Shown here piece after piece: positions 1 to 64,000 of a stretch of DNA of 64,000 nt. Position 1 is the first letter of the stretch; every line of letters starts with the position of its first letter. The notes beneath the pieces were generated by a model. That model had not been told where the DNA came from. It ran no database searches and worked only from the letters and a program-made list of their open reading frames with translations. Both the position numbers and the translations under genes were made by a program. This stretch comes from Amphiscolops sp. MND2022 (lineage: Eukaryota): positions 34,412,001-34,476,000 of the forward strand of contig OZ076409.1 in assembly GCA_964187785.1 (NCBI GenBank), read 5' to 3'.

Positions 1-1523
1 AACTGTGACAAAATCTCATTTTTTAAAAACTCGCAGAAGTAAAACTGTCAATTGCACGAATGAGTCCTAATCGCAAAAAAGTACAGATGGAAACCAAGAA
101 ATTCACTAGAAACTTTCGCTAATCTAGAAACATGTGCTTTCAGTACAAGTCACTGAAGATGAACAGACTGAAGAAGATGACCATTCAGTGTGACCACTGA
201 CAAAAAAATCTTGGTTCTGTAAACTTCCCGTAGTCAGTCCGAAAATAAACCTTTGCAGTGAATTATTCTGGAGTTCGAATAAACCTTTGCAGTGAATTAT
301 TCTGGAGTTCGAGAAGTTGATTTTAAAAATTTCAACTACTTGATAGATTTATTGACTTCAGGTACTCGATAGATTTATTAACACAGATTATTCAAACTTT
401 CAATTAAAAATGAGCCTTTTGCTGTCGAGCATATGGGTGAGAAGCAAAATCAATTTTTTGATGTCCACTGGTAGAGATCTTCTGGGCCAACTTTTCCTGG
501 ATTCTTGTATTATACTCAGATTTTTTGGATTATTGTACCATCGGATAATATTTTTGAAGCCTCCTCCTGATTTTCGAAAATTAGTGCGACGGCCGCGTCG
601 TGGCAACAATATATAGTTAAAACAGCCAATGTAGGTTCTGAAGAGTTTGTTAAAGCAGATAGATCAAATAGACAACTCGAAACTAGAAGGAAACGTTTGT
701 TTTTTTTTTTCATTTTCACTATGAAATGAGGTAATAAAATGATCACGATCAGTTTCGGTCAGTTGGTGACATACACAAACAAGTGCAGGCATACGCCTCC
801 TAATCTTACAATGAAACACCGCACGATCAAACATGTTTCATTCAGACCATTTTCTTTTCCAACGATAGCTTCAGAGAACAAATCCACCGATATCCTTTCA
901 CTTTCATTTCAATGCTCGAGCACCATAAAACCATAAATCCTTTCTCCAATGAAGACCAATAACAATTTCACAAGTCCAACAAAACTGCAATGACGATTGC
1001 TCACTTCACATGTTTTGACAAAAGCTCGATTTCCCGAAGCATAGAATATGGGATGAGACAAAATTCAAAGAACTCATTAGGCTATTTTGAGTATCCATAT
1101 TGCAATATACACATGATGTGAACGCTATAAATATCTAAAACAAGAACTAATTTCAGTTCTAAAAGGCCTTGGAGAATCAAACTTTACAAACAATTTTGAA
1201 AAAAAAACAGTCTTCTGTTACCATTTTTGCGTTCGTGTATCATAAAACTTAATTTTCACAAACAAAATGCTAAACTTCCAGGAGTACATAAAGCTCCTCC
1301 ACTTTTGGACTTTTCATTACTGAAAAACATGTTCCATCTTCGGTCATTTACTTTTTTCCTCGAAAAACATAGTTTCAGGAGTTTCCTGACTATGATTTCT
1401 GTTTGTCATTCTCTATTTCCAAATTAGGCAATGAAAGCTATTTGGCCAAGCCTGATAGTTTCATCTGTTGCCGGGTGGGAGATCGTGGATTCAAATTTTG
1501 ACATAAAGTACCTGTCTTTTAAA

Positions 1524-1962
1524 AACAAGCCGGGAACGGCATAAGCCGGCGCCATATCTAAGGCTCAAAAATAGCAAAAGGACTTCAAAGTGTCAAGTAT
1601 TCGTTTACAGTATCTGAAAGACCCAAAAGTTGAAGCGAATTGGCGCGCCGGGGCCCACCTTAACATCCATTGTTGCAAAACATCAAAAAATTGAAGGGGG
1701 ACCCTTTGAGGATTTTGTTTCAAAAAAAGTCTCACAATGCAGAAAAAAAACGAAAGAAGGGACCCGTTAGCCTGGCCCGGTTCTGTATGTTACGCGGAAA
1801 AACATGAAAAACCTTTTTGGTTCAGTTCGCTAGGTCAAATGGTTCAATTTGACACCATAAAATTTCGTAGAACTTTCAAGAACTATTATTTGGTCAGTTC
1901 GTGTGGATTGAAAAAAAGTCACTATAATAGTCGCGTTTCACTTCATGAAGCGCCGGCTAATA
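1524..1962 (-). mobile_element. DINE/HINE-like non-autonomous Helentron copy
   Basis: Family ends ACAAGCCGGGAACGGC...GGCGCC and AAGCGCCG(G)CTAA, with GGGGACCCTTT internal repeats. Confidence 0.7.
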
Positions 1963-3688
1963 AACTTTACAAGCTACATTTTCTTAAACGTAACATTTAC
2001 GAAATACGGTCTTGATTAACAACCCACATCAACTAATGACCCCAAAGAAACTCCCGAGTTTGTCATTTTGACAATGGGGCTTATCTTATTATTCAAGATA
2101 AGCTAGTTCACAAATGATTCGCACAATCCGATGAATTAACTTCAATAACGAGACGCCCGCTGAGCATCGGGACTTCCGCAACAATATACTTTGAGGACTC
2201 GAGTGTAGCCAATAAACATATACCAACAGAAACGTTCAACACATGCACTACAAGTTCAAAGTTGCGAATTTTTGACATTTTTGGTTCAATTCGGACACTT
2301 TCGAAACTTCTCCAATACAAATGTTTGCTGGGAGCTAATGGCTTTGTCGCTGTTCTCTACAGTTATTCATTCCGACAACAAAATTTAAAAAATTAAAAAA
2401 CTTTGATGAGAAGATCAAAGCTAAACAAGTCGGAAACAGCCCAAGTCAGCGCCCCGCTAGTTTAAAAAAAACAAGATTCTTGAATATGTAAAGGACACTG
2501 TTGTTAAATTATTATCAACTTTACAGCGCCGAAAAACACCCGAAGGCATACGCTTGACTCGACAACCACTTTTCCCCAATTGATAACAAGAAACAAAAAG
2601 AATTTTTACGAAACTTTTTCTTCGGAAACAGTCTCATAGTGCCGAAAATGGAGTTTCAAGCTCGCAAAACGCTTTTTTCCAGCCGAAAACATTCATGAAA
2701 GTGAAGGAAGTACTAAACTTTTCGGTTTAGTGCTAGACTCGAACCCGCGTACTCCTGCTACTCAAACCCCGTCACCAGGCCTGGAAATCTGAGGCAACCC
2801 CTAGGCCAAGTGGCAGTTAGAAGTTACTGTATTAATTAGTTGATAAAGCTGTCAATTCCCGTCTTTTAAACAAAGACAAAACTAAGAGGGGGGCTAAGAT
2901 GAAAGTTATTTAATTGAGTAGCTACAAAATACAAAATTTTCTCTTTTTTTCAGATAACAGAATGTATGCGTAGTGAACACTTTTTACAGAACTACTAAAC
3001 TACTGGACCGGCAAGCAGAAACGCATCTAAGTTAGTGCAAACGGCCCCCTTTCATTTTTTCCATATTTAATGTAACATACAAAACTGGACGAGACCAAAG
3101 GGTCCCCTTTCGACTTTGTTCGGTACTGTAAGACTTTTTTTCGAATAATTTTTCAATTTCTTTAAAGGGCTTTTTTCGATTTTTGATATTTTGCAGCGAA
3201 TTAGATGTTACAAAAACCTAATGAGACCTTCCTTTCACACTTTTCGGCATTGTGAGACTTTCCAAAATGATCATTTTTCTCAGAGAGGTTTTCAGTCTTA
3301 AGAGGTTTTCTAAGTGGCTCAGCAAGCTATATCCGAACTTTTGACGTTATATCCGAAGTAAGTTGCGTTTCATTGAAGGGGTGGTCGAGGCGAGGTTCAA
3401 AAATATAGCGCTATATCCGAAGTTCTTACATTATATCCGAAGTATATTGTGCTTCACTAAGGAGGAAGCGGAGATTCGAAAATATTGCGCAATATCCGAT
3501 TTTTTTGAGATTGCGTTTTTTCTGTACTATGCAACTTTTTCTAATCTGTTGTCATCGAATCCCCCACAATTTTTACTAGAAACAAAACGTTTGCGAGCAA
3601 AGAGGACTCCTTGGAGTTTTTCCGCACTATGCGACTTTATTGGAGAAAATTTTTGAAGAAAATCCAAAAAAATCACAAATTTTTCGTT

Positions 3689-4200
3689 TTTTAGTCGATG
3701 CTTTTCATAGAAAAACGCAGACTAGCAGTGACTTTTTTACAGACAAACGAAGTGACAGATTCCATAAACTTTATAGGCTGGCTTCCACTAACTGCCACAC
3801 TAATCTAACTTCTACTGCAACTTGGCATAGCGATTAATTAGGTTTTTTTGAGGTCTGCCAGGCAGAAGGACGTGGGTTCGAGTCTCGCCCATGACAAAAA
3901 TTTTTTGTGCATGTTATTTCGGCTTTGTGAGACTTTTCGCAAATTTTTCAATGTCTCAAAAGGGACCCCTTTCAGTTTTTTTGTTTTGCAACAAAATGGA
4001 TGTTCAAAAAATCCCAAAGGGTCCTCCTTTTACACTTTTCGGCAGTATGCGACTTACCAGAGACTTCGAAAAAAATTCGCAGATTTCGGAAAACTTTTTT
4101 CCTCATTCGGGTACTGTAGAAAAGAATACTAGATGCTTTGAAGTCCTTTTCCTATTTTAGAGCCTTAGATATGGCGCCGACTTGGGCGGTTCCCGGCTTG
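3689..4200 (+). mobile_element. DINE/HINE-like Helentron copy with a tRNA-like insert
   Basis: 5' TTTTAGTCG..CTTTTC hairpin and 3' GGCGCCGACT-TGGGCGGTTCCCGGCTTG. A/B boxes at about 3822-3892. Confidence 0.72.
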
Positions 4201-5199
4201 ATGATATTATTATTATTATGAATTTTCTATCAATCAGTACAAGGAGTGTTCTCAAGAAATATTAGGTTTTCTGAATATGTATCCTCCAATAATTTTCAAA
4301 ATTATCCGATTTTTTGACGTTAAATCTCACGTACGTAGCGTCGAAATTATTGAGCTATATCCGAATTATGACACTATATCCACAGTAAATTGCGTTCTAC
4401 CAAGGAGGACGAGGGTCAAAAAGGCGCTCCCATGTGACCCATCAGGTTATATCCGAACTTTTGAAGCGCTTTCCGAGCACAAACCCTGGGTGTTTTGACA
4501 CTTTTTTGAGTTTTTAATGAAAAAAGTCAAGCATATTTTTAAAACTTTGCGCTTTATGAGCCACAAATATAGAGCCGACTTTAGACGTTCTCGTCTTTTT
4601 AGTGGTTGCAATCAACATTTAGTCGGCGCTCTCGGTAGAAAACGAAAACTATAGAGAGGCTTTAAGACCACCTCGAGTTGACAGATTCTATGAATTTCTA
4701 TCGCTTTACTCATGGTTAGCCGCGTGTGCCGTGCCGCCTTTTGGTCTCGTGGTTACAGAGCGTATGGTGACAGTAGCTGGAAAGCAAGAGTTCGTGGGAT
4801 CGAATCCTGTGCTGGTCTAAAGATTACTTCACCTTTGTAAAGCTAGACTAGGAACTTGGGCCGTTGCCGGCTTGTCTTTGTTATAGAACAGTTCAAAAGT
4901 TGTTTGTTTTGAACCATAATATCCAGCGTTTAGGAACGCAGCTCTTGACAAACCAATGACTTCAAGAAAACTAGATGAGAATTTGCACCGCAGGTTAAAT
5001 CAATGTTATATTTGCGAAAGGTTAGTAACCAAGTTCCAAAGATGGAATGAGTTCTATGCAAAAAAAATGGAATACTGATTGTCGTGATGGTCTTCTTGTA
5101 CATTCAGTTTGCAGATGAAATTTTGCACACTTATTTTAAGGGAGTTATTAGAAATTCTTAAAGCCATGAACGCCTACTACGTCTTCAGGTTTTCAATTT

Positions 5200-5505
5200 T
5201 CCATTTTAAATCAAACGAGCGACATAGTTGCGATACATAATTAGATAAGGAAGTACTTTGCGATTCGGTGTTTTATAAATTAGTAATCCACTTGCCGAGA
5301 TTTCCCAATTTATCAAGACAGTCACTTACACTGCAAGGAGGCTCTGCAGCTTGCAGTGTATCGACCCCATCCATTTCTATTTGCTGACAAGCTCCGAACC
5401 CCCCCCCCCGCTTTAACACGGGCTACATATTTGAACATCATCGCCCTTTTTGGTCTCGATGCGCAGGATCCATATAGGAGAAAAATCGGAATATAAAAGT
5501 AGAAA
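5200..5505 (+). repeat. Older diverged CRE-like 3'UTR copy
   Basis: Shares TGCGATTCGGTG..TTTTATAAATTAGT and ACACTGCAAGGAGGCTCTGCAGCTTGCAG with 8810-8920 and 55410-55520. Confidence 0.75.
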
Positions 5506-5509
5506 AAGA

Positions 5510-5970
5510 AACAAGCCGGGATCGGCCCAAGTCGGCGCCATATCTAAGGCTCAAAAATACCCAAAGGACTTCAAAATGTCAAAGTATTGGTGATTTGGGG
5601 ACCCTTTTATGGATTTTTTTTTCGAAAAAAGTCTCACAATGCCGAAAAAAACTGAAAGGGGGGACCATTTGGGATTTTTCAAAATCCATTCTGTCCAAAA
5701 AAATCAAAAAATTGAAGGTGGGACCCTTCGGTGAAAATTTTTTTTCAAAAAAAAGTCTCACAGAGCCGAAAATACTATTTGGCCCCGTTGAGTTTCTTAA
5801 TGATATAAAAATACTACTTCGTAAGCTAAGAATTGTAAGAAATTGAGAAATTGTAAGAATTGTAAGAAAAGTGGACAATTCAGAGTGAGATTGTCAGCTG
5901 AAAAAAAAAGAAAAACTACCCACTGTAATAGTCGGGCTTTTTTCCTTAAGGGAAAAGGCGCCGACTAAAA
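5510..5970 (-). mobile_element. DINE/HINE-like Helentron copy
   Basis: ACAAGCCGGGATCGGCCCAAGTCGGCGCC ... AAAAGGCGCCGACTAAAAA. Confidence 0.75.
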
Positions 5971-6021
5971 ATAAATCAAACCGGAACTTTTTTCTTGAGT
6001 TACACTAGGGAAAATACTCAC

Positions 6022-6525
6022 TTGTAAAATTGATCCCGGTGATGCAGTCAGACTGTTAGAACCAAAAGCGTCGGGGTTATCTTCCAAACCAGTCAAAAGA
6101 AGGTCCGAAATTTTACCAACAGCGTGGTTAAAGCTAATCTTAGAATCATTCGATATTTTTTGCCCGAATTTACTGGTTTCTAGATTAGTTAGGCAAGAAG
6201 GCAAATTAAAGGCATTTTCGGCTAAATTAGTCCCAAAGGGGTTTGCCCCGGATGAGGAAATAGATCTGGCTGAGCTGGGAGTTTTGGATATGCCAGAAGT
6301 GCTGGACCCGTTCTCCAGACTACCGGAGATCCGCCAAGGACTCAGATGGGAAGAGGTTCCGGCTGAGTTCTGAGAACTGGCGTTTGAGTTGACATTTAGG
6401 GTCATGTGGTCGGATGACGAAACATGTCCACAGTAACCGCTGTCTGATATGGTAGACTTGGATTCTCGGTTTAACAGATCTCGGTTTACGAAGCGCAAGT
6501 AATAAGGGCCAGGAATTGACATTCT
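6022..6525 (-). CDS. Probable coding exon, Ser-rich low-complexity protein segment of an unknown gene
   Basis: About 500 nt open frame (MSIPGPYYLRFVNRD...SDSGYCG...SPGSILQ) ending at a strong CAA|GTGAGT donor. No recognisable domain. Confidence 0.55.
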
Positions 6526-8708
6526 ATGCAACAAAATATGTAGTTAATCTTTTTCAATATGCTTTCTATCTTTCTGTCACAAGAAGATCAGTTGCTTAAA
6601 CAGCCGACAATTCTAAAAAGGATGAATTCTCAACTAAGAAGATGAATCCAGTACGATGTTTCACTTTTTGCTCCATCAAGTCGCTTCCAAAAAACTCTAG
6701 AAAATCTGGCTGCTGATGTTTTCATGGGAATCAAGCAACTACAGTGATGTCAGAGAACACAAAAACAGCTCAGATAAAGATTATAATCACATTTTTGTGG
6801 GGTTCGGTAATCAATAACGATGGCAATGTGGAAAATGGCTCCAGAGGGGTAACTAATCAGTGTGGAAAACCTTGTAACCGGGTGTTTTGGATGACGCAAT
6901 GAAGCTTTGATTACTTCTGGCGCCTCTGCAATCACTTTATGACGAAGAGATTAAGGAATATTTGCTACTAGAGAACCAACCAGTTAATTCTCTAACAGGT
7001 GACTGATACTACACACAGTATACCACCAATATACATTTACTTAAAATACTATTACAAGAAGTACTTGGTAGGTTCTACCTCTGGCATACTACACATCTAA
7101 GAATGCTGACAACGATAAATTTGTAATAATAACTACAGTAAACGTATTTTTTAAATTCAATTGAATTCCACTCAACGTGTAAAGCTATTGTTGCAACAGG
7201 AAAGGCAAATCCCTGATATTATACACTCCCGTAGTGGCAGTAGTAATAGTAATCGTAACCGGTGAATTTCAATCATAACTCATTTTTTATTCTCTCACAG
7301 CAGTCTTAAGAGCACGGCGGATACACAAATAATGTTATGGTATGAGTCAGGAAATAATTTCTCAGCCATCCTTTTCCTTTTCTTCCGTATGTGTAAAAAA
7401 AGGAAGCTATAACAGGCGAATTGTTTGTTCAACAAATCTCATTTTTTAAAATGTCCACAGCTATCAGAAAAAAGGGAGAATGAGCCAACATATGTGATGA
7501 CGTCAGCAGTTTATAACATCTTGTTGCAATCAAATCACTGAGCAGATAGAACAAAACACAATGAGCCGCCAACTGGCTACATGGTAGGTGTGGATCCCCT
7601 CAACATGTACATGTACCTGCTTTTACATTTCATCTACGTCCAAAAATAGATGCCAACATGGAACGAGCCAGTTAAACATCAATGCTTTGATATGAATGCT
7701 TTAAAGTGAGTTTTGAAGCATCATAGCTGTTCAAAGAAACTGCAAAGTTTGACAGCAGATGATTGACAAATCTAATCAGCGATTTAGTTGCCGGCGCGGC
7801 TATTTCATTCAATTGATCAGCGATCAGCGGCTCATTTTAGTGGCATGTAGCCACGAAAGCTCCCGAACAGCCAAAATATCCCCGGATTATCAACGGGTTT
7901 TTCAAAATGCATTCCAAATATTTCAACTTTTTTCTAATAAAACCCACAAAATATGAAAAGATCGGGATTTTAACCAACTCTTGGGGAGCCAATTAGTCCT
8001 TTTGAAACCACGTTTGACAGCTTCTCCAGTTAATTCAGATCTGGTCAAGATCACCACAGTAATAGTTATTAAAACTTCCCAAAAAAATAGATCGAGTTGA
8101 CTCCCATCTCTATCGCCGAGGTTCGACTCACATTGAGATTACAGTTTTTTTATTTAAACTATTACTATTCATTCAAATGATTATTCCTTTAAATGAATCG
8201 CTTTCAAAGGTTGGAAAATTTATATAATCATTTGAATGATCCTTTATATTATCCTTTAATTGTACAACACTGACTATAGTCGACTCTTTTCGTAAGAAAA
8301 GCGCCGACTAAAAAATTGGCCAGTTAAAAGTTTTTCAGACAATTCTGAAGTACAGCTTCTAAGGTCGGCATGGGCCAGTTTGATCTTTCAGATAGAAGTC
8401 TTTCTACCGCAGTTCAACCACACTGCCAACACACCATCAAGAACATTTTTGATCAAATACTTCGATCCAATTCGTTACTGGGAAAGCACTCAACACGATG
8501 ATCTGCAGAGGTGATGCGAACAAGTTACTGAAGTCACTAGTATGACTGCTCGCTCACTGATTGATTAATAGCCAGACAGATTTATAACCCTTAATGTTAA
8601 ATTAAAGCAGAAGCGAACAAAACTGTGGATATCTTCCAGCCCATATAAATGTACAGTGGTATATGGATATGAGTATAGCAAGCTCAATTTTTAGTTTAAA
8701 AGGCCTTT

Positions 8709-9069
8709 ATGAGCGCGATCGTCGAAGAGGGGAGGCTCTCAAGCTCTCAGTAATTCAGTAACGAGCAAATTAATTGGGATATGCTGTTTTATAGACGAGC
8801 ATCTTCTGTGCGATTCGGTGTTTTGTTTTTATAAATTAGTCCTCCACTTACCGATGTTTTCTCATTTATTTTCACGGGACCGTTACTGACACTGCAAGGA
8901 GGCTCTGCAGCTTGCAGCGTATCGACACCTTTTTGACAAGACCCCTCTGTAACCTGGGCCATACATACGTAGACCATTACCTCTTTGGTTTCGAGGCGCA
9001 CGGTCCACTTTAAAAAATAGTTAAAGAGAAGAAGAGAAAGTGCAAGGAAGATGAGACGAGAAGATAAAT
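8709..9069 (+). mobile_element. Severely 5'-truncated copy (essentially 3'UTR only) of the same CRE-like family
   Basis: High similarity to 55320-55620. Flanked by the 15-bp TSD GTTTAAAAGGCCTTT (8694-8708, 9070-9084). Confidence 0.88.
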
Positions 9070-9682
9070 GTTTAAAAGGCCTTTTAAAAATGTCTTTTTA
9101 CAGCCAAAAAATGCAAATTGGTTCATACTTTGATTGTTTCAAGTCAAAACTCACAAAATTGCTCAAGATATTTACTACAAGGCTAGTTTGCATCAGTGGA
9201 AGAGTTTAGCAAAAACGGACAACTATCACTGGAAGTAAATGCCTTTTAATGTTTTCTTTGTGTTGGGTAATAATTTCTTGAAAATTGTCAAGGTTGGTCG
9301 CGATAAAAATCACGAAAGTCCAAATGACGTCATAAAATTGACCGATGTGAAAAAATCGGCACAGGTTGGTCGTTATATGGACGACAAGCCGGGAATCAGG
9401 CCGGTGTTCAACCTGACAGCTCAACCAATTGGAATATACTTTTTGCACAGGGTTGTGGCACTGCTATTCAACAGAAAGAAAGAAAGAAAGTTTATTTATT
9501 TGAGTATAGAAAATATCATCATTGAAAACAAAAACAAAATTATCCATACTCAAAAGGGACAGAAGATGAGCTGATTAACTCTTCAAGCCTCTGCCCTCAA
9601 GAACCAATCATAGCCAAAGGCAATGCCGAACAAAAATGCGAAAGATATTTGCCTTCTTTGTGAAATAGTTGATTTTTATCAT

Positions 9683-12519
9683 TCAGAAGAAAATAGAAAC
9701 TATATTACTATCACCCGCTATAAAAAAATCTCCTAAAACCCTGAGATAGCTTACAGCTTGCTTGCTAGTCATTTTTGTTAGATTTTCAGGAATTAAGTTG
9801 AATGTTTTCAGCCAGTTATGACCTTTAGTCAACACATTCTGTATCGATTTTGATTTTGCAACCGTTCTGCAGTAGCTTGTTTGTAAATGTCCTTTACGAG
9901 CGCTTCGTGTATCATATTTATTTACAAATCCCTTATTCAAAAAATGACCGGCGATTCAGACCGTAATTGGTAGAAAACTTCGCGAAAAAATTTCATTGAC
10001 ATACAATTCAAACACAGTTAAAATTTGTTTCCTTTCAAAAATGTCTTTTATGCTGTCATACTTTTTTCGGAAAAAAATAGCTCTGATTATTCTACGTTGA
10101 GCCATTTCTATTTCTTCAAGATTGGATTTGCAGGCACTACCATAAACTAGTAACCCATAAGTAATTACTGATTTTGCGTAAGATTCGTAAAACCTAAGTA
10201 GGCATTTAATCGGGTACAAATCTCGTATGCGATAAATTAATCCGCAAAACTTGTTCAATTTCTTCGATACATATTTGATGTGTTCTCTAAAAGTCAATTT
10301 AGAATCAATGTAAAGTCCAAGATATTTGCAATGCGTTTTCATACCCACGTTTTCATTTAAAATAGTAAGATGTTTCGATATGCCGCAGCCAAAGTGCATG
10401 CTTTCACATTTTGAAGTGTTAACACTTAGTTTGTTGAATGAAAACCAGTCAATCACTCTATCCAAATCATCTTGAAGATTAAGGTTGTTCCTTCCCGAAG
10501 ATTTCAGTATAGAAGTGTCATCAGCAAACATGGCAATTTTGTTTTCATTTTTACAAAATGCAGGTAATTCATTAACATAAATTAGGAATAAGAGTGGTCC
10601 CAATATGGATCCTTGCGGCACACCGGTTGTTATCGGCAATTTACAACTTTTCTTGCAATGAGATGAAACATATTGACATCTATTTCTCAAATAGTCGACT
10701 AGAATTTCAAGTATCGGTCCTCGGAAGCCGTAATTGAACAGTTTTTCCAGTATGATTTCATGATTCAATGAATCAAATGCTTTTTGCAAATCTATGAAAC
10801 ACGCTTGGCCAGTACGTTTTCTGTCAATTTCATTTCTCATATATTCCGTCAAAGTACTTATTGCGTGTACGCAAGAATGTTTTGACCGAAAACCAAATTG
10901 TTCTAGAGACAAAAGTTTGTTCTTATTTACGAAGTTAATCATTCTTTTGTGGAGAAGTTTCTCAAAAACTTTGCTTAAGGAGCTTAGTAAACTAATTGGT
11001 CTATAATTTTCCGGGTTTTTCCGGTCACCCTTTTTATATAAAGGAATCACCTTTGCTAGTTTCAAAGTATCTGGAAATTTTCGCTGAAATATACAGTCAT
11101 TGAATGCAATAGCAAGGTATTTCTCTATGATTGGTGAACAACATTTCAATATCTCGTTGCTAATGCCATCGTGACCTGAGCTTTTTTTGTTTTCATCAAT
11201 TTAATTATTTTTGCCACTTCAAGATCATCAGTTCCGCATATTACCATGGACTTTGCCGACCTCTCCGTTCTAAACGTACGCTTAGTAGGGGGTACATTCG
11301 CAGCTAGGAATTGCCCTACATTGGTAAAGAATTTATTCAAGATATCGGGATCAGGAACTATTGAGTTTTCTTCACCTGTTCTTGTATGACATTTCAAAGT
11401 TCTGTACAGTATTTTACTACTTGGATTCTCTCCTAATTTTTGGAAGTTCGCCTCACGCTTTGCTTGTTTAATGAGTTTAGTGACAATATTCCTTTGCATA
11501 TTGTATTGTTCTCTATTATGAGTGTTATTATCGCTGATCCACAATTTAAACAATTTATTTCGTTTAATAATGGCGTTTTTCACTCTATTATTATTCCATT
11601 CATTCGAATTACATTTTGGGTTATATTGTTTCTCCGGCGCAAATCTATCAACACATAGCATGATAGTTTTTGCAATGCTTTCCATGTTAAGTTCATTTGA
11701 GGTCAATAGTTTCTGTAATTTCTGATCGAGCAAAAACAGGAAGTTCAACGCCTTATCCCCTTTTAGATTTTTCAAATTTCTAGTGAGAACAATTGGTTTT
11801 TGTTGCTCTGCTATGGATGAAACGGGAATTTCTCCAATTACAGTAAAGTGATCGCTTATTGTCGTACTGATGGTCATAGTATTTATTGGGTAACTCGTTA
11901 TTATATGGTCCAAACAGGTTGCTGTGGTTGGTGTTACTCTAGTTGGTTCTGAATTTTGACGCTCAAAGTCATATGCCCTCAAAATATTTTCATATACGGT
12001 TTTAAACTTCGATTCCTTAATTGTGTCAATATTAAAATCGCCAAAAATGACTGTATCATGCTTTAATGTACGCAAAAAGTTCAAAAGATCCTCGAGTTCT
12101 GGCATAAAAGTTTTCAGCTTTTTGCTATCTGGTCGGTATACTACGCAAAAGTTTCGAAATGTTTCAAAGTCAATACATACATTGATGATTGCGCATTCGA
12201 TTCCCGTTTCATATTCAATTGGTTTGTATGTTAGTCCTTCTTTAACGTAAAAGCCTACACCCCCTCTTAGTTGTCCCGTAGTTCTTATTTTGGATTCGAT
12301 GGGTTGATATCCGTCTAAATTCAACGTCGAGGTATTATCATTTTCAGTGAGCCACGTTTCTGTCAACGCTATGACTGATGGTTCAGAGTTAAAACTATCT
12401 AACTCAACTAAGAGTTCGTCACGATGGCATCTCAATGACTGTATATTCAACCCAAGCATTATAATACTTTTGGCATTGGATGCGACTGGCGGTTGGTTCA
12501 TATGTTGAGTCATTATCAA
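9683..12519 (-). pseudogene. LINE ORF2 (APE endonuclease plus reverse transcriptase), two single-base frameshifts
   Basis: APE motifs: LNIQSL, IALTETW, GGVGFYV, FGDFNID, TCLDHI, SDH. RT motifs: NYRPISLL, FIDLQKAFD, GVPQGSILGP, MFADDT, YLG. Frameshifts fall in homopolymer runs near 11190 and 9988. Confidence 0.92.
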
Positions 12520-12550
12520 TTGATTAGACTCAGTGAAATGGTGTAACAGT

Positions 12551-13450
12551 CTAGTCCTTGTTTATTTGCAGGCCCTCGTCCCCACTGCACGACCCATTGT
12601 TTCCAGGCACTTCTTGATGATCGAAAGCAATCTGTTTACTGAGAGGAGAATCTGATACAAGACCTCGCACAAAATCGGCTAAGTCATTAACATTGTTCAG
12701 TCGTTTTTTGAGTTCGATCAGAGTGTCGTTTTCCATCGACTTTGGCGGAGATTCAACTCTGGACCTCTTTAGTGGAGGTTTTGCTTGATACTGTGGTGGT
12801 TGTTTCAACTGGCTCCTCTTTATTGAAATATGTTCAAGATCATCCAAATCTTTCATTGTATTAACTTTGACAAATTTTTCGTCACCATTGAACTGTTTTA
12901 TTTTGATCATTGGCACTGAGTTGAGTGATGATGTTTCAATTTCACGTCTCTTAGCTTCAAAATAAACATCCATGTCAGTCTTAGACATCCGTTCAGAGAC
13001 CCATACCTTTCCACCATTTTTGGGATGCTTAAATCCGCGAAGAGAATTTTTTCTGAACCATACCTGTTGTTTGTGTTCATAATAAACAAACTTGATGACG
13101 ATTGGAGGCGGTTGGTTGAAATCTCTCACAGGGCCCAGTGGGTGGCATGCCTTGATATCTCTCGGCGTCAGGTCCATGTGGAATACCAATTTAAAGAAGA
13201 GAATCACATCGTGAAGTAAGCTGTTCTGGTAACCAATCGGCAAATTTTTTATAATTATGGTATCTTTGGATAAGTATCGCTCCAACTCATTTGATTTGGC
13301 CTCAAGGTAATTCACTCGTGATTTCAAATCATTAATTTCATTGCTTTTACACTGGATTTCTTGTGCCAAATGAAGCAAAATATCTTTAATAGATTTGTCA
13401 AGTGTCAAGTTTTGTATGTTCAGTTCAATGTTCGAATCTTTCATTTCCAT
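12551..13450 (-). CDS. LINE ORF1 (coiled coil plus RRM/L1-ORF1-like C-terminal region)
   Basis: Heptad region, then ELERYLSKDTIIIKNLP...DIKACHPLG...PPIVIKFV...KVWVSERMS, typical of CR1-group ORF1p. Lies directly upstream of ORF2. Confidence 0.85.
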   Translation of the reverse strand: MEMKDSNIELNIQNLTLDKSIKDILLHLAQEIQCKSNEINDLKSRVNYLEAKSNELERYLSKDTIIIKNLPIGYQNSLLHDVILFFKLVFHMDLTPRDIKACHPLGPVRDFNQPPPIVIKFVYYEHKQQVWFRKNSLRGFKHPKNGGKVWVSERMSKTDMDVYFEAKRREIETSSLNSVPMIKIKQFNGDEKFVKVNTMKDLDDLEHISIKRSQLKQPPQYQAKPPLKRSRVESPPKSMENDTLIELKKRLNNVNDLADFVRGLVSDSPLSKQIAFDHQEVPGNNGSCSGDEGLQINKD

Positions 13451-13640
13451 ATTTGGTCGATTTCAGTAGAGCGCTTTGCCTGTGTTGATGTTAACTAGAC
13501 GCGACCATTCAGTTCAATGACGAAAGTCGAACCGAAAAAGTGAGATTTCACAAAGGAAATAAATTAGCGATTAACGGATTCTTAAGAGCAAAATGTTAAC
13601 AGATATGCGTTGTGTCAAAACTTATATGAATATGTCAAAG

Positions 13641-13912
13641 GGTGGCAGGACAAAATAACCAAAGTCAAAATAGCCAAGGTCAAAATAGCCCATGCCATAA
13701 TATCCAAAATGCCAAAATAGCCAATCCCAAAATAACCAACGCCAAATAAGCCAATACCAAAACAGCCAAAGTAACACTATAACATTAATGAAACTCTCTT
13801 GGCTACTCCAATTGGCTATTATGTCATGTTGGCTATTTTGTCACGTTGGATATTTTGGCATTGGCTATTATGGCATTGGTTATTATGACTTAGGATATTC
13901 TGACATGTAACC
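13641..13912. mobile_element. Mutator/foldback-type MITE
   Basis: 9-bp TSD ATGTCAAAG (13632-13640, 13913-13921). Inverted arrays of about 13-bp subrepeats (CAAAATAGCCAA / TTGGCTATTTTG). Confidence 0.8.
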
Positions 13913-16900
13913 ATGTCAAAGACCCAATGAAATCGACCGACAAACCCTTGGGTTCATTTAAAGCAAGTTCAGTAGCGAAACTTTTGTGAGCGCATATTTT
14001 CATGTGTCAATTTATAAAAATATCAATTTCTAAAAAATTCAGAGAACACTTAAAAAACAAAAGAGGCTTTTCCTGAATGAAAACATCGGAAAAAAACCAA
14101 AGGGAAGACATTGGTCCCATACAGCTATGAAATTCAAACAAAAGTGTAAAATAAACAACATTCTTTGGCCTCTGAGTAATCTTAGGTCTTAGGCCAAAAA
14201 TGAACCTTTCAGAGAGTGATAGTAATATTCAGACATGCTTTGTTACGAAAAGCGCCAATGAAGACCAGCTGCTACAGTGGCATTTTATCGCTTTTTCCAA
14301 GCCCCTCGGAGTGACCAAAACAAATCAAGAGAAATTGTACTAATTAAGTACTAATAAAATCGTTTAGGCGGGCCGGATGAGAGATGATATGATACTTGCG
14401 AGATATGATACTCATAGATCTATCCTATGTCCAATAAAAAGTGGACATTTCTAAAACTTCAGTTGTTTTATATAAGTGGTTGGCGTCCCCGCTATGCTAT
14501 GTACTTTCGCGGGTTAAGCAGGCGCTCAAGTTCGTTGCTCTCAATTTGTTACTTTCCGTCCATATTCCATATGGGAAAGGAAAATATTTTTTAAAACAAA
14601 ATTGGCCAAGTTCCAAATTTATATTCAAATTGAACGGTGTCACCCATGGAATTCAACTCACACAAATTTGACTCAAGGCGATATGCATTTGTAGAGATTT
14701 TTGGACTTTTTTGGTTGACCCCAAAAATGCAAAAATTTGCAACGTTACTATGCAATTCTTGTTAAATTTTCGATAAAACTGGTGGCTAAAATGTTAAAAA
14801 CGTTTAACACAGCAAGAATTCATTGTCCGACAGAATTCTTCGAAGTAAAAAAGCAGATTCTTAATAAAAAATGACTCACATTCAGACCGAAAGTCAAAAA
14901 CACCAAAAAACTTCCGATTTTCAAAGTATTTCATGCAAATTTTTGTCAAATTTTGGATAGACTTCGTGGATTAGAATAATTAAAACATTCAACCAGGAAA
15001 GAATTTGTTGTCCAGTAGGCTTTTTAGAAGATATGAATCCGCTTATTTGATAGAAAAATGCATCAAATCGGGGAAAAATGACAAAAGTTTGGAAAATCTC
15101 CGATTCTAAAGGTTTTATGCAATTTTTGGTCAAATTTTCATTAACCTTCGTGGATTAGAATCCACAAGGCAAGAATTCGTTGTCCAGGAGGATATAGTTA
15201 GGAGATAAATACAGTTTGTGACAGAAAGATGACTCAAATTCGCCCAGAAAATGTGGTAAAATCCAAAATGAAAGAACTAGTTGTGCTTGAGGAGAACCTG
15301 TTTGAAGAGAACCTTGCAAATGTTTGCTTCAAAACATCAGAATGTCTCCAAAAAGTCGAAAATTTCAACATCTTCACGTTTTCATGCAACATATGTGTAC
15401 TTATCACAAATATGTTCTGGAGTTGGGATGTTAAAAATGTTCAAGAAAGATTGAACGAGTTATTTGGTCGTTTTTTTGAAGACATTTGCAGAGCTCTGTC
15501 CCAAAATGAACAGCAAAAGTCAAATATGCCAACATTTTTGCAGAATTTGACTTTTTCAGGACATTTTTCATAAGATTAGAAAATCTTGGAAAGACAAAAG
15601 CTTCAAAAGGGGCAGATAATGTAACTAGGTTCTTCAAGAGAAATTTGTACATTTGATGACAGAAAGTTAGTTCAGAATGAATCAACTTATGCGAAAAACC
15701 CAGAACTTTCAAGATTTTTCAAGCAGTTTCTAGTTGAATTTTTAGTAAATTCCTCGCCTGAAATGGTTGAAAAAACCTAGTAACGACCAATGCCGGTATC
15801 CAGTAGAAGTCTTTGAAGATTTAACCGCAACTTCTTGCTAGAATTGGCCTCAAAAACAACCCAAAAACCAGAAGAGCATACGAGCCGACGGCGGTCTTTT
15901 CGGGAAGCGCGCATAAGTTGAAAAGTGGACCATTCGCATTCATTAAGTGGTCTTACAAAACAAAGTCACTAATAGTCAGCCACATTTTCTTACAGAATGG
16001 GCCGATTACAAACATCTGAAATAACTAGGCACTGCTGTTAAATCATTATATAGCGCGCAGCTAATCACTGTACCAGAATACACCGTCCTTGTTTCTTCTG
16101 ACAATAAGCTTTGTTACGTGGACAGAAGAATACCACCTACTAAGCGTATATGACATTTCGCATTCATAGTCGAATGCAGGCGAAGCTCTCGGCGTACGAA
16201 TAATTATTACTTGTTCGCTTCAACTCAATGAAAGTTCTGTTTCGCTGTTACGAGAATTGTCAATGGAAGTGGGACGATAGAAATCTTGAGAAAGGATCAC
16301 ATTTACGACTTCTGTAAAATTCTAACTCCATTATCCAACAAAGTGAAACCTCACAACTTTTCGCAGAAGTTTCTTGGTTCGTCCTGAAAAAGGTCTCGCA
16401 CATATTGCCAATAAGCTTTATCTAACACATATTCTGGTAGAAATTAAGGTTTTACTTTTGCACTACTGGTCGAAGGATTTTGAAATATGCAATTTCAAAG
16501 AACTTTTTAATTATTGCTGAAAAATTTTCAGGGGAATGCGAGTTGAAGTTGGTCTTTTTCCTCTCACGAATATGACTTTTCAATGTAAGTATCTTAACCT
16601 GCCAACATTGAATTGAATAAAAATGTATTGGCCTAAAACACACATTAGAACAAAATAAAATACATTGTATGGTACAAAACCAAAAACATTTAATACATTG
16701 TCAATACATTCAAAAACACCATATATTTTTACATCCCTGATCTCATCTAACTTAGCCTGCATTGTGCTCCACCATTATAAGCGCCCACCAGGGTACGTTT
16801 AAGAAAGTTTCAAACGAATGAAATTTGACTATTACGAAGTTTCAACGAGGCGCATTGAATAAACACATGAAACTCGAGAACTCTTTGGATAGTCAACAGT

Positions 16901-17132
16901 ATCGTCACGACAGCTTCACAAAAAAGTCATTTTACAATAGAGTTCTATCAAGATTTTGACCACTCAAACAGAGTCTAGCATTGTAAAACTGCTATTGAAG
17001 CCATTGGCCAGTAGAGTTGCACAGCGTAAGATTGTTTTAGTTGATGCTACGTATAATTTCATTTCTAGCCAGCGAATATGTCAGCAAAACAAATGCATAT
17101 AGATTCGAAATTTAAAATAAAGGGGTTGTATT

Positions 17133-17795
17133 TTTAGCCGACGTTTTCGAAGAAAAAGCACGACTGTTACAGTGGCTAGTTTTTCGGCTTTGAGTCTTTT
17201 CGAAAAGTTTTCAATGTCTTCAAAGGGCCCCTTCATTTTTCAATATTTAGCAACAGAATGGATGTCAAAATATCCCAAAGAGATATCCCAAAGAATATCC
17301 CTTTCTCAATTTTTGGCACTATGAGACTTTATAAAGTTCCCATTTTTGTCTGATATTAGGTTTCCTCAGTACATATCCACCTATAATTTTTTAAATACTA
17401 TCCGAACTTATCAAGACCGGCGTTTTTTTTGGTACTATGCGATTTTTAAAATTTGCTTTTCTCGAAGCCCCCACTATAAACCAAAAGTTTAGCGAGCATA
17501 GAGGACTTCTTAGGGTTTTCGGCACTATGCGACTAACCGGAGACTGAATAAAAAATCGAAAAAAATTCTCAATTCTTCGTTTTTTGAGAGGTTTTCGGTT
17601 GAGCAAGAAGATGGGTTTTTTTGCTGTTTCCAGTTTTGGAAAAAGTGGTTTTCGTGTATTATGCGTATCTATTTGGGTATTTTTTGGCACTGTAAAATTG
17701 ATGAAATTTCAACAATAGTGTCCTTTTGCATATTTAGAAAACTTTAGTTTTTAAAATCTTGAGCGGGGCACCGACTTAGGCCGTTCCCGGCTTGT
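17133..17795 (+). mobile_element. DINE/HINE-like Helentron copy
   Basis: TTTTAGCCGACGTTTTCG...AAAAGCACGACT at the start and GCACCGACTTAGGCCGTTCCCGGCTTGTT at the end. Confidence 0.65.
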
Positions 17796-17814
17796 TGATA
17801 TTGCTTGATATCAG

Positions 17815-18350
17815 AAATAGGTCCCTGCGGGGCACAGTATTATTTCTGCTCTTAGACTTTCATGTTCAATAATAGAAGCATATCTGAAATAACTACACAC
17901 TCCTGTTTAAACATTATAGAAGCGCACAATTAATCAATGTACCAGTTTACACCGCCCTTGATGCTTCTCTAACTAAAAATATAACTACTAAGCGTAGACG
18001 AAGTTTCGCATTCGCATTTGAATGCAGGCGAAGCTCTCGGCCAACTAATAATTAACACTCGTTCGCTTCATCTCATTAACTCGGCGTACGAGAGCATAAT
18101 TACGAACATTCGCTCGCTTCATCTCAATGAATTCGGCGTACGAATGCATTATTACCGCTCGCTCGTTTCATTGCACGAGAAAGGAATTGTCGTTGGCAGC
18201 TTGAGAAATTTAAATCTCACGCTTATACTCACTGCCGAACAAAAGATCTTAATTATTCAGTAGGTACTCGGATGGCCAACAGAAGTCGGCTGAAAAAAGT
18301 TGCATTTTTCAGATTTCTTTATTATTCCTGCTATCGCAGAAATACTTAAA
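17815..18350 (+). repeat. Dispersed repeat family (other copies at about 37594-38066 and 16010-16300)
   Basis: Shared core AAGCGTAGACGAAGTTTCGCATTCGCATTTGAATGCAGGCGAAGCTCTC and CACTGCCGAACAAAA. Confidence 0.8.
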
Positions 18351-18611
18351 ATGTTTTGCTCAACTGGAAATTCCTTCTGAGATATCACATCGACGTGTCA
18401 CGAAAGCTCGCATCATTAGTACAAAGAGATCACAACATTCGTGTTTTCATATTTACTAATCGATTTTAATAACCACAACTAGAACATTTTTCAAAGAGAT
18501 TTTCATTAAAAATCGGCCCGTAGATACTCAACAAAAATGCTGCAAAAAACGAATCAAATCTTGCAGGTTTCATTGAAAGCATCTAAATATTAGATTATAG
18601 GCTGTTACTTG

Positions 18612-19429
18612 CGGTGATGTCCCTTTTTAATTTTTTAAAGGATTTTTTATATTAAAAGATCGGCCTTAAAATTTAAAGGATCCTTTAAAGGATTCGAAAA
18701 ACACATTTCAGCAAATACTTTAAGGGGAAAGTCATACAGACAATGTAATACACATCTAATTCTCAAACAGCAGAATATTTATGTTGTAATCTGACTGGCT
18801 GAAATTTGGAATCGCATTGAATTCACTATGCTGAAAACGCGTGTCTGATTTTGTCGGAATTTTTAGGAATCGGAAAAAATTTTCGACTACTTATGCAATA
18901 GTGTCGTTTTTTTTCTCCCGACCTTTCAATGAAAATTCAAATTTCTCAAGAACTGTTCATACGATTTTCTATAATATTTAGCACAGTCATCATACACTCA
19001 AAGGTGCTCCTGCGTGCGCAAAGGCATCAAAATCGTATGATTGGGATCTGAGAAACATAGCCAAAATTAGCCCAAAAATGGCCATTTTTCGATTTTCTCA
19101 AAAACTCTCCAATACGATCCGAACGAAATTTTCTACAGTCATTCTACACCATATTAGATATCTTGCTTGGATTAATACGTGTCGCACCAAAAAACCAAAT
19201 CGATTGGTTCGACCCATTATGGTAAGCAGCTGCACTGAAAAATCCAGAAAGGATTCATAGAATAATTTTCTCACCGTGCTATTCGTATTTATAATTTCTG
19301 TCAAATTTCCTTTTTATTTTGTTTAAAGGAAAAAGGATCCTTCAAAGGAAAATCCTTTTAAAGGATCGATGTTTAAAGGAAGGATTTTTTAAAGGATCCT
19401 TTAAAGGAAAATAAAAAAGGACATCACTG
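18612..19429. mobile_element. hAT-family MITE
   Basis: TIRs CGGTGATGTCC / GGACATCACTG, 8-bp TSD GTTACTTG, and subterminal AAAGGATCCTTT motifs. Confidence 0.82.
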
Positions 19430-20877
19430 GTTACTTGAAAGAATAAACCCACGCACTTGATTAGGCTGTTACTTGAAAGAATAAACCCACGCACTTGATT
19501 ATTTGTAGTGGTACAGACATTTTGGGACCATGTATCTTATTCGACCTCCGGGTACACCTCGTTTCAAATCCCCAACAGGAAAGGACATTTTGCTCTTGAA
19601 TAAAAACATTTCACTAATAAAAGAATATTATATGAATGTAAGTATTTAGAGGATTGTCTTTACAGCTGTTTCGACACTTCCAGCAAAAAAAATAACCCCT
19701 TATTTTACAACCAACGTGTATAGAACTTGATTTATTTGAAAATGTTAGCATATTTGTTGTATGGCTCGGTCCCTTCCTTTGCCAAGTAGCAACATTGAGG
19801 CATGGCCAAATGGCATATCTCTCCGCTTCGCTTCTCTCCTGCATTTAAGGCATTAGGGGTATGTGAACATAACTGACTACGTTATAATAATAATTCCGAC
19901 AAAATCAGACAGGCGTTTTCAGCTTAGTGAATTCGATTCGATTTCAAATTTCAGCATAAACAGATCAAATATTCTGCTGTTTGAAAATTACATTATGTCT
20001 GTATGACGTTTCCCACCGAAAGATCACAGTTGTTATTCGAGAAAAGAAGGTCGGCCATTATTGGTGATTATAGTGAGTGAAAGTGGCCAAAAAACTCGCC
20101 AATTAATTTCCTGGAACAGGTTCACCAACATGAGTCCCTAGTTTCTATTCTACTCATTTATAATTATGGCAACAGAATTAACGAACGTCGCAAATCTTTC
20201 AACTTACTGTTACAACGAAATGAGATTCGATAGACAGTTGAAAAACAATCAAAAGTAAGAATGAATTGAAGAGATTTCAATTAAATAAGCAATCAAGTTA
20301 GTTTACAGGAAAAATAGAATATTTTGAAAAAAAAACGTAATAGTCTGGTTGCCTTGAAAGTAATGCTTCAACGCGCAGTAAAAAATCACTTATGCTACTT
20401 ATTCAGTCATGTCAACCTAAAAATTTGCTCAAATTATTTGAGGACTACAGAGTTACAACAATTTTCCGTTTTAAATGAACAAATAATTGGGCATAATGAT
20501 AGGTTTAAAAACTCATGTATTTCAAAAATATGAGTGAAATGACTTTTTAGTTGACTCAACTTTCAAACAAGGTTTCGAAATTTCTCAAAAGCCATTCTCA
20601 GTCATTGAGATTGTAAGATTAACGAAACAGAAAATTCTCATTCATTTTCAAAATATTTCATTTTGACTGCAAAATCAAGCAATAATTATGTGGTTAAATT
20701 GAATTTTGAGAATTTGGGATTCCGATAAATGTAGGTCAAAATATGCTAATTTATGTTTTGACACAATCCCTGACATGAAGCTTTCAAGGCAGCAGGTTGA
20801 ATGAATAAACCAGTCAAATTAGTGTGTAGTGTTTTAGGACGGGGGTTTTTTTGTGGGGGTTATGGGAGGTTAGAACC

Positions 20878-21014
20878 TTATAAGTTCGCAGGCTCTGATT
20901 GGGGTCTGATTCTCTCTCCTCTTCACTCTCGATGGCAGTCAGACGCTCTTTGTACATTGTGTTGAAGTCCTTCAGTAGAGTCCGCATACTGTTCAACCCC
21001 GCGTTCCCACTCAT
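20878..21014 (-). CDS. Probable first coding exon of an unidentified (coiled-coil-like) protein gene
   Basis: cag acceptor near 21025, then ATG and MSGNAGLNSMRTLLKDFNTMYKERLTAIESEEERESDPNQSLRTYK, then an AAG|GT donor. GC-richer than its flanks. Downstream exons were not identified. Confidence 0.45.
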
Positions 21015-22055
21015 TTTCAACTATCTGAAGCAATGTCTATGGCAATCAGAAAGAAAAGTTGTTACCGAAATAGCATGCTTACAAACGAGAAATATTGAAT
21101 GAGACTACTCTTTGTTCGAAAGACTTAGAAGTTGAAAGTGAACGAAATGCGCATTTATCATTTTGATCATTTTCGCCTTTTTTTACTACAGGAGCGTTGA
21201 TGTATTTTCTCGTCAAGCACCTTTGGTCGCCAATGGTCGAATCCAGAAACATGTGGGTGAAAAGCGCATGAGGAAGATGAATACGCGGTTTCTATTGGAT
21301 GAACTCCAGACCTATCAGATTTCTAGAAAATTCGAAGACCGCGCATTTAGATGAATGGAAATTTGGCAACGGACGTTTAAATTCTTTGCAATTCCCATTT
21401 GGCTGTCTGCATTGAAAAAATGCCTCGAACCTTCGAATGATATTTCTTATGTGAAAAAACCGGTACCAAAATGTTTCTGAGGAAAAACTGCTTCACAATA
21501 AAAACGGCTTTCTCCTTATTTTTCTATCTGATACAAAAAGAGTATGGACAGGTAACTTTAGTCGGGTAATTGAACGTGATGAATTTTTGATTCCATAAAA
21601 AAGATATTTATGGTGCCGTATACTGTCTTTAAAATTAATCAAACGTTAAAATATCGAAAAATAGCAGAGCACATATCCTTGGCAATTATGTATAATTTCC
21701 GAAATCATCAATCAAAATTTGCATCATGTCATCCTAAAACTAGTAAAGAACCATAGGCCGGTGAAGCTACGTAACTCCATTTTGCCCTACAAAACGATAG
21801 CAATAAATACTTAATTCATCAAAATTATAACTAACATTCAAATTGGAGTTCTAAGCTATAGTTGTACATAAATTACTTGAATGCATAAATAGATACTCTG
21901 GTGCCCGTATTTGCCGGGGGTCAAGCGTAACTTCCAGCGGTAAAAGCCCTCTTCCTCCCCCTCAAATGATGGTATATCATTCTCAAACAACTCGATACCC
22001 CCTGCCCGGGCAAATAGGACATTGAGTAATTGTGATATGTAAACAGGCCGGCTGC

Positions 22056-25000
22056 TCATCTATTGACAGTGAAAGCGTTATGAACGGGGCTGAAGAATGG
22101 AAGGAAGTTGATGAGGACGTCTTTGGACAGCTGACTCCTGATCCTGGAATGCTGTCTCACCAAGTAGTTGGTAGTCTTCTGCAAGTATGTCTGCAACCCG
22201 CGTTTACGTTCCTCTATGAATTTGGCATCTTTGTTTCCAACCGTCTTCTTTGGCGGTAATTCGAAGTTTTCTACGATCGGGTATTCCTTTTTGAGGGAAT
22301 TGTGGAAATCATAAAACTGTTGATAGCGTTTGAACACTTTCCACTCCTCGTTTTTGATTCGAATAGATATTTGGTATATGTGATGATTTTGGCGCAGAAA
22401 TGAAGAAGGAATCCAGATGTTGACAAACATGGCAGCCAAGTCTTCAACTGTGAGAAACTCATTTCCTAAAATGTATTATCAAAAATGCAATTATCAATAA
22501 GCTGAGATACTTTCTACTAAACATTTCAAAACGCAGAAAGGGATTACATTTTTCAATGCTTTTATTGCCAGGGCAAATCCATTCAAGAACACAAAACTTG
22601 AGTAAACATTTCTTGTAGTAAAACTTGTAGCATTTTATGTCACATTTGATTCCAGTCTAAAGTGGTAAGCTTGAAAGCGACATTCAATAACAATCACTGA
22701 TAACGACCAAGTTAGACAATGGTACGTATGTATAACATCGTACTATTGTCTGCTAAACAGTTCAGACTTAAAATGTAAGACGCTTCATGCTTACCAGGCA
22801 GAGGTCCCCTGAGAACATTGATTTCGTTCCTGAGATGATGAATGGTTCTGTCTTTGGCGAGCAGGTCATTCTGAAGCTGCTCGTTGAGTTCGAGCAATTC
22901 TGCGTGTAGACCACTCATGGCCACCAACTTCGCCTCATACGATGTAGCTTCATCTGACCCATCCGGACTGCTGGGCTCCACGTCAATTCCATCCAGAGGA
23001 GACACGTCCAATTCAGCCGGAGAGTTCTCAGAACCTAAAAATGAAAACATCCAACCTATGCATTATTGCACAGCTTTCGTTCTTTCAATCTGCTTCAATT
23101 CTCAGGTGAACATCAAAGTGTAATTGACTGACGTGTTTCTTCAGATACACAGTATCTATCTTCAGGATATCAAAAATAGAGGAACCACAGATTAAACTTG
23201 CCTTCTACAGGGGAGCCTGACTTGCTGAGTTGTTTGCGGTCGTTTTTCAAAGTGTTCACTGCACTGATATATCTTTTGAGCTGACTCTTGAGCAAGTCTA
23301 CTTCTCGCTTCAGACTAACTTCTCTCTCCTCAGCCCGCTGCTTTACAGTTTCCAGTTCACTTTTGCTTTCCTCCACAACCTGCAGCAAGTATATCCGAAT
23401 ACTAACAAGGCACAAAAGTGTGGTTTTAGTATCACTTGGTTTTAGTCCAAGAGGGACGTGGTTTTAGTATCACTAGTTGAATAGTTTTCGAAAATCCAAA
23501 AGTCTTATAGTACTGAAAACCTGACCCTAAAGCATTACATTGGACGCAAATTATGTGAAATTTTTGGGGAAAATCAATAACGTTATACGAGAAGTAAAAA
23601 CGTTATATCCGAACTTTCAAAACCTTTTATCCGAATTCAAGTACGTGTTAGATTATATGAGAAACTTTTTACTTAGCAGTCTTTACAGCTTTGAAAAATT
23701 CTCCAGGAAACGTTATATCCGGAATTCGTTGTATCCGGTTTGCGTTATATCCGGTATGGGTTGAGTCGAACGGGACTCCTTAGCACTTTTTACAGCTCAA
23801 ATGTGGTATGTAGATTGTCAAATAGGACATTGCCAACAACTTATAAAGCTATCACTTCGTCGGTCTTGAAAAAGCCACTACTATAGTCGTCTCTTTCTAC
23901 GAAAGCGCCGACTAAAACTAGATAACATCATTGAGCGAGAACATTCAAATTGATTCTGTGGTAATCAATTCTACAGTTGAAATCAAGTTGATACATTCAA
24001 GTTATAGCTACTAGCAGAACAGACAGTAATATTGAGTCCATTAAATCCTTCCGAAAAGCTTGATAAAATCTATCTACTTTGATATTTTTTCAAAGTTTGA
24101 AAGCTGTCAACATCAATGGGGGGTATTAAAAGGGTAATATTAATGCATACCAACTTTTTGTAAACTCTCTGAATACAATTTTTCTTGTCTCAGACTGTCT
24201 TGAAGTAGATTATTTTGCCTTTCGAACTCGTCCTTTCGTTTCATCATGTCCAAAGCAGCTTGCTTCATTTCGCCAATACTCAAACCCGCATTTGCAGATC
24301 CAGGGGACCCAGACACCGTGACAGTTTGATTCAGCTCAGCTTTCTAAATAATTCTAAGATAAGCATAGCAACAGATACTTTCAGATTTTTGAATTATAGT
24401 GCAAAGAACTTTCATGGATTGATGACCAAACGCCTTAGAATGAAAAACAAGCCGGGAACGGCCCAAGTCGGCGCCATATCTAAAGCTCAAAAATAGCAGG
24501 ACTTCAATGTGTCAAAGTATTTTCTTCTACACCACCCGAACAACCCAAAAGTTGGACCGAATTGGCGCGCCAGGGGGGACGCTTTGAGATTTTTCATCCA
24601 TTCTGTCGCAAATCATCAAAAAAAATTGAAGGGGGACCCTTTGGGAATTTTTTTCGGAAAAGTCTCAATGCCGAAAAAACTGAAATGGGGGACCCTTTAG
24701 TCTCGCCCGGTATTGTATGTTACGCGGAAAAAAGGAAAAGCCTTTTTGGTTCAGTCCCTGGGCCAACATGTACGATTTTGTAGTACCTTAACATTTTGTA
24801 CAACTTTTGGTAGAATTATTTTGGTCACTTCAGGTTTACCGAAAAAAACACTGACGAAAAGCCATGACTATAGTCGACTCTTTTCTTAAGAAAAGCGCCG
24901 ACTAAAAATCCCGTATAGCAAGAACTCAGGAAAAATTTTGTTCCCCATGATGTTTCCTACCGTTTCAACGCACTAGTATCACACGTCAAGCTTTTCATCA

Positions 25001-26346
25001 AATATTCTCGGAGGCTTCAGAAAACAATCAGCTGCGCAGGCATTGCCGGAAGCTGATAAACTAGAAAAACTAAAACTAACAATAGACTGCAGCTTTTTGG
25101 TGTTGTCAGAGTAGCTCCGATGATGTCCATGCTTCGAGGACGAAGAGACAGAACTCTCGGATTGGAGAAAATCATGGTTAACTCCGCCAATAGTAGCATT
25201 GGCATCGAGAGATCCAGAATTTGAGAGCTCCAATTCGTTAACTATTTCCTCCGATTGGCCCGTCACAAAGGAACCTTCTTGGTTAGACGATTCAGAATTC
25301 TGTGAAGAACATTTGTCACGAATAGGGTGATTTATGTCGAACTTTTCGAAGAGGGGTATCAAATCGGGTGCTCCATGCTGCTGGTTCGAAGAGCCAAGTT
25401 GATGGAAAACTTCATCTCTAGTGTTTTGTATTTTAATCCCTGAGCCAGATGACACTGGAAGGTTCTTTGAAAGTTCTTCGATTCTTGCAAGTCTTTTCTT
25501 GTGACGTTTCCTCTTAGACCTGGAACTAATACTGTCTGAATCAGACCTTGATAAATCGGGTTTGACAATTGGCAACATTTCACCTTCTAGAGGATCGACA
25601 TTCAACGGAGCTCCATTGCTATCGGCTACAACAGCACGTCCAAACTCCAAATCAGAATTGTCAATTTTTAAAGCAAAGTAAATATTATGTAAACTTGAGA
25701 TGGCTTCTGTCATGGTCGTAGTTTTTTCCGTGTCGAGAAAGAAAGCATGAGGGTCATAGTACTGCTTAATCATACTGCTATCAGCTAATATCATTAGAAG
25801 ATACTTGTCCAAATTATGCTCATTTAGACATTCCCTGATCCAAGCTCGGCCCCTGGCGTAATCCGTTTTGACGTTTTTCAAAGCTGCAAATCTCAACAGT
25901 TCATCTTTGTTGAGAAAGTTTTTCACAAAGTTCCAAAAAACGATATCAGTGGCAAGATCTGGCTTCATATGATTCAGATTGAAACCACTGAACTCGGTTA
26001 TCTGTCTGAAAGCTCCATCAATTACTGCTTTTGTGAGTTTTTGTTTGAGCCCGTGATGAAATATACGTTCCAAGCGCATGAGAAGGATAGAAACTGTTGT
26101 ATCTGTGTCGGCAGCCAGTTGAGATTTGCCTCCGAAGGTCGTTTGACATTGTTTCACAGCTTCGATAGCATTGGAGAATAGTTGTTCACGCTCCTGCTCC
26201 AAGTAACACGAGTAAGAGGAGGATACAGTAACATTCCCAACTGGCGAGTCTCGAGCCGTTTTGATGGTCGAAGCACTTGCCACAGCCATACTAGGCTTCA
26301 CAACATAGTAACCCACAGTTCCATTCAGCTTCTGAAAAAATGACAT
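22056..26346 (-). CDS. SNX29: Sorting nexin-29-like protein (RUN domain, coiled coil, C-terminal PX domain), about 792 aa
   Basis: Exons 24985-26346, 24155-24343, 23202-23379, 22795-23034, 22056-22465 with consistent phases. RUN motifs: AVKQCQ..FGGK, LERIFHHGL, KTDYARGRAWIRECLNE. Coiled coil: MMKRKDEFE, LHAELLELNEQLQ. PX: VNIWIPS.FL...WKVFKRY..F...H...PPKKTVGNKDAKFIEERKRGLQ.YL. The exon 1 donor (GTGTGA) is the least certain boundary. Confidence 0.92.
24446..24908 (-). mobile_element. DINE/HINE-like Helentron copy in SNX29 intron 1
   Basis: Complete termini, including the AGTCGACTCTTTTC-TTAA-GAAAAGCGCCGACT hairpin. Confidence 0.78.
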
Positions 26347-26555
26347 GACCTCGAATGACTCGTTGCAACGTAGCGCGTAAACGCAAAAATTAAAGTTGTA
26401 ACAGACGCTGAATTACTTGCATCAACTAATAGAACAAAACATGAAATGTTTCAGTTGGTTAGACCATCAAAATTATCGGATGCGAAATATCTTTTTTCTG
26501 AAACTGATACTAGTTTGAATTAAAGGGAAAGTCCGACAGAAGTATTAAAACACTT

Positions 26556-26561
26556 TTTATT
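26556..26561 (-). promoter_or_regulatory. Candidate polyadenylation signal (AATAAA) for RRM2
   Basis: TTTATT on the plus strand about 410 nt past the RRM2 stop codon and about 210 nt before the SNX29 ATG. Confidence 0.4.
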
Positions 26562-26971
26562 CAGAAATAAATTAAATGATAAATAATGGATGAGATGAAA
26601 GTCACTAATCTCAGATCAAGAGAAAAATAACTAAGAACCAACATAAAACCTTTTAAATCTATAACAATTTATAGAAATTCAGAAACAAAATTAAACTTGA
26701 GGTAGCAAATGAATGAAAAAGCAATTTCGGTGCAGCAGTAAATTCTCATCAATTTTCAAGTTAATGAAAAATCAGTCAAGTCATTGAAGTATGCAAAAAA
26801 TAGAGTAGTTTTTCATGTCATCAGACGGATCTTTTCTCAGAATTCAGCTGAAAAAGATTTCCTGTTTCTTCCAAACCATTGAAAATATGAACGGTTGGCT
26901 GCACACGAATACTGCAATGAATTGATGGATAAAATTGCATCATTTGAGGTAAAACGTTTTAATACCGGAGC

Positions 26972-27265
26972 TCAAAACTCCAAGTCTGTTCTAAAAACAA
27001 AACTAGTATAATCAGGTTTTTGAGGCGAAGAAAAGGATGACTTGTTGCTATACCCAGCTCTGTGATACTCGCCCACTTGTCTCTCAAAGAAGTTGGCTTT
27101 TCCCTCCATCGAAATCATTTCCATAAAAGGAAAAGGGTTGGTAGTGCCAAAAATTTTAGAGTAGCTCAAATCCAAGCACAGTTTGTCGGCAACAAACTCG
27201 ATGTATTGATTCATGAGGTTCGAGTTCATACCCAGAAGACCATTCGGCAATGCTTTCAACCAAAA
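26972..27265 (-). CDS. RRM2: RRM2 terminal coding exon 9
   Basis: ttgcag acceptor, then [14 protein letters not shown]...YIEFVADKL...[25 protein letters not shown]...RTDLEF*. Confidence 0.95.
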
Positions 27266-30200
27266 CTGCAATAAAATTAACATGGATGAAATAATGGACA
27301 GCAGTTTTATCAAGCCGGGGTTGTTAAAATTCGATTAAGTCGAATTATTCGGAATAAAACTGGACAGTATGAATTTACTAAAGTTTGCGATTTTACTCTG
27401 CACCTCTTAATGAACTTTTTCTTGACCAAATGATGTTTTTTGAGCTTCTGAGATAATAGGCCAAGATTGGCTATTTACATCTCACGGAAAGATAGCAATT
27501 TTCCGAATTGCGAAAAAGATAAAAATAATGCAAAATTTGGCGTGACGCTATGGAATTTCAATGAATTCAATCATCGAATAGTTCAGAATAATTCGTGAAA
27601 GTTTGAATTATTCCTAAACCTAGTATACAGCCAAATAATTCGCACGAAAAACAAAAATCAGGGGAAAATTGGTGGAAAATTGATCACTCTGCTTAAACGA
27701 GGTTCCCATAAGTTAAGATTGAAGAGTCAAGTGACCCGATTCAAAGATCTCCAACTTTTCATCTCCAAATTGAGCTACTGAAAAAAAACTTGGATATGAA
27801 TTTCGAAAATTTGATTACAAAATTCTTCGATTTCGACAAGTTATAACACTCATTGTTATATCCTGTTCGGTTGAAAACGTTTTCCAATATGAGACATAAA
27901 TGAATGGATAATAATCAATATAACGATATTGTAAGGACAAGCGAACGGTCGCTTAGTACGCTACAAAGGGGCAGGAACCTGTAGCAATGAGGGTATCTCC
28001 CGGGGCTGGCGCCCATTCACCACAGATCCATTTTAAATACTTGGAGTGGCGCACCGTAGAAGGTCCCGCCTCAAAGCACGCTCTCTGACCGGGTCTTTTA
28101 TTGCTGCCAGTAACGGGGATATGACTTTCATTTCCTCAGACCACCGCTTAAACAGCCTTTTAATACTGCCAAGATGAAACAGTATAAAATTGCCAGTGAT
28201 TTATGGCGATAGCACCACGTCTGAAATTGCAAATTAGCCATACATCACCATAAGAGAACAATGTACAAAAAAACTCGTCCATACAATAACGGTCAAGGTT
28301 CTCATAAGGATGTAATGACTACAGTAGGTAAAAACATGCTAAAATAGTATTGTCACAAATAAATGATTCTAGCACTCTTTTTCAAAGCCTTCTAGTGCTC
28401 TCCGTCTGCTCCATGTTCTACAATTGTCTCAGATCCTAAGTGGCGTAGATAGCGAAAAGAGCAATCACATGCTACGTCTGTAACGTCTAGCAAGAAGCGT
28501 ACATACTAGAGCTGGGATAAATACTAGGTTGCCTTGACAGACGATAGTTTTACTACAACATACGTTTTCTCCCAAAAGGTGTCTCTAGGAGGAATTTTCT
28601 AGCGTCGAAGAGACTCCTCATTTAGAGCTCCGAAACGACGTGCCGGCACACGCATAATCCTGACACGCCCCACAAGCACGAATAAATAGTTCCTAATGCA
28701 CCTAACACTTCCTACATACTCCCGAGGTCCAAAATGGCAATTAGCTGAAAAACATTATATTGGGTATGATCGATGACAAAATGAGATTTAACAGATCACA
28801 CATTTTTAAATACCTGAAAATACGTACCAAAACATTACTTCAAACTAAGAAACATCAAGGTACAGTCTCAGCGAGTCTTAGGTTCGCCAGTAACTCATGC
28901 AAAAATTCCTCTTCTCCGAGGCTATTCTTCAGGTTGTTGCTAAAAGGGACGTTTTCCGGTATGGGAAGGCACAATACAGTGATTTCAGGGAAGTCTCTTT
29001 GTCTCTGATAGCTTTCGGGATGTTCCCTCTGTGTATTGCTCGTGCACCGTCTTCTTGACTAATTTTGAGTACCAGCAAGTATTTTTTTCTGCGGTGTTAG
29101 AATTTTTCAGAAAGTTCAAACGGGGGCCACCAAACTGGTGGATGTTACATCCTCCCGGGCCGTAGTTTGTCGTCATCGGCAAACGAGAGTGGAAGCTCAT
29201 ATTCCGGTCGTGTATTGGTACTGTAGGAATCAAGAAGTTTTTTTGCAGGCCTATCAGGCTCTCTTAGAATCCTCGCCAGAAAAGGGCTACAGCAACATGA
29301 CATCTAAGAATTCAAAAGTATACCATCATTTTGATGGTAATCGCACCAAAACTCGTAGCACCTTGGAAATGCTTTTACAGACAAGAGTCTAGCGGAAAAC
29401 GTTCGTTTAGTGAAGTCAATCTTGGTTTAAAAAATCTTGGTTTTTTTCGGGACAGAGACTAGCGTGACATTTCAATGACTAGGAAGAAAATGTTGTTGCG
29501 AAATTCTGAATTGCGCTTTCAAAGTAGTTGGATTGGCACCAAGCTGGGACCTACCTAACAGGTAGTGATTACATTGTAGAAGAAAATGAGTAACAAACAA
29601 AATCAGCACCAAATGCAATAGTGATAAGCCACTTGAACAAAATCTGGCGTCATGGAAGTAGCACCTGCGGGGGAATCTTGTGGAGGATCAACTCCACAAC
29701 TTCGCTCGTACAAACAAAGTTACAAAATGCTCTACAAATCCACCGAAAAGTGGAACCTCTCGGAAGAGTCGGAACATGGTGCATCCTCCATTTCCATCTC
29801 GTACATGGCTGATAACACAGAAACAAGCCTTGAAACGCCTGTTATAACGAGTGTAACCACTTTCTAGGGACTCGCTAGGCCATTTCAGAGGTACCCGCTG
29901 ATGGGAACCTGCAATTTCTGAAAATTCCTGTCAACAAACACCTACCATCATACCAAGGTGTACCCTTTGGAACGAAAAAGTGACAAAAAAGGTCGCACAG
30001 GGTCAAACAAGCCGAAAACGGCCCAAGTCGGCGCCATATCTAAGGCTCAAAAATAGCAGAAGGACTTCAAAGTGTCAAGTATTCTCTTCTACAGTATCCG
30101 CATGAAGAAAAAATTGAAAAGAAATCCGAATTTTCAAAATTTTTTAAAGCCTCCGGTAAGTCGCATAGTGCCGAAAAGTGTAAAAGGGGGACCCTTCGGG

Positions 30201-33200
30201 ATTTTTTAAACATCCATTCTGTTGCAAAATATATAAAATTAAAGGCGGGACCCTTCGGAGACATTAAAAAAATTGCGGAAAAAGGCTCACAAAGCCGAAA
30301 TATTAGTCAAGGGCGAGACTCGAACCCACGTCCTTCTGCTAAGCAGACCTCAAAAAATCCTAATTAACATCTATGCCAAGTGGCAGTAGAAGTTACATTC
30401 GTGTGGCAGGTATTGGAAGCCAGCTTATAAAGCTTATAAAATCTGTCTCTTAGTTGGTCTTAAAAAAAGAAAAGTCACTATATAGTCTGCGTTTTCTACG
30501 AAAAGCGCCGACTAAAAACGCAAAATGCTCCTTTTTTATGATTCAGTTTGTTGCAGAAAAACAAAACCCAAGGCGGGGACCCTTTGGAGACATTAGGAAA
30601 CAGGAAAAGTCTTACAATGCCGAAAAAACAGTAAAACCAGAGTTGCCTAGTAGCTAGATGGCTTTCTAGTAAGGTCGCAAGGCCAAGAGAAATTCTGTAA
30701 AGAGTGGACCTTCTAGTGTGAGTACTAGGGTCTGGATAAAAAAGTCGCCGACGTCGGGTAATTTTTGTTTAAACGTATTGAAAATTATAACAAGCCGGGA
30801 CCGGCCCAAGTCGGCGCCATATCCATGGCTCAAAAATACCAAAAAGACTTCCAAGTGTCAAGTATTCTCTTTTACAGTACTCGAAAATCAAAAAATTTTC
30901 GAACAAATTACATACTCAAAAAAATGGACCGAGTGGCGCGCCGGGGCCCGCTAGCGCGAGCCCCTGGCGCGCTAAAAGGGGAACACTTCCGAAATTGTCA
31001 ACATTTTTTTCGCAGTTGAAGGGGGAACCCTTTGGAGAAAAAACAAATTTTCGGAAAATCTCACAGTGCCGGAAAAAACTGAAAGGGGGGACCCTTTGGG
31101 ATTTTCCAGCATCCATTCTGTCGCAAAACAGCAAAAAAAATGAAGGGGGGACCCTTCGAGGAAAAAAAATTTCCGGAAAAAAAGTCTCGCAGTGCCGAAA
31201 AAATTGGAAAGGGGGGACCCTTTGGTCTCGCCGGGTATGGTATATTACGCGGGAAAATAGGAAAAACCTTTTTGGTTCAGTTCGCTAGACCAAATAGTGC
31301 AATTTGGTGCAATAATATTTTGTAGAACTTTTAAGAACTATTTTGGTCAGTTCGTGTGGATTGAAAATAAAGCCACTATAATAGTCGCGTTTCACTTCAT
31401 GAAGCGCCGACTAAAAATTGAGAAAATATATTTTTTGGGCAAACTATTTTGAACTACAAATTGCCATCGGCCTTTTATGATGCTCGCCAACTAGATTCAA
31501 CCTATTGTGGAATTTTCAGGCCGGAAGGCATTTAAGGGCCCCTCTTCGACATTTCCGGCATTGTGCAAATATTTCTGGTACAATGCTAATCGAGGGTGCA
31601 ATGCTTTAATAATATTCGGATTTTACTGATCATGGTCATTACGTCATGCTCGTAGCCAGTAACACCTTTAATTTTATTGGGCAACGTCTCATACAATTTT
31701 CGTATTAATAGCAGGTAATATTTTACCCAGAGAGCGACCTCCCCTAGTCAATCAAATAGTATTTCAAAAAACGCGTACTCTCTTCACGACGCCCTATCTA
31801 CGAGAGATGTATTCCACTCATTGGCGCAGAATTCATTAGCCAAACTGTTCTTCCTCCTCTGTTAACCTTGATTTTAACCTTTTGTCTCTTGTCATACCCT
31901 CAATTTTTCTGCTTGTAACCTTAAGCTTTTGGGGTCTTCAACTTCTCGCTTGCTTGAATTAACACACCTAACTCCAAGTCAAGTTTCCTTCTGACCGTTC
32001 TTAGTCCAAGCACTTTGCGAACTCTAACAAATTTATCAGTTCTGCTCTCACAGGCTGACTCGCAAGATTCCCATCGGAAATTAAAAGACCTTGAAACATA
32101 GTATTCAATTTGGTTCATTAAGTCAACTAAGCAAGCCTTAACTTGAGATGGAAGAATAGCTGACAGCACTCTATAGAAGGTAGTGACAAACCCTTTAGAT
32201 AGTCTCTAGGTTTAGATAGCGTTCCGCTCTCTTCACAAATCTACATAGCAACTCGCTATCGTCAAAACTCATGTCTGAACTAGTTGTCTTACTAAAGGGG
32301 ATAGCTTAGTTCTCATAAAGCACCTGAACTCCTTACTAGAAGACTTCACAAGAGAACTCTAGTACTCTTAACTTAGCCGATCGGTTCTATTAATGATAAC
32401 TCCTGAAGACGCTGATTATTTATAAGTTTCAAAAATTTTTCTAGCCGGTACAACTCTTATTAATTGCATTTGTATGATCATACTCAATACACATATTTAT
32501 AGCGATAACCGAACTTTTTCCCAAATCCAGGGATTTCACAAAACCTTCCTGACAAAACTCACCCCTGAGGCAACATTTGCTGAAGTGTAAGGAAGGCAAA
32601 GTGACAAAATTGAAATAGTAGACTTAGATATTTCAAAGTCATAAAGCCAGTGAACCAGGTTAGTTAACTAAGTTGATTGGTTCTTTTAGCTTAGCTCGTC
32701 TAAATCATTTCCTCTCCATGGAGGTATTTAAAGTTCGAGGATATGCAGCAGACATAACTTACCTCTTTCTCGATCGCTACGGCCTCTGTGAAAATTTGCT
32801 TGACAGTCTCTTCTTCAGGTGGATAATTTAAGTGGCCGAAAAGAGTGCACGCAAATTCACAATGCAATCCCTAGAGACACAATCAAACGATGTAACCTCT
32901 ATATAAAACAAAGAAGGGAGGATTGAAAGTAACACCAACCTCATCGCGAGCAATCAGTTCGTTCGAGAAGGTCAATCCGGGTAACAAATTTCTGCAAATA
33001 GAACCGCGTGTTGTTTACGGGCGAAAATTCAAGGTGGGATATCTACAGGCCTTTGCTATTTCATCAGGAAAAAAATGACTGACCTTGATTTGAACCAGAA
33101 AACGGCAGCAAATGCACCAGAGAAAAATATTCCTTCGACGGCAACAAAAGCCACCAGTCGTTCAGCGAAAGACCTCTGAAATACACAAACACAATTTCTA

Positions 33201-36200
33201 AGGTTTCAATATTTTAAATGTTTTCAAGTCTGGAATCAGAACATTTCACGAACAAAAACAATGAATGGATAAAAACGCAACTATCAATTGCAACAGTGAA
33301 CTCACTTCTTTGCTGTCAATCCACTTGAATGCCCAATCGGCTTTACGCTTTATACATTCAACTGAAACAAGGAAACATCAAGTAACCACGAATGTACTGG
33401 ACTCAATTACTGTTAAGAAATGAAACCTAACAACTTACAATTATCAATGGCATGCAGCAATTTATATTTTTCGTCAGCGTCTTCGATGTAGGTATCAATG
33501 AGACAACTGTACATCTCGGCATGGACATTCTAGAAACGATGAAATTCTCTCAGTACTTGCATGGGTTTCCCAAAATTTACTTGAGCTAGAAAAATTAGTA
33601 TCTACTGAATAGGAAATGCCATGGCGATCAAAACCTCATTAGGAAGCAGCGAAAGATAAGTTTGCCAAAAAGCAGAATATTATGTATGAGATTGAGAGAG
33701 GAGAAAAAGAATAAGCTTTCATCCATACTTACTTTCATCCATTGACTAAAAAGACGTTCGATAATTATGAAAAGATGTATATGATTTGCAGAAAATCACT
33801 AATTAATTAGCTTTCTCAAAATTTTGAAACTGCTTCAGAAAATCAATAGTTAAGCCGTAAGACTCCGCGACGCGTAAAACATGTAATTTCCCACAAAAAG
33901 CCTCCAATCAGCTCAGAAACTGTAAAAACAATATCATTTTCCAGGAAATTGCTGAAGCCCCCTGAAAAGGATTCTCAAAACTTCGAAATCTGACAACTAT
34001 GCAACACCTTAACAAGACGGCAACGACTCAGACGGCACCCCGCTTAAAACTTAAGAACCTCAGAGCCTTTTTAACATTACAGTAATGAAGAAAGCGTTCT
34101 CCTACGTGAGCATCACTATCAACCAATGAAATTTGATTCGCGCATTCACTCGAAGTTTAATTCGCAGAAAATTTTGGACAGGTTTTTAGAAAAATTGTCT
34201 CAAAATTTAGATTTTATGGTTTCTACAGATTGTCTAGAATCCAATGGTATATTATTTCTTGTGCCCGAAACTTTCTAAATGAATTAATCACTGTTATTGT
34301 TTGCGAAAAATTTAATACCTAATATTTGATACTTGATACATATGATTTTAACTTTTTGAGATTGATAGTTCTGATTGAAGAGATTAAGCGAAAATGAAAA
34401 ATTGTAGGAAAAGTGAAAATTGAAAATAGTAATGAGCAATAATTTTGCCAATTTTAATAAGGAAAACAAGCCGGAAACGGCCCCAGGCGGCACCCCGCTC
34501 AAGGTTCAAAAGAGCTAAGTGTTAGAAATAAATGAGGTACTCTTCAGACTCGAAAATAGCTTTCTCTGAACCGAAAACATCAGAGAACCTATATGTTGAA
34601 AAATCGACATTTTTCAAATAAGTCGCAGTGTGCCAAAAAATCGTAGGTCTTTTCCAAAGGTGTTGAAAAACTCTCATCAGACCCACAGTAACGACAAAAG
34701 TTTTAAGGACAATGATAGACAAAGGTGGTACCCTTTGGAAGCACCCGGGATAGCTTTCTAGTAAGGTAGGAAGGACTAGAGAAAATCTGTAAAAAGTGAA
34801 AATCTTTCAGTGTTAGGTATGTGGTCTGGCACACTTCTCAGCCCAGCGTTTCCTGAAGCCGCTGAGATAAGTGTCAATTGTAGGATATCCTTGGCCACTG
34901 TTTAATTTGTGCTTTTTCGAAGTAATTTATCATTCGTTCCTCATTATACGTGTTGCTGATGCCAGATAAACAATTAGCGGCTGTTAAAAGACCATAGTCA
35001 CGACAACTCTTTAATTTAATGCATTTATTTTTGGCTTTTTGACATGTTTGTATTTTGTTCTTGCAAATATAACAGCATTTTTTCACGGTCCTTGTAGTGA
35101 CAAAAATGCTTACAAACTGAATTTGTTGAAAGTATTCTTTAAAAGATATTCCATTATTTCAGAGCTTAGAGAATGGCATTTGTTACAAACGATTTTTCAT
35201 TGGCACCAGGACGCTGCTGATTGGTGACTCGTTGATCAAAAGTTTTAACACAAAAGAATGTGATGTTGCGAGTATCACCGGTGGAAGAACTGAAGATATA
35301 TTCAGTTATTCAAGAAGCAATAATCTGGACAGTTACTTTTACGCTATCATTCTCTCCGGTGGTAATGGGCTGAGTGAAACCCGGAAACGAGGAAGCGTCA
35401 ACCTTGAGTCCTGTGGTTTTGAGGAACGAAATTGATCACATAGCAGCATATCTCAGGAGATGGGAACTCGAGTGTCCGTCCTTCGAATTCCGAAAAGAAA
35501 AAACATTACATTTTCCGTTTTCTGTGTACTGGGGTTAGATCAAAAATGTCAAGTGAGAATGTCTGAGCTGAAGACTGTGCTCACTTAGATGACAAATGAG
35601 CGCTGACAACGATTAATAAATACTTCGTGCCCTCAGTAATGATCCAAATTGAAAGTTGGTTGAACTTTAGATCTGTTGATATGAACTTGAGTTGTTGTTG
35701 CTGAATACTTTGAAATTGTTCCATGTTACCTCGCTTCAAACAAGATTGTGAATTACGAATTCCGATGAGCAAACCTGGCAGAGTCTTGGAAATTAGGAAA
35801 TATCACAGGTTCCTTTTGTTGGCTCCTCAAAATGCCGAGTGTAATTGCTATTTTTACAGCTGCATTACTTTGTTCGAATGTAATGGACCCTAAAGGACAA
35901 CAAATGTATCGCTTATGGTAAAACCCAATACAGGTATCTGATGTACAATTCATTCCCGGTGCATATCGAAAGTGTGCGTTTTTGTTCCAATCTGGGGTGA
36001 TGTGAAAGTTTTTGGTAGAAAAATAGCTGAAAAGAGGCAATGTCAGATCAACCAGACCGTGTCGTTAGCTCTGGTGATCCACATGCTCTTTTCGCAGCAC
36101 GTGATGAAGGTTGTCTGAAACGGTCGAGTCAATGTTCAGAGCCTCAAAAATGATATCAAAATTTTTCATCATGAAGATAACACAGAATCTGATCGTGAAT

Positions 36201-39200
36201 GGCGTCAGCGTACCTCAAGGAACACTCTGAACTGTGGAAAAAGGCCCATCAGCCAATGAGACTGTTGTCCTGGCTGACTTCATTGTTTCCGTTCGGCGAA
36301 AGCCCTCCATACACCCGAAACAACTCGATTTCCATAACTGTCATCAAGCAAGTCGGATTTACCGTATCTGTGCCAGGTGACTCATTGCGGAGAATACAGC
36401 TTAAATTGGCGAACGACCCTGAATTAGCGATCAGCATTTCCCACACAAGTAGAAAAAACAGTGTATGGCCTTCTTCAGATTTTGTCATTGCCAGCAGAGC
36501 TATACAACTGCCCAAGTTGATAACTATTAGCGATAAACCATCCATTGACTTCAATCAACTGCATCCTTTCTGCGAAAATTTAATTTTCAACGTTATCAAC
36601 AATTTAACATCGACTGGACACAAGTTATAAAGATGAACAACCTTAAATTCATTCCATTCAGAAAGGAAATTCCTGTTCGTCCGTTTGGATTAGTTTATTT
36701 TGTCAACTTGAACATCAACCGTTAAACACATTTTACGTCGGACAAACGAGCAGAAACCTACAACGTAGCTTGGAACAGAACAGAGGATATGGATCGGAAT
36801 TCACAAAGCGAGAACACCGAAGCGTTGGGCCATTGTTGCATGGATTTGGAACACATCGGCAGCGAAGAACCGTGAGCCTTTCCACAACAGTTCATCGTCC
36901 GTCGATTTTACCACCTATGGTGACTATCATGGAACATGCTTGAAGTGAACTTAATTTGCCTTCCGTTGTTTCCTGTTTGTGGAAAAGTACAGAAAAATTG
37001 AAAGTTGTTTTTGTCGGTTATTGGGATCAAAGAACAACGTCGTATTCATCAACTAGCGTTTACAGGGTGCCGGAGATGTTGGTATCGATGATAAGCGTGA
37101 CACCAAGGAAGTTCCAGACAAAGTGCTTTGGAATCGATGAGTGTGGTTATCTTTTATTCTTTCAAGTTGGCTTCTCCATTTTTCCCCGCTTCCGATATGA
37201 ATTCCATGCCATAACACACTTCTTGCGAGGCACGCGAGCCTTGAAAAGGTGAACTTGCCGAGATTTTTATACATTTGAAAAAAAGTGAACCATTTCATGA
37301 AATGAACTTTCGAACAGTTTCTGTTTTCTAAACTCACTTATTAACCATAGCCAAAGTTACATTCGGGTGTGAAATTTTGGAGGAACTCTATTATAACGTT
37401 TCTTTTTTAGAGGTTTAACCATTTCTTTTCTACCTACAACGCCGATTTACAGGACTTTACACCGACTAACCATTCGATTTTCTAACGCTTGTCATTGGAA
37501 TCCAGTTGTAATTTCGAAATTTTTCATCGAGTACTTTGTTCCCCCAAATTATTTATCGAAGCTTTCTTTGTTCCTTTTTTCAGAGATAAAAAAATAGGCC
37601 CCTCCGGGGCTCAGTACTATTTCTGCTTTAATCTTTATTTTTTTAAAACAAAAAATCATTAATAAAAGAATCATATCTGGAATACCAATACACTCCTGTT
37701 TAATCATTACTTAGAGCACAATTAATCACTGTACAAGTTTACACCGCCTTTAATTCTTCTCGGACTAAAGAAAATATAACTAAGCGTAGACGAAGTTTCG
37801 CATTCGCATTTGAATGCAGGCGAAGCTCTCAACGAACGAATAATTAACACTCATTCGCTTCATCTCAATGACGTCAGCATACGAATGGATAATTACCACT
37901 CGCTCGTTCTATCGCACTAGAATTGAATTGTTGTCGGCAGCTTTCCCACGCTTACACTCACTGCCGAACAAAATATCTGAATTATTCAGTAGGACGAAAT
38001 TTGACGACTGAAAAAAAAAGGACCAACTTTGAGGTTACAATAACATTCCTGCTAAAGCAGAAATATTAAAAAGTAGCATTTGACCTTAAAATGCCAAGAT
38101 AGTTGAAATCCTCGCTGACCTTGACCAAAGCAGGAGGCATAGCCCGCGAACGATTCCACGTGAGACAACAGCACTTTCCTCAGAAAACCCTCCTCGCTTT
38201 AATTATCAAGAAATGGAGCCTCTATACAGTGCGCCATCGTTTGGCAGAAAAACTGACGTTTGTCAAAAGCCAAAAATTTGATGCAAGAAAAACTCGAGTG
38301 TTGGAAATCAGGAAATAACAAAGGTTCCTTCTGTTGGCTCATCGAAACACCGTGCGCTATTTTCAGTGAAAAAAACCGGTGAATCACATTTATTCCAGTA
38401 TCATAGTCAAATGAAACCTGGTTGCAATGCTAAACTGCTGAATGCCAATGTTGTTGATATCATGAGAGCTACCAACACAACCCTTTTTATTCAATAGAGC
38501 CATTTGTACCGTTGGAAAAACTGAATCGTGTAAATGTTAAATTACCTCACTCTTTGGAAAATTCCGAGTTCCGTTACTGCAAGTTAGTGTTTACAACAGT
38601 GACTATACGAGTTTAATTTCTTTGTCAATACAGAGGTAGCTTCTACAGATATCCTCAGTTGTAATGAACACAGAACTCGATTTTCAAGACGGTGGATGCA
38701 TTGATTACTTTCTGTGGTTTTTCGTGAAATACTTATTTTTCTTCAATTCGATCATTTCTCAAAAATACTTACAAAAATTCTTCCTCGTAAATACTTTAGT
38801 TTCAAACATAGTGTCCAAATGACACTGACAGGCTCTTCGAGGCTTCCACTAAACGGGCGATAGCCTTCTGGAGGTCTTTTCTGGCTTTTAAGCTAGATAA
38901 ATTAATTAATTATTATTACTTTCCGCTACAGCTAACTAAATAAAATGTATGTCCTGGCTGTTTTGTGATGGTCAAAGGTGTCTCCAAAACTGCGGATGCC
39001 TCGCTGATTTTTCAAGAAGAATTTGGCAGTGACAGTGTTAGTATCTTGAAGGAATTATGACCTCTAGAAGAAGTGAAGGATGCGTCGTCGACACCGACAG
39101 CTCCTACAGACCTTTTCGTGACAGCAGACAGAGAAGAGATGTCACAGAATGCTACTGATTTCGACCCATTTTGCTGGATGATTTAATTACAAGTAACGCA

Positions 39201-42200
39201 ATTAATTACAATGCTAAAAACACGACTGTTGTGTTCTTGAAAATTGGTTCAAGCCAATTCAAAGTGAGGATGGTGCGACAAAATGTCAAAGAACTCACGT
39301 TCTATTTTCAATGTTCAATCACACCAGTAAATGCAGCAACAGTTGAAATGATGACCAGAAAGTACTGAAGCCATTTGTTGCATTTTTTGTGATAGCACGT
39401 AAAGAAATGAAACAAGGAGGTCGAACATTAGCGTGGTCTCCTGACAAACAATACCTAATATCAGTTCCTTATTGGACGTTTCTTTTCGTCAGATTATGTT
39501 CACTCAATAGCGATGTAGACTCAATAACAATTTTGTGAGTATTCAATTAAACATTATTAATCTGAATTGCCACCTTTTTGTGCGATAACAGATTATTTGG
39601 TTTTCCGTTTGTTCAAGGAAGGTATTGATGTATGCTTTTCCTGGTTATTTCGACGCTAAAATTTGTTTTAACAAGCCGGGAACGCCCAAAGTCGGCGCTA
39701 TATCTAAGGCTCAAAAAGCGCAAAGTTTTTAAAATTGTAAAAGGGGGACCCTTTGGGCTTTTTGAAACTACAGTTTGTTGTAAAAGGGGGACCCTTTGGG
39801 CTTTTTGAAACTACAGTTTGTTGTAAAATATGAAAAAAATTGAAGGGGGACCCTTTGAAGACTTTGAAAAATTTTCGAAAAAATAATCGGAAAAATGAGA
39901 TTTTTGAATTGTGTCAGTGTGCCGAAAAATGTAAAGGGGGGCCCTTTGGGATTTTTTCACCATCCATTCTGTTGCAAAATATCGAAACAAATGAAGGGGG
40001 ACCCTTTGGTGCAATCCAAAAATTTTCAAAAAAAATATAGTGCCGAAAAAATCTAGGTGAAAAAAAAAGATACCCAAAGGGGGGATCCTTAGTATGTTTT
40101 CGAGGTTCTGGACGTCGTTTTGTTTCTTTTTGTTTTGGACGAGGTTCTGAGGTTTCGAGTGTTTTGAACCTCCGTAGTTCAAGTTGTTACGCGTCTAAAA
40201 AAACTACCCACTGTGAGAGTCGAGCACATTTTTTTCAAAAGCGCCGACTAAAAACAACCATTTGATGTCTGCCTTCAATGTATTTATTGATTATCTTACA
40301 ACTTTTCTTCATCTATTGTTTCAATAACAACTCTGAAAGTTTCTTAACAGATGGCGTCACTTCATGCCAATGTTATACCAATAAAACTATTTCGGAGTCC
40401 TAAATTAACAGGGTACAAGATGAACAAAATTGCAGAAAACTTTTGGATTAGAAAAGACATTGGTTTTACCTCAGTAATTTTGATGACGATTGAGGCTGTA
40501 TTTGCGAATTTTGGGTTCTACGGTACTGAACCGTTTCATGATTTCCCACAAATAATTTGATATATCGGAACTCTATTATAACGTTTCTTTTTTAGAGGTT
40601 TAACCATTTCTATTCTACCTACAACGCCGATTTACAGGACTTTACACCGACTAACCATTCGATTTTCTAACGCTTGTCATTGGAATCCAGTTGTAATTTC
40701 GAAATTTTTCATCGAGTACTTTGTTCCCCCAAATTATTTATCGAAGCTTTCTTTGTTCCTTTTTTCAGATAAAAAAAGTAGCATTTGACCTTAAAATGCC
40801 AAGATAGTTGAAATGCTCCCTGACCTTGACCAAAGCAGGAGGCATAGTCCGCGAACGGTTCCACGTGAGACAACAGCACTTTCCTCAGAAAACCCTCCTC
40901 GCTTTAATTCTCAAGAAATGGAGCCTCTATACAGTGCGCCATCGTTTGGCAGAAAAACTGACGTTTGTCAAAAGCCAAAAATTTGATGCAAGAAAAACTC
41001 GAGTGTTGGAAATCAGGAAATAACAAAGGTTCCTTCTGTTGGCTCATCGAAACACCGTGCGCTATTTTCAGTGAAAAAAACGGTGAATCACATTTATTCC
41101 AGTATCATAGTCAAATGAAACCTGGTTGCAATGTTAAACTGCTGAATGCCAATGTTAATGATATCATGAGAGCTACCAACACAACCCTTTTTATTCAATA
41201 GAGCCATTTGTACCGTTGGAAAAACTGAATCGTGTAAATGTTAAATTACCTCACTCTTTGGAAAATTCCGAGTTCCGTTACTGCAAGTTAGTGTTTACAA
41301 CAGTGACTATACGAGTTTAATTTCTTTGTCAATACAGAGGTAGCTTCTACAGATATCCTCAGTTGTAATGAACACAGAACTCGATTTTCAAGACGGTGGA
41401 TGCATTGATTACTTTCTGTGGTTTTTCGTGAAATACTTATTTTTCTTCAATTCGATCATTTCTCAAAAATACTTACAAAAATTCTTCCTCGTAAATACTC
41501 TAGTTTCAAACATAGTGTCCAAATGACACTGACAGGCTCTTCGAGGCTTCCACTAAACGGGCGATAGCCTTCTGGAGGTCTTTTCTGGCTTTTAAGCTAG
41601 ATAAATTAATTAATTATTATTACTTTCCGCTACAGCTAACTAAATAAAATGTATGTCCTGGCTGTTTTGTGATGGTCAAAGGTGTCTCCAAAACTGCGGA
41701 TGCCTCGCTGATTTTTCAAGAAGAATTTGGCAGTGACAGTGTTAGTATCTTGAAGGAATTATGACCTCTAGAAGAAGTGAAGGATGCGTCGTCGACACCG
41801 ACAGCTCCTACAGACCTTTTCGTGACAGCAGACAGAGAAGAGATGTCACAGAATGCTACTGATTTCGACCCATTTTGCTGGATGATTTAATTACAAGTAA
41901 CGCAATTAATTACAATGCTAAAAACACGACTGTTGTGTTCTTGAAAATTGGTTCAAGCCAATTCAAAGTGAGGATGGTGCGACAAAATGTCAAAGAACTC
42001 ACGTTCTATTTTCAATGTTCAATCACACCAGTAAATGCAGCAACAGTTGAAATGATGACCAGAAAGTACTGAAGCCATTTGTTGCATTTTTTGTGATAGC
42101 ACGTAAAGAAATGAAACAAGGAGGTCGAACATTAGCGTGGTCTCCTGACAAACAATACCTAATATCAGTTCCTTATTGGACGTTTCTTTTCGTCAGATTA

Positions 42201-45200
42201 TGTTCACTCAATAGCGATGTAGACTCAATAACAATTTTGTGAGTATTCAATTAAACATTATTAATCTGAATTGCCACCTTTTTGTGCGATAACAGATTAT
42301 TTGGTTTTCCGTTTGTTCAAGAAAGGTATTGATGTATGCTTTTCCTGGTTATTTCGACGCTAAAAATTTGTTTTAACAAGCCGGGAACGCCCAAAGTCGG
42401 CGCTATATCTAAGGCTCAAAAAGCGCAAAGTTTTTAAAATTGTAAAAGGGGGACCCTTTGGGCTTTTTGAAACTACAGTTTGTTGTAAAAGGGGGACCCT
42501 TTGGGCTTTTTGAAACTACAGTTTGTTGTAAAATATGAAAAAAATTGAAGGGGGACCCTTTGAAGACTTTGAAAAATTTTCGAAAAAATAATCGGAAAAA
42601 TGAGATTTTTGAATTGTGTCAGTGTGCCGAAAAATGTAAAGGGGGGCCCTTTGGGATTTTTTCACCATCCATTCTGTTGCAAAATATCGAAACAAATGAA
42701 GGGGGACCCTTTGGTGCAATCCAAAAATTTTCAAAAAAAATATAGTGCCGAAAAAATCTAGGTGAAAAAAAAAGATACCCAAAGGGGGGATCCTTAGTAT
42801 GTTTTCGAGGTTCTGGACGTCGTTTTGTTTCTTTTTGTTTTGGACGAGGTTCTGAGGTTTCGAGTGTTTTGAACCTCCGTAGTTCAAGTTGTTACGCGTC
42901 TAAAAAAACTACCCACTGTGAGAGTCGAGCACATTTTTTTCAAAAGCGCCGACTAAAAACAACCATTTGATGTCTGCCTTCAATGTATTTATTGATTATC
43001 TTACAACTTTTCTTCATCTATTGTTTCAATAACAACTCTGAAAGTTTCTTAACAGATGGCGTCACTTCATGCCAATGTTATACCAATAAAACTATTTCGG
43101 AGTCCTAAATTAACAGGGTACAAGATGAACAAAATTGCAGAAAACTTTTGGATTAGAAAAGACGTTGGTTTTACCTCAGTAATTTTGATGACGATTGAGG
43201 CTGTATTTGCGAATTTTGGGTTCTACGGTACTGAACCGTTTCATGATTTCCCACAAATATTTTGATATATCGGAACTCTATTATAACGTTTCTTTTTTAG
43301 AGGTTTAACCATTTCTATTCTACCTACAACGCCGATTTACAGGACTTTACACCGACTAACCATTCGATTTTCTAACGCTTGTCATTGGAATCCAGTTGTA
43401 ATTTCGAAATTTTTCATCGAGTACTTTGTTCCCCCAAATTATTTATCGAAGCTTTCTTTGTTCCTTTTTTCAGATAAAAAAAGTAGCATTTGACCTTAAA
43501 ATGCCAAGATAGTTGAAATGCTCCCTGACCTTGACCAAAGCAGGAGGCATAGTCCGCGAACGGTTCCACGTGAGACAACAGCACTTTCCTCAGAAAACCC
43601 TCCTCGCTTTAATTCTCAAGAAATGGAGCCTCTATACAGTGCGCCATCGTTTGGCAGAAAAACTGACGTTTGTCAAAAGCCAAAAATTTGATGCAAGAAA
43701 AACTCGAGTGTTGGAAATCAGGAAATAACAAAGGTTCCTTCTGTTGGCTCATCGAAACACCGTGCGCTATTTTCAGTGAAAAAAAACCGGTGAATCACAT
43801 TTATTCCAGTATCATAGTCAAATGAAACCTGGTTGCAATGTTAAACTGCTGAATGCCAATGTTGTTGATATCATGAGAGCTACCAACACAACCCTTTTTA
43901 TTCAATAGAGCCATTTGTACCGTTGGAAAAACTGAATCGTGTAAATGTTAAATTACCTCACTCTTTGGAAAATTCCGAGTTCCGTTACTGCAAGTTAGTG
44001 TTTACAACAGTGACTATACGAGTTTAATTTCTTTGTCAATACAGAGGTAGCTTCTACAGATATCCTCAGTTGTAATGAACACAGAACTCGATTTTCAAGA
44101 CGGCGGATGCATTGATTACTTTCTGTGGTTTTTCGTGAAATACTTATTTTTCTTCAATTCGATCATTTCTCAAAAATACTTACAAAAATTCTTCCTCGTA
44201 AATACTTTAGTTTCAAACATAGTGTCCAAATGACACTGACAGGCTCTTCGAGGCTTCCACTAAACGGGCGATAGCCTTCTGGAGGTCTTTTCTGGCTTTT
44301 AAGCTAGATAAATTAATTAATTATTATTACTTTCCGCTACAGCTAACTAAATAAAATGTATGTCCTGGCTGTTTTGTGATGGTCAAAGGTGTCTCCAAAA
44401 CTGCGGATGCCTCGCTGATTTTTCAAGAAGAATTTGGCAGTGACAGTGTTAGTATCTTGAAGGAATTATGACCTCTAGAAGAAGTGAAGGATGCGTCGTC
44501 GACACCGACAGCTCCTACAGACCTTTTCGTGACAGCAGACAGAGAAGAGATGTCACAGAATGCTACTGATTTCGACCCATTTTGCTGGATGATTTAATTA
44601 CAAGTAACGCAATTAATTACAATGCTAAAAACACGACTGTTGTGTTCTTGAAAATTGGTTCAAGCCAATTCAAAGTGAGGATGGTGCGACAAAATGTCAA
44701 AGAACTCACGTTCTATTTTCAATGTTCAATCACACCAGTAAATGCAGCAACAGTTGAAATGATGACCAGAAAGTACTGAAGCCATTTGTTGCATTTTTTG
44801 TGATAGCACGTAAAGAATTGAAACAAGGAGGTCGAACATTAGCGTGGTCTCCTGACAAACAATACCTAATATCAGTTCCTTATTGGACGTTTCTTTTCGT
44901 CAGATTATGTTCACTCAATAGCGATGTAGACTCAATAACAATTTTGTGAGTATTCAATTAAACATTATTAATCTGAATTGCCACCTTTTTGTGCAATAAC
45001 AGATTATTTGGTTTTCCGTTTGTTCAAGGAAGGTATTGATGTATGCTTTTCCTGGTTATTTCGACGCTAAAATTTGTTTTAACAAGCCGGGAACGCCCAA
45101 AGTCGGCGCTATATCTAAGGCTCAAAAAGCGCAAAGTTTTTAAAATTGTAAAAGGGGGACCCTTTGGGCTTTTTGAAACTACAGTTTGTTGTAAAAGGGG

Positions 45201-48200
45201 GACCCTTTGGGCTTTTTGAAACTACAGTTTGTTGTAAAATATGAAAAAAATTGAAGGGGGACCCTTTGAAGACTTTGAAAAATTTTCGAAAAAATAATCG
45301 GAAAAATGAGATTTTTGAATTGTGTCAGTGTGCCGAAAAATGTAAAGGGGGGCCCTTTGGGATTTTTTCACCATCCTTTCTGTTGCAAAATATCGAAACA
45401 AATGAAGGGGGACCCTTTGGTGCAATCCAAAAATTTTCAAAAAAAATATAGTGCCGAAAAAATCTAGGTGAAAAAAAAAGATACCCAAAGGGGGGATCCT
45501 TAGTATGTTTTCGAGGTTCTGGACGTCGTTTTGTTTCTTTTTGTTTTGGACGAGGTTCTGAGGTTTCGAGTGTTTTGAACCTCCGTAGTTCAAGTTGTTA
45601 CGCGTCTAAAAAAACTACCCACTGTGAGAGTCGAGCACATTTTTTTCAAAAGCGCCGACTAAAAACAACCATTTGATGTCTGCCTTCAATGTATTTATTG
45701 ATTATCTTACAACTTTTCTTCATCTATTGTTTCAATAACAACTCTGAAAGTTTCTTAACAGATGGCGTCACTTCATGCCAATGTTATACCAATAAAACTA
45801 TTTCGGAGTCCTAAATTAACAGGGTACAAGATGAACAAAATTGCAGAAAACTTTTGGATTAGAAAAGACGTTGGTTTTACCTCAGTAATTTTGATGACGA
45901 TTGAGGCTGTATTTGCGAATTTTGGGTTCTACGGTACTGAACTGTTTCATGATTTCCCACAAATATTTTGATATATCGGAACTCTATTATAACGTTTCTT
46001 TTTTAGAGGTTTAACCATTTCTATTCTACCTACAACGCCGATTTACAGGACTTTACACCGACTAACCATTCGATTTTCTAACGCTTGTCATTGGAATCCA
46101 GTTGTAATTTCGAAATTTTTCATCGAGTACTTTGTTCCCCCAAATTATTTATCGAAGCTTTCTTTGTTCCTTTTTTCAGATAAAAAAAGTAGCATTTGAC
46201 CTTAAAATGCCAAGATAGTTGAAATGCTCCCTGACCTTGACCAAAGCAGGAGGCATAGTCCGCGAACGGTTCCACGTGAGACAACAGCACTTTCCTCAGG
46301 AAACCCTCCTCGCTTTAATTCTCAAGAAATGGAGCCTCTATACAGTGCGCCATCGTTTGGCAGAAAAACTGACGTTTGTCAAAAGCCAAAAATTTGATGC
46401 AAAAATTTGATATATCGGAAGTCTTACTTTTTTGAAGTGTCTTTCTTTAAACATAAAATTTTAAAAGCACATATTTTTAGGATTAATCGTTCCTTCCACT
46501 GTTTTCTGAAAGCGTGCCGTAAGCTCATATAGAAGTCAAACAATTGGAATTGTCACTTTCTACAAGGAGCTTTGATGTTGTTTACAAATCCAGTGAACAC
46601 CCGTAAAGACGGAGACCCATCTTGATGAATTCTAAAACTTTTGATAAATTCTAAAATCGTACATGAAAACTAAAAAGGGGACCCTTTGGAAAAAAATGAT
46701 GAAAATCGCACAGGTCCAAACAAACCTCGATTTTATACAGAAGGGAGAAAATAAAAAGTACAAGCTGGAGTCAAACCCGGTCGTCCTATCTCGAAGCCAC
46801 AGCGTAACTACTAGGTCAACTAGAGTATTGGCCGCACTACCAGCTTTAGTCTAATCGGCCCAAAACAAGACGAGCTTTAAAGTCGGCACCCGTTTTAGTC
46901 TCAAAAAGCTACATCTCATAAAAACGCTCTAAAGTGGCTTTTAAGAAACTCATAAATCGCAGTGTCAAAGAACAACGGAATGGTCTCGAAAGTCGTGTTT
47001 CTCTGAAAACACCAAAATGGTGAAATCGCTGAAAACCCAGAGGGAACCCTTTAGTGGAACGAAAACGAACAAACCAAAGGACTCTCTAATCCGTCAAGAA
47101 GTGTGAATATTGAAAAAACTTGAACTGAACAGGATTCAAACGCACGACCTCTTGCTTCAAAAGAGCGCATCCACCCACTAGGCCAAGCAGCGGTGCGAAC
47201 GAAGTCTGTTCAAAAGTGGACTTTTGAGTGTGAGATCTGTGGTGCGGTAAAACTTTCCACAGTAAGATTCGGGTAGTTTTGTAACAGAAAGCGCATACAA
47301 AAACGGAGATTGAATGAAACTTGAAGCAGCTGAAGCGAGAAAACTTGGCCATTCATCATAAATCTACGTAGTTTCAAATAAACGGAAAAAGTATCGTAAT
47401 ACTTCCATCCCCGAGACATGATAAACATTTGGAAATCCATTCCACAATTAAAGGTACATACTCTCAAAGAAGACAGGATGCATGCAATTCGAAGATTGAG
47501 AAAAATATATTTAAACTTACTTCAATAGCATTTTGGAATCCATAAAAACAGCGGGCTTCTGGAATTTGAACTTCCTGAGAAAACCTGGAAACCAGATTTT
47601 CGATCACGATTCCATCGCTCGCAGCAAAAAAAGCCAGAACTATGCAAATAAAATTGCGCTCTTCTACCTGAAATCACTCTCAAAATGATCGATGAGCTGC
47701 AGTTTCAAAAACAGCAGAAAATGTTTGCAGATACCAACAGATAATTCATTGAATTTATCTTTTCCAAGATCCACTTCTTCAACTGTCCAGAAACTTGCTG
47801 AAAAAATCAAAGATTTCAATATAAAAATTCTTGAGTAAGAAATAGAAAATGTGCTTTTATTTGGAAACTTTAAACACTTTCGACTCATGGTAATCTATTA
47901 TGATAGCAGAGCTACTCATACACAAAACTACTAAGGCGTCAGTCACTTCCAGATACTTCAAATAGCTTCAGTGATTGTCGTTGAAGATAGCCAAGTGCAC
48001 CCAGGGGTGTGCAATATATAATTGCGATATATATTGCAACAAAATCATCGTCATTAACATAAAAACGCATGTCATCATTATCATTTGTCAGTAGATTTTC
48101 ACAAGCCTTTGCTTTTGCTTCTCAAATATTGCAATAATTGACGAATTTGCAATCAATATATTGGAAATAGAAATTCTTAATCAATATATTGCAAAATTGC

Positions 48201-48920
48201 TGGACGGTGTACTTGGCAGTCTTCAATGACAATCACCAATCATATCAGTTGACAAAGCTAGGCGACAATGAATCCTGATTAACTGATCAGAAATTTGTAA
48301 TTATGAATCATAAATTATGATTGTTGGGAGAAGGAAACCAAGTCAGGGGTCTCCAAACCATAATGGCGTGAAAAATAAATGGCAATTAATGGAATCAATT
48401 AATGAATCGGACAGTACCGAATTAATGGAAAACGACCCCCATTTTTAACCATAATCACCATGGCATGCTGCAAACGAGGATAACTGAATCAAACCCACGC
48501 AATTTGCCATGCACCGATCAAAGCTACGCGAAAAATATAGTAATTTACAGTAGAGGGTGTTTATAACGGAGTGTTTCATAACGACGAGCGTTTATAACGA
48601 CCCTTTTCCAAATTCTGTCATATAACAAATGCTTGTAACGACAATCTTTATAACGACGATTATTACACCGACATTGAAATCAACTGCCCCTGAGGGTCGT
48701 CATAAAACACCTACTGTAATAATTACAATTCTCAATCAAAATGCGACTCGGAAATTATACCTTGAGCCTTCTTGTATAAAGTCCACAAATCCGAGTAAAC
48801 GATTGGGTAGACGACCAGTCTGTTTCCTGATGGAGAGAGAATTGGCTCGTCGTCCTTTTCGGAATGCTTTCCGTTCATTCCATTGCACGAGCCGTTCATA
48901 TGTTGCTCGTTGAAAGACAT
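26972..48920 (-). CDS. RRM2: Ribonucleoside-diphosphate reductase small subunit (R2), 9 coding exons, about 352 aa
   Basis: Hand-spliced exons: 48761-48920, 47739-47797, 47521-47667, 33439-33529, 33306-33361, 33084-33175, 32940-32991, 32763-32870, 26972-27265. All introns are GT-AG with matching phases; total 1059 nt. Motifs: [87 protein letters not shown]. All six di-iron ligands and the radical Tyr are present. Confidence 0.97.
30006..31418 (-). mobile_element. Adjacent DINE/HINE-like Helentron copies (30006-30517, 30789-31418) in RRM2 intron 8
   Basis: Both have the family termini. The first carries a tRNA-like segment at about 30305-30380. Confidence 0.75.
32763..33529 (-). CDS. RRM2: RRM2 coding exons 4-8
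   Basis: [17 protein letters not shown] / [14 protein letters not shown] / [28 protein letters not shown] / [16 protein letters not shown] / GLHCEFAC...EAVAIEKE, separated by short GT-AG introns. Not visible in the ORF track. Confidence 0.95.
37382..46402. repeat. Tandem array of an approximately 2705-bp unit (3 full copies plus a partial) inside RRM2 intron 3
   Basis: Unit starts (GGAACTCTATTATAACG) at 37382, 40567, 43272 and 45978. Copies are near-identical. Copy 1 has an extra ~480 bp. Each full unit contains a Helentron-like copy (39670-40252 and equivalents). Confidence 0.97.
47521..47797 (-). CDS. RRM2: RRM2 coding exons 2-3 (47739-47797, 47521-47667)
   Basis: [14 protein letters not shown] and [49 protein letters not shown]; the second ends at a GTAAGT donor. 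Confidence 0.95.
47971..48236. repeat. MITE-like element with 31-bp inverted termini in RRM2 intron 1
   Basis: GTGATTGTCGTTGAAGATAGCCAAGTGCACC is nearly the reverse complement of 48206-48236. Confidence 0.65.
48548..48716. mobile_element. Tc1/mariner-type MITE in RRM2 intron 1
   Basis: TA|CAGTAG...CTACTG|TA with internal ATAACGAC repeats. Confidence 0.7.
48761..48920 (-). CDS. RRM2: RRM2 coding exon 1
   Basis: MSFNEQ...[30 protein letters not shown], followed by a G|GTATAA donor. Confidence 0.9.
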
Positions 48921-49321
48921 TCTCCCTCAAAGTTCGAACTAAGACTGTTTCAAACTGAACAGAGGCATACTTCGCGTAAAAGATTGCCTCAACTTGACAA
49001 CACCAATCTGGAATATACACAGCCCGAGAATTCACTGAGTGCTACCGGGTAATTCAAATAACATTCTGACGCTATTATTCTTATTTTTCTCTCGGATGGC
49101 ATTAACTCGTGTAGGCCGGTAACTGTTTCTATGAAAAACCGACACTATTAGAAAATTAAACAGGTATCGATACCAGTATCAGTCGCCAAAATTATGATAA
49201 CTAGTATCATGAACTCTTTTTTGAAGGAGGGGTCTCGAAAGTGTTCCATTAGGTGTCATGAAGAAAAACTTCAATTGATTAAACTAACTGTCCAAGTTGA
49301 AATGGGTTGTGTACAGATGAC

Positions 49322-50664
49322 CAGGGATGTTCAACAATTAATTGCAATTAATTGGTCTGAAGAAAAAACTACCAATGAATCATTGCAAAAAGGTGGCTGT
49401 AAACAGGTCGAATTTTTCTGGTCGAAAGGACAGAGGTCGAACCTTTTGATCGAATTGCAGGGATCGAATGGAATGCGGTCGAATTTTATCGTATTTGTTG
49501 TATGGCTCGGTCGCTTCGCTCCCTTCGCCAAGTAGCAACATTGAGGCATGGCCATATGGCACGTCGCTCCGCTTCGCTCCTGCATAAAAAGCACTAGGGG
49601 TATGTAAACATATCTGACTACGTTATAAAAATTTCGATCCGAGTTGTTTCGATCCCATTCAAAAATTTGGTATGTCGACCTGAGGACTAACTCTGATTTT
49701 CGATCCCGTTCCTTCGACCTACTTCCGCCCACCCATTGCAAAAAATCGACTTTTCCAATGAATAATTGCAATTATTGCAATTATTGGGAAAACAAAAAAA
49801 ATCAGCAGAAAAATCAATTCACATCAATTTTCCTTGTTCAAAACCTTAGAAACTGTATGTATGTTCCACAATTTAGAATTAGCTTTGAGAAAAAGCTGTT
49901 GCTCCAAATGTTCAGGCGTCAAACGCTGTCTCAAATTGGTCAAAGCCAGGCCAGCAACGCTGAAAAATCTCTCCAGCAGATTAGATGTCGGCAGTAAAAA
50001 GTGCAAATCAAAATAATCCGACGATGTTGACACTTTAGCTCTTTTTGAGTATCATCGAAGCAAAATCGTCATCATCAGAGCGAGTCTTAATCTCGGGCTC
50101 GCCTTCAATTTTCTTCAGCCTTGCAAAAGCTATCTTTTCACACAAAGCTAAATCATTCTCCCGTTGTTCCAGTGTTTTTACAACACCTGATTCGAAATGT
50201 CTGCTTTTGAAGACACGCGCATTAGAACCAAGGTATTTGTTCTCCTTATCTATATTTTTGAATTGCAAACCCAATCTAGCCAAGCGAAAACGTTTTGCGC
50301 CTTCTTGTTTATAAGGCCAAGTGATGGATCCAATAAAGTAGACTGTCCATTCTCTGGATTTTCCTCAAATTGTTTGGATGCATCTGGGTGTTGAGATATA
50401 TGCATACGCAAGTTGGTCCACCGAGAACCCTCCTGTCTCTTCCCGCATTGACATTTCCACAAGCCCTTCCCATCTGCATCCGGCATTTTCTGGAAAAAAT
50501 TGAGGCAAACTTCCTCAGTTATTCGTTTTGACATGACGACCTGAAAAATTGGCAAAAATTGGTAACCTGCCAATGATTATTGCTGAAAATAATTCTTACC
50601 AATCAATCATTGTTATCAAAATATTGCAATCATTGCAATTTCAATTATTGATTGAACATCCCTG
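49322..50664 (-). mobile_element. Internally deleted hAT DNA transposon
   Basis: TIRs CAGGGATGTTCAA / TTGAACATCCCTG and 8-bp TSD CAGATGAC (49314-49321, 50665-50672). BED-like N-terminus WKCQCG..WTNL..HI.QH and hAT dimerisation motif PTSNLLERFFSVAG..LT..RQRL.P..LEQ.LFL. Confidence 0.9.
49391..49734. mobile_element. Mutator-like MITE nested in the hAT element
   Basis: Imperfect TIRs GGTGG...AGGTCGAA / TTCGACCT...CCACC, flanked by an approximately 9-bp direct repeat ATTGCAAAA. Confidence 0.55.
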
Positions 50665-50875
50665 CAGATGACCGTCGCATATTTGGGGATACTTTCATTT
50701 GCTATAACTTAGCTGGTTCGGTTCCTTCATACAACTTCTCGGTGAGTGCCGTTGTGCGAGTGATGAAAATGAGTTTGTGTTGGACTGCATTCGTGATAGA
50801 CTTGTATACATTTTGAGGCAAAGTTTTAACAGGTTTTGCTAAATTCTTTGGTAAATTTACAATTTTGAGGTTATA

Positions 50876-51051
50876 CCGTATTTCTTCGAATACAGGACGC
50901 GGCTCGAAAGTTTTTTCCGTAGCGATTTCGCCGCCTCTATTCGAAGAAAAACTGTTATCTATGGCTTTTAGGATAAAATTTTCAGGCTTAATGCGGCTTC
51001 TAATCGGGAGCGGTCTATATTCGAGGCCAACTTCTATTCGAAGAAATACGG
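50876..51051. mobile_element. Tc1/mariner (pogo-type) MITE
   Basis: Perfect 17-bp TIR CCGTATTTCTTCGAATA with a TA TSD. Confidence 0.8.
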
Positions 51052-51674
51052 TAACTTTCGAGTAATGTTTTTGACCCTTTGATCCCATGGAAAATGACTA
51101 CATAGACGGCCAAAAAGGATCCTATGACCCCGTGCAAAAGGACTCCATGGAAAAACTTAAGGATATATTTGGAAAATAGGTGACAAAATCACGAGGAAAT
51201 CAAGGTCTTTGAGTTAAAGCAAAATAATGTGGGGTCATATTCGGTGTATGCTTTCTTGACTTCACCGTTGCAAAGACCAGCTCCCATTACGATCGCTTCG
51301 CGATCTCCGTTCCCGCTAGGTCTTTGCTCCTGTTCGACCTCACTTGGCAAGATGGGAACATAAGCGCCCCCAAGGGGCCGCGGGGCAGGCGAGGAAATGG
51401 AGACCTATCCGAGGCACGTTTCATACTGATAATTCATATGTCTATTTCTTCTTTTGTCCAAATTATCGTATTTTTAGACCCTTTCATATCAATTCTCTTG
51501 ATCTTTTCATCTCTGATGACTGTGCCATTATTAGAAATTTTTATCTCCGGTACAAATATTATTTAATGTACTGAAACTGCCGTATGCGATCCTGCCTAAT
51601 ATGTATGCATCCACTATATTGTAACTGTTCTTGAATTGTTCTGTTTCATACATTTATATATATCGTGTGTGCGA

Positions 51675-52542
51675 TGTCATCTGGCAGGTACTTGAACCTT
51701 ATGGGTGGTGGCTCATCATTTGATCGTTCCCGCCTTGCGAGGCGGATGGCAAACCTTGACACCCCCGCTTTGCCGAAAGCCGAGCAAGGTGTTATTGCGT
51801 CTTTTTCTTACCCAGTCCCTCCGTGAAAATGTCAGCGCAATTGTCATCACTTGCAATAAACTTCAGATCAATCGACTGATTCTTCACAGTCTCCCGCACA
51901 TAGGCCATCCGAGTTGCAAAGTGTTTCGCCTTTGCGCTGCTGTCATCTCTGGTTACTAATGCTTGGCACGATTGACTGTCCGTGAACAAAGTCGTCGCTA
52001 TGGATTCTCCAAGAGTGTCCAGAATCCCCCGCAAAGCGCCGCTTCCTTTACGGCTTCGCTCAAGGCATGAAGTTCTGCCTCAGTGGTTGAAGTCGCTACA
52101 CACGTTTGTCGTCTAGCAGCCCACGATAGTGCCCCACTACCCACGTTGAAGCAGAAACCAGTGATGCTTCGTCTATCGTCCTTGCAGCTGGCATAGTCTG
52201 AATCCGTGTATCCATTTAGGCCTGTATCATCGCACTTCATGAAAGTGATGCCCACGTCAGCTGTACCTCTGAGGTAGCGTAACACGTGCTTCGCTGCTTG
52301 CCAGTGAGCAAATCCAGGGTTGCCAAGAAATCGAGAAAGTAGGTGGGCCGGGAATGCCAGGTCAGGTCGAGTGGACAGTGAGAGGTAGGCAATGCTACCC
52401 ACCAGGCCTCTGTAATCATGTCTCAACATTTGCTGTTGCTCATCTGATCCGTCGTCTGGCATCTGATCCTTCGTCAGCTCCAGCTTGTCTGCGAGTGGTG
52501 TTGAAGCTGCCTTGCACTCGCCCATACCGTGTTTGCGTATAT
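51675..52542 (-). mobile_element. Ty1/copia LTR retrotransposon 3' fragment (RT C-terminus, RNase H, PPT, 3' LTR)
   Basis: YRGLVGSIAYLSLSTRPDLAF, AAKHVLRYLRGT, GYTDSDYA..DDRRSITG, TSTTEAE, LFTDSQS, KAKHF, DNCADIFT. PPT AAAGCGGGGG, then an LTR TGTCA...TGACA at 51675-51761. Confidence 0.92.
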
Positions 52543-52579
52543 ATACTGATAATTCAAAAATCAACACACCCCAAACGTC

Positions 52580-52920
52580 GGGGTAGGAACGTTTCGTCAC
52601 CAGCCATTTGGGCCACAAAAATTTCAGCCCATTTCGCCCAAATGTCTCGTAGACTAAATTGCCAAATATGTTGACATACCCCTAGTGCTCTAAATGCAGG
52701 AGCGAAGCGAAGCAGAGCGACGTGCCATAGGGCCATGCCTCAATGTTGCTACTTGGCGAAGGGAGCGAAGAGACAGAGCCATACAACAAATCTGCTAACC
52801 TCTTCAAATATATCGGTTAATTGATCAATTTGATCACCCCATTTGGTCGACTCCTTTTTCGCCCATGTGACCGACTCTATTTTGTCGGCCAAATGACTGG
52901 TGACGAAATGTCCCTGACCC
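52580..52920. mobile_element. MITE with about 42-bp imperfect TIRs
   Basis: GGGGTAGGAACGTTTCGTCACCAGCCATTTGG matches the reverse complement of CCAAATGACTGGTGACGAAATGTCCCTGACCC. Confidence 0.7.
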
Positions 52921-53588
52921 TATCAAATCAGTATGGTAGGCTTTACGGCTTGGCCAAGGTTCACAAGCAGAATGTTCCCCTCAGACCAGTCCTCTCTCTT
53001 CCAGGCAGCCACTACGAGTCGCTGAATAAATGGCTGGCACACTTTTTTGTTCACCTCGAGGGAGCCAACATTGAGACCAACACTACCATCACCCGATCAC
53101 CATCATAATAACTGAAGTTGAATTGACTGGAGATGAGCAGTTGGTGGCGCTTGACGTCACTAGCCTGTACACTAACGTTCCCGTCGCAGAAGCGATCGAG
53201 ATTGCGGTACAGAAGGTCTATTTGCAAAATGAGCCACCTCCGCTGCAAAAAGAAGTTTTCAAGAAGTTGCTTCAGCTAGCAGTCGCCAACGTACATTTCA
53301 AATGTGGTGCAAAATGGTACGTAAAAACAGATGGTTTGGCCATGGGTGCATCTCTAGCTGTCATCCTCTCTAACCTATGGATGAAGAAGTTGGAATTCAT
53401 CCTCTCCAGCTCTTGTCCTGATCCATCCCGGCTAAATGAAACCGAAAATTGCGGTGAATGTAACCATCGGGTTAGGAACTACGATCGAGGATTTCGGTGC
53501 GATTCTTGCAACCGCTGGTACCACATTCAATGTCAAGGGATCAACGAGAGTGGGTACGACGACCTTGAAGACGAAGAATGGTTATGTC

Positions 53589-55666
53589 TCCGCAAGCCGA
53601 AGCGATGCTTCTAAGTGATGCAGAAAATGCCTTCAACAGTCTAAATCGTAAACTAGCGCTGAAAAACAATGAAATAATTTGCCCGTCTCTCAATAACGCG
53701 CTTAGAAACTCCTACGAATCGCCTTCTCTTTTGTTTGTAAACGGCAAAACGATACTATCACAGGAAAGAACAACACAAAGCGACCCACTCGCAATGGCGA
53801 TGTACGGAGTTGCGCTGCTACCACTCATCAATTTGGTAAAGGATGACATGGTCACCCAAAAGTGGTACGCCGAGGATGGAATCGCTGTAGGATCACTGGA
53901 ATCACTCGTCGCTTTGCATCAGAAGTTACAAAAACATGGCCCAGCATTCGGCTATAAGCTGACGAAATGCAACCTTATCGTCAAAGAAAGTTCTCTAGAA
54001 AAAGCCAAGAAGTCGTTCGAATCGATTGACATAGAGATTGTTCCCGGACACCGAGTGTTAGGTTCGACGATAGGTTCCAAAGCAGCGTGCGACAAATTCA
54101 GAGAAAAAGTCACCACTTAATACCAGCATCAAGTCGAAAAACTTGCCATCCACGCCCGAAAATCGCCGCAAAACAAATATCACGCTTTCACACAAGGTAT
54201 ACAGAACAAACTCTCGTTTCTCTCCCGAACCACACCCGACATGGAGCTTTTCCTACAAGAAACAGAAAAGACGATCTCGGAAAAACTGCTGCCTGCGCTC
54301 ACTGGAAAGACCACCCACACAGAAGAGCATCGTCTGCTCTTCTCACTCCCTTTGAAAAATGGCGGTCTCAATATCCTCTCACCCGATGACCGCGCTGGGG
54401 ACTACCCACGATCGGTCGCTTTGAGTGAATGCCCGAACGGAATGGAACCCCTTGCCGCGGAAAATTCGCTGTACAAAATCCTCCGCGAATTCAAGAAACA
54501 GAAATTACAAAACAACAACACGAAAATTGAAAAACTAGAAGAAGTCCTAACCGAGGGCGAACTATATGCCATGAAGCTGTCCTCCGAGAAAAGAGCCTCT
54601 AGCTGGTTGAACGCGCTTCCTCTGCAGAAATATGGTTTCGCCCTATCCAAATCAGAATTCAGAGACGGCTTAGCTCTCCGATACGGATGGGAACCTAAAA
54701 ATCCCCCTATTTCGTGTGCTTGCGGTGAACCTTTTGCAATGTATCACACTTTACACTGTGCAAAAGGCGGATATACCCATCTGCGGCACAATGAAATTCG
54801 CGACACTTTCGCTAAGCTCTTAGGAGACGTCTGCAACGATGTTGAAATCGAACCGAAACTTTAGCCGTTAGAAGGCGAGACCTTCGATAATAAATCAACG
54901 AGCACTGAAGATGAAGCTAGATTAGACATCAAAGCAAACGGACTTTTCGATTCAAGATTCTGCCGAACCTTCTTCGATGTCAAAATCTTCAACCCATTCG
55001 CCAACTCCTGTCCGAAACAAATTAAAGAAGCATACAAACACCACGAAGCTTCAAAGAAACGCAAATACGAGCAACGTACCATAAATGTCGAAAATAGCTC
55101 CTTCAGCCCACTCGTGTTTGCGACTACAGGAGGAGCCGGACCGTCTGCGTCGAAAATCATCACAAGGCTCGCGGTCAAGCTCAGCGACAAAACTTCTGAG
55201 CCTTACGCTGATGTTGTAAGTTTTATCAGAACGAAGGTTAGTTTTGCACTCTTGAGGAGTTCAATTTTGTGTATTAGAGGAGATCTCTTAAACGTACGGT
55301 CATTCAGACCGAGTCCTCTATGAGCGAAGAGGGAAGGCTCTCAAGCTCTCAGTAATTCTGTAACGAGCAAATTAATTTGTGATATGCTGTTTTCTAGACG
55401 AGCATATTTTTTGCGATTTGGTGTTTTGTTTTATAAATTAGTCCTCTGCTTGCCGATGTTTTCACATTTATTTTCACGGGCCGTTACTGACACTGCAAGG
55501 AGGCTCTGCAGCTTGCAGCGTTTCGACACCTTCCACACCATTTTGACAAGCCCCCTCTGTAACCTGGGCCATACATACGTAGACCATTACCTTTTTGGTT
55601 TCCAGGCGCACGGTCCATTTATAAAAGAAATGATGAAAAGTTGAAATAATAAGTAAATTTAAAAAA
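53589..55666 (+). mobile_element. CRE-like non-LTR retrotransposon (RT, CCHC knuckle, restriction-like endonuclease), 5'-truncated
   Basis: DAENAFNSLNR, TTQSDPLAMAMY, WYAED (YADD position), CACG...HTLHC, RHNEIRD, RLDIKANG..FFDVKIFNP, KKRKY, PLVFATTGG. A-tail at 55661-55668. TSD AAGAATGGTTATGTC at 53574-53588 and 55667-55681. Confidence 0.93.
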
Positions 55667-56242
55667 AAGAATGGTTATGTCGTTCTTGTAGCACTGAAAG
55701 GGCCCGCTTATTCCAAAGATACGTTGACGACATTCTGCTGGTGACTAGGCATCCTCCTGAAGAGTTGCTCAACGTTGTTAACCGACTTCATCCCAACCTC
55801 AAGTTTACCATTGAGACACTCAACGTTTCTCTAGGATTGGCATTTTTAGACATGAGGTTATCCCGTTCAGGTAACCGTCTGTCAACTCAGTGGTACCAAA
55901 AGCCCAAGACACTGGTGTTACAATGAATTTCAGGAGTTATGCGCCAGTCGAGTACGAGAAGAATATCATTAGAGGCGCAGTGCACCGTGTTTTAAACGTT
56001 ACATCCAGTTAGGAGTCATTTCATCAGGGCATTCGCCAGAATCAATCAATCTGGAAACAGAATCAGTTTCCCGAGAAATGGTCTTCTGCAATAGCTCGCA
56101 GAACGCTAAACACCATCTTAGCTCCTGATAAGCTGAAAGACAAACCCCCACCTCTACAACGCGAAACCCACAGAAAACGAACATCTTTCCTCGTCCAATA
56201 CCGAGGCACCATATCAGATCAGTTAGTTCAAAGATTAAGAAA

Positions 56243-56653
56243 GTGGCAGATATCGACACCTTCAATACAACCAGAAAGTTGAGAACGTGTTTACCAAGTT
56301 TGAAAGGCCCAATTTCGACGTTCATGAGATCCAAAGTGGTCTACCAAATGACCTCTATTCGATGTCATTCTACCTATGTCAGCCAACCTATCCGACATTT
56401 GACGACGAGGATCACGGAACATGAAGAGGGAATCAACACTACAGTCGCTCAGCATTTATCGCAATGCGCTGACTCAAAAGGTGATTGGAAGATCCTGGAT
56501 TCCTGTCTCAGCGAATATAAATTGCTCACGTTGGAGGCTTTTTTTACAAAACTGAAACCGAAGGTGAAGGCACGCGAGGAGTACAGACAGAGGGAGCTAT
56601 CTCTCAGAATCTCGTCCTGGGTATCCAGGCTTTTGTATCACGGTGCTTTCTAG
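56243..56653 (+). pseudogene. GIY-YIG endonuclease domain of the Penelope-like element
   Basis: SKVVYQMTSIRCHSTYVSQPIRHLTTRITEH...VAQHL..C...KILD....KLLTLEAFF.KLKP. Confidence 0.85.
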
Positions 56654-56726
56654 CCCTAAAATTATTTATATGTTTGGCTGCTTCTCTAATGTCTATATTT
56701 CTCATTTTTATACATTTTGGTTTCTG

Positions 56727-56768
56727 TCAGTTCTGATGATGAATGTACACTCAAAAACGTTCATCTGA
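56727..56768 (+). ncRNA. Degenerate minimal type I hammerhead ribozyme in the Penelope 3' region
   Basis: TCAGTT-CTGATGA-TGAATGTACACTC-AAAA-CGTTC-ATCTGA. The CUGAUGA core is intact, stems I and II each have one mismatch, and GAAA has become AAAA. Confidence 0.6.
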
Positions 56769-58082
56769 TTTTGTTTTTTATTTTTTTTTTCTAAATCAGT
56801 ATGGGGTCATAGGGTCAAAATCTTGTGGTCATATAGTCATTTGACAAGGGGTTAAAAGCCATGGGGTCATGGGGTCAAAGGGTTATATGATATGCCTCAT
56901 GGTCATAAGAGTGGAAATCCGGTGGTCAGAATAATTTGACATGGGGTTAAAAGCCATGGCGTCATTAGGGCAAAAGGTTATATGATATTCCTCATAACTT
57001 TCCCCATCGCATTTCTTCATCAGAGTACCAATTCTGGGTCAGATGGTTGGAAGTGACAAGCCTGATTGAAGGAATTGACATACCATACATTGCCATGACT
57101 ACAGGGTCACCCTGAGTAGTGCCACTTGGAAGAGAAGGGTTTTAGTTCCGCTGTATAGTTTTGATATCATGGAGTAAGAGTAATTCGAAGCGATTTTTGT
57201 GAACTTGGGTGGGAAGTTTTTAGAATTTTCTTTCAACAAACTTACTATACGAGTCTACAAACTTGTCCTGAAATTCTTCAAACTTGACCTAAAAGTCTAC
57301 AAACTTTTAAAAGAGTTTAATACATTTGTTGTATGGCTTGTTTGCTTCGCTCCGTTTCGCTCCTGCATTTAGGGCACTAGGGGTATGAGAGGATAGTTAC
57401 CTACATTATCTTGAAAAGTTCGCCGCTGTGTTGAACACAAGTTCAACAAGTTTAATTGTTTCCTATTTCAATTTATGACACTTTGTCATTCAAAAAACCA
57501 CCCAAACAACTTTGAGCAAATATTCAAACGTGCCCTAAAAGTCAACATTTGTCGGAAAATTGATGACCGTTTTGTAGAAAAAAATCCACGAATTTGTTCT
57601 CACTTTTCTCCAACCTTACTTCTTCGAACTTGTTTTCTACCAACTTACCAACTACCATTGGCGGTGGATGTTTGGATCGAAACAATTTGTGCAAATATGT
57701 AATTTGTCACTGAGTTCAAATTAAAATGGTCGAAGAAAATGAGATCGAATCAATATGTTCAAAAACCTAGCGTTTTCAAATAACAATGATTTTGGCTGCG
57801 ATAAAGCCCCATTTACTCTAGTGCCCCGCGGCCCGTTGGGACCTCTTATGTTTCCATCTTGCTAAGCCAGGTCAAACAGGAGCAAAAACCTAACGTGAAC
57901 GGAGATCGAGAAGCATTGGTAGTGGGAGCTGGTCTTAGCGACTAAAAGGGCGAGGTTGTATACATCGTATTTGACCCCGTATTAGGGGGGAAAAAGTACA
58001 GAAATAACTTTAAATAAACACTTTTGAACGCTTTGCAGGTGCCAAAAACAAGCAGAAACACATCGATCTCAAAACTTTCGAT

Positions 58083-58700
58083 CTATTTTCGATCTCGCTT
58101 TCCAATCACACAATATACCCCACCTCTACCATTCAAATCAGTGAAAAAAGACGGGCAAAATTGTTCCACATTTTGACGATGAAGCTCTCGATTGACACCG
58201 TTGAAAGCATTTTTGCATTTATAAGAAGGATGCCCTCGGCTTTTTCCTCGGTAAACTCTTGCCTCAGTAGATAAATCGCGTACTCTAAACCACTTCTCAA
58301 ACAGATGCAAAGTTGCAAATTGCCACTGAGTACTTCCAGGTATTCTGCATGCAGTTGATTATGATGTTTCCGTTGATCCGTCCGAGTGCCTCACCGATGC
58401 CATCACCGAGTGAGACCAGTCTGCATGCTTTGTATGCATCAAGGTGATCGAGGATTTCAGTGGCTGTCGGGAATGCCAATTTTTACTAAAGTGCTCACTG
58501 AATTGTTTATCAAAAGAGTCGAGGGTCCTGCGCCATCAATTGGAATCTTGCCTGGACGGTCCGGCACTCCTTGGTGTCGAGAACAAAAGTAGCTTCAAGT
58601 TTTTTCTTAAAATTGAGCACTTTTCACGTTCGATTTCAATCAGGCATTTGTGAGCGTTTCATGAGTAATAGGCTTCACAAAGATTTTCAAGTCGTTAAGT
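58083..58700 (-). pseudogene. Fragment of a second, diverged CRE-like RT
   Basis: SAGPS, LDAYKACRLVSL..GIGEAL.RI, QLCICLRSGLEYAI, EGILLINAK, NAFNGVNR. Multiple frameshifts. Confidence 0.75.
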
Positions 58701-58799
58701 ATGCGTTTGGATGAAGATCGTAGCTGTCTTTGTTGCAGAGCGCTTGCTACATTCAGTAGTTCCTCGAACTTGCATTTGTTTTTGTAGGTCCAATCTTCG

Positions 58800-59698
58800 A
58801 GATGAAGCACTTGGTATCTGTCGAATATACAGATTCAAGCAAAGTGCATGGTTAGTAAAGTACATTGATCATATTACCCAAAAGAGAACCAAAGCAAAAA
58901 CAAACTTTGAAAAAGATTTATACAAGCTCATGAGCAATGTTTTCTTTGGAAAGACAATGGAAACTATGAGATAGAACCAACCTAGAATACGTATCTTATT
59001 TCCTCCTATAAAGCAAATAGTAACAAGACAACCCAAGTTAAGTTTGAAAAGCATCGTCAACTGGTATTCTATGTTTAGTGTATACAAGTTTGAATAAAAA
59101 CACTTTTCGACGAACCAATTTATTCGGGGATCTCTGTTTCAGAAAATAAACTCATAACTTTTGAGGTTAATTGTCAAACATTAGAAGCGTATTGGAAACA
59201 CCGCATGCAATTACATTATTTGGATACTGAGTCCTTTGTTCTCAGTTTTGATGCAAACAACCAAAATCTAACAATCTTTTTACAACAAAACAAAGATGAT
59301 TTTGATTTTAGTGAATTACAAAAAGGCCATGAAATTTTCGGCCCTATCACCAAGAAAGTCATAGGAAAATGAAAATCGAAACAAGTCCAGTTTTAGTATT
59401 AGATACCTTCAAAGCTTTACGATCAAAGGCATATTATATTTCGTATAATTCTATTACGGAAAAGACAAAGCAAGAAGGTATACAAAGAGCCCCTGATTGT
59501 GAAGAATACAAACTTTCATTGTTTAATTCCAAAACCACTCTCACTACAAATTTTTCTATTCGTTCAAACCTACATCAATTAACAGTACAGTGTCATAACA
59601 AACTAGCATTGAATCTCTTTGATGATATAAATCCAATAAAAGAATTACCATGGGATGAACACACTCGAAAAAGTATTGTCCATGAATTCTCTGTCTAA
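58800..59698 (+). pseudogene. Protein-primed family B DNA polymerase, C-terminal part
   Basis: FKQSAWL.KYID...KR..AK.NFEKDLYKLMSN.FFGKTME (motif B), P.Y.G, LHYLDTES (motif C, DTDS), KKVIGKMKIE, LRSKAY. Confidence 0.88.
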
Positions 59699-59968
59699 AG
59701 TTCATTGGATTGTATTTCAGAGAAATATTTGGAAAAAAAGTAAATGAAATAATTTTTTGGAGTGTATGGTACTGGAAAGAAAAATAAAATCAACAAGAGT
59801 TTTAAAAACTCTACGTAATCGAGCACATCTTTCAAAATAAAAACAGTCGATAATTCTTCTTAAAAAAACAGTAATACTTATATCAGGCAATCTATATAAA
59901 ATTTATATTGATATCATGAATTTGTCTAAAAAATAGTTCTTCTTTGTTTTCAAATTGTTTTTTGTTTA

Positions 59969-61205
59969 TCAAAGATCAAAATGTGTTTGCCCATCACTTC
60001 TACTACTTATTACCTTTCGAATTAGAACAAGGGCAAAAGCTACATGTTCTGTTACACCAAAAGCAGTACTAAATTTATACTCTAATCTAATTGGCTGAAA
60101 TGAGATGTTATCTTTTCGTTCGAAATGGTCAAACATATAAAAACTATATTCTGTTCTAATTTTCAGATCAATAAACGGTTTGAGCATGTTGGTTTCAGCA
60201 TTGAGTTTATAAACTTTTTCTGTTTCACAACATATTTGATCCTACTTATCTCTATCATAAGTACGCACTATTCCTTCAACAGGTTTTTCTTCTGATCTTA
60301 TATTACAAAGGCATCAGAAATTGGATGACTATCAAATTTTGCAATATTTTCTGTTTGTGAATCAATTTAATTTCTAGCTTGAAACTCAAATATTATAAAA
60401 CTTGGTGTCGTTTTTCCAGTGTTGCCTAATTCGAATGTCCATTTATTATTAATGTTAACATCTTTTCTGGACATTCGCTCTGTATAGTATAATTCTGTTG
60501 GATCTTTATCTAATAACTGTTTCACTGCATTTTGCTGGTTTCCATGGATTTTGTGTTGTGTGGATTATACCAACCAATGTCTTTCGTATTTATTTTTGCA
60601 GCATCTACCCCATTACCTATAATGACAGCATCAATTTTTTTAATACGTATCAAGGTGAGAGAAAAACCTATACTATAAGAACTTTTTCTTGATAAGCAAT
60701 ACCTAACCAATCCCTCATTTTGATTCTCACAAAAAATGTTCCTATTTCTGTTTTGTTCTTCTTGTCTTCATGTGTTTTTTGATTCTTCAAAGGCATACTA
60801 TAACTCGTTTGTTTGTTGATTAGATGTTGAACAATTGTATAATAAACTAATAGTGTGCAAGTTTTCAACATTTTCCAAGTGTTTTCCTGAAGCTGTTGTT
60901 AGCTTGGCTTCACTAAATAAAGCAACAGGTCCAAAGATGACCAGACTTATCTGATCATTATTAGCATATCTTGTGTTGTCGATTTTAAGCTCTCTAAATT
61001 CCAGACCAAAATAGAAGTTTTGTTGGCAAATATAAGGATCTTCTCTTAGGAGACTGATGAACCTATTTGGGTAGTTGTTATTAACCGTAGCTAGACTTTT
61101 TGGACTGTACCTAGTGAAAATTAATTTTTGAATTGGTTTATGAAGAGCAAATTTATTTTTCCTAGAAACAGACATTTTTACATGTGACACTTTTTCATGA
61201 TCCAT
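59969..61205 (-). pseudogene. Polinton-type double jelly-roll major capsid protein, frameshifted
   Basis: Y.P.SL...N; GPVALFSEAKLTTASGKHLE; KI..KDIGWY.PH; WTFELG...TPSFII.EFQ; F.MFD....D.I..QPIRLEYKF....AFALVL..KVI. These follow the order expected for Polinton capsid (PY) motifs. Confidence 0.7.
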
Positions 61206-61304
61206 TCATACAAAAAATCTTTGATATAAGTTTTGTATATACAGAATTATTTTAAAAAACCTTTCTTCTGATGTTGAAACTTTTATTGTTTTCACCAAAT
61301 AAGG

Positions 61305-61760
61305 TTAGTTTGGAAAAGTAAACTCAAAAGAAAGCTTGTGCAGGTTACTTATATACAGATTACGAGTTCCTTCCAGTTTATTGTTTTCATTCAGATCAAT
61401 TTTATTATCTTGAAAACTTTTCCAGTGTTGTTTACAAATGTCATCTAGTGTTCTACCAGCAAGAGTATAATCTTTAGTTTTGTGTTGTTCCTTTCGTTTC
61501 AGACTTTCTCCAACATTTTTACTGATTATACATAAACCTGCACCCACACAATTTGTGACAGGTACAACAACAAGTCCGAATCCTTTGACACTCAGAGTTA
61601 CACATATTGATGTTACACCCAATACCATAACAGTGTCTTTTGATTGTCTTGAACGATTTAAAGGACTTATAAATTTTTTGAAAAGTTTTATGTTATGAAG
61701 TGAGTTATTGAAACTGTGTATTCGTTTTAATCGTAAACTTCATTGTTGCTTGAGACCATG
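61305..61760 (-). pseudogene. Hydrophobic accessory ORF of the Polinton (duplicate at about 62860-63240)
   Basis: VLGVTSICVTLSVKGFGLVVVPVTNCVGAGLCIISK is a double hydrophobic helix lying between the capsid and integrase remnants. Confidence 0.5.
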
Positions 61761-63617
61761 GTTTCATATACTAGCACTTAGTTTTTCAGGATTCAATCAC
61801 TTAGTTAAAAAGTAGGAAACTAAATTCAGTGTTTCTTAAATTCAGTCTATATTTAAGGTCAATTGAATCTTCGTATTCATCTTTTTTCGAAGACTGTAAG
61901 ATATCTTCTCTTGTTGAATAGCCTATGTCTGATAGGTTGCATACACCGTCTGATGTTTTTATTTCTGTTCCATGTTTTTCGAACAAGTATCCATCACTAA
62001 AGAATAGATAAGAATCAAAGACATGGTCTTTATTTTCACATAAGTCAAACAATCCTTTATTGTACAGTGACTGCATAACATCTAAACTGTTTCATTTTTA
62101 CAAATTTTCAATTCCTGAAAACGGTTTTGTTCGTAGTGATTACGTTGCATCATTTGTTGTTGTTGTACTAATATGGCTGCATCCGAAATAATATCTTTTT
62201 TTTCTAATAATTAATTTTTGTAATCTTGTTTCTAACTTTTCAAAGTTTATTTCGAGTCTTTAAAGCTAGTTATTTAAAAACAACTTTGCATTGACTACTA
62301 CCTTTGTTTCACTGTTGTCAAATTTAATTTCTTCTCCGTTATCTAGGTTATTAAGACGTTTTTGAGTAATTATTTGAACATTTTTTGTGTGATTCTAATT
62401 CTTTTTCAATTTTTCCAACCTTGTCTTTTTGTAAGCTTATAACCAGTGCCTTTTTTGGCAACACTATAACCAAACTTTTTCATTGACATTATATTTTTGT
62501 ATATAATCAAATTATTGGAAAGTTTCCATAGTTTCTAACGTTTTGTTGTAAAATTTAAAGTTGAATACTTTTCCCAAAAAGTCTCGTGCATAATAGTTTC
62601 CTTCTATTCGTTGGGTGCTTTCGTCTTCTAAAGTGTAAGTTACTTCGTCCGTTGGGTTAATTTTTTTTGTTTTAAAAAGTTCTCTACTCCAATTTCTTGT
62701 ATAACCTTTACTATGCAAGACGTGTTTATCAATAACTCTGTCATACCATCCCACTTGCAATTTGGTATTATAAATATTATTAGAATGATGTACTGGTTCA
62801 ATATTTTTTGACATTTTAAAAGGTATCATACGGGTTGTACAGATTATGAAATGTTTCCAGTTTATTGTTTTCTTTCAGATCAATTTTATTATCTTGAAAA
62901 CTTTTCCAGTGTTGTTAACAAATGTCATCTAGTGTTCTACCAGCAAGAGTATAATCTTAGTTTTGTGTTGTTCCTTTCGTTTCAGACTTTCTCCAACATT
63001 TTTACTGATTATACATAAACCTGCACCCACACAATTTGTGACAGGTACAACAACAAGTCCGAATCCTTTGACACTCAGAGTTACACAAATTGATGTTACA
63101 CCCAATACCATAACAGTGTCTTTTGGTTGTATTGAACGATTTACAGGAATTATAAATTTTTTGAAAAGTTTTATGTTATGAAGTGAGTTATTGATACTGT
63201 GTATTCGTTTTAATCGTAAATTTTATTGTTGCTTGAGACCATGGTTTCGTATACTAGCAATTAGTTTTTCAGGATTCAATCACTTAGTTAAAAAGTATGA
63301 AACTAAATTCAGTGTTTCTTAAATTCAGTCTATATTTAAGGTCAATTGCTTCTTCGTATTCATCTTTTTTCGAAGATTGTAAGATATCTTCTCCTGTTGA
63401 CTACTACCTTTGTTCCACCGTTGTCAAACTTAATTTCTTCTCGGTTATCTAGTTTATTGAAACGTTTTTGAGTTATTAATTGAATATTTCTTTTGTGATG
63501 CCAGTTCTCTTTTAATTTTTCCAATTTTGTCTTTTTGTAAGCTTATAACCAGTGCCTTTTTTTGCAACACTATACCCAAACTTTTTAAATGAAATTATAT
63601 ATTTGTGTATACTCAAA

Positions 63618-64000
63618 TTAATGGAAAGTTTCCATAGTTTCCAACGTTTTGTTGTAAAATTTAAAGTTGAATACTTTTCCTAAAAAGTCTCGTGCATAAA
63701 AGTTTCCTTCTATTCGTTGGGTGTTTTCGTCTTCTAAAGTGTAAGTTACTTCGTCCGTCGGGTTAATTTTATTTGTTTTAAAAAGTTCTATACTCCAATT
63801 TCTTGTATAACCTTTACTATACAAGACGCGTTTATCAATAACTCTGTCATACCCTCCCACTTGGAATTTGGTATTATAAATATTATTAGATTGATGTACT
63901 GGTTCAATAATATTTGACATTTCAAAAGGTATCATACGGGTTGTACCATAGACACAATTCTTATACTTTTCCACAGCAGCATCAAGATGATTCAACAAAG
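63618..64000 (-). pseudogene. Polinton retroviral-like integrase, C-terminal part (duplicate at 62512-62840)
   Basis: Y.N...TT.M.P; KFQVG..RV.....KGYT.NWS.ELF......VTYTLED....IEG.FY. Confidence 0.82.

Follow-up and report, generated by a model that had tools for sequence, protein, structure and literature searches.

A PHD finger fixed in the reverse transcriptase palm loop of a recently mobile clade of Penelope-like elements, with a putative role at chromatin

The PHD zinc finger is best known as a module that reads histone marks. In a 64,000-nucleotide stretch of the Amphiscolops sp. MND2022 genome (the window; positions 34412001-34476000 of contig OZ076409.1, within a 1.07-Gb assembly), such a finger lies between motif B' and the catalytic YVDD of the reverse transcriptase (RT) of a Penelope-like element (PLE), itself interrupted by a second retrotransposon. 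The locus raises the question of whether the finger belongs to the RT of a living lineage or to one damaged copy, and what a finger at this place might do.

The first-pass annotation held that removing the nested element together with one copy of its target-site duplication restores a single reading frame. A scripted excision of positions 53589-55681 confirmed this: one frame ran from motif A to motif E, with B', a C4HC3 PHD finger and YVDD in line (Table 1). The duplication is exact over 15 bp, with a mismatch at 16 bp. Measured from the D of DGLAMG up to the Y of YVDD, the spacer of the excised copy was 99 aa, 65 aa more than in PHD-less sisters (34 aa). The earlier figure of about 73 aa agrees with this, its count starting where the B' helix ends. 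The window 5' half alone gave a Pfam PHD match of 27.3 bits (cut-off, 24). The eighth Cys and YVDD are hidden by the insertion, as had been claimed, but the seventh Cys is not, being inside the duplication and present on both sides. Likewise, joining 52921-53588 to 55682-56653 made motifs A to E readable but did not give one open frame, owing to more breaks and stops. Because it carries frame breaks near 53100, 55900 and 56230 as well as in-frame stops, this PLE copy is dead. Compared with a sister copy (L001), it gave a dN of 0.06 and a dS of 0.07 in the RT and a dN of 0.12 and a dS of 0.07 in the PHD, and it is evolving about neutrally.

Table 1. Features of the interrupted PLE copy and of the element nested in it (positions in the window)
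Feature	Position	Strand	Evidence or remark
PLE 5' part: RT motifs to B' and most of the PHD; 5'-truncated; frame break at about 53100	52937..53588	+	Sister-copy match starts here; frames
RT motif A region (SLYTNVP)	53162..53182	+	Weak RVT_1 match, below cut-off
RT motif B' and helix; Pro-less, as is usual in the PHD clade	53330..53395	+	
PHD finger, zinc ligands 1-7, with Trp preceding the His ligand	53450..53587	+	Pfam PF00628, 27.3 bits
Left copy of the 15-bp target-site duplication; contains Cys7	53574..53588	+	
Nested non-LTR element, 5'-truncated: 3' half of RT, CCHC knuckle, restriction-like endonuclease motifs, A-rich tail	53589..55666	+	ORFs, junctions
Right copy of the 15-bp target-site duplication	55667..55681	+	
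PHD Cys8 (55687-55689), pre-motif-C strand, catalytic YVDD (55720-55731)	55682..55731	+	
RT motifs D-E (FLD, 55843-55851), thumb, Cys-free linker; frame break at about 55900 and stop	55732..56243	+	
C-terminal GIY-YIG endonuclease, degenerate: first Cys of CCHH and G of YVG changed	56225..56653	+	Intact in relatives (Pfam PF01541)
PLE 3' UTR and 3' end	56654..56790	+	Sister-copy match stops about here
Hammerhead-like 3' UTR core with CTGATGA and a short stem; AAAA replaces GAAA in the window copy	56733..56757	+	

The nested element measures 2,078 bp between the duplication copies. We take it to be CRE-like on the basis of its RT, CCHC and restriction-like endonuclease motifs, for which Pfam gave no family name. 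The family is multicopy (39 candidates were scored in the genome, and the best other copies were 95 to 97% identical), and the insert is younger than its PLE host copy. Could the finger have come with this insert? At 10 of 11 other loci with the CRE-like family, the sequence upstream of the window junction was CRE sequence and not PHD; the 11th had a shorter truncation. Since longer family copies extend 5' with their own sequence, the boundary of the insert is real, and the PHD was ruled out as a part of it. The full-length CRE-like family has a PHD-like finger at its own N terminus.

The occurrence of the finger was then assessed across the genome. With the RT-PHD half as the query, 150 matches were scored among 684 candidates and 80 regions were taken. 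The segment from B' to YxDD was readable in 56 of these loci, the remaining ones being frameshifted or missing a motif. The spacer lengths were bimodal: 40 segments spanned 98 to 127 aa and contained a finger or its remains, and 16 spanned exactly 34 aa. In a metagenome PLE control, all 51 readable loci (of 80) had a spacer of 34 to 41 aa. The finger occupied the identical RT site in at least 14 divergent families of the genome, with linkers around it that differed in length by up to 30 aa. The family of the window PLE was found at four other places, at about 91% DNA identity and without the CRE insert, and L001 read without interruption through B', PHD and YVDD. Intact RT-PHD-RT-endonuclease ORFs of 850 to 900 aa were present at L006, L010, L011 and L012. 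Uninterrupted copies with the PHD at the same position, for which the first-pass annotation had proposed to search, were found in many families and in other assemblies. A single chance insertion in an already dead copy, or a spurious join of two pieces, would suit the window copy, which is dead and near neutral against its sister. This reading is refuted by the intact ORFs across many families, including those from other assemblies, and by the 40 long spacers among 56, and we give it a negligible probability.

A whole-protein profile search returned 537 database proteins, and the best 120 were classified. Thirteen had a finger (spacer, 96 to 122 aa), 103 had a spacer of 34 to 36 aa, and 4 had a spacer of 59 to 72 aa made up of low-complexity sequence at the same insertion point. 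In this set, all 13 PHD-bearing proteins had a B' helix with a Pro at neither +7 nor +10, a state shared by just 1 of the 107 others.

In trees computed with the insert removed (IQ-TREE quick runs), the PHD-bearing rows formed one side of a branch with an SH-aLRT of 99; they made up 22 of 33, 16 of 30 and 23 of 133 rows, respectively. In the 133-row data set, the branch persisted at this value after the B' helix was removed too, and the relatives with low-complexity inserts formed a separate clade. All 23 members of the PHD clade in that tree keep the finger, although the search profile covered the whole protein and included PHD-less rows. When rooted on distant PLEs, the PHD clade was nested among the relatives with a 34-aa spacer, with one outgroup row falling inside the ingroup. 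This nesting points to a single gain of the finger, in trees that were built with unlabelled relatives.

To define the host range, a B'-PHD-C profile was compared with 1.84 billion representatives, and the best 150 matches were sorted. Among these, 72 were PLE-RT fragments, of which 11 were at least 90% identical to sampled genome loci, 16 were near other families on long contigs, and 45 were neither. Of 25 PHD-bearing clusters examined, 2 contained a named member, both from Symsagittifera roscoffensis (XP_063722202.1 and XP_063722382.1); the radiation has so far been named only from an acoel. XP_063722202.1 stops at B', and the finger is present in its 90% cluster mates. Because the best match of its family in the Amphiscolops genome was only 57%, the clade is, by identity, present in at least two genomes. 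A named PHD-less relative came from Clytia hemisphaerica.

We asked to which type of PLE these elements belong. The relatives of the window copy have a single ORF of 850 to 900 aa with Pfam matches to RVT_1 and to a C-terminal GIY-YIG, an arrangement broken in the window copy. A CCHH motif (CxxC...H...H) lies within the endonuclease of the intact relatives and is degenerate in the window. 5' truncation and tandem or inverted copies (pseudo-LTRs) were present, as in canonical endonuclease-bearing PLEs. A hammerhead-like core (CTGATGA-stem-GAAA) was found in 7 of the 8 3' UTRs tested; Rfam gave no match in the window and eight loci, and single-strand folds of the core were not significant (the L006 stretch was misplaced). 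The CX2-5CxxC linker finger between thumb and endonuclease was absent from all 7 proteins parsed (8 were given).

Overall, the elements look like the Penelope/Poseidon type as set out in the available text of PMC8557442, sharing with it the single ORF, the DKG motif, an RT followed by a C-terminal GIY-YIG with CCHH, the absence of the CX2-5CxxC finger, a candidate 3' hammerhead-like core, 5' truncation, and tandem and inverted copies. They differ from it in the B'-C spacer (96 to 127 aa with a PHD, versus 34 to 41 aa) and in the Pro-less B' helix. Membership in Chlamys or Naiad was rejected, as the endonuclease is C-terminal and not N-terminal.

The first-pass annotation knew of no PHD inside a retroelement RT core; here it has to be corrected, since Chlamys PLEs are a precedent. 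According to the available text of Craig et al. 2021 (PMC8557442), three Chlamys families have a PHD between RT2a and RT3 and two have one inside the endonuclease; its supplement has no further PHD entry and no acoel entry. The Chlamys elements thus resemble the present clade in having a PHD finger set inside a PLE RT core. However, as described in that text, they are green-algal, with an N-terminal endonuclease without CCHH, an IFD and mostly no hammerheads. The PHD clade, by contrast, has its finger in the interval from RT4 (B') to RT5 (C), where it is fixed throughout the radiation; its endonuclease is located at the C terminus and contains CCHH, and its elements show a candidate hammerhead-like core. 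On these sequence features, the B'-C finger is a gain independent of Chlamys. Our literature search found no PHD between RT4 and RT5 and no PLEs of this host group, and Repbase/Dfam, subscription papers and bioRxiv supplements may hold an earlier record. The concept of a PHD inside a PLE RT is therefore known, and the RT4-RT5 site, the clade and the radiation-wide fixation were not found in print.

Conservation of the finger was examined in 14 families, whose segments were 36 to 47% identical to the first. Invariant positions were seven of the zinc ligands, one Val of the first loop and the Trp that precedes the His. The eighth ligand was almost invariant, and the linkers varied freely in length and sequence. 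All eight ligands were recognized by pattern in 24 of 27 representatives and by eye in the other 3. The Cys4-His-Cys3 signature of PHD fingers was thus present, with a Trp two residues before Cys7 in 21 of 24 fingers and the final Cys pair shortened to CxC in 12 of 24. Nei-Gojobori estimates for 15 families gave a pN of 0.43 for the PHD, 0.375 for the RT and 0.60 for the linkers, with a pS of about 0.77; these values come from 105 non-independent pairs with a saturated pS, and the protein-guided alignment lowers pN, so that the contrast is somewhat inflated. In the least saturated pair, the PHD had a dN of 0.25 and a dS of 1.03, and dN/dS was about 0.17 to 0.30 in most of the least saturated pairs (another example being 0.33/1.94). 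The finger is under purifying selection between families.

The families carrying the finger have moved recently. The 3' end of L011 was common to 16 matches at 99 to 100% identity on nine chromosome-scale contigs, mostly 5'-truncated, and the copies of L006 were 98 to 99% identical, including a head-to-tail array (contig C1820). A PHD-less family (L016) was equally young. No RNA data set was listed as containing an intact copy, which speaks neither for nor against activity. Judged by copy identity, the PHD-bearing families are young, dispersed and recently mobile, which makes it very likely that the RT bearing the finger is functional. The PLE lineage with a PHD that the first-pass annotation had surmised is borne out: the finger is inherited with the RT and conserved, and the clade is active. 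The RT-PHD architecture is real, conserved and active; its role at chromatin is putative.

Where did the finger come from? Among the best 150 profile matches, 78 were PHD-only, and 62 of these were multi-PHD proteins; an NPGP-type motif, which we take to be a feature of LINE N termini, was found in 24 of the 78. A LINE in the same genome has a PHD at the start of ORF1 (profile match probability, 96.5). Unrelated transposons of this genome thus repeatedly carry an accessory PHD, in LINE ORF1 and at the N terminus of the CRE family. PHD fingers were described in CR1/L2-type LINEs (Kapitonov and Jurka 2003, as cited in PMC8557442), and Gypsy-7a_cRei is another PHD-bearing transposon according to the available text of PMC9940879. 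The fingers of CR1/L2 LINEs and other transposons are of the same style but are located in ORF1 or outside the RT core, whereas that of the present clade is inside the catalytic domain. A 56-column alignment of 25 PLE fingers plus 50 other PHDs gave a tree with nine label changes, only two of them forced by strong branches. The closest finger was another PLE finger for 20 of the 25 PLE fingers, and PHD and RT identities were correlated (Spearman, 0.42; 0 of 2,000 permutations); even so, the finger may occasionally have been replaced among families. A transposon source is plausible from these matches. As to the LINE-type origin proposed in the first-pass annotation, the multi-PHD and NPGP matches and the PHD of the genome's LINE ORF1 keep it plausible, but the PHD tree was poorly resolved and no donor was identified.

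The position and the surface of the finger were considered with respect to its function. The finger adjoins the RT active site in sequence only. The insert begins at the far end of the strand that leads to YxDD, which is itself kept. On the RT palm fold, such an insertion point would presumably place the finger away from the catalytic turn. A search of solved structures found no PLE RT, its matches being limited to PHDs and, over a short B' stretch, other RTs; the ESM Atlas gave only matches under 0.9. The best solved matches were the PHDs of Pygopus (E, 1e-8; PDB 2xb1 and 3zpv). In the alignment, the invariant Trp falls on the pocket-divider Phe of fly Pygo, and the invariant Val corresponds to that of EVND. 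Both positions matter for H3K4me binding in Pygo, according to the available text of PMC3851687, which adds that the fold would survive several replacements of the Trp. The finger differs from that of Pygopus in lacking the Asp of EVND and the cofactor HD1, in its often basic surface, and in its last pair, which is often CxC. The conserved residues map to the histone-pocket side. The pocket-divider Trp was present in 24 of 24 parsed fingers, and an aromatic residue two positions before Cys1 was present in 3 of 24. The complete cage of K4me2/3 readers, with two to four aromatics and an acidic surface in the available text of PMC3241642, was not found: the second aromatic is variable and many fingers are basic. 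The features of K4me0 readers were not found either, as the Trp is present and an Asp or Glu two positions before Cys1 occurs in only 10 of 24. By those same published criteria (PMC3241642), the finger is of the methyl-K4 and not of the K4me0 type, with a pocket that is only partly K4me-like. Since the Val and the Trp are also found in the PHD of the genome's LINE ORF1, both may be inherited traits.

The finger may instead be a nucleic-acid-binding accessory of the RT, holding either the element RNA or the primer-template duplex so as to help with priming or processivity, and have little histone role. Telomerase insertion-in-fingers domains have a comparable RT accessory role. The net charge of the fingers ranged from -9 to +10 and was +5 or more in 12 of 25, a basic loop before Cys3 is conserved, and the B' helix changed along with the insert, as its Pro-less form indicates. 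In addition, the basic PHDs of VEL proteins bind polyanions and not H3, as reported in the available text of PMC9640981. However, charge is not conserved, since acidic fingers make up 6 of the 25 (the lowest at -9) and include that of the window family, and linker lengths that vary by 30 aa are easier to reconcile with a tethered module than with a rigid portion of the catalytic core. We consider this role rather unlikely.

Another alternative is that the finger is an entrenched passenger, selected only for folding so as to spare the RT and with no useful binding. The loop between B' and C is permissive, because unrelated low-complexity inserts of 25 to 38 aa occupy the same point in the four PHD-less relatives of the separate clade. 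Moreover, non-ligand positions of the PHD were just 32% identical between families (pN, 0.50), and the PHD-less sisters are equally active. Against this, the finger ought to be readily lost by clean in-frame deletion, yet all 23 clade members keep it; the surface Trp is invariant; and dN at non-ligand sites was well under dS in unsaturated pairs (0.32 versus 0.85). A passenger is unlikely.

The finger might also use a non-histone surface, either to recruit a host protein (a remodeller, a repair factor or a silencing factor) or to mediate RT oligomerisation. In Pygo, the side of the PHD that faces away from the histone pocket binds a protein cofactor, as the available text of PMC3851687 describes, and the recurrence of accessory PHDs in the LINE ORF1 and CRE family of this genome would fit such a role. 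Nevertheless, the helix and the second loop outside the PHD core are poorly conserved between families and the conserved residues are on the histone-pocket side, and we regard a partner of this kind as distinctly improbable.

Insertion sites were compared in 2-kb 3' flanks from 20 PHD-bearing, 20 PHD-less and 20 arbitrary sites, representing two PHD-bearing families and one PHD-less family. In this crude comparison, which used flank sequence only and 20 sites per group, GC content was 0.390, 0.390 and 0.383, respectively (PHD-bearing versus PHD-less, p = 0.84), and the CpG observed/expected ratio was 0.97, 0.97 and 0.91 (p = 0.92). Repeat cover did not differ between PHD-bearing and PHD-less flanks (20 each; p = 0.48), the longest ORFs were alike, and no microsatellite target was found with 20 sites per group. 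PHD-bearing flanks were marginally more repeat-rich than arbitrary sites (p = 0.05). The absence of bias in the flanks is a point in favor of the grip on nucleic acid. The incomplete cage, the loss of the Pygo Asp, the basic charge, the CxC ends and the flat flanks weigh against docking on chromatin. The first-pass annotation had proposed a chromatin reader that steers target-primed insertion; given a pocket only partly K4me-like, many basic fingers and flanks that did not differ, both histone reading and steering are putative. Because the pocket, charge and flank evidence is mixed, we put the likelihood of docking at about even, with the nucleic-acid grip, the passenger and the partner reading at the lower likelihoods given above.

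Our preferred reading, docking on chromatin, would run as follows. An ancestor of single-ORF Penelope/Poseidon-type elements with a C-terminal endonuclease probably gained, once, a transposon-type PHD, which entered the loop that connects the B' helix to the strand before YxDD. The finger would form its own two-zinc fold, joined by variable linkers to a palm that closes around it in the normal way, and the element would move by ordinary GIY-YIG-primed reverse transcription. The most likely job of the finger would be to dock the particle of RT, endonuclease and RNA on target chromatin, where a Pygo-like pocket, with its invariant Val and pocket-divider Trp, would take the H3 tail and basic fingers would contact nucleosomal DNA. 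Such docking would raise or bias insertion into chromatin and would not select a sequence.

Besides Chlamys PLEs, PHDs are found repeatedly in LINEs, LTR elements and DNA transposons, and a chromatin-targeting role was proposed for them (as cited in the available texts of PMC8557442 and PMC9940879); our literature search found no paper testing that role in transposons. A wider proposal, which we consider possible though doubtful, is that an animal PLE radiation built a working chromatin reader into its RT palm loop and then diversified it, with acidic or basic surfaces and CxxC or CxC ends, thereby directing co-resident families to different chromatin states. If true, the fusion of a PHD to a PLE RT would be convergent with Chlamys, at two sites, and it would be the first direct example of chromatin reading by a retrotransposon RT itself. 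The young PHD-bearing and PHD-less sister families, with near-identical dispersed copies in one genome, form a natural comparison with and without the finger. Because they co-reside, the question of steering is testable, by mapping insertions on chromatin data and by swapping a single loop. That the B'-C loop of a telomerase-related RT can accommodate an entire, presumably folded domain is also of value for understanding RT evolution and for protein design.

The truncated 5' end of the PHD-bearing Penelope-like element (PLE) copy in the window adjoins a MITE-like element, and a repeat inside the latter recurs at 49486-49626 and 57311-57409. Judging by its motifs, a nearby RT/RNase H fragment is presumably Ty1/copia-like; a Pfam search gave no match for this fragment. 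The entire nest of elements is flanked by inverted repeats, which could represent the termini of a more ancient DNA transposon.

Locations of repeats and retroelement features in the window and the Amphiscolops assembly
Feature	Location	Strand	Description
MITE-like element	window 52580-52920		341 bp; 41-nt inverted ends
RT + RNase H fragment, presumably Ty1/copia-like	window 51792-52560	(-)	ORFs; assigned by motifs
Inverted repeats	window 51225-51416 and 57793-57984		192 nt; 76% complementary
Satellite derived from L006 (young PHD-bearing PLE family), 216 bp	C1:26601437-26607351		~28 units
Same satellite, 216 bp	contig C533		~18 units
L183, longer copy of the window's nested CRE-like family	C13:44784153-44789223		

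Elsewhere in the assembly, nearly all of contig C1820 (39,181 bp; loci L006, L093, and L094) is a head-to-tail array in which about 14 PHD-bearing PLE units repeat roughly every 2,743 bp; several of these units have intact 853-amino-acid ORFs. A piece of the L006 coding region located 3' of the YVDD motif has also been built into a tandem satellite. Separately, contigs C33 and C67, the 21.12-21.17 Mb stretch of C4, and others carry histone genes in very large tandem arrays that repeat about every 3,621 and 3,633 bp (150 matches scored of 6,411 candidates).

The loop between RT motif B' and the YVDD motif also bears inserts in four PHD-less PLE proteins (P0374, P0380, P0401, and P0408), which form a small clade of their own. 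These inserts are 25 to 38 amino acids long and Pro- or acid-rich, and no zinc ligands were found in them.

PHD fingers were found in other retroelements of this genome as well. A young LINE family (L081 to L085 and L091) with an APE endonuclease and an RT carries a PHD finger at the beginning of a 263-amino-acid ORF1. In L183 and L184, which are longer copies from the window's nested CRE-like family, the ORF has a PHD-like C4HC3 finger at its N terminus, so PHDs are present in at least three retroelement types of the Amphiscolops genome.
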